In this document: piece by piece, positions 1-64,000 of the stretch
Layout: every line of letters begins with the position of its first letter
Position numbering within the stretch: position 1 is the first letter of the stretch
Source: a virus
Taxonomy: Duplodnaviria > Caudoviricetes
Length of the DNA stretch: 64,000 nt
Strand: one strand, 5' to 3'
IMG/VR virus record: IMGVR_UViG_3300001594_000003
Coordinates: 64,001-128,000 of that record
Notes under the pieces: generated by a model
What the model saw: the letters and a program-made list of their open reading frames with translations, nothing else
Told to the model about the DNA's origin: nothing
Database searches by the model: none
Translations under genes and position numbers: made by a program

Positions 1-329
1 AGAACCTAGCGGCTTCCGTATATCAGCAACTCAACAGCGTTCGTAGCAGCTTGACCAACGCTCGTAACCGATTAGTTGTCGTAGAGCAGAAGCTACAGGA
101 TATTGAAATAGGCGAGGGCACTCCTCGTTACAAACATGATCAGCTAGAAGCGTCGCTTGAGTGGAGAATTACCCACTCGCTAAACACTCTCGACGTTACT
201 GTGGAAGTCCGCAACTCTGACGGGTTGTTGATGGTACCCGATGTTCAGCAACCAATAGACGCTGACAACATTCTGCTAACGTTCGCCGAACCTAGAACTG
301 GCAAAGTCCTCATACTTGGCCTAAGGTAA
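1..329 (+). CDS. 3' part of virion structural protein with C-terminal 'W.I.H.L' small beta domain (starts before window)
   Basis: Frame is open from base 3; ends EWRITHSLNTLDVTVEV...ILLTFAEPRTGKVLI, the same domain type as 4604-5412. Confidence 0.75.
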   Translation, partial: NLAASVYQQLNSVRSSLTNARNRLVVVEQKLQDIEIGEGTPRYKHDQLEASLEWRITHSLNTLDVTVEVRNSDGLLMVPDVQQPIDADNILLTFAEPRTGKVLILGLR

Positions 330-334
330 CTAAC

Positions 335-1195
335 ATGAAACGGCTTTTGGCATCCTTGTCGCTAATTTATGTCATAACGGTAAGCGCCCAAAGCCTTCTG
401 GTTGTCCAATCCGCTCAGGTCCATGATCTGTACGGAAACTCGATTGTGACAGCCCTTCTGGAAACTGAAGGAATTGAGCAGGTGGATGTTTTCCACGCTC
501 GTTTGTTCACCCATGATTCGTCCGAGTATTCTCGCGCAAACCTCAAACGTGTGCTAGCTGCTCACGTCGAGAAAGCGAAGCCGGCCGAAATCCTGTTTTT
601 GGGTGAGCCTGTTATCGATGTTGGAGTTCCGTTTAAATACACTCCGATACTTGTTGGATCGAAATCGTTTAACACCACTGCACTGACAGCGGCGCGCGAC
701 TACGATCCAAAGATGAACAAAGTATACATCATTTCAGGTCCTTCGCATGTCGCTCAATTGCGACAAGCAAACCTACAAACATATATGGATGGATTCGACG
801 TTGAGACCTTCACTGTCTCAACTGTCTTGGATTTCCAAAAGCGCCTCTTGTCGATTCAGGACGAACCGAAAGGCATCATTCTGCTAAATGCGTTCACGTT
901 GTTGGATGAGTGGCAGCAGGATGTTGGCTATGCCGAGCTTGAGAAGATTCTAGTATCAGTCAACAAGAAACATTTGGATGTGGGCCTGTGCCGTAAACGG
1001 TTCAACACTGCACTTGCGGTAGGCCCAACGCCGAGAGAAGCTGCTGAATTGGCTTCGTCTTCATATCACGTTGCTGAGAATGAACTTCCACACATAAGTT
1101 CGTGTGCAAATCTGAGGAGGCTTAGTGGTAAATGGTTACCTGTTTACCGTAAGTCCCAAGGAAAATTCGACATTGTAGTAGGTGGATATGACTAA
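335..1195 (+). CDS. Secreted protein resembling a type I periplasmic-binding / ABC-substrate-binding-like sensor domain
   Basis: Signal peptide MKRLLASLSLIYVITVSAQS; alpha/beta pattern LLVVQS..KPAEILFLG..AARDYDPKMNKVYIISG..GIILLNAF. Confidence 0.55.
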   Translation: MKRLLASLSLIYVITVSAQSLLVVQSAQVHDLYGNSIVTALLETEGIEQVDVFHARLFTHDSSEYSRANLKRVLAAHVEKAKPAEILFLGEPVIDVGVPFKYTPILVGSKSFNTTALTAARDYDPKMNKVYIISGPSHVAQLRQANLQTYMDGFDVETFTVSTVLDFQKRLLSIQDEPKGIILLNAFTLLDEWQQDVGYAELEKILVSVNKKHLDVGLCRKRFNTALAVGPTPREAAELASSSYHVAENELPHISSCANLRRLSGKWLPVYRKSQGKFDIVVGGYD

Positions 1196-1469
1196 CATGC
1201 ACTCGAACGTTTCGAGATTCGTTCTCCTAGCGCTACTTGTAATAGTTTTGTACATCTTCTGGACGTACAGCTACAAGGCGCCTGGCCGTGAGTCCGTAAT
1301 CTACACTCGCATGGATTGCATTCAAAGCGTATGTGTGTACAACAAAACCACGGGCGAGTTGTGTGCAGTTCGTAAGCCTACGGTTTCCGAGTTGATCATT
1401 GAAACTGATCCAAACAACTACAATGTTCGTAACATACGAGTGATACCAAGCGATGATTTATGCCAATGA
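1188..1469 (+). CDS. Small single-pass membrane protein, Cys-containing soluble domain
   Basis: TM FVLLALLVIVLYIFWTY; 4 Cys; overlaps upstream stop. Confidence 0.7.
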   Translation: MTNMHSNVSRFVLLALLVIVLYIFWTYSYKAPGRESVIYTRMDCIQSVCVYNKTTGELCAVRKPTVSELIIETDPNNYNVRNIRVIPSDDLCQ

Positions 1470-1478
1470 GGCTGCTCA

Positions 1479-2027
1479 ATGGATGCCATCCAAACCATTT
1501 TCAGTAGCCCTCTGCCAGTTGCCATATCCGCTGTAATTGCAGTAGCGTGCCTGGCCGGTTACTGGTTTTTTGTTATACCTATGCTTGAAGAGGTAAAGAC
1601 CCTCCGGGAGACCAACGTCGAACTCCAGAGCAAACTGGGCGGCGAGTTTGAACAACAGAAAGCGAGCATACAGCGATTCATGCAGGAAGTGATGACCGGT
1701 GTGCAGAATCAGCAGAATGTTGGTGAACTCGTGTCCGTAATAAACGCTCTGAGGACAACGGTCGAACAACAAACGAACGCACTGAACAGTACACTTGTTC
1801 GTATACTAGACGACATTCAGGAATCGATAGCGCGTCTAAGTCCAGTGATATCCAATCTTTCGGAAACTTCTGCTCGTAAAGACGATGAGATTCGGCGTGA
1901 GGTAGAACGTCTTGGTAGGTTGCTTGAGTCGCTTACTAGGACAGTCGCTGATATAAGCGACAAGCAAAGCCAAGTTGCCGGCGTCCTAACAGGAATGTCC
2001 ATCGCGTCTATGAACAGGAGTCTGTAG
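1479..2027 (+). CDS. N-terminal TM + long coiled-coil protein
   Basis: TM PVAISAVIAVACLAGYWFFVI then heptad-rich helix; GAGG RBS. Confidence 0.75.
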   Translation: MDAIQTIFSSPLPVAISAVIAVACLAGYWFFVIPMLEEVKTLRETNVELQSKLGGEFEQQKASIQRFMQEVMTGVQNQQNVGELVSVINALRTTVEQQTNALNSTLVRILDDIQESIARLSPVISNLSETSARKDDEIRREVERLGRLLESLTRTVADISDKQSQVAGVLTGMSIASMNRSL

Positions 2028-2037
2028 GAATTTAGAC

Positions 2038-2829
2038 ATGGCCTATGTGCTGAATAACATACGGTTTCGCTCCGTCAGCTCTAAAGCCCTTCAAGGGTAC
2101 TACGATTCCAAGTCCTTCATTTTGAATGAGTTGATTGACGAGCGAAAACAATTTAGCCAGGTCGCAAGAGAGGTGCTGCTGTTATTCTTCAACAGCTATT
2201 CCGATTGGGCGTCCAAGGTGGAGTATCTCTTACTTAATCGGAACGTGTTGGATGACTCGGATATCCAGATTATCTTTCAACGTTTCGGTGAAGTAGTAGA
2301 AAGCAACAAACACATTTTCCGCGTGCATAGCGATGTGTTTAATGCTGATTTCATGCGGGTCTGGGGTAAGGTTCATTACCATATACCGCAAAACTTCAAA
2401 CGCAAAGTGCGCCGTGTGTCGGGCAAATCGCAATTGGAAGCGTACCCGCTCATTATAGATGCGTTGGTTAAAGCGTTGCAGTCAACGTTGTTTGAACTGT
2501 ACGAGGTCGATTGTCTGCTAGGCTCTAATTTAGTAGAGAAGCGTGTAACGACTAACGCATCGAACATGGATAACCTCATAACCTATATAGACGAAGGTGA
2601 CCTAGCGTACTATCGCAACACGGGAGTCTTCATCATTAAGGAGAGGTTGAACTACTATCTGGACGAAGTAATCCTACCGGGAATACAAGTTCCGATCGTG
2701 GTGAAAAACTACACGGAAGAAAAGATTGAATTGCAAAACGGCGTGGTTGTAGGCGATCAGCCATTGGCTAAACTGCTTACCGATATTCAAGAAAACCCAC
2801 GTATCAAAATTGTTGAAGTCCTTTCCTAA
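2038..2829 (+). CDS. Hypothetical cytoplasmic protein
   Basis: 263 aa ORF, AGGA RBS, tight operon spacing. Confidence 0.75.
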   Translation: MAYVLNNIRFRSVSSKALQGYYDSKSFILNELIDERKQFSQVAREVLLLFFNSYSDWASKVEYLLLNRNVLDDSDIQIIFQRFGEVVESNKHIFRVHSDVFNADFMRVWGKVHYHIPQNFKRKVRRVSGKSQLEAYPLIIDALVKALQSTLFELYEVDCLLGSNLVEKRVTTNASNMDNLITYIDEGDLAYYRNTGVFIIKERLNYYLDEVILPGIQVPIVVKNYTEEKIELQNGVVVGDQPLAKLLTDIQENPRIKIVEVLS

Positions 2830-2844
2830 ACGGAGAAGCATATA

Positions 2845-4584
2845 ATGCTCAAGAATGGTAACATTACGCTGCTCGGCGAAATTCGTGGTTTGAAGCCGCA
2901 ACGTCTCGCCGCCGACCCCATCGAAGCCGATCTGCGTCAAGGCCTCGTTTGGGTAAACACAACTGAAAAGGCTATGAAGTGGTACGACGGTGAAGTGATC
3001 AACCGTATCGCTACCGGTGACAGCCTCGACGAGTACATGCGTCTCGATGGCGCTGAAATGACTGGTCCGCTGCTGCTCTCCGGTGATGCTACCGAAGCTC
3101 TGCACGCTGTACCGTTCAGCCAACTGAACACCCTGCTGGAAGGCAAACAGGACGATATCACTGGTGCTGCCAGCACTGTCGTCACTGCTGATCTGACCGC
3201 AAGCTCCGTACTCGTTTCTGACGAAAACGGCAAGATCGCTGCTGGCACCATCAACGTCGCTACTCTGGGTTATCTGGACGGCGTCACCAGCAACGTTCAA
3301 ACCCAGCTGGACTCCAAGCAAGACGACCTCGGCTATGTGCCTGTTGATCGCGAAGGCGACACTCTGACCGGCGACCTGAACTTTAGCAACTCCGCTACTG
3401 TTACTGGTCTGCGTGCTCCTGTCAGCCAGACTGACGCTGTTCGTCTGATGGACCTGGACAACCTGGCTTCTGGCCTGGACTTCCAGCCGGACGTTCTCGC
3501 TGTTCAGCTGGACGATACTCTGGTCCCGTTCTCGCCGACCGAAGAAGTGATCGATCCTGATACTCAGGAAGTCACCACTCCTGCCTTCGATCTGCCTGAC
3601 TCGGTCGTTCGCTACATCGTAACTGACGCTTCCACCCTGAACGCTGCTTTCGGTACCATCGAAGGTCTGGAAGATGGCGATATCATCCAGCGTAATGCTG
3701 ACGATACCTTCAGCGTTGTCTACGACGTGAGCGAGCGTGGTCCTGGCGTACTGGCTTGGGATCGCGGTACTGCCAAGTTCATGAAGTACAACGGTACCAT
3801 CTGGAACGAGCACGGCGGCCTGAGCGGTGTTACTGCTGCTGACGGTCTGCGCAAAGAAGCCAACACCATCATGGTTGACTTCGGTGGTGGTGTTGAAGCA
3901 TCGGCTGAAGGTGCGCTGACTCTGGCTGTCGATGACGGTCTGGCTCTCGTCGATCCGACTACTGGCCTGGCTTCGACCGGTGCTGACGCTATCCTCGCTC
4001 TGGTTGCTCGCGCTACCGGCGGCCTGACTGTCACTGCTGAAGGTGTTGGCGTTGCCGCTGAAGGTATCGATGCTGACAAGCTGGCTGCCGCTGCTTTCGG
4101 TAACGGCCTGACTGGCGGTGCTGGTACTGCTGTTAGCGTTCGTGCTAATGCTGATGCCTCCATCGTCGTTGACGCTGACGGCGTTCGCGTTGGTGACCTG
4201 AGCGATACCTACGTTGCTCGCACTGGTGACACTTCGGTCGATGGTCAGCTTGCTGTTCCTGCTCCGACTGCTGAAACCAGCGCTACCAACAAGCTGTACG
4301 TTGATACCGCTGTTACTGGCGTAAGCGATGCCGTTACTGCTCTGTCTGACAACATCGCTCAGAGCCGCATGGTGTTCGATGGTACCGTCGGTGATGCAAT
4401 GGATACCTACTCCATTCAGCACAACTTCGGCGACAAGTACGTTCAAGTCACCGTGTATGACGAGAACGACAACGAAATCATGCCGGATACCATCCAGCTG
4501 ATCGACGCCAACAACGTCCAAGTTACCCTCGCCATCGCTCAGCGCATTCGCGTAGTGATCACCGGTCGCAAGGTCGCTGTTTAA
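2845..4584 (+). CDS. Abundant virion structural / fibre-like protein
   Basis: GGAG RBS, strongly biased codons, G/A/D/T-rich, motifs MTGPLLLSGD, DAVRLMDLD, ATNKLYVD, C-terminal IQHNFG domain. Confidence 0.8.
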   Translation: MLKNGNITLLGEIRGLKPQRLAADPIEADLRQGLVWVNTTEKAMKWYDGEVINRIATGDSLDEYMRLDGAEMTGPLLLSGDATEALHAVPFSQLNTLLEGKQDDITGAASTVVTADLTASSVLVSDENGKIAAGTINVATLGYLDGVTSNVQTQLDSKQDDLGYVPVDREGDTLTGDLNFSNSATVTGLRAPVSQTDAVRLMDLDNLASGLDFQPDVLAVQLDDTLVPFSPTEEVIDPDTQEVTTPAFDLPDSVVRYIVTDASTLNAAFGTIEGLEDGDIIQRNADDTFSVVYDVSERGPGVLAWDRGTAKFMKYNGTIWNEHGGLSGVTAADGLRKEANTIMVDFGGGVEASAEGALTLAVDDGLALVDPTTGLASTGADAILALVARATGGLTVTAEGVGVAAEGIDADKLAAAAFGNGLTGGAGTAVSVRANADASIVVDADGVRVGDLSDTYVARTGDTSVDGQLAVPAPTAETSATNKLYVDTAVTGVSDAVTALSDNIAQSRMVFDGTVGDAMDTYSIQHNFGDKYVQVTVYDENDNEIMPDTIQLIDANNVQVTLAIAQRIRVVITGRKVAV

Positions 4585-4603
4585 GTTGTAATAGAGAGGC
4601 TTT

Positions 4604-5203
4604 ATGAAAATCAACGGTACGCTTGATCTGATGGGAAACTACCTGAAGAACCTTGCGTTTGAACCCGTTGACACTTGGCCGCTCGAACCCAAGCCGGGCA
4701 CGTTCATCTTCAAGTCTAAGCGGATTTACATCTGTTTGGAAATACAAGATGGTGTGCCGGCTTGGCTCCCTATCAGCACCGATCTTCACACCCATGTTCA
4801 TGACCAGTTTGTTGCGCAGACCGAATGGGTCATCGAGCACAACCTGCAAACGGCTGGGTGTGTTGTTCAAGTGCTTAGTGGGGATAATCGAGCGATTGAG
4901 TTCGACGAGGTTGACTTCGAGTTCAACAGGGCAACCATCCGATTCGCTGAGCCTCAAGCTGGTCGTGTCATACTTGTTATGGGTGCGACAGAAGGGATTC
5001 CGCGTCCTGTAGTAGCTTTCGAGCAGGCATTCACGGACAGTGCTACTTGGGTAGTTAACCACAAGCTAGGTTACGCCCCGATCATTCGTTGCTTCGTTGG
5101 CAACGTTGAAGTGCAGCCTGTTTCCATCATCCATAACGATACGTTCACCTCTGCTACCGTTACGTTCAACAGTCCGCTGTCGGGCAAGGTACGGTGCATA
5201 TGA
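4604..5203 (+). CDS. Virion protein with two W.I.HNL beta repeats
   Basis: WVIEHNLQ and WVVNHKLG repeats. Confidence 0.75.
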   Translation: MKINGTLDLMGNYLKNLAFEPVDTWPLEPKPGTFIFKSKRIYICLEIQDGVPAWLPISTDLHTHVHDQFVAQTEWVIEHNLQTAGCVVQVLSGDNRAIEFDEVDFEFNRATIRFAEPQAGRVILVMGATEGIPRPVVAFEQAFTDSATWVVNHKLGYAPIIRCFVGNVEVQPVSIIHNDTFTSATVTFNSPLSGKVRCI

Positions 5204-5412
5204 GTGGTCGCTATCAGCACGAACAACCTACGCCGAGTGATCTTTGGGTCATTCAGCACAATCTTTCCACTCGCGCTCCGATCATTGACGCTTATGTTGA
5301 TTACGATGGTAGTCAGCAGAAAATGCTTCCTAAAGAAGTACGCGCTATCGATCTGAACACCTGCCATCTTGTATGGTCTGTTCCGCGCACTGGCCGAGCT
5401 GGGGTAATCTGA
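5200..5412 (+). CDS. Small single W.I.HNL-domain virion protein
   Basis: ATGA overlap; LWVIQHNLS...VPRTGRAGVI. Confidence 0.75.
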   Translation: MSGRYQHEQPTPSDLWVIQHNLSTRAPIIDAYVDYDGSQQKMLPKEVRAIDLNTCHLVWSVPRTGRAGVI

Positions 5413-5963
5413 TGCTTATCGACAGTCTAACAATTGCCGCGGGCTCGGGACTCCAGATTCAAATGCTCGACGATGCACGTCGCGGTCCCGCGTTCCCAGA
5501 TTCACCTAACACTGGTGATCTGTGGGAGCTGACCGAAAGCGTTAACGCTGGCATTTACGAGTACCAGACCCAGTGGATTCTTCGCAACCCAAGCCTCAGC
5601 GCACTGTCTTATGACCTGTCTGGCACCATCTTCGGAAAGCCAGAGCCGAGTGCTAAGGTCATGTACTACGTAGCTTCGCGCACGTTCTACATTCAAGGTG
5701 CACTGGCTGGAGCTATCGCGTATGCTCTGCAAGCTCCAGAGCTGGCGCAAGACTTCCCAATCACACTGACTCGAAACCAACAGCCCATGTACGTTGGCAC
5801 GATCCATTTCGATGCGTTCAGTGAGAAGGGCCTGTTCAACCCTGCAAGTCAGGAACCGATCCGCGTACAGCGTGGCGATATCATTATGATCACTGCACCT
5901 GATGTAGTCGATAGCCTGATGGCTGATATCTCCTTCACGTTGTGCGGTTACCTATCTATCTAA
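5412..5963 (+). CDS. Virion structural protein
   Basis: TGATG coupling; FPDSPNTGDLW motif typical of fibre-associated proteins. Confidence 0.7.
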   Translation: MLIDSLTIAAGSGLQIQMLDDARRGPAFPDSPNTGDLWELTESVNAGIYEYQTQWILRNPSLSALSYDLSGTIFGKPEPSAKVMYYVASRTFYIQGALAGAIAYALQAPELAQDFPITLTRNQQPMYVGTIHFDAFSEKGLFNPASQEPIRVQRGDIIMITAPDVVDSLMADISFTLCGYLSI

Positions 5964-5975
5964 CGGAGCTTCAAC

Positions 5976-6956
5976 ATGGCTGGAAAAATGATCAAGCGGA
6001 CTAAGATTCAAAGCCTTAGTTCCCTCGCCTCTTCTCTGTTCGCAGACTTCAAAGAGTGCGGCCTCACCCAGGTTCTGCCGATTACTGGTCAAAACTTCAC
6101 ACCGACTGCCGGTGCTGGTAAGTTTGTTCTGGAGTCGTCCGCAACTGTAAACCCGCTGCAATCCACTCAACCTTGGCGCTTGTCGCTGGAGCTGAAAGGT
6201 GCTACGACTTTCGGTGGCTCTATCAGCATGGCTATCGCTAACCCGCAGCAGATTGACAACAACGGCGTAGTGTCTAAGTACCCGTTCAACACTACTGGCA
6301 CCAACAACACCATGGGCCAGCTGGGTAAGAACTACAACGAGCCGAGTAAGCTCGGAGACGTGTTCATTGACCGTACCAATTCGGTCAACCCGTACGACGC
6401 CGGTACCACAATGTCCTACATCATGATCGCCACTGCGCGCGGCCTTGGTCTGTTTGTGTGGGAAGAAGGTACGGACAGCAAGCCGAAGTTCTCTTGGTTC
6501 TTCTTGCAGACTCCTGTAGACAAAGAAAACGGTGCTCCTCTGTTGAATGCCAACAGCCCGATCTTCTGCGTCTTCTCTTGTGACAACACCTCCCCACTCA
6601 AGTACATCGTGAGTGAGTCGGATGTGTTCCGTCCTACTCCGGCGGTACCTGCGGATACTGACGGCTTGAACAGCACTGCCATCCTGAACTCGAAAGAGCA
6701 GGTTGCAATCGCCAAGGGCAACAAGTATCTGATCACGTTCCCGAATCGCCTGAACACCGAGCGCTATGCGTACACCGAAGAGCTTGATATGTTCGCCTAC
6801 ACCAGCGCTGATGTTATCGCTGACGAATCGGAAATCGCTATCCGCCCTTACGGTGAAACTACAGATCGCATCTACCGCGCCATGAAGGCCAACGGTAATG
6901 ACAACACAGGTATGCGACTGATGATGCTCATTTCCGGCGGTGGCATCACTGCTTAA
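5976..6956 (+). CDS. Fibre-subunit-like structural protein, paralog 1
   Basis: Highly similar to 13193 and 14224 (NKYLITFPNRLNTERYAYTEELD, YRAMKANG); biased codons. Confidence 0.8.
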   Translation: MAGKMIKRTKIQSLSSLASSLFADFKECGLTQVLPITGQNFTPTAGAGKFVLESSATVNPLQSTQPWRLSLELKGATTFGGSISMAIANPQQIDNNGVVSKYPFNTTGTNNTMGQLGKNYNEPSKLGDVFIDRTNSVNPYDAGTTMSYIMIATARGLGLFVWEEGTDSKPKFSWFFLQTPVDKENGAPLLNANSPIFCVFSCDNTSPLKYIVSESDVFRPTPAVPADTDGLNSTAILNSKEQVAIAKGNKYLITFPNRLNTERYAYTEELDMFAYTSADVIADESEIAIRPYGETTDRIYRAMKANGNDNTGMRLMMLISGGGITA

Positions 6957-6972
6957 TCTTGAGTAAAGGAGG

Positions 6973-7004
6973 GGGGCTAAGGTTTTCGATCTTAGCCCCT
7001 TTTT
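6973..7004 (+). terminator. Intrinsic terminator
   Basis: GGGGCTAAG-loop-CTTAGCCCC + TTTTT. Confidence 0.85.
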
Positions 7005-7021
7005 GCGTTTTGGAGCCCATT

Positions 7022-10000
7022 ATGTTCATACCTGCCAGTTTGGCTTTGGGTGCTGCATACGTTGATCTAGCCATCGATGTTAGTGGAACTCTAGTAGCGG
7101 ATTGCTCCGTTACGTATATGGGAATGGAATACGGTCCTGGAGTTGAGATTCCGGTAGAGCGAACGCGCACTGCACGCTTGAGTACGATTGTCACGGACTA
7201 TGCGGAAATCTCCGTTGTCTTAGCAGGCAAGCAACACTATTGGTGTGTCGATATACCTAGAACGTTGCAGTACGTTGACGATGACGCCTACAAACGTATC
7301 ACAGGCTCAGCGTACGGCGGTATCGTCAATACCGGTAACGGCTCAGTCATTCCATTCTCCCCAACGCCCGAGTTCGCGGGCGGCGACGTAGTTGCTACAT
7401 TAGACTACACGCGCAAGACCGTCTGGTTCACGAATGCTCAAAACCAAGTCAAGAATCTGATTCTCGACGAGGCTCCTGTGGCTGCCATCTTCCTGCCTCG
7501 TTGGAGTTACGTGGAAAGTATTCCAACCGTGTGTTACGTGGTAACGGCTTCTAAGATTCATCGCCTAGACGCTACGTTCAACATCGCTGAGACAGTTACT
7601 ATTGCATTTGGCACAGGTGTAATTGCAGCTTCTGGTGATGTTAATGGTCGGATTGTTTTGGCGTACACGAATCGTCTTGTAGTAGCCAACACAGATGGGT
7701 CTACTGTAACGAATTACGGAGCGTTCAGCGGATATCACTCGCTGTTTGTTGCGCCGGATAACACCTACGTCGTCGGCTGCGATGCTGGCGTTGTGTTTTT
7801 CACCTACACAACAGGCTGGAACTATCAGATCGTCTCTCCGTCTGCAGGTAGATTTTGGAGTTTCGACGTAAACGAAAACTATCTGTACACTGCGGATGCA
7901 GGGAATCGCTGTGTAATACGTACCGATCTGAGTACACGCGCCAACCACACTGCCTACTTCGACAAGATCCCGCGCGACGTAGTGGCAAACGGTGATGATG
8001 TATACGTCTCGTTCTTGAACGATGCAACATGCCGAAAGTACAACAGAGCACTTACAGAGTTCATCGAAGTGCCTGCCGTACGATCCTTTGGCGCCATCTT
8101 CTTCAATGGTAACTATCTAGTATCGAGTCTGTATAGCGATGCGAATGATGTGACCAAGACAGAGCCTTCGGCACCTGCGGTTCTGATTGAAAACCTTGAC
8201 CTTCCACATAACACCGCGTTTGGTCGTAATTATACCGTGACCTGGCCTCGTCCAGAGTTTGTAAGAGTTACACCATCTATATCGACTGTTACCAAGAACG
8301 GCAGTCCATTTACTGAAGGTTATTTGCGCAACGGCGACATTATTCGGGTGACAGACCCAGCGCACGGTGCGTGGTATGACGATACTGTAACTCACCTGTT
8401 TGGCCGTCGCATTACTACATTCAGAGCACGCACTGAGCCTAAGCTATTCCCTGATCGGTACACTGTACCTACTATCCTACGGGCGTTGCCTCGCGAGACG
8501 TATTATGATCAGTTCGTAGTGACCGGTATGACCTACGGGTTCAGCGTCAATATTTCCACAGAATCACTCGATATCTCGTTCGCCGTGAATGACGGCCCAA
8601 TCGGAAAGACTGGCGTCATAAAGAACGATGACATTATTAGGGTCGAAGGCGCCATCAAGAACCTTATTGCCATTCGCGTTGAGCATCTGATACTTACGCA
8701 ACACAATAAAGAAGTTGCAGGTTGGCTTCTTTTGCCGATGTTACTTGAAGGTGTCACCCTAGCGGAGAACACTGCCATCTCGAAGAATCGGTATGGCGAT
8801 CAGGCTGTGTATGATGGTCCAGAAGAGGTTTCAACCGAGACTCTCTTTGGCCCCTATTCGCAGACCTTGGTGCACTCTCAGGATAGCTACGCTGCGATGG
8901 GCGGTCAAGCAGTTCTCGTTTCGGTTGACCTAACTTGTCATGCCTCTGGTTGCCCTACGACTGGAATAACGCTAACGCAGGCTGCGCAACAATACGCCTC
9001 AAGCAGTTTCATTGCCGCAACAGAGGGCCTGCTTGCCTGTTCAACCACGGAACACGCAGTCGAAGACGCTTCGTTCCTGCGTTCGTATACGCGAAGTGTG
9101 TTCTCTGCGTCAACTCGTGGTATCATTGGTCCAACCGATGTTCGTTATGCACAAAGCACTACGGCCAATATTGGCACACAACGAAGTTCACTGGAGCTCG
9201 CCGTAACAACCTTCGACGTTAGCCTAAATAGCAAAACGTCAGCTATCTCGGCAGTATACGACTCCTACAATACGGACTCTTATGAGATAGTTGCGGAGTA
9301 TCGACCGCGCACACTCAGCACTGTGTTCTCCGAACATATGCCGTATGAGACGAGAACCCTGTACGCCTACGTAGAGCAGATGCCAGTCACGCTTCGGTTT
9401 ACCTGCTATAACACACATAGTCAGAATACAGTAGGCATGTTGTTGAATGATGTGTCGGTGTTTAAGAACGCCGCGACGCACCAAATGCACATTCTACATA
9501 CGCAGGCCGAGTTTGTCTCATCCGTTGATACGTTCTGGAAGTATCCTGTCTTAGAGTTTGCGGCTGCGGCACATCGCCGTCTCAGTGGACGCACGGATAA
9601 GTGGAGTTCGACAGGTCAGCGGCGCGGATCACTTGATAGATATCGCATCGATACAACAAGTCAATTGAGTGATTCTGACTCCAGTCGATTCTACATCGAC
9701 ACTATTGTCGATCTTCGTCATGGGTTGATCCGTACTGAGATATCCACATCGTATGTGTTGCGTCCATCAAAGGAACTCTACGGAGTTCACTCTGTATTTG
9801 AACGGCAAGCTAGATCAACCCGTCACGAGGCAACACCTGCGTTCGAGCTTCGGTCCACCAACTCAATGCAGGTAATCGAAGCGCCCCAGCGCGTCTTCGT
9901 TCACTCGTCTCGTGATGAGTACACGCTGGCTGATGTTATTAGCGGGTTTGGCAGTCGCGCGGAAGCCGAGGCTTACGCCACGTCGATCAACGTCGCAGGT

Positions 10001-10135
10001 GTTGCAGTGTACAAGCAGATCAACGGCAAGTGGGTATTCACTACGCCGCCCATTGCGAATGCTGCCGTCTGCGGCATTACAACCGCACCCACGTTGTCTG
10101 GTATGCAACGCAGAGGCTATATTGGAGGTGGCTAG
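7022..10135 (+). CDS. Large virion protein: beta-propeller-like N-half, Ig-like middle, S/T-rich C-half; paralog of 15354
   Basis: Start MFIP after GGAG; shared motifs FLPRWS, RTEPKLFP, C-terminal RRGYIGGG. Confidence 0.8.
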   Translation: MFIPASLALGAAYVDLAIDVSGTLVADCSVTYMGMEYGPGVEIPVERTRTARLSTIVTDYAEISVVLAGKQHYWCVDIPRTLQYVDDDAYKRITGSAYGGIVNTGNGSVIPFSPTPEFAGGDVVATLDYTRKTVWFTNAQNQVKNLILDEAPVAAIFLPRWSYVESIPTVCYVVTASKIHRLDATFNIAETVTIAFGTGVIAASGDVNGRIVLAYTNRLVVANTDGSTVTNYGAFSGYHSLFVAPDNTYVVGCDAGVVFFTYTTGWNYQIVSPSAGRFWSFDVNENYLYTADAGNRCVIRTDLSTRANHTAYFDKIPRDVVANGDDVYVSFLNDATCRKYNRALTEFIEVPAVRSFGAIFFNGNYLVSSLYSDANDVTKTEPSAPAVLIENLDLPHNTAFGRNYTVTWPRPEFVRVTPSISTVTKNGSPFTEGYLRNGDIIRVTDPAHGAWYDDTVTHLFGRRITTFRARTEPKLFPDRYTVPTILRALPRETYYDQFVVTGMTYGFSVNISTESLDISFAVNDGPIGKTGVIKNDDIIRVEGAIKNLIAIRVEHLILTQHNKEVAGWLLLPMLLEGVTLAENTAISKNRYGDQAVYDGPEEVSTETLFGPYSQTLVHSQDSYAAMGGQAVLVSVDLTCHASGCPTTGITLTQAAQQYASSSFIAATEGLLACSTTEHAVEDASFLRSYTRSVFSASTRGIIGPTDVRYAQSTTANIGTQRSSLELAVTTFDVSLNSKTSAISAVYDSYNTDSYEIVAEYRPRTLSTVFSEHMPYETRTLYAYVEQMPVTLRFTCYNTHSQNTVGMLLNDVSVFKNAATHQMHILHTQAEFVSSVDTFWKYPVLEFAAAAHRRLSGRTDKWSSTGQRRGSLDRYRIDTTSQLSDSDSSRFYIDTIVDLRHGLIRTEISTSYVLRPSKELYGVHSVFERQARSTRHEATPAFELRSTNSMQVIEAPQRVFVHSSRDEYTLADVISGFGSRAEAEAYATSINVAGVAVYKQINGKWVFTTPPIANAAVCGITTAPTLSGMQRRGYIGGG

Positions 10136-10665
10136 TGCTCACATCTAACGTGTTTCGTCACGCTAAGCCGAGCATTAACGCGATAAACGTTTTTGTTCGG
10201 CAAGTTACAGTGGCAGTTCAGACACAAACTTTTACGGACCGTCTTGCGATGGCTCCAATTAACCGTGGACTGTTTGATGTTATAGACAGTTCTGGGATTC
10301 TTCTGAACCGCGCAGAAGGCTTTGAACCTGATTATTGGTTTGAAGACGGATACCTAGTTACACGTTATGCCGGGACGTACACGCTGCGCGTCTTCGATAA
10401 CATCATGCCTTTTGATAGTTGTGAGATTAAGGTCGGCAATCGAATGGTACCGTCTAACGGAGGTGCGTTCTCCGTCAAGATTCCATTCTGGCCGCAGATC
10501 GTATCTCAGTCAAACAATGGGCTCGCCAGAGTGTCCAACGATGGTAAACACATCGCTTACGCTTCACAAGGATACGTCGGACAGGACACATTCTCCTATC
10601 GTATGGTGAATGCTTACGGTCAAGTCAGTGAACCTGAGTGTATCAACGTGACTGCCGTGCGTTGA
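10135..10665 (+). CDS. 176-aa virion protein with C-terminal Ig/cadherin-like domain; paralog of 18413
   Basis: GTG start overlapping TAG gives the same length as its paralog; GYVGQDTFSY..NAYGQVSEP. Confidence 0.8.
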   Translation: MLTSNVFRHAKPSINAINVFVRQVTVAVQTQTFTDRLAMAPINRGLFDVIDSSGILLNRAEGFEPDYWFEDGYLVTRYAGTYTLRVFDNIMPFDSCEIKVGNRMVPSNGGAFSVKIPFWPQIVSQSNNGLARVSNDGKHIAYASQGYVGQDTFSYRMVNAYGQVSEPECINVTAVR

Positions 10666-10713
10666 TTTCGTAGAACAGGGACGTTCTCCTATTACACAAT
10701 CGGATCCGTTTTT

Positions 10714-13110
10714 ATGTTGACCAATTTGCCGATACTTAGCCCAAAGAAACTACTCACGACCATGCCGACGTTCAACATTGACGTTGTGGCTTCGGTCGAT
10801 GAGGGAAGCATATTCACAGCAACTATACGTACCACGAAACTGTCCAACGGTACCGTATTGGCTTATCGATTCGTCGGAGACATTGACGCTGCTGATATTG
10901 TAGGTAGCCTCACAGGCTCCGTAACAGTCAGCAACAACGTAGCAACTGTGACACGCACCATAGCGCGTGACGCTAGAACTGAAGGACCTAAAGTTCTTAC
11001 GTTTGAGGTCCTAGCGAATAACTCTATTGCTGTCTTAGCTAGGCTGCATACTGTAATCAATGACACCTCGCTTGATCCAACCTACAGCATTACACCCAAC
11101 ATCACCTCGGTATCGGAGGGTGAATCTGTAACATTCACCCTGAACACCACTGACGTGTTTGATGGTTCGACACTGCACTGGACCACTTTGTCGGATTCGT
11201 TGACAGTGGATGACTTTGCAGACGCTCGGTTGTCTGGGTCACTCACCATCACAGGCAACCGAGGCACAATCGTTCGACCCATAGCGTATGATAACGCAAC
11301 AGACGACGCAGAGTTTCGCATAGAGATTCGCACTGGTTCCATAGGGGGGCCGGTCGTCCTCACTAGCGAGCCCGTTGCCGTAAATGACTACAATATGAGC
11401 ATTGGTCAGGCAGCTTACACTGAGCCCGGTACGTATGAGTTTGTAGTGCCTACTGGTGTACCTTACCTATCGGCCGTTGTTATTGGCGGTGGCGCTAGTG
11501 CCGGTGGAAGTGGTGGAGTGCGTCCCGGCACCGGAGGTGGTGCAGGCGCTTTGCGGTTCAGAAATAAAATACCCGTAATATCAGGAGAAACACTAACAGT
11601 AGAAGTCGGCGCAGGCGGCGAGCCGATAGTAGGTGAAGTTGACGGCAAGCCCGGCCTAAGAAGTGCTATTCGCAGAGCATCTACTGATCTTGTCTATGCA
11701 AATGGAGGCTCGCCGGGCAGTCGTGGGTTAGCTTCTACCCAAACTACAGTTCGAGCGTACAATAGTTGGACCTCTACCAACACTAATCACGGTTCAAGTT
11801 CCTCCGGTGGCTACAGCCTCACGATGCGTAAGGACGAGCAGTTAAGAATAGCCTGCGGCGTTTCGTCCGAGTCTGGTTTCGATTTTATGACCGTGACTGT
11901 GAATAGCAATCAAGTTTATAGGCAGTCTGGTAGCAACTCACAAGTAGTAACATGGACTGCAACCAACGACGGTCAAGTATATATTTCCTGGACATACTCT
12001 AAGGACGGCTCCATTAGTAGGGGATCAGATCGTGGCTGGATCAGCTACATAGATCATCTAAAGTATGTTTCCAGCACTAATGGTGGGATTGGCGGTTCTG
12101 GGTCTTCTTTAGGTGGTGATGTAGGTGGATACAATGGAGGCAAGGGAGGTGATTCTAACGACACGACGCCGGGTGCAGGTGGTGGTACCGGTGGTTATAC
12201 CGATGTAGGTGCACCCGGTCAAGGGAACAACAACACCAACGTATCCTCGGTTACGGGCGGCGATGGTGGTACTATTGTTGATGGTAACGGTATGGGAGGT
12301 GGCGGCGCCGATCTGTTCGGTATTCAAGCAGAACGGTCGCCTCGTTCCACATCAAGCGATACCGTAGACGGCAAAGACTTTGGTGCTGGCGGTGGCGCAC
12401 GCAAAAGCGCAGAATCCTCACTACCGAGCGGCAAGGGAGGTAAAGGTGCAGTGCGTATCATTTGGGGATTCAATCGAATCTTCCCTAGTGCAGGTATGGA
12501 AGACCAAGACCCGATAACGTACACGCCGCCTATACCTAGTGATGATTCCAATCCTTGGCTATTAGCTGGGGACGATCAGCTTGGTTGGTATGGTGAAGTT
12601 TCCGCAGCTGACTTCATCACTGGCGATGCTCTTGCGTCACTTGTAAATCTCACTGCAGGTTCAAGTATCAACTCTGCACATGGTTGGTTGAAGTTTGCGT
12701 ATAAGGGCAAAACACTTCTTACCTCAAAGCGGCCGTTGAGGTCTACCATATCGTGGAATGATCTAAACGCCAGAGCACTAATAACAGGCAACACGGTTGT
12801 TTCCATCAATGGCCTGCAGTACAAGGTACGTCTGTTCTTCGGTAACACCGGTCTTGAGTGGGATGATCTGATGTATCGTGTGTGGGAAAATGACCCAACA
12901 GGCACGTTCTGGGAACGGTATACTTCTGTTGATCTAGTGGCAACTAATCCGGGTAGTGACCCAGGTCGAGATAACTGGTGCCAAGAGTCTGCAGGTACAG
13001 GCACATACCGTACTCGCGGTAACGGCGGTATGCAGGGGTACTATGACGGTTCTGCCGCGTCCGCGGATAGCGGTCGAGGATGGAGACCTGTTCTTGAACT
13101 GGTGCAGTAA
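10714..13110 (+). CDS. Mosaic fibre/adhesin: Calx-beta-like repeats, glycine-rich domain, jumbo-phage virion domain
   Basis: SVDEGS/SVSEGE repeats; PGTYEFVVPTGV..GGG; C-terminal GWYGEVSAADFITG..GWLKFAYKGK. Confidence 0.75.
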   Translation: MLTNLPILSPKKLLTTMPTFNIDVVASVDEGSIFTATIRTTKLSNGTVLAYRFVGDIDAADIVGSLTGSVTVSNNVATVTRTIARDARTEGPKVLTFEVLANNSIAVLARLHTVINDTSLDPTYSITPNITSVSEGESVTFTLNTTDVFDGSTLHWTTLSDSLTVDDFADARLSGSLTITGNRGTIVRPIAYDNATDDAEFRIEIRTGSIGGPVVLTSEPVAVNDYNMSIGQAAYTEPGTYEFVVPTGVPYLSAVVIGGGASAGGSGGVRPGTGGGAGALRFRNKIPVISGETLTVEVGAGGEPIVGEVDGKPGLRSAIRRASTDLVYANGGSPGSRGLASTQTTVRAYNSWTSTNTNHGSSSSGGYSLTMRKDEQLRIACGVSSESGFDFMTVTVNSNQVYRQSGSNSQVVTWTATNDGQVYISWTYSKDGSISRGSDRGWISYIDHLKYVSSTNGGIGGSGSSLGGDVGGYNGGKGGDSNDTTPGAGGGTGGYTDVGAPGQGNNNTNVSSVTGGDGGTIVDGNGMGGGGADLFGIQAERSPRSTSSDTVDGKDFGAGGGARKSAESSLPSGKGGKGAVRIIWGFNRIFPSAGMEDQDPITYTPPIPSDDSNPWLLAGDDQLGWYGEVSAADFITGDALASLVNLTAGSSINSAHGWLKFAYKGKTLLTSKRPLRSTISWNDLNARALITGNTVVSINGLQYKVRLFFGNTGLEWDDLMYRVWENDPTGTFWERYTSVDLVATNPGSDPGRDNWCQESAGTGTYRTRGNGGMQGYYDGSAASADSGRGWRPVLELVQ

Positions 13111-13115
13111 CGAAG

Positions 13116-13122
13116 TAATTTA
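13116..13122 (+). promoter_or_regulatory. Candidate late promoter TAATTT(A)
   Basis: Same motif in intergenic gaps at 19002, 26183, 28361 (+) and 32007, 63784 (-). Confidence 0.55.
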
Positions 13123-13192
13123 AACACAGAGTAGTGAAGTCGCGTTTGTGATTCTCAACTCTCAATCAAGGTTCATATACGGAGAAATACCA

Positions 13193-14185
13193 ATGCCTGG
13201 TAAAATTTACAAGCGTGAGAAGTTGCAGTCGCTTACCGAACTGGCCTCTTCCCTCTTCACGGACATGAAAGCTGCTGGCCTGATGCAAGTGCTGCCGGCT
13301 ACCGGCCAGAACTTCACACCGACTGCAGGTGCTGGCAAGTTTGTGCTGGAGTCCGTTGCTGCAATCAACCCTGTTCAAGCCAAACAGCCGTGGCGTATCC
13401 TCGTAGACCTCGAAGGCGCTACTGCGTTCAACGGCCGTCTGCGCATCGCCATTGCCAACCCGCAGCAGATCACCAACGCTGGCGGCACTTCTTCCTTCCC
13501 GGGTGCAACTGACACTACTGGTGCACGCATCATGGGTCAACTGGGTTCTGCCTGGAACAAGACTACCGGCGGTGCACTGGGCGATTGCTTCGTTACTCGC
13601 AACATCACCAACCGTACTTACGACGCTGGTACCACTCTGTCGTATCTGCTGGTCGCAACCAACCGCGGCCTGAGTCTGATGGTGTGGGAAGACGCATCCG
13701 ATGCTGCTCCTGTCTACTCGTTCTTCTCGATCCAGAGCCCTGTCAACAAACAAGACGGCTCGCCGCTGACTGACCTCAACAGCCCGATCTTCGTAGTCTA
13801 CGACTGCGACAACACCGGCATGAAGAAGTTTGTGGTTTCGGAAAGCGACGTGTTCCGCCCGACTCAGAGCAAACCTGCTGACAAGGACACCACAAACAGC
13901 GCTGCGATCATCAACTCCACTGAGCAAGTCGCAATCGCTCGTGGTAACAAGTATCTGGTGACTTTCCCGAATCGCCTGAACACTGACCGTTACGCTTACA
14001 CCGAGGAACTGGATCAGTTCGCCTACACTTCGGCTGACGTAATCGGTGAAGAATCCGAGATTTCTGTCACTGTCTACGGTGAAGCCACTCCGCGTGTCTA
14101 TCGCGCAATGAAGGCAAACGGTGCCGACAACGTCGGTATGCGTCTCCTGATGTTGGTAGAAGGCGGCGGCGTACCTGCAGTCTAA
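13193..14185 (+). CDS. Fibre-subunit-like structural protein, paralog 2
   Basis: GGAG RBS before MPGKIYKREK; similarity to 5976 and 14224. Confidence 0.85.
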   Translation: MPGKIYKREKLQSLTELASSLFTDMKAAGLMQVLPATGQNFTPTAGAGKFVLESVAAINPVQAKQPWRILVDLEGATAFNGRLRIAIANPQQITNAGGTSSFPGATDTTGARIMGQLGSAWNKTTGGALGDCFVTRNITNRTYDAGTTLSYLLVATNRGLSLMVWEDASDAAPVYSFFSIQSPVNKQDGSPLTDLNSPIFVVYDCDNTGMKKFVVSESDVFRPTQSKPADKDTTNSAAIINSTEQVAIARGNKYLVTFPNRLNTDRYAYTEELDQFAYTSADVIGEESEISVTVYGEATPRVYRAMKANGADNVGMRLLMLVEGGGVPAV

Positions 14186-14223
14186 CGAGCAGGATAACGC
14201 TTTCAATCTTACGGAGATAAAAC

Positions 14224-15291
14224 ATGCCTGGTAAAATCTACACTCGCGGCAAGATTCAGTCGCTCGGTGCTCTGCTTACTGCAATGCACGAAGACTTCAA
14301 ACTAGCCGGCTTCAAATCCATTCTTCCTGCTGCCGATGCTCAGCTTACGCTGACAGCCGGCGTAGGTAAGTTCGTCCTCGAATCTGACGCAGCGTTCAAC
14401 CCTGTTCAGGCCAAGCAAGCGTATCGCATTTTCGTGGAGACCTTCACTTCCGAAGGTGGTACCTCGATGCGCGTCGCTATCGCCAGTCCCGAACAGATCA
14501 GCGATACTGGAGAAGTAGCTTCGTTCCCGTACGAAGATACATACTGGGGAAGCGGTACGAGTCAAGTTGTTGCTACATACCAAGGTGAATACACCATGGG
14601 GCAACTCGGCAAGAAGTTCAAGCCGATGGCTCAACGAGAAGCTAACGGCTCTACTTCTCCTGCCATGCCTGGACTGCAACGCGGTGATGTGTTCATCGCT
14701 CGTGACGGTGTTTACGGACAGAACTACGACACCGGCTCTACCATGAGCTACGTGCTGAGCGTTAGTGGCCACGGCGTTGTGTTCTACGTTTGGGAAGACA
14801 CCAGCGACAAGGCTCCACTGTACAGCTTCTTCGCAGTACAGAGTCCAGTGAACAAAGACACCGGCGCTGCTCTGGTCGACCTGAACAGCCCGATCTTCTG
14901 CGTGTTCGATTGTGACAACACTGGCATCAAGAAGTTTGTGGTCAACGAAGCAGACACAGCTCGTCCTACTGTTGCAGTTGCTGCTGACCAAGACACCATC
15001 AACAGTTCCGCTATCGTCAACTCGGCTGAACAAGTTGCGATCAAGCGGGGCAACAAGTACCTGGTGACTTTCCCGAATCGTATCAATACGGATCGCTACG
15101 CCTACACCGAAGAACTGGATATGATTGCATACACCAGTGCTGACGTGATCGGCGAAGAAGCCATGATCCCTGTGCGTATCTACGGCGAAACCAGCGATCG
15201 TATCTACCGTGCAATGAAGGCCAATGGTCCGAACAACACAAAGATGCGTCTGCTTGTGCTCGTTGAAGGCGGCGGCATCCCCTCCGTCTAA
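14224..15291 (+). CDS. Fibre-subunit-like structural protein, paralog 3
   Basis: MPGKIYTRGK; loop insertions relative to paralogs. Confidence 0.85.
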   Translation: MPGKIYTRGKIQSLGALLTAMHEDFKLAGFKSILPAADAQLTLTAGVGKFVLESDAAFNPVQAKQAYRIFVETFTSEGGTSMRVAIASPEQISDTGEVASFPYEDTYWGSGTSQVVATYQGEYTMGQLGKKFKPMAQREANGSTSPAMPGLQRGDVFIARDGVYGQNYDTGSTMSYVLSVSGHGVVFYVWEDTSDKAPLYSFFAVQSPVNKDTGAALVDLNSPIFCVFDCDNTGIKKFVVNEADTARPTVAVAADQDTINSSAIVNSAEQVAIKRGNKYLVTFPNRINTDRYAYTEELDMIAYTSADVIGEEAMIPVRIYGETSDRIYRAMKANGPNNTKMRLLVLVEGGGIPSV

Positions 15292-15299
15292 GTAACACA

Positions 15300-15336
15300 A
15301 TGGGGCTAAGATCATCGTGTCTTTAGCCCCATTTTT
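15300..15336 (+). terminator. Intrinsic terminator, homolog of 6973
   Basis: ATGGGGCTAA...TTAGCCCCAT + TTTT. Confidence 0.85.
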
Positions 15337-15353
15337 GGTTCATGGAGCATGCC

Positions 15354-18300
15354 ATGTTTATTCCTGTAAGCATAAACACAGGCTTGACTACGGTTAGCTG
15401 CGTCGCTACAGCTACTGGTGATCTAACTGCTGACTGCGAGGTGCTGTACAAGTCAGCATCTTATCAGCCGAACGTTGCGATACCTGTTGTGAAAGGCGAT
15501 ACCATTCAGTTGCGGACTACTGTAACTGGACCTGCTCAGATCGTAGTTGAGTTGGGAGACAGAACTTACTACTGGCACGTCGATCTACCGAAGACCCTCC
15601 GCTACGTGGAGGACTTGGCATTTCAGCGCGTTACTGGTTCTGTGTACGGCAAGCTGTACTCTTTCCCGAGCAATACGCAGAAGACGTATGTTGAAACTGG
15701 TACGTTGACCAAGAACGAGGATATCCTTGCGTCTATTGACTACCAGAAGAAAGAAATCTGGCTGTTCGGCAGTCTCGGTGCCGTCAAGAAGATCACAACA
15801 CCGGAAAAACCTGTAGCCGTTGTGTTCTTGCCTCGTTGGTCTATCGATGAAGACGTTGCCACAAAACCGTACGTGGTTACTGAATCTAAGGTATACGCAC
15901 TTGCTGACGATATGTCGTTGGATGTAGCCGGTGGTGTTGTTATTGCCACAGGCCCGCTTGTAAACAGTGCGTGTGCTGATGCTTCTGGCATTGTATTCAT
16001 TACAGACACTTATGTTGGCCGGATCATACCCGGACAAGGCGCAACGCAGCTAACGAATACAGGAGGCAGCTCCGTTCAAGTCACATACGACAATAAGATC
16101 GTGGTTGGTCGTAATGACGGATTTATATCAATCTTCACTCAATCCGGTGCGTCGTACTCGGAAGAAATCATTTTCACCGAACGAGAGCTTCCAAATGGGT
16201 CCGTAATCGGCGTCAATAGCAAATACCTGCTCGATGTTAACCACGCAGAGCATGTGTTTGCCGTTGATATGGTTAATCGTAAAGTCATTTCCATCAAGCT
16301 GGATGACAAGACGGTCAATCAACTAAACCTAGACTTTGTTCCGAGCAGCATTGTCAGTGAAAAGGATTCGGTCTACGTCAGCTTCTTCAACCACACCAAG
16401 GCATTCAAATACGGCGTGGACTTAACCGGCTTGGAAGAAGTGGCGAGCGTTAAGACGCATGGCTCCAGCTTCCTTACGGAGTTTATGGCGACTGATTTGT
16501 ATGAAGATGCTGCTGACGTTACTAAAGCCGAAGACTCCACGGCCATTCGCTTCAACCAGCACGATATTGGCGTAGACGAAACCTCACTGACCGCAACTTG
16601 GACAGTACCGTGGACTCGCCCTCAGTATATACGCTTGGTGACGCCGGGTGCTACTGCAACACTGGACGATCAACCGTTTACGGAAGGTTATGTAGTATCG
16701 CCGAGCCAACTCGTCGTATCTATGTCAAACGACGGTGAGTATTACGCAGAGTCCCAAGTCGATTTGATGGGATACCGTCCAGTATCGATTCATTTCCGCA
16801 CTGAGCCGAAGCTGTTCCCGAACAGTGTCACGCTGGACACTGTTTACGAAGCGTTTATTCGCAGGCAGTACGATGATATCTTCCAAGTGGAAGGTATGAC
16901 TGACGGCTTCTCTGTTCAGGTTGGAACTGATTCTGGAGATATGGAGTTCAGTATCAACGACGCTCCGTATGCGAAGACTGGTACGATCAAGAATGGTGAC
17001 GTGGTTGAAGTGCGTGCTGTAATCAAGAACATGATTACCAAGCGCAATCAGCACGATATCATGACCGAGTTCGGTATGCCTGTCAGTCTGTGGACAATCC
17101 TTGTCATGCAGCTTAACGGTGCATCGTTCCGTCCTGATACAACTCTGGAAAAGCACAAGTTTGACGTGGTGCGTCAGGAAGAAAGCGCTACCGAAGAACA
17201 CACGGTTGAGCCTCAGATAAGCATCGCAGCTCCTCAGATGCTATCGACTGATACCTATGCTCCGTTGGTAAGTGCCAGCTATATGTGCGAAGGCGACGTT
17301 GAGTGCAACCATTGGGACTCGAACGTTGTTATGCAGGGTTCTCTTGTGCAGTCTCTTAGCGGCACGACTCGCATACTTGAACAGAGTACCTCAAGCTCAG
17401 TGGCAGGCACGACTCGTAGTGTCGAACACGGTTACGAGGCAGTTATTGCCTATTCCGACAGCAGCTATGACTCACCGTTGCTCCGTATGGAAGCCGCCTT
17501 AAGAGAAGGTGAAAAGTCGTTCTTCTACGATGCCGATTACTCGGTTAGCGTTTCGCTTGCGGTGTCTGAATATGCTTCCTATACGGAGCGCCGTGCTGGA
17601 GTAAGTGTATCCGTTCAGGACAACGTGTTCTATCTGACTCGGGACACCTCGAAGTACACATTGGATGCAGAAACGTTCCGTTACGTCAGTATGTCGTCCA
17701 TTGCTTATCAGTACGACTACCTACGCGAACATGCGGCACACACTATCGGCATTGACGCTGAATATGTGCGGCGCTTGTCGGCTTCTTTGGAGTTTGCAGC
17801 AACTGTCGATCGGTTCTACTCGAATCCGACTGTGGACCTGAACGCTGTATATGAAAAGACCTTGCTTCCTACACAGGTCGAGCATGTATCAGATTACGAA
17901 GCTCAGGTGCGTTCTCGCCAGTTCGCTACGGAGTCACCAACACAGTTGCTTGCCAACATTACCTACGCAGATCACAGTGCAGAAGGTCGTGTTCTATACG
18001 GACCTACGTATGGTGAGTTCGGTTCTGGTGTGGATGTAAATGGCCAGCAAAGCTATGTGGACTTCACTGCCACGGGTATTACCAACAGCAGCAACGAAAC
18101 ATTTGCTTCCAACGTTGTGATGTTCTCGCAACATGAGAGCATTTTGGTTCCGATGCCTGTTCGCGAGTGGGTTGTCGATACTCATCAGGAGCTTAGCCTT
18201 GAAGCAGATCAGAGTGGTTTCTTTGACACACTGGAAGACGCTCAAGCCTATGCTGCTACTCTAAACCTAGAGCTGAACACGCCTGCCCAATTCAAGCAGT

Positions 18301-18413
18301 ACGGTGACAAGTGGATTCTAGTTTCGGCACCTGTTGCAGACAATGCAGCGTGTTTCCCAACAACAGCGCCGCCTAGTTCGCAACGCAGGTTCGGCTACGC
18401 AGGAGGTGGTTAA
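15354..18413 (+). CDS. Large virion protein, paralog of 7022
   Basis: MFIP start after GGAG; ends RRFGYAGGG. Confidence 0.8.
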   Translation: MFIPVSINTGLTTVSCVATATGDLTADCEVLYKSASYQPNVAIPVVKGDTIQLRTTVTGPAQIVVELGDRTYYWHVDLPKTLRYVEDLAFQRVTGSVYGKLYSFPSNTQKTYVETGTLTKNEDILASIDYQKKEIWLFGSLGAVKKITTPEKPVAVVFLPRWSIDEDVATKPYVVTESKVYALADDMSLDVAGGVVIATGPLVNSACADASGIVFITDTYVGRIIPGQGATQLTNTGGSSVQVTYDNKIVVGRNDGFISIFTQSGASYSEEIIFTERELPNGSVIGVNSKYLLDVNHAEHVFAVDMVNRKVISIKLDDKTVNQLNLDFVPSSIVSEKDSVYVSFFNHTKAFKYGVDLTGLEEVASVKTHGSSFLTEFMATDLYEDAADVTKAEDSTAIRFNQHDIGVDETSLTATWTVPWTRPQYIRLVTPGATATLDDQPFTEGYVVSPSQLVVSMSNDGEYYAESQVDLMGYRPVSIHFRTEPKLFPNSVTLDTVYEAFIRRQYDDIFQVEGMTDGFSVQVGTDSGDMEFSINDAPYAKTGTIKNGDVVEVRAVIKNMITKRNQHDIMTEFGMPVSLWTILVMQLNGASFRPDTTLEKHKFDVVRQEESATEEHTVEPQISIAAPQMLSTDTYAPLVSASYMCEGDVECNHWDSNVVMQGSLVQSLSGTTRILEQSTSSSVAGTTRSVEHGYEAVIAYSDSSYDSPLLRMEAALREGEKSFFYDADYSVSVSLAVSEYASYTERRAGVSVSVQDNVFYLTRDTSKYTLDAETFRYVSMSSIAYQYDYLREHAAHTIGIDAEYVRRLSASLEFAATVDRFYSNPTVDLNAVYEKTLLPTQVEHVSDYEAQVRSRQFATESPTQLLANITYADHSAEGRVLYGPTYGEFGSGVDVNGQQSYVDFTATGITNSSNETFASNVVMFSQHESILVPMPVREWVVDTHQELSLEADQSGFFDTLEDAQAYAATLNLELNTPAQFKQYGDKWILVSAPVADNAACFPTTAPPSSQRRFGYAGGG

Positions 18414-18943
18414 TGATCACGTCACCAGTATTCCGTCACGCCAAACCGGGCGCGGCGGAGTTGTTCTCGCTCGTCGGCGGAGCTACGGTTGATTTCACGG
18501 AGCAGGTCTTCACAGACTCAATCGAGATGGAGGAAACCAACTATGCCCTGTTCGACGTGATCCGAAGTGATGGCGTTACTCTGAATCGAGAGCAGGGTTT
18601 GTTTCCTGACTATTGGTTTGAGAACGGATCGCTACGTACTAAGGAACCCGGCACGTATACACTGCGCGTCTATTCCTCGATCATGCCGTTTGAGCAATGG
18701 GTTATAAACCTCGGTAAGAAGATGGTGCCTTCCGACGGTTCGTTGTTCAAGGTCGGTGTTCCGTTTTGGCCGCAGATTCTTTCGCAGCCTGAGCACGGCA
18801 TCGCCCGTGTCTCAAATGACGGGCGCCACATCGCGTATGTATCTCGTGGCTTCATCGGACAAGTAGCTTTCAGTTATCGTCTGGTGAATGCGTTTGGGCA
18901 AGTCAGTGAGCCTGCTTGTGTAAACATCACAACTACACGATGA
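18413..18943 (+). CDS. 176-aa virion protein, paralog of 10135
   Basis: VFRHAKP, PDYWFE, PFWPQI, ARVSNDG shared. Confidence 0.8.
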   Translation: MITSPVFRHAKPGAAELFSLVGGATVDFTEQVFTDSIEMEETNYALFDVIRSDGVTLNREQGLFPDYWFENGSLRTKEPGTYTLRVYSSIMPFEQWVINLGKKMVPSDGSLFKVGVPFWPQILSQPEHGIARVSNDGRHIAYVSRGFIGQVAFSYRLVNAFGQVSEPACVNITTTR

Positions 18944-18945
18944 AG

Positions 18946-18988
18946 AAAGGGGTCGGAGAGCATAACAGCCTTCGGCCCTTTTCCTTTT
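18946..18988 (+). terminator. Probable intrinsic terminator
   Basis: AAAGGGGTCGG...TTCGGCCCTTTT then T-rich. Confidence 0.6.
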
Positions 18989-19001
18989 GCACTCCGTCGA
19001 A

Positions 19002-19008
19002 TAATTTA
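19002..19008 (+). promoter_or_regulatory. Candidate late promoter TAATTT(A)
   Basis: Directly after a terminator, about 30 nt before ATG. Confidence 0.55.
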
Positions 19009-19035
19009 AGCGTATCACTTATGTAGGATACACTC

Positions 19036-21027
19036 ATGTTAGGGCTAATCAGAAAATTCGCACAGTGGCCTTATCCCCTGCAGCGACCTAGCGGCTTGCT
19101 CCAGCTCTTTACCGATCAAAGTTCTGGTGATGATATAGGTGCCGTAGTAAGTAACGGTCAGATTGAGACCATTAAAACGAACGTTGCCAAGTACCTTCGC
19201 AGGTCCTTTCGATATACGAATCAGGAAAGTGGAGAGATACTGGTAAAATTTAAAGCCAGAGTGTCTAATTCTGGTTTGAACAGTCAGATTCGAGTTGGTT
19301 TAGTCTCGCAACCGTATGAGGCAGGCAGCATAGCAATTCAGTACGATGCACCTCACGTCGGTATTTACATAAGCCCTTTAGCTATTTACCTGAACAACGT
19401 AGGCAGCACTAAACAAACGCATATTCCGTACGAAGCTGGGACAGAAATCGAAGTTCAGCTTGAGTACAATTTTGACCAGAATATCACTGTCCTTACCGTA
19501 AACGGGCAGAGTATGCGAATGGAAGGAGAGATACCTCTCCCTCAGACACAACTGCAACATTTAGGCATTCGCACGTATGCTGATGTTGAAATCAAAGAAC
19601 TGCGCGTTTACCTACGACGTGCTAGTTTGGTCCCTATGGGTTATCCTTGGTTGCAGAATTTGTTTTGGGATAATACCTCTTATGAAGAAGTGAATGGTAT
19701 TACAAACGCGCTTGCTTCGGGTAACTACATACAAGACAACAAGTTAATCGGTTCTCAGTCAACAGCACAAGCACTCGCTCAGCCGTTTACCCCGGACCCT
19801 GACGAAGATTTTACGATACAGCTAAGGTTTCATGTTGGTGACATATCAAACCTACGCGATATTCTTTGTGTTGCATTATCTACAATAGCTACAACATCAT
19901 GGCGTATAACGATGTTGGTTGGAGGTAAGATCGAGTTTGCTTTTGTGGTTGCAGGTGCAAGTGTTGAAACCAAGATAGAAACGACTACTGCGATCAAAAC
20001 AAACACAGAATATCAGATTGCTATTGTGCGTCGTACTGGCGTTATATCCATTTTGCTAGATGGTCAAGTAGAAGCTAGTACATTCTCGCAAGCTGGATTC
20101 AATAGAGTTAACGCTAGCGTATCAACTAAACGTTCCAACGTTGCTGGTATATTCGGAGCTCGTTGGGATCTTCGTATTGCTAAAAAGGCTCTTAGTGCGT
20201 CAGAGCTTGCGAAGAAACCAGAGAATTTTCTCCGACCGTTCTATTCAGATTTAGAAATCCCATTCATCAATTCACAAATCGTGGTTCGAGATGCCGAGGC
20301 TCGTAATGAAGTTGGTTCTACGATTCAAGGTACTTACACTCTGGGTGCAGGTAGTATCTATCAAGCAATCAACACGTCTGACGGGCAACGACTACAATGG
20401 GATGCACCTGCTTTCGGCGCTGGCGATTTCACTGTAGAGGTAGAGTTTTTACGCAATTCCCTGGGAAGCGCAGAAGCGCAGTTGATTGGTGATTGGTACA
20501 TCACCGGAACCTCTCAATACAACATCCAATACTTCAGGGGTTGGCAATTAACTTGCTCTAATAGTGTTATCTGGTTTTATCCATCTCCAAACTACGCAAG
20601 CGATCCTAGGGCGATTGTCGCTAGTGGACTCTCAATATCGGATGGGCTATGGCATCGTATTGTAGTTGAGCGCGTTCAGGGTATTATACGGATATACCTT
20701 AATAGCGCTAAGGTCGCTGAAGTCGCAGACGCGAAACCCATAGTTAGGACGAATAGCGGAAAACTTAACGTTCAAAACTTCAACTTAAACAACCAAAGTT
20801 GGGTTGCAGCTTCTCGTCTACAGTTGCGTAGTATACGTGTTGCAGATAAAGCTATGTATGGTGGTGATCTGACGAAAGTTGAAAACTTCTATCCGCGTAT
20901 ACCTGGAGACTATTCAGCTAGATGTACAGGTATTTCCGCTCAAGTTTTGGTTCCTGATGACACTGTGATACCATCAACACAGCACAACGTCACAGGCATT
21001 TCCGCTCAGATTTTGGTGAGAGTATGA
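19036..21027 (+). CDS. LamG/concanavalin-like domain virion adhesin A
   Basis: EDFTIQL..YQIAIVRRTGVISILLDG; GAGDFTVE..WHRIVVERVQGIIRIYLN. Confidence 0.8.
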   Translation: MLGLIRKFAQWPYPLQRPSGLLQLFTDQSSGDDIGAVVSNGQIETIKTNVAKYLRRSFRYTNQESGEILVKFKARVSNSGLNSQIRVGLVSQPYEAGSIAIQYDAPHVGIYISPLAIYLNNVGSTKQTHIPYEAGTEIEVQLEYNFDQNITVLTVNGQSMRMEGEIPLPQTQLQHLGIRTYADVEIKELRVYLRRASLVPMGYPWLQNLFWDNTSYEEVNGITNALASGNYIQDNKLIGSQSTAQALAQPFTPDPDEDFTIQLRFHVGDISNLRDILCVALSTIATTSWRITMLVGGKIEFAFVVAGASVETKIETTTAIKTNTEYQIAIVRRTGVISILLDGQVEASTFSQAGFNRVNASVSTKRSNVAGIFGARWDLRIAKKALSASELAKKPENFLRPFYSDLEIPFINSQIVVRDAEARNEVGSTIQGTYTLGAGSIYQAINTSDGQRLQWDAPAFGAGDFTVEVEFLRNSLGSAEAQLIGDWYITGTSQYNIQYFRGWQLTCSNSVIWFYPSPNYASDPRAIVASGLSISDGLWHRIVVERVQGIIRIYLNSAKVAEVADAKPIVRTNSGKLNVQNFNLNNQSWVAASRLQLRSIRVADKAMYGGDLTKVENFYPRIPGDYSARCTGISAQVLVPDDTVIPSTQHNVTGISAQILVRV

Positions 21028-22166
21028 CAATACATTTATTCGAAGGTTTCTTCGGTCCTGATTATCGGCCGCAAGCACCTACTTTGTTTCCAACCGCCAA
21101 CCCAACAGGTCAACTGTTTAACGTAACAGAGGACGGGTGGACGTTTGCGTACACGACCTACTATTCAAACGCGACCGGATATAGTGGTGCGTATATAGGA
21201 ACTCAACAAGGTGTTCCTAAAGGGAATAAACTCGTATTTGGGTTGAGATTTAAGAATCTCATCAACCAACTACACCATATAACCATGATGTTCCTTGAAG
21301 TGCCTCAGGTTTCAATTTCTTACAGTTCATCAAGTAGTATAGGCCTGTCTGCACGGTCTCCGTTGCCTGCATTTTGGATGAAAAGTACCACACCGAGCGG
21401 AGCGAACGCAGGATTAACCTCAGCTGGGCTACGGGCACCTAACACCAACGTAGGCACAACTGGGGCAAATCCGACCTCGATTGTGTCTTGGAACCTTGAA
21501 GGGTACGACACTAGAACAAATGAATATTGCGTAGAAGTTGAGTATGACTTCCAAAACAATATGATCAATATATGGATCGATGGTTTTAAAATTCAAGAGT
21601 ATGCGTATGTGTTTACGGAAGCTCAGAAGGCTATTCAGGTTCTATACCCTGTAGTTGAGAGCCACACACGCCATCCTCAATCCGGCAACTCCGCTGGTAA
21701 CTCATCCTACACTTTGAAGCATGTACACTTCGCCGACGAGGTTCTGGGTAACGTTCAAGCGAAACGTCTTGCTCCAACCGCAGACTTCAACGTTGATTCT
21801 GTGTACAACACTCCTGCATTTTCCAAATTCAATACGTACAACGCTGGCGTAACGACAACCAAAACAGGGAAGATGGTGTTGGATGTAGCTGACGTTACAG
21901 ATGAGACAATACTTGCGTTCAATTTGATTGGCACATTCTCCAAGTCGCACGTTTCGGCCTACGAAACAATTTCAACTGAAAAGCTACTCATTTCTGACGG
22001 CACGACAGAAAACGCAGGTCCAGCCAACGCTGTTGAAAATAGCTCGCGGGATTTCAGGATGTTGGAGAAGAATCCTATAACTGGATCGAACTGGACGCAA
22101 AGTCAGATCAATCAACTAAAAATAGGCGTTGACTTGACTATAACAGACAAGTTCCCAAGAAGCTAG
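21024..22166 (+). CDS. Adhesin partner A (beta-sandwich virion protein)
   Basis: MTIHLFEGF; C-terminal KNPITGSNWTQSQINQLKIG; paralog of 25005. Confidence 0.75.
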   Translation: MTIHLFEGFFGPDYRPQAPTLFPTANPTGQLFNVTEDGWTFAYTTYYSNATGYSGAYIGTQQGVPKGNKLVFGLRFKNLINQLHHITMMFLEVPQVSISYSSSSSIGLSARSPLPAFWMKSTTPSGANAGLTSAGLRAPNTNVGTTGANPTSIVSWNLEGYDTRTNEYCVEVEYDFQNNMINIWIDGFKIQEYAYVFTEAQKAIQVLYPVVESHTRHPQSGNSAGNSSYTLKHVHFADEVLGNVQAKRLAPTADFNVDSVYNTPAFSKFNTYNAGVTTTKTGKMVLDVADVTDETILAFNLIGTFSKSHVSAYETISTEKLLISDGTTENAGPANAVENSSRDFRMLEKNPITGSNWTQSQINQLKIGVDLTITDKFPRS

Positions 22167-22176
22167 GTAACTGATA

Positions 22177-25008
22177 ATGTTAGGGCTAATCAGAAAGTTT
22201 GCACAGTGGCCTTGGCCATTGTTGCGTCGCACAGAAGAGGAAGTATCCGATACCTGGGTACAATTCCGATTTCAAGACAACGAAGCTATCAATGAAGTAA
22301 CCGAAGTGCCTGCTTTAATGTACGGCACTGCGACTGTCACGGAAGGGAAGCTGGTAACAAATCCACCGTCTACATCAAACTACATGGCGGCACCGAACGT
22401 AATCTTCGAGGCAAACGAAGATTTCAGCATTAGCTTGAACGTGAACATGCCCTTCACGGAGACACGACCTTATAATTGCATTGTCGGTGTGTATGATTCC
22501 TTCTCCTCCGGCAAATATGCGTGGGTCTTAGGTCGCCGAGGTAATGAAAGCCCATCTAAAAAATTGGCATTCAATTTTAACGATAACGGAAACTTGCGTG
22601 TACTGAACGGCATATCCGATATTAAACCTAATCTTGATTATCACGTTGAGATATCGCGCGTTTCAAACGTAGTCTATATGTTTGTTAATGGCAACCTAGA
22701 AAGCTCAATGGTTATATCAGGTGGGAACCCGAAAATAGCACTTCCGAGATTACGTACAGACGTTGTACATTCTGAGGGCCAAACTACCACCAGCACGCAT
22801 GTTGGCGGTGGCTATAAGTGGAGCATTCAGATAAAGAAAGGCCAAGGCGGACATACTGAGAATTTTACTCCTAGTGAGCTTGATCCGTACGTGCGTGCTA
22901 CATACTCTAAGTCACTTGCGGATAAAGTAGCAGCGCAGTACGGATTCCGTCGCAACTCTCTCGCAGATGAAGCTGGTAATGGTACAGGCGTTCTGTATGG
23001 TACAGCATCTGTATCTGAAGGCCGCATTAAGCAGACGGCAGTAACGACCTCGTACTTCCAGTTGCCTATCCGTAAATTTGGACAAGGTGACTTCACTATA
23101 GAGCTTATGGCAAAAGTATCTTCCGTTAACTCAAGCTATGGTGCAGCTATACTTGGTCATTGGAAGGCAGGAGCTGCTGCGAGTGATGAGAATAGATGGT
23201 GCATCCATATCGGTGCGCAAGGTCAAATCTCTTGGAATCAGGCTCGATCCGCCAACGCAGACGATAGGCACTACTTCATTTCACCTAGTGGTAAGTTTAA
23301 GTTCAACACAGACCAACACATAGTGGTTGAGAAGATTGGACAAACAGTTTCTATATACGTTGATGGAGAACTGGCTGCTAGTCAGGTCGGCTTCGATTTT
23401 CCTATCCGAGGAGAAGCGCCTCATTATGCGCGTAGCTTGAGTAGTCAGAATACCTATACAATGGCGGGCGAAGTATGGAACATTCGCATCGTCGATCAAG
23501 CTGTTTACGGCGGAACTGTCGTTCAGAAACCAACGTTCCCGCAGTTCCCGAAAGAAACTGTGTGGCCTTGGTTACAAATGACCAAAGACGGTAGATATGG
23601 TTACGATGAAGTCTCTGGTCATGACTGGTACACTACCAATAGTGCTACTGTGCAAAACGGCACAATCACTACAATAGCGTCCGCGTCAAGTAAAGCAGAA
23701 ACGTCATCGGTAACGTTCGACGAGAACGAAGACTTCACGATTGAATCGAAGTGGAAAGCATCTACCATACACTCAACGAATGGTGCCGCCATTCTATGTG
23801 TATGGAATACTGCAGGGCAAGGCGACAACTCATGGTGTTTGGTGCTGAATCCAAATCAAACGCTCAGTTTCGGTTTTTCCTCGGATGGTACAACGTACAC
23901 TGTCTTGGATGGGACGATAGTCGCTGCGTTGAACCAAGAGCACCATGTAGCTGTAGTGCGAAAGAATGGCGTCATTAGGATGTTTGTTGACGGCCAACCA
24001 GAAGCCGCTACGATTGTTTCTAATCTTGCATCGTTCAAATCGAGTCGTCCGCTATCTACGACGTGGAACGCTTCTACGTACATGGCAGCGGATCGTTGGG
24101 ATATTCGTATTATCAAGGGAGAAGCAAAATATACGGTCGCGTTCACGCCAGTCACGCTTACAGCTTTCCGTCGCCCATTGTATGAATCTGCTATTGAATC
24201 TGCCATAGCATCACAGTATGTTTTCCGTGAAAACGTAAACCATAACGAGATAACAGGCGAAGTAGCTAGCCTTTCAGGTACTGCGGCTGTAATGCGTGGT
24301 CGTATCAAGACTACAAATGACAACACGTCTCAGTATAGCCTGCCTACGAAATACTTCGGAGCGGGTGATTTCACCATTGAGTTTATGTTTAAGCTGCTTG
24401 CATCGCGCAGCGCAACGATGCAAATTCTCGGTCAAGCCTACTCCGGTAATCAGGTACACCAAGACAACAGTTGGAACATTTACTACAAAGACAATTCGCT
24501 TACAGTTGATATCTGGCCGGGTCTGACCTTAACTCGTCACGTTATTAGTTGCGGACCGTTGCCGCTTAACGTAGACTCGCACATAGTTGTAGAACGTGTT
24601 GAAGGTATAGTCACGGTATACGTAAACGGTAAAAGTGTCGGCACACTCAATCTGACAACGCCGCTGGTTGAGCCGGCTACAAACACGATGACGTCCAACA
24701 ACAAAATATCTGGCGCCAACAACCTATACGGCGAGCGTGAGATATGGAACATTCGGACGGCGTCTAGGGCACTCTATCGCGGAAATGTCAAAACAAAATC
24801 TACGTTTCCGCGTCCGGCAAATGGCTTCTCGGTACAAGCCCAGACTGTCAGCGTTCAATCGCTGGAAAGTAGCAGCTTCAATACGGAGCTAACGGACCAC
24901 ACCGTACAAACAGTCAGCGTACAATCCCTTGAGTCAGTACCAGTTAATACTGAGCTGACCGACCATTCGATTAACACCGTAGTAATCCAAGCATTGGTGA
25001 AAATATGA
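22177..25008 (+). CDS. Four-LamG-domain virion adhesin B
   Basis: Four DF(S/T)I..H(V/I)..R...(M/I/V)(F/Y)V(N/D)G units; N-terminus shared with 19036. Confidence 0.8.
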   Translation: MLGLIRKFAQWPWPLLRRTEEEVSDTWVQFRFQDNEAINEVTEVPALMYGTATVTEGKLVTNPPSTSNYMAAPNVIFEANEDFSISLNVNMPFTETRPYNCIVGVYDSFSSGKYAWVLGRRGNESPSKKLAFNFNDNGNLRVLNGISDIKPNLDYHVEISRVSNVVYMFVNGNLESSMVISGGNPKIALPRLRTDVVHSEGQTTTSTHVGGGYKWSIQIKKGQGGHTENFTPSELDPYVRATYSKSLADKVAAQYGFRRNSLADEAGNGTGVLYGTASVSEGRIKQTAVTTSYFQLPIRKFGQGDFTIELMAKVSSVNSSYGAAILGHWKAGAAASDENRWCIHIGAQGQISWNQARSANADDRHYFISPSGKFKFNTDQHIVVEKIGQTVSIYVDGELAASQVGFDFPIRGEAPHYARSLSSQNTYTMAGEVWNIRIVDQAVYGGTVVQKPTFPQFPKETVWPWLQMTKDGRYGYDEVSGHDWYTTNSATVQNGTITTIASASSKAETSSVTFDENEDFTIESKWKASTIHSTNGAAILCVWNTAGQGDNSWCLVLNPNQTLSFGFSSDGTTYTVLDGTIVAALNQEHHVAVVRKNGVIRMFVDGQPEAATIVSNLASFKSSRPLSTTWNASTYMAADRWDIRIIKGEAKYTVAFTPVTLTAFRRPLYESAIESAIASQYVFRENVNHNEITGEVASLSGTAAVMRGRIKTTNDNTSQYSLPTKYFGAGDFTIEFMFKLLASRSATMQILGQAYSGNQVHQDNSWNIYYKDNSLTVDIWPGLTLTRHVISCGPLPLNVDSHIVVERVEGIVTVYVNGKSVGTLNLTTPLVEPATNTMTSNNKISGANNLYGEREIWNIRTASRALYRGNVKTKSTFPRPANGFSVQAQTVSVQSLESSSFNTELTDHTVQTVSVQSLESVPVNTELTDHSINTVVIQALVKI

Positions 25009-26177
25009 TCCATTTACTAGATGGTTTCAACTGGCCGGTTAACGCAACTACAGCGAATGCCACTCTGGATAATCATCAAAATCAACCCACTTCGTTTTTT
25101 CAGTTCCCACCAAATCCGTACGTGCACCCAGAAAACGGCAAAGGGCTTTTTGGTGCACGAGAAAACACAGGCACCGCACTTATACACGGCCTAAGAATAG
25201 TTGCACGACCTGCGCTAACGTTCACAAACGGGAAACTCGTTGTTGGAGGTTCCTTCTATGCCAACAATATAAACACGGACGGTAACAGGAATTTTTTTGG
25301 CTTGCTTCTCTGCTATACGAACGACGGTTATATAGGTACCACTCAGGTACGCAGCAGTGCTGGTTCTTCAGATATGGCACCGCCAGTGACGCGATTGCCT
25401 TCCTTGCTACTTAAGGGAAGTATGTTGATGTTGCGCAAGTACGCATCAAGCTCTTCCAGTACGAGCGCATCTACCTACGTAGCAAGCCGTGATCTTACAG
25501 GGGTCACCTCTATGGGTAAGCATTGGTTTGAGGTTGTGTACGATTTCAATGCCAACACCGTAGAAGTCTTCATAGATAACGTATCCGTGTTGTTGCATCC
25601 GTACACGTTTACTGAGGAGGAGAAAACTGCTTCGTATCGTCTTCAAGTACACATGCAGGTCTGCTCATCGCTTCCTGAACTGTACGTGACTGCGGTGTAC
25701 GCAGCAGATGAACGATTTGGTCCGTGCAAGGTAGTAGCCAAATATGCAAACGCTGACGTGTCCGTTCCACCTGCATTCGGAGAAGGGCCGCATTTTCAAA
25801 AACTCAACGGCAGTTTCATATCTACCGACACCAACAAGTTGGTCACTAAGCAGGATGCCTCAGCTGAGTTTGGATTGACTCCTAGTGAAATAACGGGTGA
25901 CGTGAAGGGTGTAGTCGTGTTGGGTCGCTTGTCTTCAACTAACCGATCTGCGTATGAAACTGGGGCCGACGTACAATACGGCCTCAAATTGCCTCAAGGA
26001 ACATGGGCATCCAATAAAATACCGGTGCCGACACCGGTTGAAGCAACAGAGCGAATTGAAGCCGTAATGCTGGACAAGAATCCCCTAACTGGCACTGCGT
26101 TCACGAAAGACGAAATCAACTCGCTAGGTCTGACCCTAACGTTCGACGTGACCAACAAGTTTACCGTAGCTGAATAA
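25005..26177 (+). CDS. Adhesin partner B
   Basis: MIHLLDGF; KNPLTGTAFTKDEINSLGL. Confidence 0.75.
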   Translation: MIHLLDGFNWPVNATTANATLDNHQNQPTSFFQFPPNPYVHPENGKGLFGARENTGTALIHGLRIVARPALTFTNGKLVVGGSFYANNINTDGNRNFFGLLLCYTNDGYIGTTQVRSSAGSSDMAPPVTRLPSLLLKGSMLMLRKYASSSSSTSASTYVASRDLTGVTSMGKHWFEVVYDFNANTVEVFIDNVSVLLHPYTFTEEEKTASYRLQVHMQVCSSLPELYVTAVYAADERFGPCKVVAKYANADVSVPPAFGEGPHFQKLNGSFISTDTNKLVTKQDASAEFGLTPSEITGDVKGVVVLGRLSSTNRSAYETGADVQYGLKLPQGTWASNKIPVPTPVEATERIEAVMLDKNPLTGTAFTKDEINSLGLTLTFDVTNKFTVAE

Positions 26178-26182
26178 CCGAG

Positions 26183-26189
26183 TAATTTA
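26183..26189 (+). promoter_or_regulatory. Candidate late promoter TAATTT(A)
   Basis: Intergenic motif before the GH5 gene. Confidence 0.55.
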
Positions 26190-26266
26190 ATCACAAGGAT
26201 GTGAATAAAATGCCAACACTAAAATACGTTCAAGGAGCTCCACTTAATCATACGTGAGGCTCCAAA

Positions 26267-28315
26267 ATGAAACCAGAAGAACTCCTTGCTGCTATGCAGC
26301 CACTAGCGGAAGCCGTAGCAAAGGCGACCGCGGAATACACGAAAGAAGTTGCTTCTTATCGTGAGGAACTAGCACAGACCAAGGAAGAACTTCAACGAGT
26401 ACGGACGCAACTTGAAGAACTAGCAGGTGCAACACCAAAGCCGACACCCGAGCAACCAAAGCCAGAGCCTACTCCTGAACCGGAGCCAACACCTAAGCCT
26501 GATGTACCTGCGACCGGTGCCATCAAGATCAATGATTTCGATGGCGGTGATTGGCTGAACGGTGTCTGGATCAAGGATGATACCCGCCGGGTATCCATAC
26601 CGCAAACTGACCTGTTCACAGTTGGTGATGAAGTAACACTAGCTGATGGTGAACCCCGTCGCGTCAAAGTTGTTGAAGACGTTGGCGATAACATCAGTCT
26701 GGAACTCACTGGCGGCAAGATCGACCCTAACGTTGCAGGTGCACCCAACAACGTAACTAAGGTAGCAGACGGTGAGCCGGATGATCTGCCTGAGCCGGGA
26801 CCTGAGCAGCCAGCTCCAATACCAGAAGTACCAAAGCCTGAGCCGAAGCCGGACGTTGAAGGGTTTACCTCCAGCATCAACAACTTCACGGATGACAAGT
26901 ATTGGGATCGCGGTATCTGGCGCGGCGATAAGGCTGGTATCAGTATCACTAACTCGGCAGACAATCGTAAGCACTTCGTAGAGGGTGCTCCGGTTAAACT
27001 TGCCACTGGCGAGATTCGTCGAGTAACGTGGGCTCAAGAGGTTGGTGACAACATCAGCCTTTTCTTGGAAGGTACGACCTTGGATGCTTCTAAGGTCGGC
27101 TCACCCAACAAGATCGTATTGGCAACTGACGAAGCACCTCAGCCAGACCCAAAGCCGACAGAGCCGGAACCTACACCTACTCCAGCACCTACGCCGATCC
27201 CACCTGTTTCTGGTGTTGACGCTCAACTGCCTGCGTTCGGTCTAAACTTGGGTGGTCTGGGTAATAACCCTTGGCTTGCAGCTATCAATGGGCCGGATGG
27301 GGTTCGAGGCGATACACACTACTCGATCACCAAAGAGCCGCACATTGCGTGCTATGCGAAACACTTGAACGGTAAGCCGTGGATTGCGCGTCTGCCTATC
27401 GCTGCTGAGTACCTGATCACCAAGGATGGAGACAAGCTCAACCAGCGCTATGTGAACGACATTCTGGGTGTGATGAACATCGTCCACAAGTACGGCGGTA
27501 AAGTGCTGTTGGATATGCACAACTACTACCGCTTCTGGAAGAAAGTACCCAGCCCTGTTGCGGGTCGTGATATGAAGAACCACAACGACCACCTTGCAAA
27601 GGGTTCGGCTGTGTGGACTGTCATCAACGAGCCGGATTGTCCTGTCACCAACAAAGGATTCGCGCAACTGTGGGTAGACATTCTGATGGGCCCAATAGGT
27701 AAGCATCCTGCGATGTTTATGGCTGGGCTTGTGAATGAACCACACAACCGCGGCACCGACAAGGTTGATATCAACTCGAAGTGGCCTGTATGTGCTCAAC
27801 TGTGCGTCAACGAAATCCGTAAGGTCAACAAGACTATCTGGATTACAGTTGCGGGCAACTTCTACAGCAGCGCCAAGATGTGGACCAGCGTCAGCAAGGA
27901 CCTGCACAAGATCACTGATCCGCAAGACAAGCTGATCTTTGAAGCTCACCAGTACATGGACAAGCAGGGTAATGGTGGCGGGGCGTGGAACTCCCACACC
28001 GATCCGGTTGCTGCCGATCAAGGTACCAAGGACTGGGCAGGGTATGCCGCCTGGGCTATAGAGAAGAACGTGCGTGGTATGTGCGGTGAAGTAGGTGGTC
28101 CCGCTACTGCAGGTCAGTATTTGACTGCTGTTCGCCGCTTGTGTGATCTTATGGCATCACACCGTATGCCAGTAGTGTTTTGGATGGGCGGTACTGGCCA
28201 GAACGACAGCTACGCTAACGGTATGAACACCAAGGCAGGCGTACTCAAACCAAATGCTGCGCCTCTGATGGAGCGCATCGGACGCACGTTCCCATCGTAC
28301 GGGCCGAAGAAGTAA
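26267..28315 (+). CDS. GH5 (cellulase-family) glycoside hydrolase with coiled-coil N-terminus, Pro-Glu linkers and two repeated putative binding domains
   Basis: LDMHNY, LVNEPH (acid/base Glu), FEAHQY, CGEVG (nucleophile Glu); repeat IN(D/N)F..W..G(V/I)W...VGDNISL.L.G. Confidence 0.85.
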   Translation: MKPEELLAAMQPLAEAVAKATAEYTKEVASYREELAQTKEELQRVRTQLEELAGATPKPTPEQPKPEPTPEPEPTPKPDVPATGAIKINDFDGGDWLNGVWIKDDTRRVSIPQTDLFTVGDEVTLADGEPRRVKVVEDVGDNISLELTGGKIDPNVAGAPNNVTKVADGEPDDLPEPGPEQPAPIPEVPKPEPKPDVEGFTSSINNFTDDKYWDRGIWRGDKAGISITNSADNRKHFVEGAPVKLATGEIRRVTWAQEVGDNISLFLEGTTLDASKVGSPNKIVLATDEAPQPDPKPTEPEPTPTPAPTPIPPVSGVDAQLPAFGLNLGGLGNNPWLAAINGPDGVRGDTHYSITKEPHIACYAKHLNGKPWIARLPIAAEYLITKDGDKLNQRYVNDILGVMNIVHKYGGKVLLDMHNYYRFWKKVPSPVAGRDMKNHNDHLAKGSAVWTVINEPDCPVTNKGFAQLWVDILMGPIGKHPAMFMAGLVNEPHNRGTDKVDINSKWPVCAQLCVNEIRKVNKTIWITVAGNFYSSAKMWTSVSKDLHKITDPQDKLIFEAHQYMDKQGNGGGAWNSHTDPVAADQGTKDWAGYAAWAIEKNVRGMCGEVGGPATAGQYLTAVRRLCDLMASHRMPVVFWMGGTGQNDSYANGMNTKAGVLKPNAAPLMERIGRTFPSYGPKK

Positions 28316-28360
28316 CGGATTCAATCGCCAAGGACGGCACCCTATTCCAATGTGCTTCTG

Positions 28361-28367
28361 TAATTTA
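28361..28367 (+). promoter_or_regulatory. Candidate late promoter TAATTT(A)
   Basis: Intergenic motif about 30 nt before ATG 28395. Confidence 0.55.
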
Positions 28368-28394
28368 TACACAAGCTAAATGAGGAGCTAGTAA

Positions 28395-29057
28395 ATGCGT
28401 CTCCAACTTCGTATGACTGCGGAAGCACATTCCAAAGCAGAACACTTCACCCAATTCTCCAATGCGGACGAAGGTGAAATGAAATCCTTCATTCGCACAC
28501 TGATGCAATTGAAGGACATGCAAGACCTGTACGATGTAGGCTTGAAGGTTGAGAAGCTGATCCCTCGCCTACTGGACTTGTTCCAAGAAGCCAAGATTGA
28601 CCCGTCGTGTTCGTTCCAAGCAGCAAACGGTCGTCTCTGGGCACTGTACACAAAGTGGCGTCAGAGTTGTCAGGATAGCCTGAAAAACGGTATGTACGAC
28701 AAGTTCTGCCAAGCCAGAATGCAAGACGTAAAGTGTCCAGGCCTGTCCCTAGCCAACTACCCGATTCAGGGTATGTTCACTATGGATGGCGTGCGCTTTG
28801 TCGGTATAGGTTACGACAACGCAAACGTAAACGGTCTCGGTACAGATCAGTGGGTACTGCTGCTGTCGGTACGTGGGGAGAACACGTGTTCCACCATGTG
28901 CATGGGCAGTTTGAACGACTCGTTCGGTAAGATCGACTATGACAAGTTTGGTCAGATCGTGGTCAATCTAAAGGGATGGATGACAGAAAATGTTCGTGAA
29001 CTTCAAGATAATTCCACCGGGCCAACCCCAACAAGACAAGACCCTACCGAAGGGTAA
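28395..29057 (+). CDS. Hypothetical protein
   Basis: GAGGAG RBS, 220 aa. Confidence 0.75.
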   Translation: MRLQLRMTAEAHSKAEHFTQFSNADEGEMKSFIRTLMQLKDMQDLYDVGLKVEKLIPRLLDLFQEAKIDPSCSFQAANGRLWALYTKWRQSCQDSLKNGMYDKFCQARMQDVKCPGLSLANYPIQGMFTMDGVRFVGIGYDNANVNGLGTDQWVLLLSVRGENTCSTMCMGSLNDSFGKIDYDKFGQIVVNLKGWMTENVRELQDNSTGPTPTRQDPTEG

Positions 29058-29179
29058 GTCAAAAACCGAGAAGAACCAGATCAAGGAAGATATGAGAACT
29101 ATCCAGAATCGACTGGCTAGATCGCTGCTGCGTGCTGTACGCAAACGAGCAGAGCACCAGAATTACAAGGAGATTTGAA

Positions 29180-29467
29180 ATGGAATCGTGGATCAGCAAA
29201 GCGCTTGGATACGCCAAGTATGCAGGTGCTGCCGTCTTAGCGTTAGGGGTTGCAGTTCTACTTCGCAAACAGCCAGTGGCTAAACCGAAGGAGAAGATCG
29301 AGAAGGGACCTGATATGAAGGTCGCTTATGACAATGCCGAGCAACTCGACAAGAAAGAAGAAGTAACCAAAGAACAGCACGGCAAAATAGAAGAAGTGCT
29401 GCAACCAAAGCCAATCACAAACAAACCTCTGCGCGATGCAGTAGATGACTGGAATCGCGACGCTTGA
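29180..29467 (+). CDS. N-terminal TM protein, i-spanin-like
   Basis: AAGGAG RBS; TM YAGAAVLALGVAVLL then charged helix. Confidence 0.55.
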   Translation: MESWISKALGYAKYAGAAVLALGVAVLLRKQPVAKPKEKIEKGPDMKVAYDNAEQLDKKEEVTKEQHGKIEEVLQPKPITNKPLRDAVDDWNRDA

Positions 29468-29480
29468 CTTGGAGACTAAC

Positions 29481-29879
29481 ATGGAACTTCTGGCAGATGC
29501 AGTAAAAAATCTGTTGGGCGTTGAACCATCCATGGCACTCACATACTTGCTATGTGTACTCATCGGTGTAGGTATCAACTGGGCTAAATCCAGCAGGGAA
29601 GCCAACATTAGCCTTATGTCGTACTGGACACGATATCCGATTCGTTCGCAAACGGCTATCATCGGTACAATCTCTGCTTACCTATTCACGGTTATCACTG
29701 ATCCTGAATCAGGCAAGCTGACGTATATCGCTATCGGGTATGCGTGCGACAACCTGCTCAACAAGGTCCCCGTAGAGGGCAAAGCTGCGGATATCATCGC
29801 ACGGCAAGAAGCCGAAGTGATTGTTCAAGAGCAGCGCATAAGGGAATTGACCCAATCGCTCCCACAACAAGGTAGTTAA
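29481..29879 (+). CDS. Multi-TM protein, holin candidate
   Basis: GGAG RBS; 2-3 hydrophobic segments, charged C-tail; lysis-like context. Confidence 0.55.
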   Translation: MELLADAVKNLLGVEPSMALTYLLCVLIGVGINWAKSSREANISLMSYWTRYPIRSQTAIIGTISAYLFTVITDPESGKLTYIAIGYACDNLLNKVPVEGKAADIIARQEAEVIVQEQRIRELTQSLPQQGS

Positions 29880-29881
29880 GC

Positions 29882-30346
29882 ATGAAACTGTTCGCGTTGT
29901 TACTCTCGGTGTTCCTAGTTGGGTGTTCGAGCAACCTACCGAAGCCTGAAATCAGTGATCGCTACTCCAAGCTGGAGACTATGGATCACCTGACTGCTAA
30001 AGCCGCAGTGTTGCCTGCTGTGCCTCAGATCCGCGTAACGCCTATTGACGGCAAAGAGTACGCGGTGCTGGATGCAGACGGCATGAACCAGCTCAATCAG
30101 TTCAGGCAAGCGGCAAAGCAGAACACCGAGGCAGTTGCGCTTTTGATCGAGGCACAGAACGGGCTAATAGATCAGCGCAACCTCATGTTGCAGAATCTTC
30201 GGCTAGAGGAATCCCGCTCCAACTTCTTCGCTGAGAAGTACATGGAGTCGGAGAACTTGCGACGCGAACAGTACGACCAATTTCAAATGGAGCTGATCAT
30301 CCACAAGGTGACGCTCCTTCTATTCGGCGCATTGGTGGTGTTCTGA
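29882..30346 (+). CDS. Lipoprotein with C-terminal TM, spanin-like
   Basis: Lipobox LVGC; C-terminal LIIHKVTLLLFGALVVF. Confidence 0.65.
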   Translation: MKLFALLLSVFLVGCSSNLPKPEISDRYSKLETMDHLTAKAAVLPAVPQIRVTPIDGKEYAVLDADGMNQLNQFRQAAKQNTEAVALLIEAQNGLIDQRNLMLQNLRLEESRSNFFAEKYMESENLRREQYDQFQMELIIHKVTLLLFGALVVF

Positions 30347-30810
30347 TGGACGAAACGATAAAGATCGGCAAGAACTTCACACTCGCCGACGTACAGTTTA
30401 ACGAGATTGCAGTGCGTCTTGGTATGAGCAACGACGTGGTCGATGATCAAGTCATATCGAACGCGCGGCGTCTCGCCAAGAACGTACTGGACCCACTGAT
30501 TGAACAGTTCGGTCATGTGTTCATCACATCGTGGTATCGCAACCAGAATCTGGAGCGCGAGTACAGCCGCAACACCTTTGCTCGCTGGTGTATCGACAAT
30601 CGATTGCCGATCCGAGACGAAGCATGGCAGCAGTACATAGACCAGAAACAGCATCACACTGGTTGTGCCGTGACTATCCGCGCAAAGGACAATGACGAAC
30701 TGTTCGACTACATCAAGGACAATCTGGAGTTCGATACGCTAATGCACAAGAAGCATTGGATCAGTGTCAGCTTCACCCAGAATAACCAAAAACGGGCTAT
30801 TGGTAGATGA
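30346..30810 (+). CDS. Peptidase M15A-fold protein, apparently degenerate
   Basis: IGKNFTLAD..LAKNVLDPL..ITSWYR..QHHTGCAVT..WISVS. Confidence 0.7.
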   Translation: MDETIKIGKNFTLADVQFNEIAVRLGMSNDVVDDQVISNARRLAKNVLDPLIEQFGHVFITSWYRNQNLEREYSRNTFARWCIDNRLPIRDEAWQQYIDQKQHHTGCAVTIRAKDNDELFDYIKDNLEFDTLMHKKHWISVSFTQNNQKRAIGR

Positions 30811-31112
30811 TCATTACTCTTTCTATGGCGCTGCCTTCCCACCATCAAATAGGTGATGAAGTATTTCTACATCCGAATCCGTGGCGCCAAACAACAGAGC
30901 GCAACTCGGGTTTTCTGTGTCGTGTCGATAAGGTAAACTTTAGATCGGGAAAGGTAACGTATGATCTGGCGCTTCACGTAGTGGAAGGTGATGGCGAAGG
31001 TAATCTCGAATCAAGATATTACGATGCCATCACTATAAAGGACGTCGATAGCTCGTTCGTTTACTCGATTAAAGATTTGGAAGAAAAGGACCATACGCAT
31101 GAAAGTTCGTAA
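30807..31112 (+). CDS. Hypothetical protein
   Basis: ATGA coupling, 101 aa. Confidence 0.7.
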   Translation: MIITLSMALPSHHQIGDEVFLHPNPWRQTTERNSGFLCRVDKVNFRSGKVTYDLALHVVEGDGEGNLESRYYDAITIKDVDSSFVYSIKDLEEKDHTHESS

Positions 31113-31803
31113 GCAGAGCGGCTGCGTAGTCTTTCGCTACAACCGCAACTTCGATTACGAGATACTGCTGGTCAAGTCCAGTGATGGTAAAGAGTGGGTA
31201 TTTCCGAAGGGTGGTGTAGAGTCTGATCTGACTGCGAAAGAGTCTGCCGCCAAAGAAGTGTATGAGGAAGCAGGCGTAGCGGGTAACATCCTGCAGACAC
31301 TCGGCAAGTACGAGTACAAGAAGAAGGGTCGCGACCAGAAAGTCACCATGTACTCGATGCTGTACACGCACGACACACCAGACTGGCCGGAGAAAGGACT
31401 ACGCAAGCGCAAGTGGTTCAGTTTTAAAGAAGCGCAGAAGAAACTACCGAAGATACTGCGTCCATTCCTGAAGGAGTTGAAGAACGGGAATGCGTTGGCG
31501 TTGAGTGCAAGCAATACGCTATCGCACTTAGCTGACCATTTCCGTGAACTGCCCGTGCTCAGCCAACACCCGTCAGAGGTTACCGTGGACGACGCAGACA
31601 ACTGCGTGTACATATCGGTATCGTTACCTAACGGCGATTTGCGATTGCAGATTGAGGAATGGGAACAGCACCCACTGTCACAAGCTCTTACCGTACACTA
31701 TGAGTTTTCGGGCGAAGACGAGAATCACGGCCACTTCAAGCGCAGCTCGCTGGATAGAGTGGTTGGTCACGTTGCACGTATCGTCGGAAAGTATGTAAGT
31801 TAG
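31099..31803 (+). CDS. Nudix hydrolase with C-terminal extension
   Basis: WVFPKGGVESDLTAKESAAKEVYEEAGV Nudix box. Confidence 0.9.
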   Translation: MKVRKQSGCVVFRYNRNFDYEILLVKSSDGKEWVFPKGGVESDLTAKESAAKEVYEEAGVAGNILQTLGKYEYKKKGRDQKVTMYSMLYTHDTPDWPEKGLRKRKWFSFKEAQKKLPKILRPFLKELKNGNALALSASNTLSHLADHFRELPVLSQHPSEVTVDDADNCVYISVSLPNGDLRLQIEEWEQHPLSQALTVHYEFSGEDENHGHFKRSSLDRVVGHVARIVGKYVS

Positions 31804-31808
31804 ACCTG

Positions 31809-31836
31809 AAAAAGGGAGCCACTTGGGCTCCCTTTT
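31809..31836. terminator. Bidirectional terminator between convergent blocks
   Basis: AAAAAGGGAGCC-ACTTG-GGCTCCCTTTT. Confidence 0.9.
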
Positions 31837-31852
31837 GTTGGCTTACGGAAAG

Positions 31853-31879
31853 AAAAACGGAGAGCCGAAGCTCCCCGTT
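31853..31879 (-). terminator. Intrinsic terminator with UUCG loop
   Basis: Minus strand AACGGGGAGC-TTCG-GCTCTCCGTTTTT. Confidence 0.85.
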
Positions 31880-32023
31880 GTAGCTCTGCTATAGAGCCGG
31901 CTTTCGCCTTCCGCACTTTGTTAACCGAGTCGTGGTATCTCGGAGATACAGGATCACCTCCCGCTGCAATGGCGTGAGAAGTGTCTCTCGCCCGCATATA
32001 GAAATTAGCTTTCGCGGGAGGTG
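31853..32023 (-). ncRNA. Candidate structured small RNA (or small-ORF mRNA)
   Basis: Stacked hairpins including GGC-GAAA-GCC, own terminator, TAATTT motif at 32007-32002, GGAGGTGATCC at 31961-31951. Confidence 0.5.
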
Positions 32024-32026
32024 CTG

Positions 32027-32401
32027 TTATTTGTTGAGCTTGGTGTACATGCGGAACACGTCAGCATTAAACTGACCCAACAACACCTCCTTCTCTTGTT
32101 TAGTGAACTCACGGTTATCGCCGAATTGAATGTTGGCAATCAGAGTCCAGAAGCCCTTACCCGGAAGTCCCGCGTCGGTTCCTGACTTGCGTACCACGAT
32201 CGCAGTGAGAGGCGGTAGCCGATGGCTTTCACAGAAGACGAAAATGTCTTCCAAGATAGGTGTCAGTGTGGAACCCAACTGGTTTCCGCTACTGGGCAGA
32301 CCAAACTGTAGCGCGATCTGCTCGTAGTTTGTGGTCTCCCCTACGCTTGCTTTTTCTACAAGGTAGGCGTATACGCGAGAGTTGATGCTTGCTTCTGCCA
32401 T
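32027..32401 (-). CDS. Hypothetical protein, winged-helix-like
   Basis: TNYEQIA..LPPLTAIVVRK..PGKGF; GGAG RBS. Confidence 0.7.
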   Translation of the reverse strand: MAEASINSRVYAYLVEKASVGETTNYEQIALQFGLPSSGNQLGSTLTPILEDIFVFCESHRLPPLTAIVVRKSGTDAGLPGKGFWTLIANIQFGDNREFTKQEKEVLLGQFNADVFRMYTKLNK

Positions 32402-32455
32402 GTGGCTTTACTCCAAGACCTGTGAGGTCTGACTATCAATCGACGGAATTGTCGA

Positions 32456-32986
32456 TCAATCCGTTTCTCTAATGGTACCGTCTGCATTGGCTTGAATATG
32501 CCGTGCGAACATCAGGTTCCCATAGATGATAAACTGCGAGGCCACGTTATATGCACGACTTAGCATATCCCGAGGCTCCATGTTTTCTGCGTGAGCTACG
32601 TCAAAAGACTTTACAGTTTGGGTCAAATGATCATGGATAGCGTCCATGTCATTGTTATCCAGATGGGAGAATGAGAATTGGCGCCGCGCCTTATTCAGAT
32701 TCTCCATATCGCCCGCTATGATGTTCTTGCGTAGTTGCGATAGCTGTTCTTCTTGGGGCCATGGCATTGTCCGATGCAGACCAACAAGACAAGTGCGCCG
32801 CGCAGTACCTTCAAACCACGAGCAAATGAAAGCGCCACGACTGCGACTCTTATTCAGATCAGGCTCCAAGAGTCCACTGAATCCTGCACGCGAAGCTACC
32901 GTGCGAAGGAATTCGATCTGATGTGGAGTTAGGTTCATCACATCATTGTCGATGAACGTGCTTGGGCTAATCTGAATATCTGTCAT
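32456..32986 (-). CDS. Hypothetical protein
   Basis: ORF track, GGAG RBS. Confidence 0.7.
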   Translation of the reverse strand: MTDIQISPSTFIDNDVMNLTPHQIEFLRTVASRAGFSGLLEPDLNKSRSRGAFICSWFEGTARRTCLVGLHRTMPWPQEEQLSQLRKNIIAGDMENLNKARRQFSFSHLDNNDMDAIHDHLTQTVKSFDVAHAENMEPRDMLSRAYNVASQFIIYGNLMFARHIQANADGTIRETD

Positions 32987-32989
32987 CGG

Positions 32990-33289
32990 TTACTCCGCAT
33001 GTTTGATGGTGCTTATTAGTGGAAGCTCAAGTACAGCCGCCAAATACGAATGTTTGTCTCGAACCCACGATGGGTTGATTGCGCCCCAATCCTTTAGTTT
33101 ATATAGTGTATCTCCATTCTCCATCTTCTCGACTTCAATTGCCATGCCGAGATTTGGAATATCGTTTATGACGATTTGGTGTATCCTCTTTACGGACATA
33201 CCGGTCAACTCAAACAGTCGATGAAGCGTATTGTGTCCGTTCGACAATGCTAGGGCTAAATAATAAGCCTTGAAGATGACTGTGTTCAT
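32990..33289 (-). CDS. Winged HTH protein
   Basis: LFELTGMSVKRIHQIV..YKLKDWGAINPSWV. Confidence 0.7.
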   Translation of the reverse strand: MNTVIFKAYYLALALSNGHNTLHRLFELTGMSVKRIHQIVINDIPNLGMAIEVEKMENGDTLYKLKDWGAINPSWVRDKHSYLAAVLELPLISTIKHAE

Positions 33290-33591
33290 GCCGCCTCCAG
33301 CAGTTCTTTCATTTGGTCCAGTTCAAACTCATGGTTAAGTTCGACAGCTACTAGATACTCTCGCATAAGGAGAAAGTCATCGTAGATTGGTTTCAGGTTG
33401 AATTGATTCTTTGGCAATGCAGCCAGTACGCTATGGTATACCTTGAGAGCACCCATCGCTTCTGCGCAAGCAAAGACCGCAATCTTACCTTGAGCATTAG
33501 ACGGCCGCTCAACCAGCTCTTGCAGTTCTTCATTGGCGTGCTTTACCAGCTCACGCACCTTGATTTCGAGTTGTTGTCTTGGGCTTTTCAC
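33286..33591 (-). CDS. Hypothetical protein
   Basis: ATGA coupling. Confidence 0.7.
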   Translation of the reverse strand: MKSPRQQLEIKVRELVKHANEELQELVERPSNAQGKIAVFACAEAMGALKVYHSVLAALPKNQFNLKPIYDDFLLMREYLVAVELNHEFELDQMKELLEAA

Positions 33592-33612
33592 TTTCTTCTC
33601 CCGGCGAGAACA

Positions 33613-33855
33613 TCATTCAATGAAAACTCCGTTGTCCCGTTTCGCCCACTGGCGAGCGTTTCGACTCGCTTCTATCTCAGTATCAAAATGGAACCGATGA
33701 GCTTCTGTCCAAAACCAACCTAGCCCTGCGCCGCGCATTTCGACATACCAACCTTCAAGCCGATATACGTCGTCACCGCCATAAGTGATGCGATATTGCT
33801 TTTGTTCTGGTCCAGAAAGCAGTCGTTTAATACCAGCTTTGATCATCGTCAGCAT
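33613..33855 (-). CDS. Hypothetical protein
   Basis: Likely start MLTMIK. Confidence 0.6.
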   Translation of the reverse strand: MLTMIKAGIKRLLSGPEQKQYRITYGGDDVYRLEGWYVEMRGAGLGWFWTEAHRFHFDTEIEASRNARQWAKRDNGVFIE

Positions 33856-34120
33856 CTTGGATTTCTTCCAGTTGGTCTTCTGGCATAGTGCGCTTCTGTT
33901 CTTTGGTGCCAGTACGTGTCCACGCGTTTCGACGCACGTAATGGGTTCCAGCCCAGTATTGACCGCCCCTGCCCTTACACGGCTCACCTACAATAGACTT
34001 GCATAGCGAACATTCGACTTCGACAACACATCGCTCTGTATACACCCATCGACCGCGCTCATTTGGCACACGTACAAACACCTTATCAGGTTTGCGCGAC
34101 TCCATGGCAGCTACGATCAT
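33827..34120 (-). CDS. Hypothetical Zn-finger protein
   Basis: CSLC..GEPC..H; start MIVAAM after AGGA. Confidence 0.65.
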   Translation of the reverse strand: MIVAAMESRKPDKVFVRVPNERGRWVYTERCVVEVECSLCKSIVGEPCKGRGGQYWAGTHYVRRNAWTRTGTKEQKRTMPEDQLEEIQDADDDQSWY

Positions 34121-34121
34121 G

Positions 34122-34466
34122 CTATTTTCCTTTGAGTTTGTCGTTGACGTGAAGAAACGCGAGCTTGCGAGCTTTATGGCTAGCGGCCACTTCGATGGCT
34201 TCATCCACATAGGTTTCAAACTTCTCCCGAACCTTGGCTTCCAGCTTCTTGGTGAAAGCGTCAGAATCCCATAGTTCCTCAAAGAGCTTTTCGACTTTCT
34301 CGCGGATCAATTCGCGTCCAACACCTACCTTTTGAGCATAACCGGAAGGCTGAAACATCGTGCGCAGACAGGCATTGAGTTCTTCCGTCTGTACTTCTTC
34401 CGCACGCTTGAGCATCGCAGCTTTGAGTTGTTCGGTGTTTACGTTGAAGCCGACTTTGATTTCCAT
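34122..34466 (-). CDS. Hypothetical protein
   Basis: ORF track, operon packing. Confidence 0.7.
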   Translation of the reverse strand: MEIKVGFNVNTEQLKAAMLKRAEEVQTEELNACLRTMFQPSGYAQKVGVGRELIREKVEKLFEELWDSDAFTKKLEAKVREKFETYVDEAIEVAASHKARKLAFLHVNDKLKGK

Positions 34467-34468
34467 TT

Positions 34469-34828
34469 TTACTTACCCATCAACTTGTTGACTTGCTTGA
34501 CTACGCTATCTCCGTGACAGCGCTTCGGTTTGCAGAAGCAGATCAGTCGAACGTCATGACCCTTCTTTAACCAATGTGCGATCTGGTTCAGCTTATCAAC
34601 GACGGCCTCGTTCCGATTGTCGATTTGGGCCTGTAGCCATTCATCGTACAGGTCACATACACGATCGCGGTCAGACTCTGTTCGCAATACATGAGGGTTA
34701 CCGAGTACACTAGGGCGACCAATGAACTCCTCGATCACGATGTTTTCAGGGTCGTGCTGAATCTTCGGTCGCTTGGAATCATTGATCAGGCTGAGCGTGC
34801 CTGTACGTTTTACGAATAGCCCCAGCAT
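34469..34828 (-). CDS. DUF4326-like protein
   Basis: IGRPSVLGNP..LICFCKPKRCHGD. Confidence 0.8.
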   Translation of the reverse strand: MLGLFVKRTGTLSLINDSKRPKIQHDPENIVIEEFIGRPSVLGNPHVLRTESDRDRVCDLYDEWLQAQIDNRNEAVVDKLNQIAHWLKKGHDVRLICFCKPKRCHGDSVVKQVNKLMGK

Positions 34829-34831
34829 CGT

Positions 34832-34954
34832 CTATGTCCTGTTCTTGCGTTTGTCTTTCTTCTTGTCTGCTTTAGGTATATTCATCGGTTGAGGATGTAC
34901 ATACCCGATTTGGCGCTCATTCAAGTAAACGATACTACCGGCATTGTGTTCCAT
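34832..34954 (-). CDS. 40-aa basic microprotein (not in ORF track)
   Basis: GGAG RBS; MEHNAGSIVYLNERQIGYVHPQPMNIPKADKKKDKRKNRT fills the gap exactly. Confidence 0.6.
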   Translation of the reverse strand: MEHNAGSIVYLNERQIGYVHPQPMNIPKADKKKDKRKNRT

Positions 34955-34963
34955 GTTAACTCC

Positions 34964-35479
34964 TTAGATTGCGAAGGCTGCGGCGCATGGCTCAAGAGAA
35001 AACTCTCGACTGGCAAGGTGAACAGCCAAACTGTCTACTCCGTGCAAAACGTAGCACTGATCGCCAATGTTCACGTAACAGTTGATCACGTCGTTCTGCT
35101 TATCCGCACGAACATGATATCCACACACGCGAATGCAATCATGGCGCTTGTCATAGACAATCGATTCGGACCAATCGTTGTACAGTGCCAGAAAGACATT
35201 CGCAGTCACACTGGCATCAACCTGCATGAGTAGGCCAACAATAACACTGAACTCCGATCGGTACAACTCGATAGTAACGATACCCACATTTGTATGAATG
35301 GATAGCGTCACGCTACGCAGAAACGGAATGGCCTCGGCAACCTTTTCACCTGCTGCATTGAACACCAGCAGAGTGTTCTTGTCGGTGCAGTCTGAGGTGT
35401 ACGGCGACTTCTCAATAGCCGTTCGAAAGTCTTCGATAAGCACGGAGCGCTGTACTGCCATAATTAAGCGATTATTCAC
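34964..35479 (-). CDS. Hypothetical protein
   Basis: ORF track; start uncertain. Confidence 0.6.
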   Translation of the reverse strand: MNNRLIMAVQRSVLIEDFRTAIEKSPYTSDCTDKNTLLVFNAAGEKVAEAIPFLRSVTLSIHTNVGIVTIELYRSEFSVIVGLLMQVDASVTANVFLALYNDWSESIVYDKRHDCIRVCGYHVRADKQNDVINCYVNIGDQCYVLHGVDSLAVHLASREFSLEPCAAAFAI

Positions 35480-36377
35480 CATCGTCTTCATAATCACGGG
35501 TCCATGCGAGTTCTGGTCGGCAATCACACACAACGAAGGATCGATATTCTTTGCGTGCTACTGCCAGTGCAATAGCTTCTACTGCTAGAGGATCAGAGTC
35601 GAGTTTTGCGCTGATCAAGTCCAGATCGTTGCTGACAAGATCGAAACCTACTTCAACCATGCGAACGTTCTTCGCTTCCATCATCAGCAGATACGGAACG
35701 TTGCGGTAAAACTTCTCCTCGTCGTACTCGAAAGCCGCTACGCCCATTTCGCGCTCAGGCGTAGGAGATTTGAGCAGCTTGATATCGCTGCGGTACGTGA
35801 TGTTGTCGAGCTCCTTAAACACTTCCGTCGAATCGAACAGATTCACCAGCTTGTTTAGGTTTTCAACGTGCCAACGGCGGTATCCGAAGCTGACCCTGAA
35901 TTGAGTCGTGCCGCGATAACTCTCGTCATTTCGATAGTGGTTGTATGAGATTGTGGCAAAGAACTTATCAGGCCACGAAGCGAACGCGATTTGAATAACC
36001 GGTGCTGTGTTCGACTTATCGGAGAATCCCGTGAGTGTGTACACAAGATCGGAGTTGCTAAGCAGTTCCGTTTTCTTCAGGCGTTCAACATGCTTGCGCA
36101 TTTCCTGACGCTGATGGCGATGCTTGTGTCGGAGGTCTGCCTCGTGCTGCAAATATTGTTTTGTATACGTAACAACGTTTACAGGTCGAACAGTGCGTTC
36201 CAAGTTACCAAATCGAAGTTTGCCTGTGGTCTTGCTGCGAACGTGCAGATAGGTCCACATGCCATCGATTCTAATGTACACGCTGCTGCCGTGCGCTTCG
36301 AGAACGAATTTTCGACGAGGAAAGGCTTCTTTCAACTGACCCATAAGTCGAGTTGCAAATTCTAGGTAAGTGCTCAT
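35472..36377 (-). CDS. Hypothetical protein
   Basis: 301 aa, ATGA coupling. Confidence 0.75.
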   Translation of the reverse strand: MSTYLEFATRLMGQLKEAFPRRKFVLEAHGSSVYIRIDGMWTYLHVRSKTTGKLRFGNLERTVRPVNVVTYTKQYLQHEADLRHKHRHQRQEMRKHVERLKKTELLSNSDLVYTLTGFSDKSNTAPVIQIAFASWPDKFFATISYNHYRNDESYRGTTQFRVSFGYRRWHVENLNKLVNLFDSTEVFKELDNITYRSDIKLLKSPTPEREMGVAAFEYDEEKFYRNVPYLLMMEAKNVRMVEVGFDLVSNDLDLISAKLDSDPLAVEAIALAVARKEYRSFVVCDCRPELAWTRDYEDDGE

Positions 36378-36784
36378 TGCTCAATCTCTGGAACTGTGTA
36401 GGTTCGTTTACGGTCAACTAAGACTAACTTACCACGTAATGGTTCTGGACCGCACTCAGTAATAACTGCACACGCTCTCCAGTATTTACCTCGACAGCTA
36501 CCTGCACGAAGTTGCATTGTGTATAACCCCTGACGAATGTGGATTCGTCCATCACCGAATTGCTTTGGCGACACGACTGGGCACAGCAAGAAGCGCAGTA
36601 AGCTCATGAGAAAAATGGATAGCGGTTGTTTGAGTTGATCGGCGTGCGTAATGTCGATACCAAAGTTTTCATGCACGGATTGAATCACCGTGATTTCCGA
36701 AAGTACCTTGAAGGATAGCGTCATTGTAACTGCACGCACGATTATGAAAACTGGAATCGCAACCAGTAATATGTCAGCGACCAT
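36374..36784 (-). CDS. Membrane protein
   Basis: Two hydrophobic segments. Confidence 0.65.
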   Translation of the reverse strand: MVADILLVAIPVFIIVRAVTMTLSFKVLSEITVIQSVHENFGIDITHADQLKQPLSIFLMSLLRFLLCPVVSPKQFGDGRIHIRQGLYTMQLRAGSCRGKYWRACAVITECGPEPLRGKLVLVDRKRTYTVPEIEQ

Positions 36785-37076
36785 AGAAATTCTTCAAGGA
36801 AGTCTCCCAAGATAGAGCTTGCTCTTTTATGATTAGAGTGTCTTGCGGCCGTGATTCGATGCCCAAAGAGTCACTCTCACCGTAAGCCTCAAGCTCGCCG
36901 GTTTCGGTTAGTCGAATGAACCCAGCCGAAACGATCTTCTTGTCTTTGAGGTCTCGATGGCGTTCAAGCAGACGACGCATATCAGCGTGTACGATATAGA
37001 ACGGAAAGATGAAAGGCAGTTCCAGTTCAAGTCCGCTTTGGCTTACGCCGGCCAGCATAACGTATTTCATTTGCAT
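36774..37076 (-). CDS. Hypothetical protein
   Basis: PFIFP..HADM..VSAGF..GESDSLGIESR. Confidence 0.75.
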   Translation of the reverse strand: MQMKYVMLAGVSQSGLELELPFIFPFYIVHADMRRLLERHRDLKDKKIVSAGFIRLTETGELEAYGESDSLGIESRPQDTLIIKEQALSWETSLKNFYGR

Positions 37077-37091
37077 GTTTGTATTTCCATG

Positions 37092-37487
37092 TTAGACCAG
37101 ATACGGCTTCAATTCCTTAGCATACACTGCAAACGTAGACCAACCAAGAACTTCAATGTTGATCTTCACATTGACACCTTCAAGGATAAACCCTCGAATA
37201 ACAGCAACGTCGCCGTTGTACCATACAAGCATCCCTTCAACAGGTGTCCACTTAGGTACGTCTACTTCTTCTGTAAAGGAAGCCTCAAGCCGAGCGTTAA
37301 TCTCGGCTGTGGTGCTGCGTGAGTTTTGTCGTGCGCTTTCAGCCAGACGACCCAGAAGGCCGTTGTTGAAACGAACGGTTGACTTCTCAATTCGAGCCCC
37401 TACTTCTCGAAGAAAGTCCATGTTGCTGCACATAACGTATGCTCCTTGTGTCGTTTCTTGTGCTTTACAGTTAAACGTCAGGAGCAA
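37092..37487 (-). CDS. Arc/AmrZ-type ribbon-helix-helix DNA-binding protein
   Basis: STVRFNNGLLGRLAESARQNSRSTTAEINARLEASF; true start probably internal. Confidence 0.75.
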   Translation of the reverse strand: MLLTFNCKAQETTQGAYVMCSNMDFLREVGARIEKSTVRFNNGLLGRLAESARQNSRSTTAEINARLEASFTEEVDVPKWTPVEGMLVWYNGDVAVIRGFILEGVNVKINIEVLGWSTFAVYAKELKPYLV

Positions 37488-37959
37488 CGAAGATGCCGTT
37501 GAAGTTTGGCACGATTACTAGCGGCAGTCCGAATATGCCGTTATCGAACTGAGAGCGGATGCCTGGTGAATCTACGAAACCCGATCGCTGTATGTGGTTA
37601 CCGAAAGAGAAGGGCACTTTCATCGGATGAAAGTCTGCGCGATCTGCCTGCACGAACTCGTTGCGCCAGTGGTTTACGAAGTCTTGGCCGAGGTAGATAC
37701 ACTTCGGCTCCATGTTCATTTCACGCAGTTCCATTATCTGAACTCTGGCTGCATTGATAACGCTATCGTACTCAACAGGAATACGAATGGTTTCAGTTTT
37801 CTGTATCGGCACTATTGCTTGTTGTCCGAACTTGCGCAAAACGAGCATAGCCAGTTTTTGCATCCAGACGAGCTTGCCGTCACGATTGACTTCCCAGCCC
37901 AACTTTTCCTGTGCAACGGTGCTGCGATTTTTACGTACTAGGAGTGTGAGAACTTGCAT
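37471..37959 (-). CDS. Hypothetical protein
   Basis: ORF track. Confidence 0.7.
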   Translation of the reverse strand: MQVLTLLVRKNRSTVAQEKLGWEVNRDGKLVWMQKLAMLVLRKFGQQAIVPIQKTETIRIPVEYDSVINAARVQIMELREMNMEPKCIYLGQDFVNHWRNEFVQADRADFHPMKVPFSFGNHIQRSGFVDSPGIRSQFDNGIFGLPLVIVPNFNGIFVAPDV

Positions 37960-37962
37960 GAG

Positions 37963-38640
37963 TTATCCCTTATCGATGAGTGCTTCTACTTCTTGAGCCA
38001 TAACCATAGCGCACTGCGGAATGCGAGTGAACCCTTCTGGAATGTCGTACAGTCGCTCTTTCGTTGTGCGGATGAACAAGCCCATTGCTAACGGCCAAAC
38101 ACGAACTGGAACCACACGGGTGATACCATTGTCGTTGAAGGTACCCGCTTGTTGGAACAGACCGATCTCATTCAGAATGAAGTCAGTTACTTCCACAAGA
38201 GGACCTGCGTCTTCGCTGAGCTTCTGCAAGTCCATGTGCAACTCACGTCCGCGTGCAGTGCGACGGTTTGGTTTGGCTGCAAACATCGTATGGCCGCTGG
38301 AGTCGTAGTCGTAGACCTTATCCGTCTTGCGATTGCAGAACTCCAGTGCCGGATGCCCTGCTTTCAAGTCTTGCTGGAAAATCAATCCGATTACGTGAAG
38401 TCCGCGGAACGGATTCCAAGTAGTAGCCACATCGTATGCGTCATACTTTTCAGCGACAACGCGATTCGTTTCGGCCAGCTTGTTTTTGTGGGCTTGCGCT
38501 TGTGCGACGATAGGGTCGAAGTTGAAGTCAGGGTTGTACCAATACTGGTAGACTTCGTTTTCGTTAATCAGCCCTGCCGTAGTCAGCGACTTGAACAGCT
38601 TCCGCAGGGAAGCATCCACTTTGTTGGATCGAGCGTTCAT
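37963..38640 (-). CDS. Hypothetical protein
   Basis: ORF track, ATGA coupling. Confidence 0.75.
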   Translation of the reverse strand: MNARSNKVDASLRKLFKSLTTAGLINENEVYQYWYNPDFNFDPIVAQAQAHKNKLAETNRVVAEKYDAYDVATTWNPFRGLHVIGLIFQQDLKAGHPALEFCNRKTDKVYDYDSSGHTMFAAKPNRRTARGRELHMDLQKLSEDAGPLVEVTDFILNEIGLFQQAGTFNDNGITRVVPVRVWPLAMGLFIRTTKERLYDIPEGFTRIPQCAMVMAQEVEALIDKG

Positions 38641-39083
38641 TGCTTTTTCTCCAGTCCGTAATACGGTGAATTGGCAAGATCATGTGCGAGTGATTGAGGG
38701 TTCTCCAAGTCATGCTCGCCGAGCGGCAACTTGAAGTCGGTGTATCCCTTACGCAGCAACTCGTTAACCTCGTCCAACATGCGTGCAGTGTAGCTTCCTG
38801 GAGTTACATGATCACGATGCAGGGTGAAGTCTTCTGCGCACGCTACTCCATGCTCCATCGCAGATCGCAGGAACTGCAATGCGTTCAGCTCCTTTTGATT
38901 GCGATACTGCTGCGCATCAGTGGTGCACAGGTCGTTGATCCGGTTTACGACCTGCGCCAACAATGGAGTACCGTTGATTTTCAACAGCGCTGTCTTGCAC
39001 ACGCGGATATTGTGTCTGCTGCCTGACTGCAAAGCCCTGCGGATCAACTGCATGGTTTCGTCATCGACGATGTGGCACTTCAT
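38637..39083 (-). CDS. Hypothetical protein
   Basis: ATGA coupling. Confidence 0.7.
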   Translation of the reverse strand: MKCHIVDDETMQLIRRALQSGSRHNIRVCKTALLKINGTPLLAQVVNRINDLCTTDAQQYRNQKELNALQFLRSAMEHGVACAEDFTLHRDHVTPGSYTARMLDEVNELLRKGYTDFKLPLGEHDLENPQSLAHDLANSPYYGLEKKQ

Positions 39084-39601
39084 ACAAGCTCCTCATCTAT
39101 GGTGTGTCCGACGCCAGCCAATTGCATGTGTGCGCAGTAGGGACAGTGATACATGCCGATGGGTTGACCAAGCAGAAGCTCGGGATGTTCGGGACAGGGA
39201 AAGTCGGCATCACGAAACACACGCACAACAACAGCTTCTGCGAGCCCGTCATAGCCAGGAGCAGAAAACCCAAACATACAATGTGCGAAGTGCATGTTTT
39301 GATTGCGGACAAACGAACGCAATTCACCAAGATAGTCTTTGACGTCGGTGGTCAAAGCAGAACTCACCTCTGCCGGTGAACCGAAGAACGTAAACACTAG
39401 ATCAAGCGCTTCGACTTCCGGAGCTGGCACCTTGCCGAACGCCATAGTACCGTTGAAGTAGCTAACGGGAACAATGCTGGCATCTGGCACCAAAACAGCG
39501 TCGAATCGAACGTGAGGACTGTTCGACTTGAGTTCCTCAAACGTGATGCCGTTGAAAGTCAGTTCGCGCTTGTCGCCGTTAAATTCCGTTGTGATGCTCA
39601 T
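39080..39601 (-). CDS. Hypothetical protein with C-terminal Cys/His motif
   Basis: FPCPEHP..GMYHCPYC..H. Confidence 0.7.
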   Translation of the reverse strand: MSITTEFNGDKRELTFNGITFEELKSNSPHVRFDAVLVPDASIVPVSYFNGTMAFGKVPAPEVEALDLVFTFFGSPAEVSSALTTDVKDYLGELRSFVRNQNMHFAHCMFGFSAPGYDGLAEAVVVRVFRDADFPCPEHPELLLGQPIGMYHCPYCAHMQLAGVGHTIDEELV

Positions 39602-40119
39602 GCCATCTTCCCCTTGCCGATTTGCGCTGCTACGCGCTTCAGGACCACATCAACGTCGAAGCATTCATTGCCTTCGTTCCACTGTATTGCAGTAAGGCAC
39701 TCAGAATCCGCGTGCATTGCGTACAGGCGTTTCAGTGCAATCTGACGAAACATGCGACGTAAGCAGCCGTTTATACTGGTATCACCTACCGTAATGTGAC
39801 GAATGTATGCCGCAACTCGGGTTCCAGTTTTCTCGCCGTTGACGTATGTTGGTACGCGCTCACTAACCAGATTACCAAACTTGAAGTTGACTAAACGGTG
39901 CATTCCGTCACGTGGACTGTAGACGAAAGCGTAGTTCGGACAGACCTCATTGAGCATCTGTTGAATACGCTCCGGTTCTGGAATTGGCAACACATACAAC
40001 AGCGCATCCTTGACTTTCAGTTCATCGCCTTCATGTGTTATGGTTTTGGACTTATACTTGACGAAAGAACCTACTTTAATGTCGCCGACTTCTTTAACGA
40101 TGATACCATGATTCGCCAT
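39598..40119 (-). CDS. Hypothetical protein
   Basis: Coupled overlaps. Confidence 0.7.
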   Translation of the reverse strand: MANHGIIVKEVGDIKVGSFVKYKSKTITHEGDELKVKDALLYVLPIPEPERIQQMLNEVCPNYAFVYSPRDGMHRLVNFKFGNLVSERVPTYVNGEKTGTRVAAYIRHITVGDTSINGCLRRMFRQIALKRLYAMHADSECLTAIQWNEGNECFDVDVVLKRVAAQIGKGKMA

Positions 40120-40601
40120 TACTGCTCATCCAGCAAGTTTGACGGAATGAACGGGTCTGCCAGTTTCAATTGGCTGGCATACTTAATGCCGTCGTTGTAA
40201 GCAAAGACCACTTCAACTTTTTCTTCAACGCTATGTGAGATTTCAAGCGCTTGGGCAAGTGCAGCAGCCTGATGTGGGATAGCGTTTTCCGCGACGTAGA
40301 CGACGCGACGAACAAACGGTACCGACAGCACGGTTTCAAGCAAAGCCTGATCGAAATGCGAGTGGACGATCAAAACCTCAGTACATAGCGTATCACACAG
40401 CGTTCCAGTATCGGCCACCGTAAGTGGTCCGTTTACGCCCTTTAGCTTACGAAGAATGGACCGATAGGCGGGGCCCATATTGGCATCACTGATCAAGAGG
40501 CATACATCATCGTGCTGCAATTTGCTTGCTGCAAACTGCACAACCATGTCCTCGAAGGAAGATTCAGCAAACATAGAAACTAGCGCTTTGAACAGGTTCA
40601 T
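40119..40601 (-). CDS. Hypothetical protein
   Basis: TAATG coupling. Confidence 0.7.
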   Translation of the reverse strand: MNLFKALVSMFAESSFEDMVVQFAASKLQHDDVCLLISDANMGPAYRSILRKLKGVNGPLTVADTGTLCDTLCTEVLIVHSHFDQALLETVLSVPFVRRVVYVAENAIPHQAAALAQALEISHSVEEKVEVVFAYNDGIKYASQLKLADPFIPSNLLDEQ

Positions 40602-40633
40602 AGTGTTTTACTCGTTATGGTTCAAAAAGGAGT

Positions 40634-41227
40634 TTATACTTTGGGTTTGTGATTGTCAGGCGCCCAGATGGCAAAGTTCTTCATGTGCGATTCGATTTCC
40701 TCAAAAGTGAAGAAACGATGCTCGGCGTGGTTGTCGATACCTACGTCTAACCGCTTACCTCTAACTGGCATTGATCCGTGACAATGTCCGTGAAGATGCC
40801 ACGACCCGTAGTGACTGCGATTCCAGACTTCAAACGGATAATGACTCATCACAATTTCTTGGCCGTTAACTTTGACTTTGCGATAGTCTCCTACAAAAAG
40901 GACCCGAGACAGGTTTGCTTTCTGAACCTTCGCCCAGAGTCTCGGGTCATCGTGATTACCTAGAATGAACACCTTGTTACCGTTCAAGCATTCGATTAGC
41001 TGGAGCAGCGTTTCAATGCCGCTCTGAGGCAAGAAGGCAAAATCACCCAGACTGAATGTTGTATCGCCCGGTTTGACCGTGGTGTTCCACTTGTCGATCA
41101 GACGTTCTGTGTTTTCGTCGTTCGTCCATGGGCGCTTGTTGAAAGTGCAAACGCTTTTGTGGAAGAAGTGCAGGTCCGACGTGTAATACGTTTCTTGCAT
41201 CCTTAATTCCTTAAGCGGAAAAAGCAT
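40634..41227 (-). CDS. Calcineurin-like metallophosphoesterase
   Basis: SDLHFFH, LGDF, GNHD, SHYP, LHGHCH, DVGID. Confidence 0.9.
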   Translation of the reverse strand: MLFPLKELRMQETYYTSDLHFFHKSVCTFNKRPWTNDENTERLIDKWNTTVKPGDTTFSLGDFAFLPQSGIETLLQLIECLNGNKVFILGNHDDPRLWAKVQKANLSRVLFVGDYRKVKVNGQEIVMSHYPFEVWNRSHYGSWHLHGHCHGSMPVRGKRLDVGIDNHAEHRFFTFEEIESHMKNFAIWAPDNHKPKV

Positions 41228-41792
41228 AACCTTCTAGGTCTTCGTAGAATGCGCGATTGATTTCTTCATCGTATTCTGCTTGGGCCTTACGTCGGTTACG
41301 CTTTGTACTTGCCATTGCTTGTTTGATTAGGCGAACGAATCGCTTCTTGTTTACACAAACAAGACCATATTGATCTGGGCACAAACACTGCAACTTCTCG
41401 GTGATCGCGTACAGGTCATACACATGGTCGCGCGTGGTCAGTCGAGTCATCGTGCTGACTTTCCAGCGAACAAGAGACTCCAAATGACCGCTATACTTGT
41501 TCGGAGATTTGCGATCTGGACGGCAGACAACAGGCGGCTTCGTATAGTACACGTAGTGGAAGGTGTTTTCCTTACCGTCACCTCGTTTGATGATCTTCTT
41601 AACGAATCGAATGTGGTACGCGTCTGCGTTGCCTGTAAGTTCGCACTTACGGTCAAGTAGAACGATCCAGCTATCATAGCCGTTAGACTCGACTGCGATA
41701 ACATTGGCTTCGAAGGCTGGTTTCATTCCAGTGTCGATCACAACACGAGTACCAGCAGGGAAGTGACCGCGGTTGAATGTCTTCTCTTTCAT
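41211..41792 (-). CDS. Hypothetical protein
   Basis: GAGGAG RBS. Confidence 0.7.
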   Translation of the reverse strand: MKEKTFNRGHFPAGTRVVIDTGMKPAFEANVIAVESNGYDSWIVLLDRKCELTGNADAYHIRFVKKIIKRGDGKENTFHYVYYTKPPVVCRPDRKSPNKYSGHLESLVRWKVSTMTRLTTRDHVYDLYAITEKLQCLCPDQYGLVCVNKKRFVRLIKQAMASTKRNRRKAQAEYDEEINRAFYEDLEGYAFSA

Positions 41793-41802
41793 TTGCTGCT
41801 CC

Positions 41803-42309
41803 TCAAACCAGCTCTGGGATCATGTGACGTGGTACGTATTTCCACAATTGGTCATACGGCACTTCGATGTGCATCTGCGGTACCGAGGTGAGTACACTCT
41901 TGTCCATGTCAACTTGCGACTCGAACTTCGGTACAACATAGGCTATACGCTTCTCACCGCGATCTTCAACAGAAGAAACAAACACAACGGTCATTGGAGG
42001 AAGCATCGCGTCCGCGCCGTACGGCTGAGGTGATATCAAATACGCAAAGCTGCCATCCGTCACGCCATCCAGAATATGCTTACGCAACTTTGGATGCTTG
42101 CGCATAGACAGGGCTGCTCTGATCTGACGGCGATTGTGCTTCCAGTGGTCCAATAGAAGCAACGCAAACAGAACGAGGAAGAACGCCATCACTAGGAAGA
42201 TCGCAATGTCCTTTGTGTTTAGAATCTCATAAAGAGAAAGCAGGCGATTACCCATATAGCCGGACGTGATGGCGTAGGCAAGAACTGCGGATACGACTAC
42301 GTTAAACAT
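41803..42309 (-). CDS. Membrane protein (2 TM)
   Basis: Two hydrophobic N-terminal segments. Confidence 0.7.
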   Translation of the reverse strand: MFNVVVSAVLAYAITSGYMGNRLLSLYEILNTKDIAIFLVMAFFLVLFALLLLDHWKHNRRQIRAALSMRKHPKLRKHILDGVTDGSFAYLISPQPYGADAMLPPMTVVFVSSVEDRGEKRIAYVVPKFESQVDMDKSVLTSVPQMHIEVPYDQLWKYVPRHMIPELV

Positions 42310-42311
42310 GC

Positions 42312-42887
42312 TTAGAATTCCTTTTTATAGAGCCAGCTTGCACAGGACTTGGGTTCGTAGTTACCGTTACGCATACGAAGTATTCTGGTAAGCGTAGATT
42401 CGGGCAGCTTCCGATGATCAATATGACCGATTGTACCAACGCTGGGCCATTTGGTTTGCGGATTCACGACCAGCGGTTCAAACCATTGCTTAGTCGAGAA
42501 CGACATACCACCACGGTTACCAAAACTCATCTGACTGGTCTCAGACTTCATGTTGTACAAAGAGTCAAACACAAACATCTGCCTGTCGCCGGGAGTCTTG
42601 TACTCATCCAGAAACTCTTGAATCGCCTCAGAGCGCTCAGGCATTAAACGCTCCTTCAGCAGGAACAGCGACAACTCTCGATTCAGATCGGGTTCCGAGT
42701 TGTATAAGATTGGCCTGAATGCCGGTTCCGGCTTCTTACGGAAAGTGGGAGTACATTGAGGAGTAGATAGAACCATCATTGTGTTTTCTTTGAAGGTTCT
42801 CGTCAACGCTCGATATAACTCATCCTCATTAGGGTAAACGGCAGTTTCCGTAACCATCCTCATCAGTTCGTCTATGTACTCATCCAT
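42312..42887 (-). CDS. Hypothetical protein
   Basis: ORF track. Confidence 0.65.
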   Translation of the reverse strand: MDEYIDELMRMVTETAVYPNEDELYRALTRTFKENTMMVLSTPQCTPTFRKKPEPAFRPILYNSEPDLNRELSLFLLKERLMPERSEAIQEFLDEYKTPGDRQMFVFDSLYNMKSETSQMSFGNRGGMSFSTKQWFEPLVVNPQTKWPSVGTIGHIDHRKLPESTLTRILRMRNGNYEPKSCASWLYKKEF

Positions 42888-43506
42888 CTGGATTCTCCAT
42901 TCGAGTGAATCGATCCTCTACGACAGTCGTAGGTTCGTTCAGGATATCTTCCAATGTGTACGCCGGTCGTATTGTCCTACGATTCTCACGAAAGATGCGT
43001 GCGCTGACCGGCAGTGTTTGTTCTAGCAATTCCCTTCCGTTACTTGCTACCCAGAAGAAACACTCGAAATCCTGATCAGCGCAGATCATTATTGTCTTTG
43101 GTTTGGCTGGACTCACTGGCACTACTGTAGACGGTACAGTGAACTGCCAGTTTTGCAATTGGGCAAGTAGCCACTCCTCTTGACGCTCACGCACAAGATA
43201 GTGCATGACGAAGTGCTCGGTAAACTCTTTTTGAGAGGCGTTGTTGAGCATACAACCTTTCATGAGTTTGACGCTGCCAAATATCTTGCGTCGTCGGCAG
43301 TTGATAAACCTCAACAACGCATCAGGCAGAACACCATCGCTGAGTGTCCAAGGCAATTGAACTGCTCTGAGGAAAGTTTTTAGTGATCCGTTTTCTTTCC
43401 AGTTGCGACGTGGTGGTATTGTAGCTTGTTGGACAAGGTGCATGTTTGTACGCTCCGTTGCATGTTCGTGTGTTGCCCTATATTTTCTTGGTTGTCGTAT
43501 ACTCAC
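42880..43506 (-). CDS. Hypothetical protein
   Basis: ORF track. Confidence 0.65.
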   Translation of the reverse strand: MSIRQPRKYRATHEHATERTNMHLVQQATIPPRRNWKENGSLKTFLRAVQLPWTLSDGVLPDALLRFINCRRRKIFGSVKLMKGCMLNNASQKEFTEHFVMHYLVRERQEEWLLAQLQNWQFTVPSTVVPVSPAKPKTIMICADQDFECFFWVASNGRELLEQTLPVSARIFRENRRTIRPAYTLEDILNEPTTVVEDRFTRMENPDG

Positions 43507-44047
43507 CAGTCCATGGTATTACTGCGGCTAGTTGAAGATCGTTTTTCGATGCCCCCATCGCTACGATCTTTCGCTGCGTGTCAAAATCAAGTTCAGGTAC
43601 CTCCACAGTAAGCGGTCGTTCAAGGCTGATCATATTGTATCGTGCTTCAACTGCATATACGAATGCCAGGTGATACCCGTACTTGATAATGGAGAATGCT
43701 TTCTGCTTACGTTTGCTTTTGCCTTCCTCTTTATAGTTGAGAACTGCTACTACGTCCGCATACGGCCTTCCATTACGCTTTCCTGCAGAAACAAACACTC
43801 CAGGTACGGACTTGCTTTTCGCGTGTCTCGTTCTGGGTCTGCCGCTGCCATAATCTTTAGAAGTCAGACCTAATTCGCGCTCACGTTTATTACGCCAGCG
43901 CTTCGCTTGCTGTAGTGCAATTTCTCTGCCGAGTTTCTTGGTGCTGAACCAAGCCTTGTCTTTAACGTCACCGTAAAAACGCACTTGAAATCCTGGTCGA
44001 GCACCGGTACGTACTTCTGTTATACGGCGCATCGACATATCAGGCAT
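43478..44047 (-). CDS. AP2-like DNA-binding protein
   Basis: FSTKKLGREIALQQAKRWRN and KAFSIIKYGYHLAFVYAVEAR. Confidence 0.7.
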   Translation of the reverse strand: MPDMSMRRITEVRTGARPGFQVRFYGDVKDKAWFSTKKLGREIALQQAKRWRNKRERELGLTSKDYGSGRPRTRHAKSKSVPGVFVSAGKRNGRPYADVVAVLNYKEEGKSKRKQKAFSIIKYGYHLAFVYAVEARYNMISLERPLTVEVPELDFDTQRKIVAMGASKNDLQLAAVIPWTGEYTTTKKI

Positions 44048-44459
44048 AAGTTTCCTGCAAATCTACTTCGTTATTGCCATCCCTTCTTTTCTGCGCATCC
44101 CATGCTTCGCTAAGAGCTTGTTTGCTCGGAAAACCGCTATGAAAGAACTTCACAAACTCATCCAGATCGATAACGGCTGGATTGTTTTTCAACTTCATGT
44201 GAAACAGAGCGTGAACGTACAACGCAACGGCACCAGGTGTGGATTCTGCGAGAGTGCCAAGAATCAACAGGATAACCCGATCGTCAACGTTGAGTGCAAG
44301 TACGTCCAGTCGCTTGCGGATGACCTTGTAAAGAAACTCATCGGATACATCAGCGATGGCCTGCTTGATCGAGTCTTCGGGCAGCAAGTACAAACCCATG
44401 AGCATCTGAGTCTGCTCGTTGGTCATTGGGGTCTGCGCATATTCATACAGAGGTTTCAT
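44040..44459 (-). CDS. Hypothetical protein
   Basis: Start MKPLY after AAGGA. Confidence 0.7.
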   Translation of the reverse strand: MKPLYEYAQTPMTNEQTQMLMGLYLLPEDSIKQAIADVSDEFLYKVIRKRLDVLALNVDDRVILLILGTLAESTPGAVALYVHALFHMKLKNNPAVIDLDEFVKFFHSGFPSKQALSEAWDAQKRRDGNNEVDLQETYA

Positions 44460-44460
44460 T

Positions 44461-44814
44461 TCAGTTCCTTTCCGTAAGTTCATCAAAAGCTGCAATTGCA
44501 GTCGGGATAGATTCGACGCGCAGCTTGTCTGTCACAACAGAGAAGCCTTCAGTTTCGGTTGGAAACAAACAGGCAGCTACGCGCAAAGCATCCCCGTAAG
44601 TGCAGTAGACGTGCGCCACAGGACGAAGGCCAACACCGTCATCCAGCATGATCAACCATGAACCTGCATCGTCTAGCTGATATTCAAACTCCATTAACTC
44701 ACTAACGAGAGCTTGGATGCGTTCCTCGTCCACTGCTTCCGAATCGAAGACTGACTCCAGTTGGGTTGCTATCAGAGAAGCAAGACGGAGATAAGCTGGG
44801 ATTCGAGTAGGCAT
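44461..44814 (-). CDS. Hypothetical protein
   Basis: Start MPTRIP after AAGGAGG. Confidence 0.7.
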   Translation of the reverse strand: MPTRIPAYLRLASLIATQLESVFDSEAVDEERIQALVSELMEFEYQLDDAGSWLIMLDDGVGLRPVAHVYCTYGDALRVAACLFPTETEGFSVVTDKLRVESIPTAIAAFDELTERN

Positions 44815-44824
44815 GATTACCTCC

Positions 44825-45640
44825 TTAATTGTGCATGGTCCATACCAGATGATCGGAGTTATTGTTCTCATGGTTCATAACCGCCCACCGACAGATGCGC
44901 GAGTACAGCTTCTGCGCCTGCTTCGTGTCACGATTGGTAGAACCGCCAGGGCGATCGCTGGCCTTGAGAACCTCAAACAGAGAGAAGATGGACGCAACTT
45001 CTGGAATCGACTTCAAATCCGTTTCATTGCGCTTCTCGTTCAGCATCTGCACAGTGCCGAGAATCTTTCCGAGCGAACCATACAGGCTTTCGAGATCGGT
45101 CATGTCCTGCAATCTAGGTTGAAACAGGGTGTCTTCCTGTTCTGCAATCTGTTCCGCCATCAGCGCGAATCGAAGCGCCTGTATTGCAGACTTGCCGTTG
45201 AATTCCTTGTTGCGCTTCGGATACAAGTTGGCAGCAGCAAGATCAAGGAAGACGCGCCATACTGCACCGGCATTGTAATGAGCAAGGATCAGTTCATCCA
45301 GCTTTTGCAGTGATCCATCGTGAGCGTATACCAAAGGACTACGGAAGGCTTCGATGGTGCTGGCATCGCTACGCACGATGTTACCGATGACCTTGCGCAT
45401 TTCCATTGCCTGTACGTCTACGCAGATATCGTTGATGGTAAACGACTCACGGAATGTATCGAGACCATCCAGTAGATCACGCTTCCATGGAAGCTGCACA
45501 TAGAACGCCTTGATATCGTAGTCGCTTTGGTCGTTTGCATATCCCCAAGCACGACTGCCGATTTCTGCAACATAGTTGAAGCGTACACCGTGTACTTCCT
45601 CAAGGTTGCGCATCTGCTGTTTAAGTTGTTCGATGTTCAT
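44825..45640 (-). CDS. Pol-beta-superfamily nucleotidyltransferase (YcgL/RlaP-like)
   Basis: AEIGSRAWGYANDQSDYDIKAFYV..SPLVY. Confidence 0.85.
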   Translation of the reverse strand: MNIEQLKQQMRNLEEVHGVRFNYVAEIGSRAWGYANDQSDYDIKAFYVQLPWKRDLLDGLDTFRESFTINDICVDVQAMEMRKVIGNIVRSDASTIEAFRSPLVYAHDGSLQKLDELILAHYNAGAVWRVFLDLAAANLYPKRNKEFNGKSAIQALRFALMAEQIAEQEDTLFQPRLQDMTDLESLYGSLGKILGTVQMLNEKRNETDLKSIPEVASIFSLFEVLKASDRPGGSTNRDTKQAQKLYSRICRWAVMNHENNNSDHLVWTMHN

Positions 45641-45675
45641 TCTTTTCCTTAGCGCTATTCAGTCGTGTATGGAGA

Positions 45676-45727
45676 ATAAAAAGAACGGCAGGTCAAAAAG
45701 GAGCTTGGGAGCGGCTGACCTGCCGTT
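45676..45727 (-). terminator. Intrinsic terminator
   Basis: 12-bp stem AACGGCAGGTCA/TGACCTGCCGTT then CTTTTTATT. Confidence 0.75.
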
Positions 45728-45761
45728 GGGGAAAGCTGTTCTGCTTTACAGTTACCGAACG

Positions 45762-45995
45762 TCATATTTGAATGACTTCCGGTTCAATGCCGAAGTGTTC
45801 TCGGACGTACTCCTCTCCCATGCCTCGTGACACTTCCATACGTAGTGTCTGCGGGTGTCCTTCGTACGGCCAGACACCAAGCGGCAGAGAGGTTTCTATA
45901 CGAATCTGATCTGTACCTGAACCTGTGAGTACAGTGATCTTCGTGATCTTGAATGGAGGCGCCATGTCCAGTGACGCCTTGTTGCGCTTTGCCAT
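45762..45995 (-). CDS. Hypothetical protein
   Basis: ORF track. Confidence 0.7.
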   Translation of the reverse strand: MAKRNKASLDMAPPFKITKITVLTGSGTDQIRIETSLPLGVWPYEGHPQTLRMEVSRGMGEEYVREHFGIEPEVIQI

Positions 45996-45998
45996 TAG

Positions 45999-46379
45999 TT
46001 AATCCATTTTATTGATGTAGTGAGTCACCTTTTTGATCTTACCGAGATTGACGATCTTGGAGTCTTTCCGTTTCGTCGCTACGGCGAACATGCTGCCGTA
46101 CATGGCAGTTTCGGTGCTTGAAAACTTGAAGCCTGCCTCCTTTACAACGTCAGCGAACGTGTATTCTCCGTGCATCTTGGCTACAGCCAGCTTCATCAGA
46201 TCAGACACGACTTGCTGATTGCCGGACTCCTTCAAGATAGCGTCGGTGTCCTCGTATTCATGCAGGTATTTCTGAAAGCGGGCTGCGAGTTGGTTGGTGA
46301 ACGGCCTCGCAGCAATACCAGCTTCCTTGCTGAGTTTGGTTACTACTTCGTCTTCGACGACCATCACAAGAATTGCCAT
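45999..46379 (-). CDS. Hypothetical protein
   Basis: AAGGA RBS. Confidence 0.75.
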   Translation of the reverse strand: MAILVMVVEDEVVTKLSKEAGIAARPFTNQLAARFQKYLHEYEDTDAILKESGNQQVVSDLMKLAVAKMHGEYTFADVVKEAGFKFSSTETAMYGSMFAVATKRKDSKIVNLGKIKKVTHYINKMD

Positions 46380-46432
46380 GGTTTATTTTCCTTTATGTTT
46401 GGGTTTAGGTACTGTGCTTTACCGTATCGAGG

Positions 46433-47149
46433 TTACTCACCTCCACGCTTTGGGCGATCTAGCTTGCGACCGATGAAATGGTTGCTCAGTGCAGGGTGGA
46501 TTGGCATGTTGCGACGCAGGTGATCAATTGCTTGACCGACTGCCCAGCGAAACGCCATGTCTGCATTGAAGTCTGCTGCGGGCACACCAACAAACTCGTT
46601 GATGATGTATCCATTAGCTTCCAGCTTATCTGCGAGTTGGTTCTTGTCGAATACGACGCCGATGTTGTCATTGACGATGGAGAAGTCGTGCATCCACTGA
46701 GCGAGCTGGGGTTTGTCTTTAACCACTTCGTCAAACTTAGCCAGCAGTGCATCAGCTTCTGCTTGATCTTCCTTGTCCTTGATGGCGCGACGGCGCTGGT
46801 GTTCTGCGTAAGCAGGAGACGCTTCGTACTCCTCACGTGCCTTGTCCATTGTTGTTTTCCACAAAGACTCCATGTCATCAGGATTCATATCAGGAAGGAG
46901 AATGAGTTCGACGCCGTTTGCTTTCAAACAGAAAGCCATTGTCAGGTCCTTAGTATCTTGCAGATGTTTGAGTATCTTAACCATCTGCTGCATCGACACA
47001 GGAATGTTTGAACCTGCATGGAGCTCAACATACGCCTCAGAAGAATCAGCCAGCACGGACACTACGAAGAACTCAATACTCATGTGCAGTTCTTCTGCGG
47101 AACGTACAACCAGGTTCACCAACTCCTTGCGATTTACGACTTTGCTCAT
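46433..47149 (-). CDS. Hypothetical protein
   Basis: Start MSKVV. Confidence 0.75.
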   Translation of the reverse strand: MSKVVNRKELVNLVVRSAEELHMSIEFFVVSVLADSSEAYVELHAGSNIPVSMQQMVKILKHLQDTKDLTMAFCLKANGVELILLPDMNPDDMESLWKTTMDKAREEYEASPAYAEHQRRRAIKDKEDQAEADALLAKFDEVVKDKPQLAQWMHDFSIVNDNIGVVFDKNQLADKLEANGYIINEFVGVPAADFNADMAFRWAVGQAIDHLRRNMPIHPALSNHFIGRKLDRPKRGGE

Positions 47150-47218
47150 GTTCTTCCCTCTAGTATTAGACAACAAATAGGCGCAGAAGTTTGCGCCCCA
47201 TTACGAGGCCCGATTGAG

Positions 47219-48043
47219 TTAATCCCAGCGATCAATCAGGAACAGCCCAATTCCATTCGTAGTAGTGACACGCAAACGAATCGGCACGCTGCGGGTCTTG
47301 GACATACCAACGCCACAGACGTGATCGTCTTCGATGTAATCGTCAGGTCGAGTCTGCTCGGAGTATGCCTCGATAGTGGAGCGAATCGAGTGAAGGTCAC
47401 TGCGCAACATTTCAGGGAACAGGCACAGCGCGTTCAGTTGAATGTCTTTTGCACCATCCAATACAAACAGAACAATCTCTGGCATGTGCGGGAACGCTTC
47501 CTCATCGTCACGCTTCCACGGACTCAGAGTAACACCGAGAACATCCACGTACTCATCGGATTTGAGTCCCCACATAGAAGCATGGGAGCCGCCAGTGTAC
47601 GCGTACTGAGAGACAGGGTTGCGATCTTCTTCATTGTCCCACTGCAGGATCGGCTTGGCATCCTCGTGCGTTGCAGTCAGCATACCGTAGAATGGTTGGG
47701 AGCCACTGCCAACGTAGTGCTGGATGCGCACGGCGTTCGGCAAAATAGTACGACGGAACTTCTCCCACGTCATAGGTGTAGTACCTGACGTTTCAACCAA
47801 TTTGTTTGGAATACCTTTGTCTTTGGTACGCAGCTTGCCAAAGACACCCTCTGAAACTTTAATCTCTGGGCGCCAGATCATCTTGACTTCGTTGACGCCT
47901 GCAGGACGACGTGCGAGTGCCGACTCCAAACCGAGTTCAGCGATCAGCTTTTCAGCTTTACGCACGTTACCAGAAGAAGGTGCGGCAGCAAACGTTTCGA
48001 CAGAACGTACTTCGATACTACCAGTCGTTGCTTTAGTTGTCAT
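47219..48043 (-). CDS. Hypothetical protein
   Basis: 274 aa, GAGG RBS. Confidence 0.75.
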   Translation of the reverse strand: MTTKATTGSIEVRSVETFAAAPSSGNVRKAEKLIAELGLESALARRPAGVNEVKMIWRPEIKVSEGVFGKLRTKDKGIPNKLVETSGTTPMTWEKFRRTILPNAVRIQHYVGSGSQPFYGMLTATHEDAKPILQWDNEEDRNPVSQYAYTGGSHASMWGLKSDEYVDVLGVTLSPWKRDDEEAFPHMPEIVLFVLDGAKDIQLNALCLFPEMLRSDLHSIRSTIEAYSEQTRPDDYIEDDHVCGVGMSKTRSVPIRLRVTTTNGIGLFLIDRWD

Positions 48044-48057
48044 GTTGACCTCTACTG

Positions 48058-48351
48058 TTAGTCACGTAATACGGAAGTTGAATGGTGCAGAAATCGAATT
48101 GCGCGATCTTCGCCATAAACTTTGGCAAGATACTCTCGATCATACGAGTCGGTCGGTGCAGAGTCGATCTGCTGAGCGTGTCCTGCAACCGCGGTGATGG
48201 TGACGTTGTCCTGAACGAATCCAGAGTTGCTCAGTCGGGCGGCAGTCGTAAACAGGTGCGACAACACATTGGCTTGTGCCTGAGCTTGTTCTGGACTGAT
48301 GGCTTCTATCACTAGGTTAATCGGTACCGAGTACAAGCGCGGCATGCTCAT
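48058..48351 (-). CDS. Hypothetical protein
   Basis: ATGA coupling. Confidence 0.6.
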   Translation of the reverse strand: MSMPRLYSVPINLVIEAISPEQAQAQANVLSHLFTTAARLSNSGFVQDNVTITAVAGHAQQIDSAPTDSYDREYLAKVYGEDRAIRFLHHSTSVLRD

Positions 48352-48593
48352 ACTTCTTCCTCGACTTGATTGCTGGCGAACCACTGTTCGAGCTTGGGAT
48401 TCTCCACAAACAAACGCTTCCGATCAGAATCACGAATCTGACTGAGCGTTTGCAGCAACTCAGTCGGTGCACGCTTCTGCTCACTGGCAGTCGCTTTGTC
48501 CGCCAGAATCTTCTTTGGATAATCAGGCACTTTGCGGCCGAGGCGAGTTTTGGTCCAGATCAGAAGGTTAGCCGCTTGTTTGGTGTTGCTCAT
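48348..48593 (-). CDS. Hypothetical protein
   Basis: Start MSNTK after AGGAG. Confidence 0.65.
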   Translation of the reverse strand: MSNTKQAANLLIWTKTRLGRKVPDYPKKILADKATASEQKRAPTELLQTLSQIRDSDRKRLFVENPKLEQWFASNQVEEEV

Positions 48594-48601
48594 TGTAGCT
48601 C

Positions 48602-48829
48602 CTATTCGTAGTATTCTTGGCACGACACACAACGGGTCGCACTTGGCATTGCTTTACGTCGAGCTTTCGGTATACGCCGTCCGCAGTCTTCGCAGAACTC
48701 ACATCCGTTACCGACAAGTTCAAGCCTAACTAGCTCGACTCGTTCATCCACAGTGGCTTGTATCTGTTCCTGAAAATCGTCTTGTGCGCCCCAGCCTTTC
48801 ACTTCATCCCCATGAACGATTCTTGGCAC
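48602..48829 (-). CDS. TraR/DksA C4 zinc-finger protein
   Basis: FCEDCGRRIPKARRKAMPSATRCVSCQ. Confidence 0.85.
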   Translation of the reverse strand: MPRIVHGDEVKGWGAQDDFQEQIQATVDERVELVRLELVGNGCEFCEDCGRRIPKARRKAMPSATRCVSCQEYYE

Positions 48830-49266
48830 ATGGCGTATTCCAACACAACATGCTCGCAGTCAAATCCGCTGCCGTCTGGAAACACACTGCCGATCGCAAG
48901 TCCGCACTCAGTTTTGAGAATGAAGCGGCCGTCACGAAGGTGTTTCGGTACGGGCTTTGCTGCGGATATCCAAGTCAGATGACTAATGGGACCCACTGGC
49001 TCTGCTGAAATTTGCAGATTCACTGTTGAGTGTGACAATTCGTCTTTCGACGTAAGTTGACCACTGTACAGGTCACGCACTAAGTCTTCAGGTTTTTGAA
49101 TGACGGGGCAGCCAGCCTCCTCTAGTGCGTTGTCGATGGCAGTTTCCAGTTTAGCTTTGGTCCTTACGTAGGACTGCCCGTTCATGTGATCAACCAGAAT
49201 CTGATTAATCACGTCCAACTGTTGGCGAGTCAGTTTTTGACCGCGATGAATTAGGCTGAATGTCAT
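48799..49266 (-). CDS. Hypothetical protein
   Basis: ORF track. Confidence 0.65.
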   Translation of the reverse strand: MTFSLIHRGQKLTRQQLDVINQILVDHMNGQSYVRTKAKLETAIDNALEEAGCPVIQKPEDLVRDLYSGQLTSKDELSHSTVNLQISAEPVGPISHLTWISAAKPVPKHLRDGRFILKTECGLAIGSVFPDGSGFDCEHVVLEYAMCQESFMGMK

Positions 49267-49328
49267 AGTAGTTACTCGTTATCTTCGGTTGAATCCAGAT
49301 GCCCACTCAAACAGAATGGGCATGAAGA

Positions 49329-49565
49329 TTACCCCAAATGCAAAGGAACGTTGATACCCATCGCTTCAAGCAACGCACGCGGATCGTGTTGGTCCCAACC
49401 ACGACCAGTGCGAATCTCAGCAGACTCGACGCGATCTACGTTCACCATGAAGTTTGCAAACGCTTCACGGTACTCTGCCTCTGTCTCACCTTCGTTAGGT
49501 TGACGAAACTCGCGCTGCTTGGCACGAAACTTGAGTGAGTCCATATCTGGGAATGACATTGGCAT
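49329..49565 (-). CDS. Hypothetical protein
   Basis: ORF track. Confidence 0.7.
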   Translation of the reverse strand: MPMSFPDMDSLKFRAKQREFRQPNEGETEAEYREAFANFMVNVDRVESAEIRTGRGWDQHDPRALLEAMGINVPLHLG

Positions 49566-49571
49566 TTTGCG

Positions 49572-50063
49572 TTAACCTACGATTGCTTGGTAGTCGAAGT
49601 CAGGATACTTGGCCTTCATTTCACGAAGGGTAGTGCTGAGTTCATTGATTCGAGTGGTGAGAGCCTTCGGAACCTTGACATCCGGATAATCACCTTGAAT
49701 GTCGAGAATGGCATTCCGTTGTTGTTCTGCTTTATTGAGTTCCGCATACAGCGAATCGAGTTGGCTTTCGCTCATAACGTTGTCGATTATCTCCAACGAT
49801 TCTACGATACGCGATGTAGGAATCTCAACGCCTGCGTCACGCAGAAGGGCTGATAGGGAGTCCTTATCTTCTCGCGCCGCATTTATGCTATCGTGCAGAA
49901 CTCGCACAGATTGTCCGAACTGGCTGTTGGCTAACCAGTCCTTGACAGCCTTCATAATCACTTGAAGGTCGTCATGGTCGAGTGGGAGCTTATGTGCCAA
50001 AAACGACTCCAGAGAGTTCAGTTGTGACTTTTTCCGCTTGCCGGGATGAGTTTTAGTTACCAT
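49572..50063 (-). CDS. Hypothetical coiled-coil protein
   Basis: GGAGG RBS. Confidence 0.7.
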   Translation of the reverse strand: MVTKTHPGKRKKSQLNSLESFLAHKLPLDHDDLQVIMKAVKDWLANSQFGQSVRVLHDSINAAREDKDSLSALLRDAGVEIPTSRIVESLEIIDNVMSESQLDSLYAELNKAEQQRNAILDIQGDYPDVKVPKALTTRINELSTTLREMKAKYPDFDYQAIVG

Positions 50064-50073
50064 TGTGTACCTC

Positions 50074-50310
50074 CTAGTAAAAGTTGACGACGCGAACGCT
50101 GCCGTTTAGTAGGCAGTCATCTGGTTTGTGCGTGCACCGTGCGTGCGAATAGCACTTTTTCATAAACTCTTTTACAGCTTTTTGCTTAGCTTCCGGCTCC
50201 TTTAGGTCAATCAGTCCTTCAATCGCGCGAACATCTTCTGCCAAAGCGTTCTCGATTAGAAAAATTTCTGGACCAGAATGATTAGTCCAGAAGATAAGCA
50301 AGTAGTGCAT
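50074..50310 (-). CDS. Hypothetical protein
   Basis: TAATG coupling. Confidence 0.65.
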   Translation of the reverse strand: MHYLLIFWTNHSGPEIFLIENALAEDVRAIEGLIDLKEPEAKQKAVKEFMKKCYSHARCTHKPDDCLLNGSVRVVNFY

Positions 50311-50684
50311 TAGGCGACTCCTAGTTCCTTTAGACGTTCTTCGAGGCGTTCTTCGATAAGTGCCTCAAGTTTGTTTTGACGCTTGGTCTTCTTGGCTTTC
50401 TTAGCCGCTTTGATCTTCTTGCGCATGATCCACTCATGGACAAGCATGCCACATACCCAGCCGAAGGCACTCCCAAGCGCAGTAAAGAAGATGAGTTCTT
50501 TACCAGACTGCGCGATCAATGCGATGACAACACCTTCGAACAATGTCATCGCGCCGCCACAGAAAAATGCTAGTAGCTTGTGGCCGCCCGCTACGTTCTT
50601 GTTCTGAAAACCGCGAAGAAACGTTGTGATGAACATGGCAGTCAATCCGCTGAGAGCCACGATCATACTGCTTGTAAATTCCAT
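50310..50684 (-). CDS. 3-TM membrane protein
   Basis: Three hydrophobic helices, basic tail. Confidence 0.75.
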   Translation of the reverse strand: MEFTSSMIVALSGLTAMFITTFLRGFQNKNVAGGHKLLAFFCGGAMTLFEGVVIALIAQSGKELIFFTALGSAFGWVCGMLVHEWIMRKKIKAAKKAKKTKRQNKLEALIEERLEERLKELGVA

Positions 50685-50753
50685 GTTCGTATTCCTATCA
50701 AGTGCCTTCCGAAAGTGAGAAGTGTGCGTAGTCAGTGGTGTTCATGTTGTTCC

Positions 50754-51059
50754 TCAGAGCGTCTTCGATTCGCTCATTAACTTCAACAGGCTCGGACTGG
50801 ATTTTACAATCGGACTCATTTCCACATCGAAGCGATTACCCGACTTGATTCGCAAAATTCCAATCTGGAACCCAAACTCGTGACTGTAGAACTCAACGAA
50901 GTCGCCTTCGTTACCGTAGCTAATGGCAAGTTGCATCAGACGAGGCACAGCCGTGTCGAAGTATGCAAAGTGACGAGTGAGGATAACCTCTTTCGATTGA
51001 CCGCGATACATTGTAGCTACTACGCGGCGACGATGGTGAACTTCTTTCTTTTCCATCAC
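50754..51059 (-). CDS. Hypothetical protein
   Basis: Coupled overlap. Confidence 0.7.
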   Translation of the reverse strand: MMEKKEVHHRRRVVATMYRGQSKEVILTRHFAYFDTAVPRLMQLAISYGNEGDFVEFYSHEFGFQIGILRIKSGNRFDVEMSPIVKSSPSLLKLMSESKTL

Positions 51060-51514
51060 AGCACCGCCAGTTTTTGTTTGCGAGTTTCATGCTCACGTGC
51101 CGCCTCGATGTTCTGCATCAGATCATACACAAACGGCGCCAGATACGGATCAACCTTCTCCATGGCTTTCCGCGCCTTGAAGAACTTGCGCTCACGCTTG
51201 CCCTCTTCTGGCCAGTCGTGACTCCAACCAGTAAACTGCATGGCATACATGGTGACTTCTTGAATCTGGTTGTTCTTGATGTAACGGTAGCTGCCGAGCT
51301 TCATGCCGACTTTACCGGTAGCACCCGCTTCTTCCCAAACTTCCTTAGCAGCAGACTCGCGCTCGGTAAGATCGATTTCGACGCCGCCTTTCGGGAAGAC
51401 CCACTCCTTGCCACTACTAGACGTGACAAGAAGAATCTCAACGCCGCGCTGAGTAACGTCGAACACTACACAACCGCTAGATTTACGAGTACGCATTAGG
51501 ACTTCCTTATTCAA
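51056..51514 (-). CDS. Nudix hydrolase, paralog of 31099
   Basis: GKEWVFPKGGVEIDLTERESAAKEVWEEAGA. Confidence 0.9.
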   Translation of the reverse strand: MNKEVLMRTRKSSGCVVFDVTQRGVEILLVTSSSGKEWVFPKGGVEIDLTERESAAKEVWEEAGATGKVGMKLGSYRYIKNNQIQEVTMYAMQFTGWSHDWPEEGKRERKFFKARKAMEKVDPYLAPFVYDLMQNIEAAREHETRKQKLAVL

Positions 51515-51516
51515 TG

Positions 51517-51702
51517 TTAGATAACTTCGGGTTCATCGCCGGCGTTTTCTTCATCATCTTCGTAGAGACTGAGGCGCCTATAGTAATAGTCGGCTTGACG
51601 TGCCAACACATCCATTTCTTTTCTCTGGGTGCGAATGTGGAGCTGCTTGATTAGCACAAGCAATACCATTAGAACGCTAAACACAATTAATGCGAAAGTC
51701 AT
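51517..51702 (-). CDS. Small membrane protein
   Basis: N-terminal TM. Confidence 0.65.
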   Translation of the reverse strand: MTFALIVFSVLMVLLVLIKQLHIRTQRKEMDVLARQADYYYRRLSLYEDDEENAGDEPEVI

Positions 51703-51709
51703 GGGATAC

Positions 51710-52183
51710 CTATTCGATTAGGTCGCTTTGATTAGTTAGCGCTTCTGCCAGCGAGTCGAGGAGCACTCGTTTGTTCTCGGCGTTGCTTACGATGCAGTGA
51801 ATAGAAGTAACGTTGTACCGCACGTTAGGCATATTGAACAGCGATCCGTGCAGGCAACCATATTCAAGTCGCAGCGAACAACCAGTCTCATCGTCGAGCT
51901 TTGGTTGGGCTATCTTGCATAATTCCGTGTATATACGAACTGCATGTTCGATACCTTCTACGGTAACAGCTAGGGTCAGGTAGAACTGACTGTCGTCCTC
52001 ATTAGTTTCAACGTGGCTGGCACAACACCACAAAGTTGCAACGCCAGGCAACGCATTCAGCTTCGGCAGAAGATCGACGAACTCAACGTCGCAGTTCGGA
52101 TAGTTTGCTTCCGCAAATGCTGCGGCTCGTTGTGTTGCCAACTGAAAAATCTCAGGTTGAGTAACCAATAGCTGCATATTCAT
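51710..52183 (-). CDS. Hypothetical protein (possible TYW3-like fold)
   Basis: LNALPGVATLWCCASH. Confidence 0.6.
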   Translation of the reverse strand: MNMQLLVTQPEIFQLATQRAAAFAEANYPNCDVEFVDLLPKLNALPGVATLWCCASHVETNEDDSQFYLTLAVTVEGIEHAVRIYTELCKIAQPKLDDETGCSLRLEYGCLHGSLFNMPNVRYNVTSIHCIVSNAENKRVLLDSLAEALTNQSDLIE

Positions 52184-52545
52184 GCTTGGTGTCCTATGTG
52201 CAGACCATTCTTGATGTGGATTTGTTCATAAATTTCACGGCAGTAGATACGAGTGTCAAGAATCTCGACCCTGTAGGTATTGTTGCCGCGCAGCCACGAT
52301 CTGTCTTTGCCAAGACTAAACATGCGTACCATGTTCATGGTCATCTTCTTGGCGTTCAACTCCAACCGAATCAGATGGCGTGCCTCGTTAAGGTCTACCG
52401 AACGCACCTTGGAGACATAAAACTTCTTCGGCTCGGTACTTGTTGCAGCTTCGTACTCAAGCACAAACAAAGACAGCGCCACGTTCTGCGTGACTGGGAT
52501 ACCCGATTTGCGAACTACAGAACCGAACATGCTTTTGACTGTCAT
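52180..52545 (-). CDS. Hypothetical protein
   Basis: ATGA coupling. Confidence 0.65.
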   Translation of the reverse strand: MTVKSMFGSVVRKSGIPVTQNVALSLFVLEYEAATSTEPKKFYVSKVRSVDLNEARHLIRLELNAKKMTMNMVRMFSLGKDRSWLRGNNTYRVEILDTRIYCREIYEQIHIKNGLHIGHQA

Positions 52546-52796
52546 ATCTCACACCTGTTAGTAAGCAGCGACTGGCTGCCGATTTCAATCAAACTGAGAA
52601 GTTCACTGTACCTATCGCCCAACGTTTCTGCGTTCGGGAACGGTATGCCAACCTCTACTCTAATTAGGTCGGAGCGGTCACACAACAACACGCTCCGAAG
52701 TGTGTCACGCTTAATGCCTAGCGCCTTACGACGACAAACAAGAGCAACACCGCGCGCCTTCAACTGCAACATTCGGACGCTAACACTCACTGCCAT
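52542..52796 (-). CDS. XRE-like HTH protein
   Basis: RRKALGIKRDTL..CDRSDLIRVEVG..P. Confidence 0.55.
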   Translation of the reverse strand: MAVSVSVRMLQLKARGVALVCRRKALGIKRDTLRSVLLCDRSDLIRVEVGIPFPNAETLGDRYSELLSLIEIGSQSLLTNRCEI

Positions 52797-52797
52797 T

Positions 52798-53169
52798 TCA
52801 TACCTTCAATACAAAGGGTTTATCGAGTCTATCAAGCAGGATATCTGTTAGTCGAAGCGGTATCACGTCGGACAACATGCCGGTGCGGATCAGCAGCGCT
52901 TCGTTCACAGCGTATGAACTTTCAGGGCCTGTTAAAACGAATTTCCCATGCCGTGTTCGGTGTCGTACAACTATTACGGATTCCGTGTCATTCAAGGATA
53001 CGGACATTGTGTATCCCTGTTCACGAACAGCATCAGCGCGTTTACGAATGTCCAACCGCAAACGAACTTGGTTCACTTCAAACTCACTTCGGTGCCTCAA
53101 CATCCTCTCTACGGTTTGTTTGCCGAAAGTGTTTGCGACGTAGTGGAAATCCTCTTGCGTGTAAGGCAT
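52798..53169 (-). CDS. Hypothetical early protein
   Basis: First gene after promoter 53247; AGGAGAGG RBS. Confidence 0.7.
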   Translation of the reverse strand: MPYTQEDFHYVANTFGKQTVERMLRHRSEFEVNQVRLRLDIRKRADAVREQGYTMSVSLNDTESVIVVRHRTRHGKFVLTGPESSYAVNEALLIRTGMLSDVIPLRLTDILLDRLDKPFVLKV

Positions 53170-53246
53170 CTTGCCTCTCCTTCGCACTAAACCTATCCTA
53201 TTGTTGTAACCACTACAAGTACAGCATGCGAATCCCTTGCACGTCT

Positions 53247-53275
53247 AGTATAACATAGCTGCAAACAGTCGTCAA
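53247..53275 (-). promoter_or_regulatory. Sigma70-type early promoter
   Basis: TTGACG-17-TATACT. Confidence 0.85.
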
Positions 53276-53336
53276 TGTCGATAACGGTTATGTTTTTAGT
53301 TGAGGTATCTATCGTCTATCTGTGGAGCCGCAAACG

Positions 53337-53370
53337 AAAAAGGGCAGCAGTCGTTAAACTGCCACCCTTT
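53337..53370 (-). terminator. Intrinsic terminator
   Basis: AAAGGG..GCAG/CTGC..CCCTTT with U-tract. Confidence 0.7.
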
Positions 53371-53373
53371 GTG

Positions 53374-53559
53374 TTATAGCACGATATCGATGGAATTATC
53401 TTCAAGGTACTGCGGCGATCCGACGTAAAACTCCGGCCCGTAGAAGTTGCAGAAGTCCCAAAGCTGCATCGTCACATAGCCATCTTCGGTGCGTTCGATT
53501 TCGCGCGGAAACTTCAACTTCAACTGCGAGTGCTCGTCTTCGATAAGGCGCTTGGTCAC
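53374..53559 (-). CDS. Hypothetical protein
   Basis: GAGG RBS, GTG start. Confidence 0.65.
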   Translation of the reverse strand: MTKRLIEDEHSQLKLKFPREIERTEDGYVTMQLWDFCNFYGPEFYVGSPQYLEDNSIDIVL

Positions 53560-53632
53560 GGCCTCGCCTTACGCGGTCAGCTTGAACTTGATGGTGGTGT
53601 TCAGGTTTGCGGTGACGTTGTAGTTCGGCATA

Positions 53633-54037
53633 TCAACTCTCCTGCTTGTGAAGGAGTTCATCGACAAATGGAGTATCGAGAAGGCTGTGATACTCCTCGA
53701 CTGCCATGTCAAACAGAAGCGCGACCCACGTTTCAAACTGGTCGAAACGGGTGATCCCAACCATGCCCATGTGCGCAGTGCGATCAAACTGCACACACGT
53801 CGCCAGCAACGTACTGCGTTGGCAGGCGTTGATTGTCTCACGAACCAAACCGTTGATCAATTCGTGATGGGTAATCAAACCCATATCGTACTGGCCGAAC
53901 AGGTCCTTGGCATTAGGAATCAAAACGTCACGCAACTCGTACCCTGCTTCTTTCTTGAGTTCGCTGAACTTGCCAAGATCGAGGTCCTTGTTGGCGTTCG
54001 ACAAGAGAACGTGAATCTGCTTCGCGGAGAAACTCAT
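53633..54037 (-). CDS. Hypothetical protein
   Basis: Start MSFSAK, ATGA coupling. Confidence 0.7.
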   Translation of the reverse strand: MSFSAKQIHVLLSNANKDLDLGKFSELKKEAGYELRDVLIPNAKDLFGQYDMGLITHHELINGLVRETINACQRSTLLATCVQFDRTAHMGMVGITRFDQFETWVALLFDMAVEEYHSLLDTPFVDELLHKQES

Positions 54038-54567
54038 TTCTTCTTCCTTTTGGACGGAGTGTTGAGATTGCACTGAGAGTTGGCAGTGGCTTTCGCCCAC
54101 TCGATGGCGTCGTTCCAGGCCATCGTCAGTAGTACGTAGACAGGCACACGCAAACTTCTAGGTTCCAGTTGCTGACAGGCGTCGTGAATGGAGAGGCGAT
54201 AGAAGCGCGAGTAGTCGATCAGACCAAACCCGATATCCTTCTGCTGGCGCATAGATGCTTTGTTTGCAGCCTCCATGTCGAAGCTGTCTTCGTGAATCTG
54301 TGCAGCCTTTAGGACCAAACGGGCTAGAGCCTCGCACGGACTCTGCGCGTCTCCAGACAAGAATACCAGTTGGTTCTTACCGTTAATGTTTAGTTCGCGC
54401 AACGCAGTGAGAGGCTTCGGCTCGAAGCGATCAGCACCTACAGGCGAACCGACAACTACGGTTGTGTTTGGATTCAGGCTATTGACCTGTTGCAGCAGAT
54501 CGATGACCTGTGCGACGTTGGGTTCTTCTGCAAACTCGGCACGTGGACTATCAGAAACAAAACGCAT
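54034..54567 (-). CDS. Hypothetical protein
   Basis: AAGGAG RBS. Confidence 0.7.
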   Translation of the reverse strand: MRFVSDSPRAEFAEEPNVAQVIDLLQQVNSLNPNTTVVVGSPVGADRFEPKPLTALRELNINGKNQLVFLSGDAQSPCEALARLVLKAAQIHEDSFDMEAANKASMRQQKDIGFGLIDYSRFYRLSIHDACQQLEPRSLRVPVYVLLTMAWNDAIEWAKATANSQCNLNTPSKRKKK

Positions 54568-54577
54568 TGCAGTCTCC

Positions 54578-54844
54578 TTACTTAGGCAATCTTGGGGTAC
54601 GCAGTGGAAGGCGATTCAGCTTCGACATACGCTCTCGGGCCAGCGCTTTAAGTTCGCGCCGTGTGTTCTCTACGCGGATCAACTTAGCGCCCGTTGCCTT
54701 AGCGGTTAGTTCAGCGTACGGACTGTCGTCGGAGTAGCGACGTGCTTCGGATTCGTTGTGTGTCCAACGGTAGTCGGTGCCGAAGCCTGTGCAGTAGCTT
54801 GAACTCAACAGGTACTTGCCACGTTTCTTCAAAATGATGGCCAT
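54578..54844 (-). CDS. Hypothetical basic protein
   Basis: AAGGA RBS. Confidence 0.7.
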   Translation of the reverse strand: MAIILKKRGKYLLSSSYCTGFGTDYRWTHNESEARRYSDDSPYAELTAKATGAKLIRVENTRRELKALARERMSKLNRLPLRTPRLPK

Positions 54845-54852
54845 GCGAGTCC

Positions 54853-55158
54853 TTAGAGTATGTTTGACGAAACTACTTCGAGTCGAACTCCCAGAAGGTC
54901 TACGGTACCGTAGGTAGGTTCGTACTCGTTTCGGTAGACTGGAGTTACGATCAGAAAGTTGCCGTCGCGCATCATAAACAGGCGCCTGTTCTTAGCAACG
55001 CACTCAATGAGGAAGGTGCGAATGGTTTCGGATACCTTAAAAGCAGAACTAAAGTATGCGTGATTGCGCGTCGCTACCAGAACGCTGGCAGCGTGTTTCT
55101 TGCGGATGAAGTCAGCTACTGCCGAACCAAATTCTACAGTGGATGTGACGTTCTTCAT
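54853..55158 (-). CDS. Hypothetical protein
   Basis: Start MKNVT after AAGGA. Confidence 0.65.
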   Translation of the reverse strand: MKNVTSTVEFGSAVADFIRKKHAASVLVATRNHAYFSSAFKVSETIRTFLIECVAKNRRLFMMRDGNFLIVTPVYRNEYEPTYGTVDLLGVRLEVVSSNIL

Positions 55159-55225
55159 GGTGCGGTCCTTGTTAGTGGTATCGGGTACATTCACACTGCC
55201 CACTCAAGAGAATGGGCAGGAGGAA

Positions 55226-55843
55226 TTATCCCAAAGACTCATGCAGATACTTTGAATAAGCATCGCGGCATGGTCTGCAAACATCACGCGGCTGCGCTGC
55301 GCTTCCCTCCTCGAAGTCGCGGTAGGTGAAGCGTTGCTCGACCTGGGCCTTGCAGGTGTCGCAGCGGCCGGGGTTGCGCTTCTCGACGTAGTGGCGTTCG
55401 GTCTTACCTGCGTCGTCGAACACAGGGACCGGGTACGTCTGCCCGCTACCGTCAGTGATAACTGAACCGGCCTCGTTCACGACGAGTTTGTACCACTGCT
55501 CGCGGTCAGTACCCTTAGGTACGCACCACAACACGCCAGCCTCTTTGGCGAACGGGTCGATGTGCGGTTCCTTATCGACGAGTTGGTCGATAGTGACCTC
55601 GTTGTCTTTCGCAAAACGAAAGATCGGAATCCACTCGTTTGTCTCCATGACAAACTTCCAGCGCGACTCAGCCCAGTGTGGCAGCGCCAGCATATCGTGT
55701 TCGCTGATATGCGCGTCCTGGATGTTCTGGCAGATTTCATTCTCCCAGAAAGTCAGGCAAGCCGAATCGCGAAGGTCCAGTTCGTGGACGATTTGCTCGA
55801 AGGTGTAGACTTCATCGCGACGGGGGAAAATGCGCTTAGCCAT
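55226..55843 (-). CDS. Hypothetical protein with C-terminal CxxC/CxxC
   Basis: CDTC..CRPC; GGAG RBS. Confidence 0.75.
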   Translation of the reverse strand: MAKRIFPRRDEVYTFEQIVHELDLRDSACLTFWENEICQNIQDAHISEHDMLALPHWAESRWKFVMETNEWIPIFRFAKDNEVTIDQLVDKEPHIDPFAKEAGVLWCVPKGTDREQWYKLVVNEAGSVITDGSGQTYPVPVFDDAGKTERHYVEKRNPGRCDTCKAQVEQRFTYRDFEEGSAAQPRDVCRPCRDAYSKYLHESLG

Positions 55844-55901
55844 GTTTGTATCTCCATCTTAGTTGCTGCCACGACGAAATGCCGTGGCAGGTGTTGCTTT
55901 G

Positions 55902-56162
55902 TTAAAGAGGCTGCGGTGTTTGCAGCGCGTACTCTACAGGGGCTGCCTGTATGTCATCCGCATGAATGATGCGGGCAACGATGTAAGGCTTTACTGCAAC
56001 TGGACGACTCATGTGATCGAGAGTCGGTGTTTCGGATAGTGCAACCTCCATAACGATCAGGTCCAGCATATCGAGCTTGTTTACAAACTCGGTGATGCTG
56101 ATCATGCCTTCACGAACAAGTTCTGCAATCGGTCCAACCACAGCGTGCGATACTTTAGACAT
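55902..56162 (-). CDS. Hypothetical protein
   Basis: AAGGAG RBS. Confidence 0.7.
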   Translation of the reverse strand: MSKVSHAVVGPIAELVREGMISITEFVNKLDMLDLIVMEVALSETPTLDHMSRPVAVKPYIVARIIHADDIQAAPVEYALQTPQPL

Positions 56163-56171
56163 GGTGACTCC

Positions 56172-57119
56172 TTACTTAGCGATTTTTTCTTGATGGGCCA
56201 TGTAGGCCTCGATTGCATCTTGGGCAGCTTCGCAAACATCATCGGTCATGTACTGCTTGATGTAGGCAATCTGCTGACGATGCGGTGCGTCCTGCTTTTC
56301 AAACAGCTCCAACATGGACTTGAAGCGAAGCGTAGTACCCAGCGAGTGCTTGAAGTTTACCCAGCGACCATCGCTGACCTTGGCGTTCTTCTGACGGAAC
56401 GTTTGGACCGACATGCGACGGGCGTTGTTATCAACGGACAGGGCAATCTCAACAACAGCGCCTGTTTTGTTGGAGAAGAAAAACTTATCGTCTGTTACCT
56501 CCAGCTTCAAGCCGTACTCTTTAGCAAGTTTGCGAACTTCAGGAACGCTAACCAGCTTCTTGGCAGGTGCAGCGCAGGTGGCGTCGTCAATCAGTTCGTG
56601 AACCGTGACAACTTTCTTCGTCTCTACAGTTACAACAGGCTTATCTGCCTTCGCAGGCTTAGCCTTGGCAAAGATGTGATCCACATCGATCAGCACGGTG
56701 TCACGCTTGCTCGGGAACGCAATGTTGCGGTCATAAACAAACTTGGTACCGATCTTGCGAATGCGATGGATCGGGAAGTACATATCAGAGCAGAACACTT
56801 CCAACGTGTTTGCCCGCTCTGGCCAAGTGCTGATGGTCACAATGATGTGATCCATCTGACCATACTTAACCAGCTTGCCGTTATCGCTCGGCAGGTAGAG
56901 GTCTTTACCAACCAACTTAACAGAAGCTGGTTGATCCTTGTGCGTGACAACTTTTTGTCCCTCAGCAAGAAGGTGATTAATGACCAACGCACTGACGATC
57001 TGATTGGCTATAGCTGCTTGTGCCCAGTTCTTTGCAACTGGCTTTACCTTCTTAGCCGCTGGCTTGCGAACATTCTTGGCGGCAGTCTTGGCAACAGTAG
57101 TCTTCTTGGTGATGGTCAT
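56172..57119 (-). CDS. Basic early protein with K/A/P-rich N-terminus
   Basis: KKTTVAKTAAKNVRKPAAKKVKP; first gene after promoter 57214. Confidence 0.8.
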   Translation of the reverse strand: MTITKKTTVAKTAAKNVRKPAAKKVKPVAKNWAQAAIANQIVSALVINHLLAEGQKVVTHKDQPASVKLVGKDLYLPSDNGKLVKYGQMDHIIVTISTWPERANTLEVFCSDMYFPIHRIRKIGTKFVYDRNIAFPSKRDTVLIDVDHIFAKAKPAKADKPVVTVETKKVVTVHELIDDATCAAPAKKLVSVPEVRKLAKEYGLKLEVTDDKFFFSNKTGAVVEIALSVDNNARRMSVQTFRQKNAKVSDGRWVNFKHSLGTTLRFKSMLELFEKQDAPHRQQIAYIKQYMTDDVCEAAQDAIEAYMAHQEKIAK

Positions 57120-57128
57120 GTTAGTAAT

Positions 57129-57381
57129 TCCTTGCAAACTAATTGAGTGAGTGTGAAACCTTAACTAGAGTCGTAACCACTAGCGTGCTAGCTCGGTTTG
57201 GCTCTGTGACTCCAGTATAGCATAGCTGCGAACAGTCGTGCAATGACTATAATGGTTTTTCTTTTAGTTTAGGTATCTGACAGACCGTAACGTGTGGAGT
57301 CTACAGTCTAAAGCGAAGGGCAAAGGTATTTACATAACGCGATCCGCAGACCATAAAAAGGGGACCCGAAGGCCCCCTTGA
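57129..57381 (-). repeat. Terminator-spacer-promoter-leader cassette, copy A
   Basis: About 250 bp similar to 59149-59393; partial copy at 53205-53330. Confidence 0.85.
57214..57243 (-). promoter_or_regulatory. Sigma70-type early promoter
   Basis: TTGCAC-18-TATACT, spacer conserved with other copies. Confidence 0.8.
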
Positions 57382-57382
57382 G

Positions 57383-58660
57383 TTAGACAAGTCGCTGTGA
57401 ATAGTTTGCGTGATGCACGGCTTGCGGTACTGCCTTGCGGTGCCACGTCTTAAGCGCTTGGAACACAAACAAGGTCGCTGTCACCGTTTGCAGATACTCA
57501 AACATACCTTGAAGTGGCCAAATGATCAAGAACGACAAGAACATGGCTACGGTAAAGTGCATATCTCGGCTCAGCCGCTTAGCTGTCACCCAGTAAGCAT
57601 ACAGACCCATAGGGATCACAACCGCAGACAAGAAGCCGAAGCGGAACAACGTACCAACAATACCAACGTCAGATAGGAAGAAGTAGTCACCGAAGTGTGG
57701 CTTGAAGCCTCCGTTCCACATCAAACTAAGGGAACCACTTGGCAACCACATGTTTGTGTCCAGGTGCTTCAAGATTTGACCAACCGTATTCTCACGGACG
57801 TTATCTTGTACGCCTTCCTCCACAGCTTGCATGTAGAAGTCTAGGCTCACGCCAAGATGCAATAGCAACTCTGGGTTCAAGTAGAAAGGCAGAGCAACCA
57901 GAACACCTACAACACCAAACTTCACGAATCGCAGCTTCAATGTCAGGATGCTGAACACCAAGCACACCAGAAGCAACTGGCGAGTTTGAGTCACAAACAC
58001 CAAGGTCATAAAGAACAACACGGCGAGCCCTATATAGATCATGCCGCCGCGCTTACTGCCGTCTATCATTGACTTGCCAGTATGCCAATAATAGACACAC
58101 ATGCAGAACCCAATGATCAATGCTTCGGCACCGATTGAAGCGCGACCTGGTCGACTCTGGTCATGCGAACCATCCAGGTCACGTAGTTCTGGTGTGATTT
58201 CCTTGAAGGCTAACCACGACAAAACAACTGCGACCATGGCGGTACTCAGGATCAATCGCTCGAACTGAGCAGCCGACATTCGGTGTGCCGCAAACAGTAA
58301 CCAGAAGGCACTGAAACACATTAGGACTCGACGTTCTTCAATCAGACCGTATTGAAACGGTTGACCATAATACAACATCGAGAACACGGCAGGCATCACG
58401 ACAAACATGAAGGTCATGAACAAGCAGAACGACAACAAGGCGTTGTACTCAGCCTTTCGACCTTTCGGTGAGCCCGCAATCAAGAATGCTGCGAAGCCAA
58501 GGCAGATAGCTATGTAGAGTTCTTGAACGTATTTGATTCCGATTGGGTTCATTGGGCTAGCGTCAAACAATCCGAAATGCAGGACCATCAACCCAAGCGT
58601 GAGCCCACATAGGATCACATTACCTTTACTTCGTTTTTCCGTATACATGAGCGGCTCCAT
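57383..58660 (-). CDS. Wzy/O-antigen-ligase-like polysaccharide polymerase
   Basis: About 11 TM; FVTQTRQLLL, periplasmic loop with R, YFFLSDVGIVGTLFRFG. Confidence 0.7.
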   Translation of the reverse strand: MEPLMYTEKRSKGNVILCGLTLGLMVLHFGLFDASPMNPIGIKYVQELYIAICLGFAAFLIAGSPKGRKAEYNALLSFCLFMTFMFVVMPAVFSMLYYGQPFQYGLIEERRVLMCFSAFWLLFAAHRMSAAQFERLILSTAMVAVVLSWLAFKEITPELRDLDGSHDQSRPGRASIGAEALIIGFCMCVYYWHTGKSMIDGSKRGGMIYIGLAVLFFMTLVFVTQTRQLLLVCLVFSILTLKLRFVKFGVVGVLVALPFYLNPELLLHLGVSLDFYMQAVEEGVQDNVRENTVGQILKHLDTNMWLPSGSLSLMWNGGFKPHFGDYFFLSDVGIVGTLFRFGFLSAVVIPMGLYAYWVTAKRLSRDMHFTVAMFLSFLIIWPLQGMFEYLQTVTATLFVFQALKTWHRKAVPQAVHHANYSQRLV

Positions 58661-58661
58661 T

Positions 58662-58847
58662 TCAATCCTTACTAGGCTTGCGCACTTGAGGAGGGGTGGT
58701 CATCTGTTCCATGACGCCCAGTTCTTTGTCTGATCGTGGTGCTTCGTGCTTACCTGCCCATAGGTAACCGAGCAGAATCAACAACACCACGACACCGTAG
58801 TTGAACAGCTTTTTGTGAATCTGATCTGGTGTAGGTTTCTCGTCCAT
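58662..58847 (-). CDS. Small single-TM protein
   Basis: YGVVVLLILLGYLW. Confidence 0.65.
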   Translation of the reverse strand: MDEKPTPDQIHKKLFNYGVVVLLILLGYLWAGKHEAPRSDKELGVMEQMTTPPQVRKPSKD

Positions 58848-58862
58848 ACTGCACCTGCGCTA

Positions 58863-59141
58863 TTAAGCCGTTACGGAATACTTTTCAGCACAAGGTGCGA
58901 GTTCCTCTCGAAGCATCTGCCGATCTAGCAGGTATGCCTTCAGATGGGAAATCGTTGTGCCAGAATCTATGGTCACACCAATGCTGAGGCTAACAGTGTA
59001 ACTACCGTCACCAAGATTGATCTGGAAAAGCATGTCGGAACCAGCGTACACGACAACACTGACTTTACCATTCTTCTCAACCTTAACGGTACGGTAGTCT
59101 TCCTTTAAAAACGTTTGAACTTCATTCGCAAACTGTTTCAT
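58863..59141 (-). CDS. Hypothetical early protein
   Basis: AAGGAG RBS; first gene after promoter 59222. Confidence 0.7.
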   Translation of the reverse strand: MKQFANEVQTFLKEDYRTVKVEKNGKVSVVVYAGSDMLFQINLGDGSYTVSLSIGVTIDSGTTISHLKAYLLDRQMLREELAPCAEKYSVTA

Positions 59142-59148
59142 TGCCGCT

Positions 59149-59393
59149 CCTTGCAAACTAATGCAACCTAACCTAAGACTATAACCACTAGCGTGCTAGC
59201 TCGGTTTTGCTCTGTGAGTTCATTATAGCATAGCTGCGAACAGTCGTCAATATCGCTAACGGTTATGTTTTTAGTTTAGGTATCTGACAGACCGCAACAT
59301 GTGGAGACTACGATCTGTCAGGCTCGAAAGCGAAAGGCAAAGGTCTTTACATAGCACGATCCGCAGACCTGAAAAAGGGAGCACTTGGCTCCC
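59149..59393 (-). repeat. Terminator-spacer-promoter-leader cassette, copy B
   Basis: Similar to 57129-57381. Confidence 0.85.
59222..59250 (-). promoter_or_regulatory. Near-consensus sigma70 early promoter
   Basis: TTGACG-17-TATAAT with TG upstream of -10 and A-rich UP region. Confidence 0.9.
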
Positions 59394-59398
59394 TATAG

Positions 59399-59635
59399 TC
59401 AGCTTCGGTTCAGTTGGTGATATCGGCGCTCTGCGGCTCGCTCTTGTACGAGTACATACAGCGTATACGCGATGGCGATTGGAGGTAAGACGAAAGCCAG
59501 TACACCAAGCATAATGTGATGCTTGTTGAGCATGAACATGCAACCCGCGATCCACGAAGCTGCAACCACGCACCCGAACAAAAACAGAAGCATCACACTG
59601 ATGCAACTGAAACCCAGAAGTAGTAACTGCTCCAT
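59399..59635 (-). CDS. Small 2-TM protein
   Basis: Hydrophobic; AGGAG RBS. Confidence 0.7.
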   Translation of the reverse strand: MEQLLLLGFSCISVMLLFLFGCVVAASWIAGCMFMLNKHHIMLGVLAFVLPPIAIAYTLYVLVQERAAERRYHQLNRS

Positions 59636-59636
59636 T

Positions 59637-60248
59637 TTAGACTCCTAGCTCCAAATCTTTTCTAGCTTGAAAACGGGCTTCCTCTTGTTTCAACGAATTG
59701 CCGTTTTCTACCCAAGGCACGAAGCCGGTCTGATCGCTCCAGTTCGCGTAGATTTCTTTGGCTCGCACTTCGATGCGCGGATCAACAGGGTGCATTGATA
59801 CTTCACAACACAGGTTGTGCTCGAATGCGTTGGTGCGGTCAGGACGTTTGCGCAGGTGATCCGCTTTGAACCCGTTGTTCGACAGATACACCATTGCGCG
59901 TCGAGACAAGTCATTGCCAGGATTGGCTTTATCCAGCTTGCGAGCCAGTTCACGTATCAGAGGTGCCATGTTATCGACTTGGGTCTCGCGCTTCTGTAGA
60001 CGACGCGACAACCAACGAATGCGAGACTTGGCAGCAGTTAACCAAACGATAGGCATCTTTGCTACGCCGGCTATGACCTGTTCAATAGGTGGTGTCTCGT
60101 TACCGTGCATGAACACGCCGTTGGCCAATTGATCGTCGGTCAGATCGCCCATATCGAGTTCGTGCCGTTCGCAGTCGTAACGACCAGCGTGAGGATCAGG
60201 TTCGCCGTTCTCGTACCAAGTAGACGATGGAGTTGTTGGTTTCATCAT
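59637..60248 (-). CDS. Hypothetical protein
   Basis: ORF track, coupled start. Confidence 0.75.
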   Translation of the reverse strand: MMKPTTPSSTWYENGEPDPHAGRYDCERHELDMGDLTDDQLANGVFMHGNETPPIEQVIAGVAKMPIVWLTAAKSRIRWLSRRLQKRETQVDNMAPLIRELARKLDKANPGNDLSRRAMVYLSNNGFKADHLRKRPDRTNAFEHNLCCEVSMHPVDPRIEVRAKEIYANWSDQTGFVPWVENGNSLKQEEARFQARKDLELGV

Positions 60249-60748
60249 GGCAACCTCAGATAGTGCAGCACCGTGAAATCTTCGTTTCGATGGTCTGTCA
60301 TGTGCTGTGTGAACGTGGTCGGAATTGGTGGAAGTCGCGTATCGCCTTCACACTCAAACGGGAACCTACTTATGATCAACTCATCCGCGTACTCGTATCC
60401 GAGCTTGAATACAGACGCTCCACCGATGATGAATACCTGTCCAGTCGTCGTTACGCTGGAGGCATCCCGCAGAAGTTGCGCAAGAGAATTACCACATGCG
60501 ACTCCAGGATACTTGCTCTGAAACGTGTCAACTTCATGGGTCAATACAAACGGCTTACGGTCAAACCATACGCTGCTTGGCATAGACTCAAAGGTCTTTC
60601 TTCCCATAACGAGAGGGCTGTTGGCGGTGGTGCGCTTGAAGTGCTGCAACTCGGAAGGCACGCGCCACGGTAACTTATCGTCGTGGCCTATAACACCATT
60701 GTTTGCCGCTGCTGCGATCTGGACAATGCGTGCGCTAAAACGTCCCAT
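60245..60748 (-). CDS. folA: Dihydrofolate reductase
   Basis: IAAAANNGVIG..LPWRVPSELQHFKRTT..VMGRKTFES..FIIGGASVF..EGDT. Confidence 0.92.
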   Translation of the reverse strand: MGRFSARIVQIAAAANNGVIGHDDKLPWRVPSELQHFKRTTANSPLVMGRKTFESMPSSVWFDRKPFVLTHEVDTFQSKYPGVACGNSLAQLLRDASSVTTTGQVFIIGGASVFKLGYEYADELIISRFPFECEGDTRLPPIPTTFTQHMTDHRNEDFTVLHYLRLP

Positions 60749-61190
60749 CAGGTAACTCCTTGACAGCTTTGCGTAGTGCCATGAAGCCAAGTTCAAACTG
60801 AGTATTGGCTATGTTTACCAAGCGCTTGTCGTGAATGTTTCGACCAAGTTCGATAAGATCGAACATGCTGCGAGCCAGTGCCTCCAGCATTCGATCAAAC
60901 TCCTCCTCCATAGAGAAGGTAGCCGCCTTTATGGCATCAGGATAAATCAGAACTGCAAAGCGCTGAGCACCTAGCGTGAAGCTCACTTCAAGGGTAATCG
61001 AGTCCTTTGAAGTACGCACACCACCGACGTTGAAGTCACTTCCGTAACGGTCGTCAAGCGTCTCGTTTAGGTGCGCTGTCATTTCACGATACAAGGTATC
61101 GTCCATGGGTTGATACGCAAACTTTTGCAGTTGCGCAGCTAACAGCTTTTCCATGAACGCTATGTTTGGCAGAAAACTAAATTGCATCAT
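60735..61190 (-). CDS. Hypothetical protein
   Basis: ORF track. Confidence 0.7.
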   Translation of the reverse strand: MMQFSFLPNIAFMEKLLAAQLQKFAYQPMDDTLYREMTAHLNETLDDRYGSDFNVGGVRTSKDSITLEVSFTLGAQRFAVLIYPDAIKAATFSMEEEFDRMLEALARSMFDLIELGRNIHDKRLVNIANTQFELGFMALRKAVKELPDGTF

Positions 61191-61202
61191 AGGAAAATTT
61201 CC

Positions 61203-61589
61203 TCAGGAATCGGCTACACCATCCAGACACATATCGCCGCGCTGTAGTGACTTGTTCAGGGTTTCGGCAAACGCCTTGCCGGTTGCTTCCAGTTTGCCCA
61301 CGGGCACTGCGCAGGCGTAGATTGCCAGACCAATGCGCGGATCGCCGTGGTATGCGTTCTTAGGCGCTACGATGTTGCCAGGTAACACGTGGCGACCACG
61401 CTTGTCGATCCCCAGCTGGGAACTCACGGCGACCAACTCAATCTGGGCATCTTCGTTGACACGCAGTACCACGAACGTATCCACGAAAGTCTGACCGTTC
61501 AGCTGGCGCAATCCCTTAGGTTGGTACCAGGTGATCCTGCGACTAGCTCGGCGACCACACAGCGTAGTGCGGTAGCGTTCTCGTTTCAT
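61203..61589 (-). CDS. Hypothetical protein
   Basis: AAGGAG RBS. Confidence 0.7.
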   Translation of the reverse strand: MKRERYRTTLCGRRASRRITWYQPKGLRQLNGQTFVDTFVVLRVNEDAQIELVAVSSQLGIDKRGRHVLPGNIVAPKNAYHGDPRIGLAIYACAVPVGKLEATGKAFAETLNKSLQRGDMCLDGVADS

Positions 61590-61729
61590 TTCTGTCTCCT
61601 TTGCTTGCGCGCCTTGGCCTTTTCACCTTTTGACCTGCGACGCGGAGCATACGGGTCTTCTGTTTCGGGCTGAGGTTGCGCTATGCACTTGGCAAGCGCC
61701 AGCGCGCTCAGCTTCATCATGAGCTTCAT
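61586..61729 (-). CDS. 47-aa basic microprotein (not in ORF track)
   Basis: ATGA overlaps at both ends; MKLMMKLSALALAKCIAQPQPETEDPYAPRRRSKGEKAKARKQRRQK. Confidence 0.6.
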   Translation of the reverse strand: MKLMMKLSALALAKCIAQPQPETEDPYAPRRRSKGEKAKARKQRRQK

Positions 61730-62721
61730 CCCATGAGAATCCAGTCGAGCGAGACAACCTCGTCGATACGGCTGGCTACGGTTTCGTCCATGTTGATACG
61801 AAATTCACCCTTGTCCATGAGCACCTCTACCTCGAACGACTGGTCTTGTGAACCACTAATGGCTGACATCGGGAATATCAGGTGCAGTACACAGTTGCGA
61901 GATTCCGCCCAAAAGAAGCGCGCCGCGGCAGGCGAAAGCATGTGGGCCTCGACGAAGTGTCTGGTGACATCGGCAGCTCGTTGTTGCAGAGCAAACCAGA
62001 AACTTAGGTCGAAGCCGCTGCCCTTATCGCTGTGGTTGCGTGCGTACTTACTGACTTCGTGCAGTACGGTAGCCACAAAAACCAAGTCCGGAAGAACACC
62101 GCCGCGAGCAGTACGATTGCCCCAGATTACCGGTCCGTGAATTGACACAGGCCCGACGTAGTTCATGCCGTTAGCTGCGATTTGGTCGCGCATGGCTGCC
62201 GGCTGTGGTCGCTTCCAATCGAGCTTGGCGCGGCTGAGTGCAGCGTCGGTTTTCGCACCAGCCAAAGCACCACCAACTTCAACCAACACGGAACGGATCA
62301 CTTCTGCTGTCTGGTCCACGAAAACGTCATTCGCGTTGACGTAGTACCACAGGCCTTCACTCTGTTTCAAGCTGGCGTTCGTGGTGACGTTGATCTTGAG
62401 TGGTGGGAATTTCGGCGTGTTGGCATCGCACTCCTGTTCAACGATCACCGGCATGCTTGGCTTCTGCTTGGTTGCGGGATCATGCAAGGTTGTCGATTTC
62501 AGCACTGGGACAGTACCCCACTCGCCGTCGCTTGGTCGCATGCGGTCGAGGAAGTTGTCGAGCGGTTTGCTCCACTTCTTCCCGTTGCTGCCGATATAGC
62601 TGACGGTGACTGGATATTCTTCCCTACGTTCAGGCTCTGCGTGCTCGTTGGTGATATCGTACACAATGTATTCGTTACCGTTGTGGTGCTTCCACTTGGA
62701 GCCAATCACTGGGATATTCAT
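61726..62721 (-). CDS. DUF1653-like N-domain fused to a possible tail-sheath-C-like domain
   Basis: KWKHHNGNEYIV..VSY..KWSKPLDNF; NGMNYV..GPVIWGNRT. Confidence 0.6.
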   Translation of the reverse strand: MNIPVIGSKWKHHNGNEYIVYDITNEHAEPERREEYPVTVSYIGSNGKKWSKPLDNFLDRMRPSDGEWGTVPVLKSTTLHDPATKQKPSMPVIVEQECDANTPKFPPLKINVTTNASLKQSEGLWYYVNANDVFVDQTAEVIRSVLVEVGGALAGAKTDAALSRAKLDWKRPQPAAMRDQIAANGMNYVGPVSIHGPVIWGNRTARGGVLPDLVFVATVLHEVSKYARNHSDKGSGFDLSFWFALQQRAADVTRHFVEAHMLSPAAARFFWAESRNCVLHLIFPMSAISGSQDQSFEVEVLMDKGEFRINMDETVASRIDEVVSLDWILMG

Positions 62722-62723
62722 TC

Positions 62724-63113
62724 TTACTTGATTCCTTTAACGATTGCGTAGGCTCGAACGCCACTATACATAGCGTGTCGTTTCCACTTCGGTACCTTGA
62801 GTACCTCCATGGCTTCTAGGAATATCCGGTCGCATTCCTTGCGAGTGAGTGTTACCACTTCACCGTTACGAATCATGGTGCGATGTACACACAGGTAATC
62901 GTGGACTACAGCAGCCTTACCGTAAATTCCCGTGGGCGGTACAATGCGCCACAGAAACTTTGGAGTGCTAGCGAAGTCTGTAACGAAGCCTACCGGAACT
63001 TCAACCCAGCATTCACTACCAAGTTCACCCTCATAGTAGATGAACGGTTCGTGTATGCGAAAGTTTATACCATCCAAATCTTCGATTATTAATCTTGTAG
63101 TGAAGCTGCTCAT
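62724..63113 (-). CDS. DUF1353 family protein
   Basis: VPVGFVTDFASTP..AAVVHDYL..CDRIFLEAM. Confidence 0.85.
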   Translation of the reverse strand: MSSFTTRLIIEDLDGINFRIHEPFIYYEGELGSECWVEVPVGFVTDFASTPKFLWRIVPPTGIYGKAAVVHDYLCVHRTMIRNGEVVTLTRKECDRIFLEAMEVLKVPKWKRHAMYSGVRAYAIVKGIK

Positions 63114-63736
63114 TCAAAGAACCCCAACAGTCGGCTATAGATACCAACATCGCGCGTAACGCGACCTGCCCACCCGTAGTAAAACTCCTCGTCTTTGACT
63201 CGGCGGCGAGTCAGATCGAGATAGTGATGGCCTTGCTCGCAAAGCAGCGTACATAGAAGGCGGTGGATGCCCTCTACTTTACGAATGCGAATGAAGGCAT
63301 CTAGCGCTTTGAGTGTGTTTGGTCCAAGCCCACCGTCAACAACTAAATCAGGGTACAGCTTGGCTCGATTGTTGTTGGCGTTGAGTATGTATTGCAGGTA
63401 TATAACTGCCTGCGTCACGCCCATGTTGATAGCCATATCAAAAACCTTATCGGCTATCAGTTGGTGACGCTTCAATAGCTCGTCGCCGTTAATGCGATTC
63501 CAGAAGTGCGTCTCGTAAAGCCAAAACGCCATCTCTTTGGTAAGATTGATCATCTTACCGTTCCAGTTGAAGTGTTTCTCCAACTTGTCTTTGTAGTCGT
63601 TCGCAAGGGCAGCAGTGATACCGTGATTGGTTTCACCGCCGCTATCTTTCTTGTTGTTTACATAACCGCCTTCAACGTTGGTTTTGTCTTCGATGATGGA
63701 TCGGCAGTTGTATTGACTCAGCGTAATAGGTGACAT
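63110..63736 (-). CDS. GH108 lysozyme (endolysin) with peptidoglycan-binding domain
   Basis: EGGYVNNKKDSGGETNHGIT; FDMAINMG; LVVDGGLGPNTL; FYYGWAGR. Confidence 0.92.
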   Translation of the reverse strand: MSPITLSQYNCRSIIEDKTNVEGGYVNNKKDSGGETNHGITAALANDYKDKLEKHFNWNGKMINLTKEMAFWLYETHFWNRINGDELLKRHQLIADKVFDMAINMGVTQAVIYLQYILNANNNRAKLYPDLVVDGGLGPNTLKALDAFIRIRKVEGIHRLLCTLLCEQGHHYLDLTRRRVKDEEFYYGWAGRVTRDVGIYSRLLGFFE

Positions 63737-63743
63737 AGGAGAA

Positions 63744-63784
63744 CCTCTAGGTGAAATGCAAAATCGCCCTTCACCTAGAAATTA
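63744..63784 (-). promoter_or_regulatory. RBS-occluding hairpin plus candidate late promoter
   Basis: TAATT-TCTAGGTGAA-14-TTCACCTAGA-GG..ATG. Confidence 0.6.
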
Positions 63785-63809
63785 CAGCTTATCTACACCA
63801 GTACACCCA

Positions 63810-64000
63810 TCATATAGAAATCGTACCTGCTTCGTAATAGACCTGATCGTTCGGATACTTGACGGCTTCTTCGGATACGCACCGCTTAGCCGCGTCTTCA
63901 TCCTCGAGTTCAAACAAAACTTCTCTGGTTATGTCAGGTTCTTTTATGAGTTCGTTGAAGAAGTCGTATTCCCTGTACACAATGAAGCCATCAACTTTCA
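63810..64000 (-). CDS. 3' end of hypothetical protein (starts beyond window)
   Basis: Open frame KVDGFIVYREYDFF...GTISI*. Confidence 0.6.
   Translation of the reverse strand, partial: KVDGFIVYREYDFFNELIKEPDITREVLFELEDEDAAKRCVSEEAVKYPNDQVYYEAGTISI

Follow-up and report, generated by a model that had tools for sequence, protein, structure and literature searches.

Receptors that need a free-standing periplasmic binding protein are exemplified by LuxP-LuxQ, TorT-TorS and ChvE-VirA, and the BT1754 sensor domain represents the fused form. The three former systems pair a periplasmic type I binding protein with a membrane partner carrying a periplasmic domain, and they end in a histidine kinase. 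In this study, we analyzed a block of four genes in a PaBG-like jumbo phage (Pseudomonas) that may likewise encode such a binding protein and such a membrane protein, whereas its membrane part is divided between two bitopic proteins and its cytoplasmic partner is of orphan fold, with no output domain recognized. The PF04392 binders (3lft, the Trp-bound protein of S. pneumoniae; CD0873, 6hni/6hnj; and 3lkv) are exported two-lobe proteins like the product of the first gene, but no ABC permease or ATPase is encoded near the phage gene. With regard to phage systems, the T4 RI/T/RIII set also consists of an exported signal-peptide protein, bitopic membrane protein(s) and a cytoplasmic protein, whereas the block genes have no sequence or family similarity to it and, in the phage examined here, are not located beside membrane-protein and endolysin genes. 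Moreover, T4 RI is a helical protein of roughly 97 aa, and gene 1 encodes a predicted Venus-flytrap fold of 286 aa. Finally, the third protein of the block resembles the i-spanin of spanin systems (lambda Rz/Rz1; compare the unimolecular T1 gp11) in having an N-terminal transmembrane (TM) segment and a coiled coil.

The window, i.e., the 64,000-nt stretch at positions 64,001 to 128,000 of the IMG/VR virus record IMGVR_UViG_3300001594_000003, carries the block at 335-2829 on the plus strand amid fibre/tail genes (Table 1). This agreed with the preliminary description, according to which four packed genes interrupt the virion genes: four plus-strand ORFs, separated by 5-15 nt or overlapping, are flanked by a homologue of PaBG gp252 upstream and by homologues of gp257 and gp261 downstream. 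Mass spectrometry had revealed both gp257 and gp261 in the virions of PaBG (PMC7412058 Table 1). Gene 2 has three candidate starts (GTG 1182, ATG 1188 and ATG 1197), among which ATG 1197 is likelier on account of its better Shine-Dalgarno spacing. Promoter- and terminator-like sites were not in excess within the block (2 and 4 found versus 5.2 and 5.2 expected).

Table 1. Position and relatives of the block genes and of the adjoining fibre-like gene in the window.
Feature	Position	Strand	Length	Relatives and remarks
Gene 1	335-1195	+	286 aa	Orthologues PaBG gp253, Lu11 gp252
Gene 2	1182-1469	+	95 aa	Orthologue PaBG gp254; Lu11 and Y3 counterparts unannotated
Gene 3	1479-2027	+	182 aa	Orthologues PaBG gp255, Lu11 gp253
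Gene 4	2038-2829	+	263 aa	Orthologues PaBG gp256, Lu11 gp254
Gene 5 (neighbour, outside block)	2845-4584	+		Fibre-like virion protein, homologue of PaBG gp257

Comparison with other phages revealed that the four-gene block is a genuine conserved unit and not a set of chance ORFs. The orthologues in PaBG were 54-77% identical, and the complete set occurred at 20 IMG/VR loci. Gene order and tight coupling were strictly maintained in PaBG, Lu11, Y3, AD1, Yoloswag and the 20 IMG/VR contigs, down to an identity of ~25-35%. The orthologous blocks of the named phages (PaBG gp253-gp256; Lu11 gp252, an unannotated ORF, gp253 and gp254; Y3_101, an unannotated ORF, Y3_100 and Y3_099; AD1_099-096; Yoloswag gp92-89) share order, sizes and flanking fibre genes with the block of the window; their annotations read hypothetical, 'membrane protein' or 'ABC transporter', and no study has dealt with them. 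In the published literature that we searched, no description of the four-gene module was found. The GC content of the block genes (0.44-0.49) was lower than that of the adjoining abundant virion genes (0.50-0.56); nevertheless, an origin as a foreign insert was rejected because the block is kept across the whole phage group.

Co-occurrence in related jumbo phages had been proposed as a check on the preliminary description, and all four genes were indeed present throughout the PaBG/Lu11/Erwinia-Dickeya group. The four genes are not inseparable, however. Vibrio and Ralstonia phages possessed a gene 3-like protein and gene 4 only, without genes 1 and 2, and in Afa-NA1 gene 4 stood alone beside a fibre gene, genes 1-3 being absent anywhere in the Afa-NA1 record. 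Since the Vibrio and Ralstonia phages retain that pair alone, genes 3 and 4 look like an older core. Searches by tblastn with genes 2 and 3 gave matches in the jumbo group only, and no homologue was found in XacN1. Within the block, genes 1 and 2 were the fastest-evolving members, whereas gene 4 was the most conserved (77% identity to PaBG).

The protein types originally assigned to the four genes could all be recognized: a hydrophobic N-terminus with a cleavage-type site, a TM segment with four Cys, a TM segment with a coiled coil, and a protein with neither TM segment nor signal peptide. First, gene 1 is predicted by its AF2 model (pLDDT 93.1, pTM 0.88) to have a type I periplasmic-binding (Venus-flytrap) fold, nearest to the PF04392-type solute binders, as the preliminary description had supposed for 335-1195. 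At E<=1e-3, Foldseek retrieved 438 PDB chains; among the matches listed, all had a type I PBP or LacI-family core. VIA comparison agreed with this assignment, with Z scores of 15.8 (3lft, 244 residues), 14.9 (6hni) and 14.7 (3lkv) over 241-244 aligned residues at 3.7-4.0 A; the structural alignment spans residues 17-284, i.e., both lobes. The best 50 structural matches, in Foldseek-based and Foldseek-independent searches, were all of the type I periplasmic-binding fold. ChvE (3urm) was among the structural matches of gene 1, and 2x7x, the BT1754 periplasmic sensor domain of a hybrid two-component system, gave a Z of 11.4. In the Atlas, gene 1 was placed with PF04392 clusters (feature score 0.91), and its structural neighbours included histidine-kinase input/sensor domains.

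The likeness of gene 1 to PF04392 is at the level of fold and language model only. Identity to binders of this type was only 10-12%, a Pfam scan gave nothing at E<=0.1, and no binding protein emerged when PDB sequences were searched with a profile. The PF04392 model (cut-off 25.9 bits) had no match in the whole contig, whereas the same search matched 5 of 14 control genomes. The family, which has 45 cluster representatives, appeared to be confined to phages; a search unrestricted by length retrieved no fused forms, and two distant relatives (P0057 and P0061) had no relatives in IMG/VR. Seven of the 10 most conserved positions (Q25, Y33, G90, N185, F187, G217 and G230) coincide with the C-terminal ends of strands or directly follow them, and in this fold such positions would line the cleft between the lobes.

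With respect to export, gene 1 has a hydrophobic segment at residues 4-26 and a canonical signal peptide at 335-391 on the plus strand (residues 1-19), for which cleavage is predicted at the site VSA|QS. The layout of n-region, h-region and AxA right before strand beta-1 was observed in at least 35 of the 45 family representatives. On the other hand, gene 1 of Y3, AD1 and Yoloswag begins at strand beta-1 and has no signal peptide, with genes 2-4 unchanged in these phages. Thus, the role of a periplasmic receptor, as stated, cannot hold there.

Second, gene 2 encodes a small bitopic protein: a single TM segment at the N-terminus is followed by a domain of ~60 residues, in which four Cys (C-x4-C ... 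C ... C) were invariant in all 16 distinct sequences, Y3 included. The N-side flank of the TM segment is basic and the C-side flank acidic, and the four-Cys domain would be periplasmic and probably disulfide-bonded. No lipobox was found in gene 2, the first Cys being residue 46, after the TM segment.

Third, gene 3 is composed of an N-terminal TM anchor, a coiled coil of ~140 residues and a conserved C-terminal motif (ISDKQSQVxG..G). The N-terminal flank of the anchor had no K/R in 17 of 18 sequences, while the C-terminal flank had 1-4. An N-out/C-in topology was therefore predicted, and the coiled coil would face the cytoplasm, as judged from charge bias only. Invariant residues were located both at the end of the TM segment (G27, Y28, F30, F31, V32 and P34) and in the C-terminal motif; their presence in the membrane helix and the motif suggests that gene 3 makes specific contacts and is not a plain anchor. 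The score of gene 3 against PF06103 (DUF948) was 24.8 bits, below the gathering threshold of 37.2 bits; DUF948 matched 7 of 20 gene 3 relatives (best E 3.5e-8), beside unrelated coiled-coil families, and HisKA was found in only two of the 20 (E 0.004), among many generic coiled-coil matches. Scans of genes 1-4 against Pfam, NCBIfam and PADLOC yielded no match above threshold, and those of gene 3 to DUF948, TraP, ZorA, Mce, LmuB and JetC were dismissed as generic coiled-coil similarity. Gene 3 was also rejected as an i-spanin: it has no lipobox partner and lies outside the lysis cassette. In contrast with spanins, no lipoprotein is adjacent to or embedded in it (there is no embedded ORF on the plus strand), and the charge bias predicts the opposite orientation.

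These spanin features bear on a different explanation of the block, in which its proteins would act on the lysis machinery directly, antiholin- or spanin-like and akin to T4 RI/T/RIII, with no sensing of a small ligand. Such a role seems unlikely to us. The layout formally parallels the T4 set of a periplasmic antiholin RI with a cleavable signal peptide, a bitopic holin T and a cytoplasmic RIII (PMC8385771, PMC11413866). An envelope location and putative late expression would fit as well, and in Lu11 and HRDY3 the block precedes the endolysin by only 2.3-2.4 kb; in Lu11 it is near the end of a rightward block of late genes that includes both. A further point in its favor is the slow lysis of PaBG, the latent period being 80 min and complete lysis taking over 3 h (PMC7412058). 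However, the endolysin is 26-27.5 kb from the block in both the window and PaBG. A separate lysis cassette with its own endolysin was identified at 29.1-30.8 kb of the window; besides the endolysin, it encodes a TM protein, a membrane-protein homologue of Lu11 gp258, and a lipobox protein (29882-30346) with a C-terminal TM segment and an Rz-like PHROG match. Moreover, genes 1-4 had no lysis-category PHROG match (E<=0.01) and no Pfam match above threshold, and no holin-like or spanin-like genes surrounded the gene 3-4 pairs of Vibrio and Ralstonia phages. The lysis timing suggested in the preliminary description was not supported: nothing ties the block to lysis, and the separate endolysin cassette is 27 kb away.

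Fourth, gene 4 encodes a soluble protein of two domains; residues 1-161 form a helical bundle, and residues 180-263 are of the alpha/beta type. According to its AF2 model (pLDDT 93.3, pTM 0.89), the fold matches no solved structure. Foldseek gave no match in the PDB (best E 0.08), VIA wide yielded generic helical matches throughout (Z <=8.7), and BFVD contained its own family only. No match was found in Pfam, NCBIfam, PADLOC, a PDB profile search or the ESM Atlas, and longer proteins included no fused forms, although this evidence is weak. Both RefSeq and PHROG label gene 4 as 'ABC transporter'. We rejected this label: there was no ABC_tran match in Pfam/NCBIfam, and the model matched no ABC ATPase or permease.

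The same label, together with the fold of gene 1 and its nearest neighbours, which are ABC solute binders, would favor an auxiliary metabolic role, in which gene 1 alone feeds a host ABC importer and genes 2-4 are unrelated neighbours. This appears very improbable. The block encodes no permease, no ATPase and no polytopic membrane protein, and gene 4 has neither an ABC_tran match nor a matching fold. Gene 1 itself is so far diverged that it fails the PF04392 model described above, it strictly co-occurs with genes 2-4, and signal-less forms of it exist. The block as an ABC importer in its own right was likewise dismissed, no permease and no ATPase with Walker A and ABC signature being found in it.

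Based on these features, we tentatively interpret the block as a late-expressed, non-virion, envelope-spanning module that acts as a ligand-sensing relay, a reading that we regard as possible though still short of probable. Solely from charge bias, one of its proteins is predicted to be periplasmic, two to be membrane proteins of opposite orientations and one to be cytoplasmic, so that the orientations of genes 2 and 3 would be complementary. The older layer of the module may comprise gene 3, an inner-membrane protein with a cytoplasmic coil, and gene 4, its soluble cytoplasmic partner. The layer added in the PaBG/Lu11/Erwinia-Dickeya phages would consist of the Venus-flytrap protein of gene 1, exported in the Pseudomonas-type clades, and the periplasm-facing four-Cys protein of gene 2. 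In a manner resembling LuxP-LuxQ, TorT-TorS and ChvE-VirA, a small ligand might be caught in the periplasm by the gene 1 protein, which would then dock onto the ectodomain of gene 2. The signal could be passed to gene 3 via contacts of the membrane helices, and the cytoplasmic coiled coil of gene 3 might hand it to the gene 4 protein. The latter would modulate a late event, candidates for which are lysis timing and fibre/tail maturation.

The split sensing system envisaged in the preliminary description was supported in part. The predicted topologies fit it and gene 1 of this phage has a signal peptide, but the Erwinia/Dickeya clades lack the latter, and no kinase, cyclase, MCP-signalling, GGDEF, HATPase, DNA-binding or other output domain was found in genes 3 and 4 by Pfam/NCBIfam and gene 4 fold searches. 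The location of the block, always within the fibre gene cluster, was also counted against a sensing function. As genes 1-3 encode exported or membrane proteins, they are unlikely to be virion parts. None of the four genes was represented among the PaBG virion bands (PMC7412058), although the virion proteomes are shallow (14 Coomassie bands for PaBG, too few to decide, and 10 for RsoM2USA).

The constant association with fibre genes could instead point to a role in fibre morphogenesis. Genes 3 and 4, with genes 1 and 2 as accessories, would then form a membrane-anchored chaperone or scaffold that folds, trimerises or attaches neighbouring fibre proteins, chiefly the gene 5 product, and we consider this somewhat unlikely. 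The block is always inside the fibre module and putatively co-transcribed with fibre genes. Gene 5 is directly 3' of gene 4 throughout the PaBG/Lu11 phage group, and its family is retained in every PaBG- or Lu11-like locus even though the protein varies from 330 to 906 aa. Even Afa-NA1, which lacks genes 1-3, retains the order gp252-like gene, gene 4, gene 5. In addition, gene 4 is better conserved than the flanking fibres, and in RsoM2USA the gene 3-4 pair is ~3 kb from ORF438, a virion protein by mass spectrometry. On the other hand, tailed-phage assembly is cytoplasmic, and neither an exported protein of the binding type nor a four-Cys domain in the periplasm would have an obvious role in it. 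The genes of known fibre chaperones usually lie downstream of the client gene. No gene 5 homologue was present within 7 kb of the Vibrio and Ralstonia pairs, and gene 4 showed no similarity to known chaperones (Foldseek PDB, VIA wide and BFVD).

Llp of T5 and Cor, proteins of superinfection exclusion or receptor masking, are encoded beside receptor-binding genes. The block also adjoins fibre genes, the location of its proteins is periplasmic or in the membrane by prediction, and genes 1 and 2 evolve fastest, which would fit a role of these envelope proteins in blocking the entry of other phages or in sparing progeny from loss on debris. We nevertheless consider this quite improbable. The core is kept in Pseudomonas, Erwinia and Dickeya phages and partly in those of Vibrio and Ralstonia, and such conservation across hosts is unlike that of host-specific exclusion genes. 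Putative expression together with late structural genes and the predicted cytoplasmic location of the most conserved members, genes 3 and 4, also argue against exclusion.

Returning to the ligand-sensing relay, its wider form is that PaBG/Lu11 jumbo phages encode a periplasm-to-cytoplasm ligand-sensing pathway composed of a free receptor, a split two-protein relay and a new type of effector, with the gene 3-4 pair as the older and more widespread signalling core. We put this forward as a rather doubtful proposition. Phages are known to read their environment through arbitrium peptides, borrowed quorum-sensing receptors and the T4 RI antiholin, the parts of which are quite different. If the proposition is true, the timing of a late decision (e.g., on lysis or the maturation of fibres) in a strictly lytic virus would follow a chemical cue from outside the cytoplasm, which the virus would read across the membrane by a binding-protein-dependent route of its own and an output protein of a new kind. 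The protein family that RefSeq mislabels as 'ABC transporter' would thereby gain a function. Should the block be a platform for fibre assembly instead, it would be a membrane-anchored, partly periplasmic assembly aid of tailed phages, which would still be unusual. The module is conserved across a group of giant phages that infect plant, human and environmental bacteria, and the sensing pathway, if real, would offer a testable handle on the timing of late events in large lytic phages.

Genes 1-4 (orthologues of PaBG gp253-gp256) lie on a source viral contig of 148,991 bp that is about 56% complete (the window being its bases 64001-128000) and whose nearest cultured relative is Pseudomonas phage PaBG (genus Baikalvirus). 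The block is flanked by fibre and tail genes on either side: upstream is a homologue of PaBG gp252 with a fibre domain at its C-terminus, and homologues of gp257 and gp261, two proteins identified in PaBG virions (PMC7412058 Table 1), follow downstream. The four genes are spaced 5-15 nt from one another and from the flanking genes, or overlap, and promoter-like or terminator-like sites were not enriched inside the block. Thus, the block and its flanking genes would most simply be read as sharing one late transcript. A module of about 70 residues was also observed at the ends of four adjacent fibre-like proteins (homologues of gp252, gp257, gp258 and gp259), and the 'HNH endonuclease' PHROG label on one family of this module is apparently a mis-annotation carried over into RefSeq records.

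Features of the four-gene block, its orthologues and other loci (window coordinates unless a locus extract is named)
Feature	Position	Strand	Remarks
Gene 1 ORF	335-1195	+	
Gene 2 ORF	1182-1469	+	ATG 1197 has best Shine-Dalgarno spacing
Gene 3 ORF	1479-2027	+	
Gene 4 ORF	2038-2829	+	
Shared fibre module	3-329, 4300-4584, 4604-5203, 5194-5412		phrog_21918/24148-type
Gene 2 orthologue, Lu11	L002 5502-5786		TM segment, four Cys; absent from published annotation
Gene 2 orthologue, Erwinia phage Y3	L003 7887-8171	minus	TM segment, four Cys; absent from published annotation
GH5-domain protein	26267-28315		682 aa
Lysis cassette	29132-30810		Four members; separate from genes 1-4
Cassette member 1			TM protein, 111 aa
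Cassette member 2			Membrane protein, 144 aa; Lu11 gp258 homologue
Cassette member 3			154 aa; lipobox LVGC, central coiled coil, C-terminal TM segment, Rz-like PHROG match
Cassette member 4			Endolysin homologue, 154 aa; phrog_894; peptidase M15A in PaBG annotation
NUDIX-like ORF (putative, by eye)	31099-31803		234 aa; just past endolysin

First, structural analysis confirmed, at the fold level, the type I periplasmic-binding fold that the preliminary description had proposed for gene 1. The AlphaFold2 model, built from 41 sequences, was confident (pLDDT 93.1, pTM 0.88) and matched 438 PDB chains in Foldseek at E<=1e-3; among the matches listed, all were type I periplasmic-binding proteins or LacI-family sensor cores. 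VIA-align gave the highest scores to 3lft (Z 15.8, 244 residues, 3.7 A), CD0873 (Z 14.9) and 3lkv (Z 14.7), with LacI cores 2-3 Z units lower. The ranking was the same when 48,161 chains were scanned independently of Foldseek; here 2x7x, a periplasmic sensor domain from a hybrid two-component system, reached Z 11.4. In the ESM Atlas, the clusters closest in sequence features were those of PF04392, with 194-197 features in common (score 0.91), and the structure list was headed by free PF04392 proteins (TM 0.75), followed by N-terminal histidine kinase domains (TM 0.66-0.71). By sequence, gene 1 is not a PF04392 member: a Pfam search of the protein gave no match, the PF04392 model matched nothing in the contig (5 of 14 control genomes were positive), and profile search found no PDB relatives. 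At the N-terminus, a basic n-region is followed by a hydrophobic core and, immediately ahead of the first beta-strand, a VSA|QS site, a signal-peptide layout common to at least 35 of the 45 relatives (108-321 aa) found by HMMER among 1.84 billion cluster representatives; this search set no length limits, and none of the relatives was a fused form.

Second, of the other three proteins, those of genes 2 and 3 have a TM segment. Gene 2 encodes a single TM segment and then a domain, some 60 residues long, that contains four Cys (C-x4-C ... C ... C), all invariant in 16 of 16 distinct sequences. These include unannotated ORFs of Lu11 and Y3, where the seeming intergenic gaps at the gene 2 position are coding. 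The N-terminal flank is basic with virtually no acidic residues and the C-terminal flank is acidic, and we infer an N-in/C-out orientation with a predicted disulfide-bonded periplasmic domain. The gene 3 protein begins with an acidic tail bearing an SSPxP motif; this tail is free of K/R in 17 of 18 sequences, and past the single TM segment there are 1-4 K/R. By the positive-inside rule, these charges predict a cytoplasmic location for its coiled coil (about 140 residues). Its invariant residues occupy the membrane helix, on the inner half (G27, Y28, F30, F31, V32, P34), and the QSQVxG..G motif at the C-terminal end, a location which argues for specific contacts instead of plain anchoring. All family matches of gene 3 reflect generic coiled-coil similarity. 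The gene 4 protein is soluble and the best conserved of the block (77% identity to PaBG; 54-70% for genes 1-3). Its model (pLDDT 93.3) comprises a helical bundle and then a small alpha/beta domain, for which no convincing PDB resemblance was found (top Foldseek E 0.08; top VIA Z 8.7, all matches generic helical). A BFVD search returned four matches, all from its own family, and family and profile searches were empty; the 'ABC transporter' label in RefSeq and PHROG is unsupported.

Taken together, the predicted locations (gene 1 periplasmic, gene 2 C-out, gene 3 C-in, gene 4 cytoplasmic) would form a chain crossing the inner membrane in the style of binding-protein-dependent receptors. This arrangement resembles LuxP-LuxQ, TorT-TorS and ChvE-VirA, and ChvE itself occurs among the Foldseek matches of gene 1. 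By this analogy, genes 1-4 might constitute a binding-protein-dependent relay, the reading we tentatively prefer. Its main weaknesses are that the block has no recognisable output domain, that gene 1 lacks a signal peptide in enterobacterial clades, and that gene 4 can persist without genes 1-3. In Y3, AD1 and Yoloswag, gene 1 begins at the first beta-strand, without a signal peptide, despite retained features of genes 2-4. Tailed virions assemble in the cytoplasm; exported or membrane proteins such as those of genes 1-3 are therefore unlikely virion components. None of the four products was among the PaBG virion bands, a shallow proteome.

The expected co-occurrence of the four genes in relatives was borne out: they stand in the same order, followed by a fibre protein of the gene 5 family, in PaBG, Lu11 and 20 IMG/VR contigs, and in identical order in Y3, AD1 and Yoloswag, and tblastn matches to genes 1 and 4 had a corresponding spacing in dozens of Erwinia/Dickeya jumbo phages. 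Beyond this PaBG/Lu11/Erwinia-Dickeya group the block is no longer intact. In Vibrio phages (~190 kb), a protein of gene 3 architecture (weak similarity, E ~1e-3) is encoded immediately upstream of a gene 4 homologue, Ralstonia phage RsoM2USA has gene 4 and then a protein of this architecture, and Alcaligenes phage Afa-NA1 has, in this order, a gp252-like gene, gene 4 and gene 5, its entire record lacking genes 1-3. Thus, genes 3 and 4 look like the older core, to which genes 1 and 2 would have been added in the PaBG/Lu11/Erwinia-Dickeya group. The Afa-NA1 record (PV550095.1) is 78 kb and labelled a complete genome; its fibre genes, together with genes 4 and 5, are syntenic with 260-kb Erwinia jumbo phages, and the record may represent a fragment or else a reduced relative. 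Both the unbroken adjacency of genes 4 and 5 and the Afa-NA1 gene content and order favor the strongest rival to the relay, a membrane-anchored assembly aid for the adjoining fibres, which we consider rather unlikely but serious.

A direct lysis accessory is less probable. No lysis-family matches were obtained for genes 1-4, and the surroundings of the 3-4 pair in Vibrio or Ralstonia phages contain no genes resembling holins or spanins. Gene 4 and the endolysin are 27.5 kb apart in the window and 26 kb apart in PaBG; in Lu11 and HRDY3 they are separated by 2.3 kb and 2.4 kb, respectively, and this closeness in the Lu11-like clade fits both sets simply lying near the end of the late operon. In the lysis cassette, the third member has the unimolecular-spanin layout. 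The Lu11 NUDIX hydrolase gene Lu11_0262 sits a few kb from the Lu11 endolysin. The 682-aa protein has a GH5 cellulase-family domain at its C-terminus (PF00150, E 3.8e-25), two repeated modules at its N-terminus, and linkers rich in Pro and Glu. This candidate exopolysaccharide depolymerase would agree with the expanding haloes reported around PaBG plaques (PMC7412058). Exclusion or receptor masking ranks lower still as a role for the block, and a solute-scavenging gene seems very improbable.

The PaBG paper, a comparative genomics paper on jumbo phages and a 2026 review make no mention of the module or of such a periplasmic protein. The relay, if correct, would represent a new combination: a membrane system linked to a binding protein and encoded by a lytic phage, with a split membrane part and a cytoplasmic partner of orphan fold.

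What the first reader, a model, noticed from the sequence alone, without database searches (positions are those of the whole stretch)
31853..32023. Structured RNA with an 11-nt perfect complement of the 16S rRNA 3' end, gated by an upstream anti-SD
Seen (minus strand): CACCTCCCGC (32023-32014), TAATTT (32007-32002), a hairpin, GCGGGAGGTGATCC (31964-31951), hairpins GTATC/GATAC, GGC-GAAA-GCC and GCTCT/AGAGC, then a UUCG terminator. GGAGGTGATCC pairs fully with the 16S 3' sequence GGAUCACCUCC, yet no ATG follows; there is only a CTG 5 nt after GGAGG, giving LYLRDTTTRLTKCGRRKPAL*. In read-through early RNA the 10-bp upstream arm would hide this super-SD; a transcript from the TAATTT site lacks that arm and exposes it. 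Inference: a late-activated roughly 145-nt RNA that traps 30S subunits or encodes a non-AUG micropeptide.
Basis: partly seen in the sequence, partly recalled or inferred. Interest (0 to 1): 0.85.

Follow-up and report, generated by a model that had tools for sequence, protein, structure and literature searches.

The report
Jumbo-phage pseudoknot RNA matching 16S tail
This stretch encodes a previously undescribed folded, non-coding RNA, kept in one copy by a clade of giant phages of Pseudomonas, Erwinia, Dickeya and Yersinia. Its most conserved part is a perfect complement of the ribosome's mRNA-docking tail, so it probably grips the small ribosomal subunit without making protein, though binding is untested.

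Summary
All the motifs sit at the stated coordinates on the minus strand.

The region holds a conserved structured RNA that has no Rfam match. I found homologues in Pseudomonas phage PaBG, about 46 Erwinia/Dickeya jumbo-phage records, a Yersinia phage and several uncultured jumbo phages. There is one copy in each of the three genomes checked for copy number, and the flanking genes are unrelated across the groups compared.

Seventeen distinct sequences support an H-type pseudoknot (P1 plus loop pairing) and two hairpins. 95% of cells are paired, against 46% or less in slid controls, and 14 of 19 pairs show compensatory changes.

- **Invariant parts:** (G)GAGGUGAUCC, the full complement of the free 16S tail, and AUCU(CC) just downstream. 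AUCUCC can close the GGAGGU half into a hairpin that shares bases with P1.
- **Supported:** TAATTT is a strongly intergenic-enriched, otherwise depleted motif, so it is a likely phage promoter. That gives an RNA of about 145 nt ending at an intrinsic terminator.

The best reading is a non-translated RNA that docks on the 30S subunit, with SD exposure coupled to pseudoknot formation. What that docking achieves is unknown, and no transcript or binding data exist.

The parts
32014..32023 (-). Upstream anti-SD arm CACCUCCCGC, complementary to 31964-31955. It is specific to this phage.
   Evidence: Sequence. It pairs with the SD in the long-form fold. It is absent in PaBG, where gene gp206 occupies this position, and in all other homologues.
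32002..32007 (-). TAATTT, a putative phage promoter core (-10-like) for the RNA.
   Evidence: Conserved upstream of the RNA in the window, PaBG, L116, L012 and L117. It is depleted genome-wide and enriched in intergenic DNA upstream of ORFs: G000 has 9 of 16 intergenic (P = 3e-8) and PaBG 8 of 25 (P = 1e-4). There is no sigma-70 consensus here.
31965..31996 (-). 5' hairpin (UGCGGGCGAGAG...CUCACGCCAUUGCA), present only in the window/PaBG subgroup.
   Evidence: Fold. It is aligned, with changes that keep the stem, in PaBG and L116, and absent in the L012 group.
31951..31961 (-). Invariant GGAGGUGAUCC, a perfect complement of the 16S rRNA 3' tail.
   Evidence: GAGGUGAUCC is invariant in 17 of 17 distinct homologues. 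The first G is U in the Yersinia phage only. The free E. coli tail is 5'-GAUCACCUCCUUA-3' (PMC5732282). It is the only exact copy in the window.
31942..31947 (-). AUCUCC, an internal anti-SD mimic. It is the 3' strand of the alternative hairpin P0 (with GGAGGU), and its CC also begins P1.
   Evidence: AUCU is invariant. P0 is 100% paired, with one U-A and two G.U variants at the outer pair. In nested folds P0 has probability 0.5 or higher in 8 of 17 homologues.
31925..31943 (-). P1 stem-loop, CCGAG / CUCGG, with a 9-nt loop.
   Evidence: P1 is 100% paired, and 5 of 6 pairs show compensatory changes (GAG/CUC, UCG/CGA, CUG/CAG, ACUCC/GGAGU, GUGG/CCAC).
31911..31916 (-). 3' strand of the pseudoknot (GUGCGG), pairing with P1 loop bases CCAC (31935-31932). 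It is preceded by the A-rich linker 31924-31917.
   Evidence: The helix of alignment columns 33-37 with 56-60 is 87% paired, and two of its pairs covary. JA29 UACUGCC:GGCAGUA against JA11 UACCGCC:GGCGGUA is a compensatory change between close relatives. In the window itself the helix has an A.C mismatch or a bulge.
31899..31908 (-). P3 hairpin, GGC-GAAA-GCC.
   Evidence: P3 is 100% paired, and 2 of 3 pairs show compensatory changes.
31883..31897 (-). P4 hairpin, GCUCU-AUAGC-AGAGC, with a near-invariant AUAGC loop.
   Evidence: P4 is 95% paired, and 5 of 5 pairs are compensatory. The loop is AUAGC in 14 of 17 homologues and AUAGU in one. The whole hairpin is missing in Dickeya phages JA11 and JA29.
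31850..31879 (-). Intrinsic terminator (GGGGAGC-UUCG-GCUCUCC, then a U-tract) that ends the RNA.
   Evidence: A terminator follows the element in PaBG and in the Erwinia, Dickeya and Yersinia phages. It does so only after an ORF in the L012/L117 and L166/L169 groups.
31809..31836 (.). Second, bidirectional terminator hairpin flanked by A and U tracts. It most likely serves the convergent NUDIX gene.
   Evidence: Sequence. Similar copies lie elsewhere in the same virus record. It gives a weak terminator-like STnc320 match.

Best explanation
**Shown.** The locus is the gene for a non-coding RNA family that has no Rfam match. In this phage the RNA is about 145 nt. It runs from a TAATTT promoter-like site to an intrinsic terminator.

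The conserved core of about 90 nt (31967-31878, minus strand) reads in this order:
1. an invariant (G)GAGGUGAUCC
2. 2-3 variable bases
3. an invariant AUCU(CC)
4. an H-type pseudoknot, made of stem P1, a short loop whose bases pair with a segment 3' of an A-rich linker
5. hairpin P3
6. hairpin P4, with an AUAGC loop

GGAGGU can pair with AUCUCC to form hairpin P0. P0 and P1 compete for the same C residues, so the RNA can occupy two states. In one the SD-like core is closed and the pseudoknot is incomplete. In the other the pseudoknot is formed and the SD-like stretch is single-stranded.

**Inferred.** The 11-nt stretch base-pairs with the free 3' tail of 16S rRNA and docks the RNA on the 30S platform. 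The five loop bases GAUCC would act as a toehold. Pairing opens P0 and releases AUCUCC, which then completes P1 and the pseudoknot. There is no usable start codon, and the stable pseudoknot begins 14 nt after GGAGG. The complex therefore cannot proceed to initiation.

The consequence is not resolved. It could be occupation or modulation of host 30S subunits, or protection and ribosome-tethering of the RNA itself and of the mRNA it is attached to.
For: **Conservation**
- This is the only stretch in a 751-nt query that aligns at the DNA level with PaBG (73.5%).
- Covariance-model hits reach E = 1e-9 to 1e-28 in PaBG, Y3, Yoloswag, AD1, pEa_SNUABM_2, _5 and _7, JA11, JA29, fHe-Yen9-02 and uncultured jumbo phages.
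- blastn finds it in 46 Erwinia/Dickeya records.
- There is one copy in each of the three genomes checked for this (G000, PaBG and the L012 genome).

**Structure**
- 95.2% of cells are paired, against 29-46% in slid controls.
- 14 of 19 pairs carry compensatory changes, and 0 of 500 shuffles reach the observed covariation.
- The pseudoknot is supported by a JA11/JA29 compensatory change.

**Non-coding**
- There is no ATG, the CTG is not conserved, and the indels break the reading frame.

**16S pairing**
- The invariant block matches the accepted free tail GAUCACCUCCUUA in perfect register.
- The match covers the five loop bases GAUCC, which no internal helix explains. By my estimate, the chance that they extend the register is about 4^-5.
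- In the JA phages the complement grows to 14 nt, UAAGGAGGUGAUCC.

**Switch**
- P0 is 100% paired.
- In the Yersinia phage, columns 7, 26 and 43 change together (U, A, U), which keeps both P0 and P1. In the JA phages, U26 and A43 keep P1 while G7.U26 keeps P0.
- Nested folding gives P0 a probability of 0.5-1.0 in 8 of 17 homologues.

**Independent module**
- The flanking proteins compared are unrelated between the PaBG, L012 and Erwinia/Dickeya groups. The L166/L169 flanks were not compared.
- The PaBG group has its own promoter-like motif upstream of the RNA.
Against: - There is no expression or binding evidence of any kind.
- All known hosts share the same 16S tail, so co-variation with the target cannot be tested.
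- GGAGGU may be conserved simply because it is the 5' strand of P0.
- These phages appear to use SD-led genes themselves. About 45% of crude gene starts have an SD-like motif. Bulk titration of the anti-SD would therefore also hurt phage translation.
- The stoichiometry against tens of thousands of ribosomes is unknown.
- P0 support rests on invariant bases plus three variant sequences.
- Close relatives NCTB, Lu11 and HRDY3 lack the RNA, so it is dispensable for the lineage.
Confidence: 0.42

Rival explanations
1. A protein-binding or ligand-binding structured RNA (decoy, scaffold or riboswitch-like aptamer). The P0 hairpin (GGAGGU:AUCUCC with a GAUCC loop), the pseudoknot and the AUAGC loop would be the recognition surface. 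The likeness to an SD:anti-SD helix would then be mimicry of that helix for some factor, or incidental, and 16S would not be the partner.
For: - The fold is compact and pseudoknotted, with invariant loop nucleotides (GAUCC, AUAGC) of the kind typical of recognition surfaces.
- P0 is predicted to be stable in many homologues.
- The element occurs next to varied genes and behaves as a self-contained module.
- In most lineages a terminator follows, as in transcriptional riboswitches.
Against: - The junctions and loops of the pseudoknot vary (L1, L2 and the A-rich linker differ between lineages). That is unlike a ligand pocket.
- In the window and in PaBG no gene follows on the same strand, so there is nothing for it to regulate.
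- The AUAGC hairpin is dispensable in the JA phages.
- It does not explain why the conserved loop continues the 16S complementarity in exact register.
- There is no Rfam riboswitch match even at E = 10.
Confidence: 0.25
2. A cis-acting mRNA element linked to translation of the neighbouring gene. It would be a post-termination ribosome-capture, standby or recoding signal: SD, then a spacer, then an H-type pseudoknot, as in frameshift or re-initiation signals. It would act only on the transcript that carries it.
For: - In the Erwinia, Dickeya and Yersinia phages the upstream ORF's stop codon lies 0-12 nt before GGAGG. Examples are GCA-UGA-GGAGG in AD1 and CAG-UAA-GGAGG in the JA phages.
- In the L012/L117 and L166/L169 groups an ORF with its own SD follows the element.
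- An SD followed by a downstream pseudoknot resembles bacterial recoding signals. This comparison rests on my own knowledge of dnaX and prfB.
Against: - There is no slippery heptamer and no conserved overlapping frame.
- In the window and PaBG the stop codon is 40-65 nt upstream.
- In the L012 group a terminator and a promoter-like motif separate the element from the upstream gene.
- In the window and PaBG no ORF follows.
- The upstream and downstream genes compared are not homologous across groups. The 92-aa ORF has no homologue in G000, PaBG, Y3 or AD1.
Confidence: 0.1
3. A conventional base-pairing sRNA whose conserved single-stranded seed (GGAGGUGAUCC) targets host or phage mRNAs that carry a GGAUCACCUCC-like sequence, and does not target the ribosome.
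For: It has sRNA-like architecture: a promoter-like site, a conserved unpaired seed, an intrinsic terminator and a U-tail.
Against: - There is no other copy or complement of the 11-mer in the window with 0 mismatches, and only two copies with 1 mismatch.
- 16S rRNA would be by far the most abundant perfect target in the cell.
- Host targets could not be screened, because the host of this record is unknown.
Confidence: 0.06
4. It encodes a micropeptide from a non-AUG start: the CTG proposed by the first reader, or the invariant AUC 9-10 nt after GGAGG.
For: - An invariant AUC sits at an SD-to-start distance within the range usable in E. coli. It lies about 16-17 nt from the base that would pair with the 16S 3' end, and the stated optimum is 10-21.
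- CTG is present in the window.
Against: - CTG is absent in every other homologue.
- Frames opened by AUC end after 3 to more than 50 codons. They differ in frame after the P1 loop indels, so no peptide is conserved (hand translation).
- The bases vary in the pattern of RNA helices, not of codons.
Confidence: 0.02

Closest known systems
STAB-SD of Bacillus thuringiensis cry3A mRNA, and the related polypurine 5' stabiliser of phage SP82
   Same: - It is an SD-like sequence that does not direct initiation.
- It is complementary to the 16S 3' end.
- It is thought to hold a 30S subunit on an untranslated RNA (PMC4113751).
- In the L012/L117 group, and probably in L166/L169, the block lies close to the predicted 5' end of a transcript that carries a downstream ORF.
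   Different: - STAB-SD is a bare sequence in Gram-positive mRNAs that blocks the 5'-3' exonuclease RNase J1. To my knowledge the hosts here (Pseudomonas, Erwinia, Dickeya, Yersinia) lack that enzyme.
- The complement here is longer, 11-14 nt.
- It is embedded in a conserved pseudoknotted fold with an internal anti-SD partner.
- In most lineages nothing translatable follows it.
Entrapment-type translational operators, such as the E. coli rpsO (S15) mRNA pseudoknot, which dock on the 30S platform (own knowledge: Marzi et al. 2007)
   Same: A folded pseudoknot is anchored to the 30S by an SD:anti-SD helix and cannot enter the mRNA channel, which gives a stalled, non-productive complex.
   Different: Those operators contain the real start codon of a regulated gene and need a repressor r-protein. 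Here there is no start codon, no regulated ORF in several lineages, and no known protein partner.
SD-sequestering pseudoknot riboswitches (preQ1-II, SAM-II/V, NAD+-II and similar)
   Same: They are small H-type pseudoknots with an A-rich third loop, in which access to an SD depends on alternative pairing.
   Different: - There was no Rfam match at any threshold tried.
- The SD is outside the pseudoknot.
- No start codon follows.
- The junction nucleotides are not conserved.
3' cap-independent translation elements of plant RNA viruses that pair with 18S rRNA, such as the BYDV-like BTE (own knowledge)
   Same: It is a viral structured RNA element, located in a 3' UTR in the enterobacterial phages, with a conserved stretch complementary to small-subunit rRNA.
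   Different: - The BTE belongs to eukaryotic RNA viruses.
- It works with eIF4F and a long-distance kissing loop to the 5' UTR.
- Here the complement of the AUAGC loop is not enriched in 5' leaders.

Membership tests
Any Rfam 15 family | A covariance-model score at or above the family's gathering threshold. | tested here: not met
   There were 0 matches over the whole window at gathering thresholds. With E up to 10 on 31700-32150, the only hits were weak terminator-like ones on the second terminator.
STAB-SD-type 5' stabiliser | An SD-like sequence complementary to the 16S 3' end that is not followed by a start codon at initiation distance. | tested here: met
   There is an 11-nt perfect complement and no ATG/GTG/TTG at 4-12 nt. 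Only an invariant AUC sits there.
STAB-SD-type 5' stabiliser | It lies near the 5' end of an mRNA and stabilises the downstream message against 5'-end-dependent decay. | not testable with these tools
   - The position fits in the L012/L117 and L166/L169 groups.
- In the window and PaBG there is no downstream ORF.
- In the Erwinia phages it is in a 3' UTR.
- Half-lives need experiments.
Translational riboswitch or SD-sequestering leader | The sequestered SD serves the start codon of a downstream regulated gene. | tested here: not met
   There is no start codon after the SD. The next feature is a pseudoknot and then a terminator.
Programmed frameshift or read-through signal | It lies inside overlapping ORFs, with a slippery site 5-9 nt before the pseudoknot. 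| tested here: not met
   The bases before P1 are NN(N)AUCU, with no X XXY YYZ motif. The upstream ORF ends before the SD in every genome examined, and no conserved downstream frame exists.
Type III toxin-antitoxin antitoxin RNA (ToxI-like) | Tandem repeats of about 36 nt next to a ToxN-like endoribonuclease gene. | tested here: not met
   - There is a single copy in each genome checked, and no repeats.
- No Rfam ToxI hit was found.
- The neighbours are a NUDIX gene and hypothetical proteins.
Terminator-ended trans-acting sRNA | Its own promoter, a conserved unpaired seed, and a Rho-independent terminator with a U-tail. | tested here: inconclusive
   The terminator and the conserved block are present. 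The promoter is inferred only from TAATTT enrichment, and no transcript data exist.

The most novel reading that the evidence does not exclude
A clade of jumbo phages encodes a dedicated RNA that binds the anti-Shine-Dalgarno tail of host 16S rRNA in trans, through toehold-mediated opening of an internal SD:anti-SD mimic hairpin. It would thereby reprogram, park or label 30S subunits during infection. As far as I know, that would be the first RNA-based, sequence-specific viral grip on the bacterial ribosome's mRNA-docking site.
Probability: 0.25. Interest if true: 0.88.

Novelty: new variant of a known kind. Interest (0 to 1): 0.68.

Why it matters
Phage take-over of translation is known mostly through proteins. 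An RNA that addresses the ribosome by pairing with the 16S tail would be a new layer of take-over. It would also be a compact natural design: an SD, an internal anti-SD and a pseudoknot switch.

Whatever its function, this is a well-supported new structured RNA family. It is conserved from Pseudomonas phages to Erwinia, Dickeya and Yersinia jumbo phages, and four of these have cultured hosts:
- PaBG on PAO1
- Y3 on E. amylovora
- AD1 on D. solani
- fHe-Yen9-02 on Y. enterocolitica

The hypothesis can therefore be tested directly with standard RNA and ribosome assays.

The work also corrects annotations. PaBG and Y3 carry 'hypothetical protein' calls over or beside the RNA. It also yields a candidate promoter motif (TAATTT) for PaBG-like phages.

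Tried and rejected
**Searches with no result**
- Rfam at gathering thresholds and at E up to 10 gave nothing relevant.
- ARAGORN found no tRNA or tmRNA.
- The first strict DNA pattern in IMG/VR found nothing.
- Single-protein locus searches with the NUDIX protein and with a virion protein found no relatives.
- The pattern TCTCCGAG...CGACTCGG gave 104 loci, mostly chance. A script filter left only the known relatives.
- The eight bacterial genome contigs pattern hits were all rejected by the covariance model, so no cellular homologue was found.
- The RNA is absent from phages NCTB, Lu11, HRDY3 and AR9 by the model and by pattern.
- Literature searches found no description of this RNA and no transcriptome for these phages.

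**Ideas rejected**
- The GTATC/GATAC hairpin is not conserved and conflicts with the covarying P1.
- The upstream arm is not a family feature.
- Neither the CTG peptide nor an AUC peptide is conserved.
- An anti-terminator pairing between P4 and the terminator is not conserved in PaBG or SNUABM_5 (checked by eye).
- A kissing partner GCUAU for the AUAGC loop is not enriched in 5' leaders.
- It is unlikely to be a CsrA/RsmA sponge, because it has at most one or two GGA motifs and the second is not conserved.
- A link to neighbouring protein families failed: Pfam and PHROGs gave no function for the flanking genes, and those genes are not shared between groups.
- The 92-aa ORF is not a conserved partner.

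Full report
**Where it is**

The window is part of a 149-kb IMG/VR virus record, about 56% complete. Its virion protein is 57% identical to that of Pseudomonas phage PaBG.

The finding lies in a 223-nt gap. On one side is the stop codon of a 124-aa minus-strand ORF, which is a homologue of PaBG gp205. On the other is a convergent NUDIX gene.

The long form, which includes the upstream arm, folds far better than shuffled sequence (z = -6.1). The short form, starting after TAATTT, has z = -2.6. One intrinsic terminator is called at 31879-31856. A second, bidirectional hairpin at 31836-31809 most likely terminates the NUDIX gene.

**It is a conserved RNA, not a local oddity**

A 751-nt query across the region matched PaBG only over the gap itself, at 73.5% identity, while the flanking coding DNA did not align. 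Rfam has no match.

I found homologues in three steps:
- Pattern scans gave PaBG, a sludge contig (L116), a 275-kb uncultured jumbo phage (L012) and a soil contig (L117).
- A covariance model built from these five (R1) found one full-length hit each in Erwinia phages Y3, Yoloswag and pEa_SNUABM_2 and in Dickeya phage AD1, at E of about 1e-11 to 1e-12.
- A second model (R2) added pEa_SNUABM_5, Yersinia phage fHe-Yen9-02, Dickeya phages JA11 and JA29, and two more uncultured lineages, L166 and L169.

blastn shows the element in 46 Erwinia/Dickeya records. There is one copy in each of the three genomes checked for copy number (G000, PaBG and the L012 genome). It is absent from the related phages NCTB, Lu11, HRDY3 and AR9. 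Pattern hits in bacterial genomes were rejected by the model.

**Structure**

On 17 distinct sequences (alignment A9), four helices are 95.2% paired, against 29-46% when the 3' partners are slid by one to three columns. Fourteen of 19 pairs carry compensatory double changes, and no shuffle out of 500 reaches the observed covariation.

The helices are:
- **P1.** CCGAG/CUCGG in the window. Elsewhere it is CCUCG/CGAGG, CCCUG/CAGGG, CACUCC/GGAGUG or CGUGG/CCACG.
- **The pseudoknot.** The P1 loop pairs with a segment just 5' of P3. Examples are ACUAC:GUAGU, UACCA:UGGUA, CUGC:GCAG and CCAC:GUGG. The close relatives JA29 and JA11 differ by a compensatory change, UACUGCC:GGCAGUA against UACCGCC:GGCGGUA.
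- **P3.**
- **P4**, with an AUAGC loop.

The order of strands is S1a, L1 (1-2 nt), S2a, L2 (0-2 nt), S1b, an A-rich L3 (8-11 nt), S2b. That is a classical H-type pseudoknot. P4 is missing in the JA phages, so the core is the 5' block plus the pseudoknot and P3.

**The invariant block**

Across all 17 sequences the only long invariant stretches are GAGGUGAUCC and AUCU, which lies 2-3 nt downstream. GAGGUGAUCC is preceded by G in 16 sequences and by U in the Yersinia phage.

The accepted free 3' tail of E. coli 16S rRNA is 5'-GAUCACCUCCUUA-3', and GAUCACCUCCU is conserved across bacteria (PMC5732282). The block therefore pairs with the whole tail, from its 5' boundary to C1539 (numbering from my own knowledge). 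In the JA phages the preceding stop codon extends the complement to 14 nt, UAAGGAGGUGAUCC.

GGAGGU can also pair with AUCUCC to form hairpin P0. P0 is 100% paired across the family. Its outer pair is U-A in the Yersinia phage and G.U in the JA phages, and in each case the change at column 26 is also compensated in P1 at column 43.

P0 and P1 share one or two C residues. In the Alexandravirus group P0 extends to about 9 bp and covers most of the P1 5' strand. Nested folding gives P0 a probability of 0.5-1.0 in 8 of 17 homologues.

The RNA therefore looks bistable:
- In one state the SD core is closed by an internal anti-SD mimic.
- In the other P1 and the pseudoknot are formed and the SD-like stretch is free.

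No internal helix explains the five invariant loop bases of P0 (GAUCC). They continue the 16S complementarity in exact register. This is my main argument that 16S is the selective partner and that the loop acts as a toehold.

The upstream 10-nt arm is real in this phage and unlikely to be chance. It is absent from PaBG, where a gene (gp206) occupies that space, and from every other lineage. It is a lineage-specific addition and does not define the family.

The CTG codon and its 20-aa frame are not conserved. Frames opened by the invariant AUC end after 3 to more than 50 codons and shift with indels in the P1 loop. The RNA is non-coding.

The TAATTT idea is supported:
- In the whole 149-kb record the hexamer occurs 16 times, against about 70 expected from composition.
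- Nine of the 16 copies are intergenic (P = 3e-8), most of them 27-95 nt upstream of ORF starts, including structural genes.
- PaBG shows the same pattern, with 8 of 25 intergenic (P = 1e-4).
- TAATTT is conserved upstream of the RNA in all five PaBG-type and L012-type sequences.

'Late' timing is only suggested, by the motif's association with structural genes.

**Context**

The flanking genes differ between the groups. The L166/L169 flanks were described from sequence only and were not compared by protein.

| Group | Upstream of the RNA | Downstream of the RNA |
|---|---|---|
| Window, PaBG | gp205 homologue or gp206 | terminator, then the convergent NUDIX gene |
| L012, L117 | DHFR gene, terminator, TAATTT | 92-aa ORF, with no homologue in the other phages |
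| L166, L169 | not examined beyond the adjacent sequence | an 11-aa or 18-aa ORF, then a terminator |
| Erwinia, Dickeya, Yersinia phages | stop codon of an unknown gene in the replication cluster, 0-12 nt before the RNA | terminator, then the next gene |

This mobility argues for a self-contained function and against regulation of one particular gene.

**Mechanism and rivals**

I commit, at about 0.4, to a non-translated RNA that docks on the 30S through an extended SD:anti-SD helix. SD exposure would be coupled to pseudoknot formation. The pseudoknot, which starts 14 nt after GGAGG, would prevent accommodation in the mRNA channel.

Whether the benefit is to change the ribosome pool or to protect and tether the RNA, in the manner of STAB-SD (PMC4113751), is open.

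The main rival, at about 0.25, is a protein- or ligand-binding fold in which the SD likeness is structural. Lesser rivals are:
- a cis-acting post-termination or recoding signal
- an ordinary mRNA-targeting sRNA
- a micropeptide

The points against my own reading:
- There is no expression or binding evidence.
- The 16S tail is identical in all known hosts, so partner covariation cannot be tested.
- The phages appear to use SD-led genes themselves.

**Novelty**

The RNA has no Rfam match. It was not mentioned in the PaBG paper passages I searched or in the other jumbo-phage papers my searches returned.

It resembles STAB-SD and entrapment operators in principle, but differs in fold, in length of complementarity, in host group and in lacking a cognate ORF.

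I did not test that note, and I treat it as a lead only.

Noticed in passing
window 2526, 13116, 19002, 26183, 28361 (+) and 63779, 32002 (-); also G000 and PaBG genome-wide: TAATTT, often in the form (g/a)(c/a)TAATTTa, is about 4-fold depleted genome-wide and concentrated in intergenic DNA 27-95 nt upstream of ORFs, including tail and structural genes. It is a candidate promoter core for PaBG-like phages, which encode their own sigma-like factor according to PMC7412058.
   Followed up: partly
window 31800-31997 (-); Y3 gp207 (L132:2585-2722 +); PaBG gp206 stop codon (L001:3001-3003): These ORF calls over or beside the RNA look spurious or need review. The 65-aa ORF in the window is not conserved in frame. 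Y3 gp207 lies antisense over the RNA and its terminator. The TAA stop of PaBG gp206 is the TAA of the TAATTT motif.
   Followed up: partly
L132 (Y3) 1408-3303; L133 (AD1) 2266-3382; L149-L152 downstream genes: In the enterobacterial jumbo phages the RNA sits inside a tandem array of genes whose products all start M-(E/K)-(I/L)-x-(V/I)-S-L-S. They are probably paralogues of unknown function (phrog_31786, phrog_28362). One member in pEa_SNUABM_7 is annotated 'RNA polymerase ADP-ribosylase'.
   Followed up: partly
window 31809-31836; G000:C1:123365-123405 and 133302-133331: The bidirectional terminator after the NUDIX gene (AAAAGGGAGCC-CAAGU-GGCUCCCUUUUU) has near-copies elsewhere in the same virus record, so this phage reuses a terminator cassette.
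   Followed up: no
window 31099-31803 (+) and PaBG gp207: The convergent NUDIX hydrolase is 65% identical to PaBG gp207 and carries about 100 extra C-terminal residues beyond the Pfam domain. Another first-stage note (e1-5842697) reports a second NUDIX paralogue in the same genome.
   Followed up: no
L166:888-1010 (+) and L169:6420-6543 (-): In two uncultured jumbo-phage lineages the RNA is followed by a tiny ORF (11 aa and 18 aa) with a good SD, both ending ...GGUAAUUAA, and then by a terminator. It is unclear whether these are real leader-type peptides.
   Followed up: no
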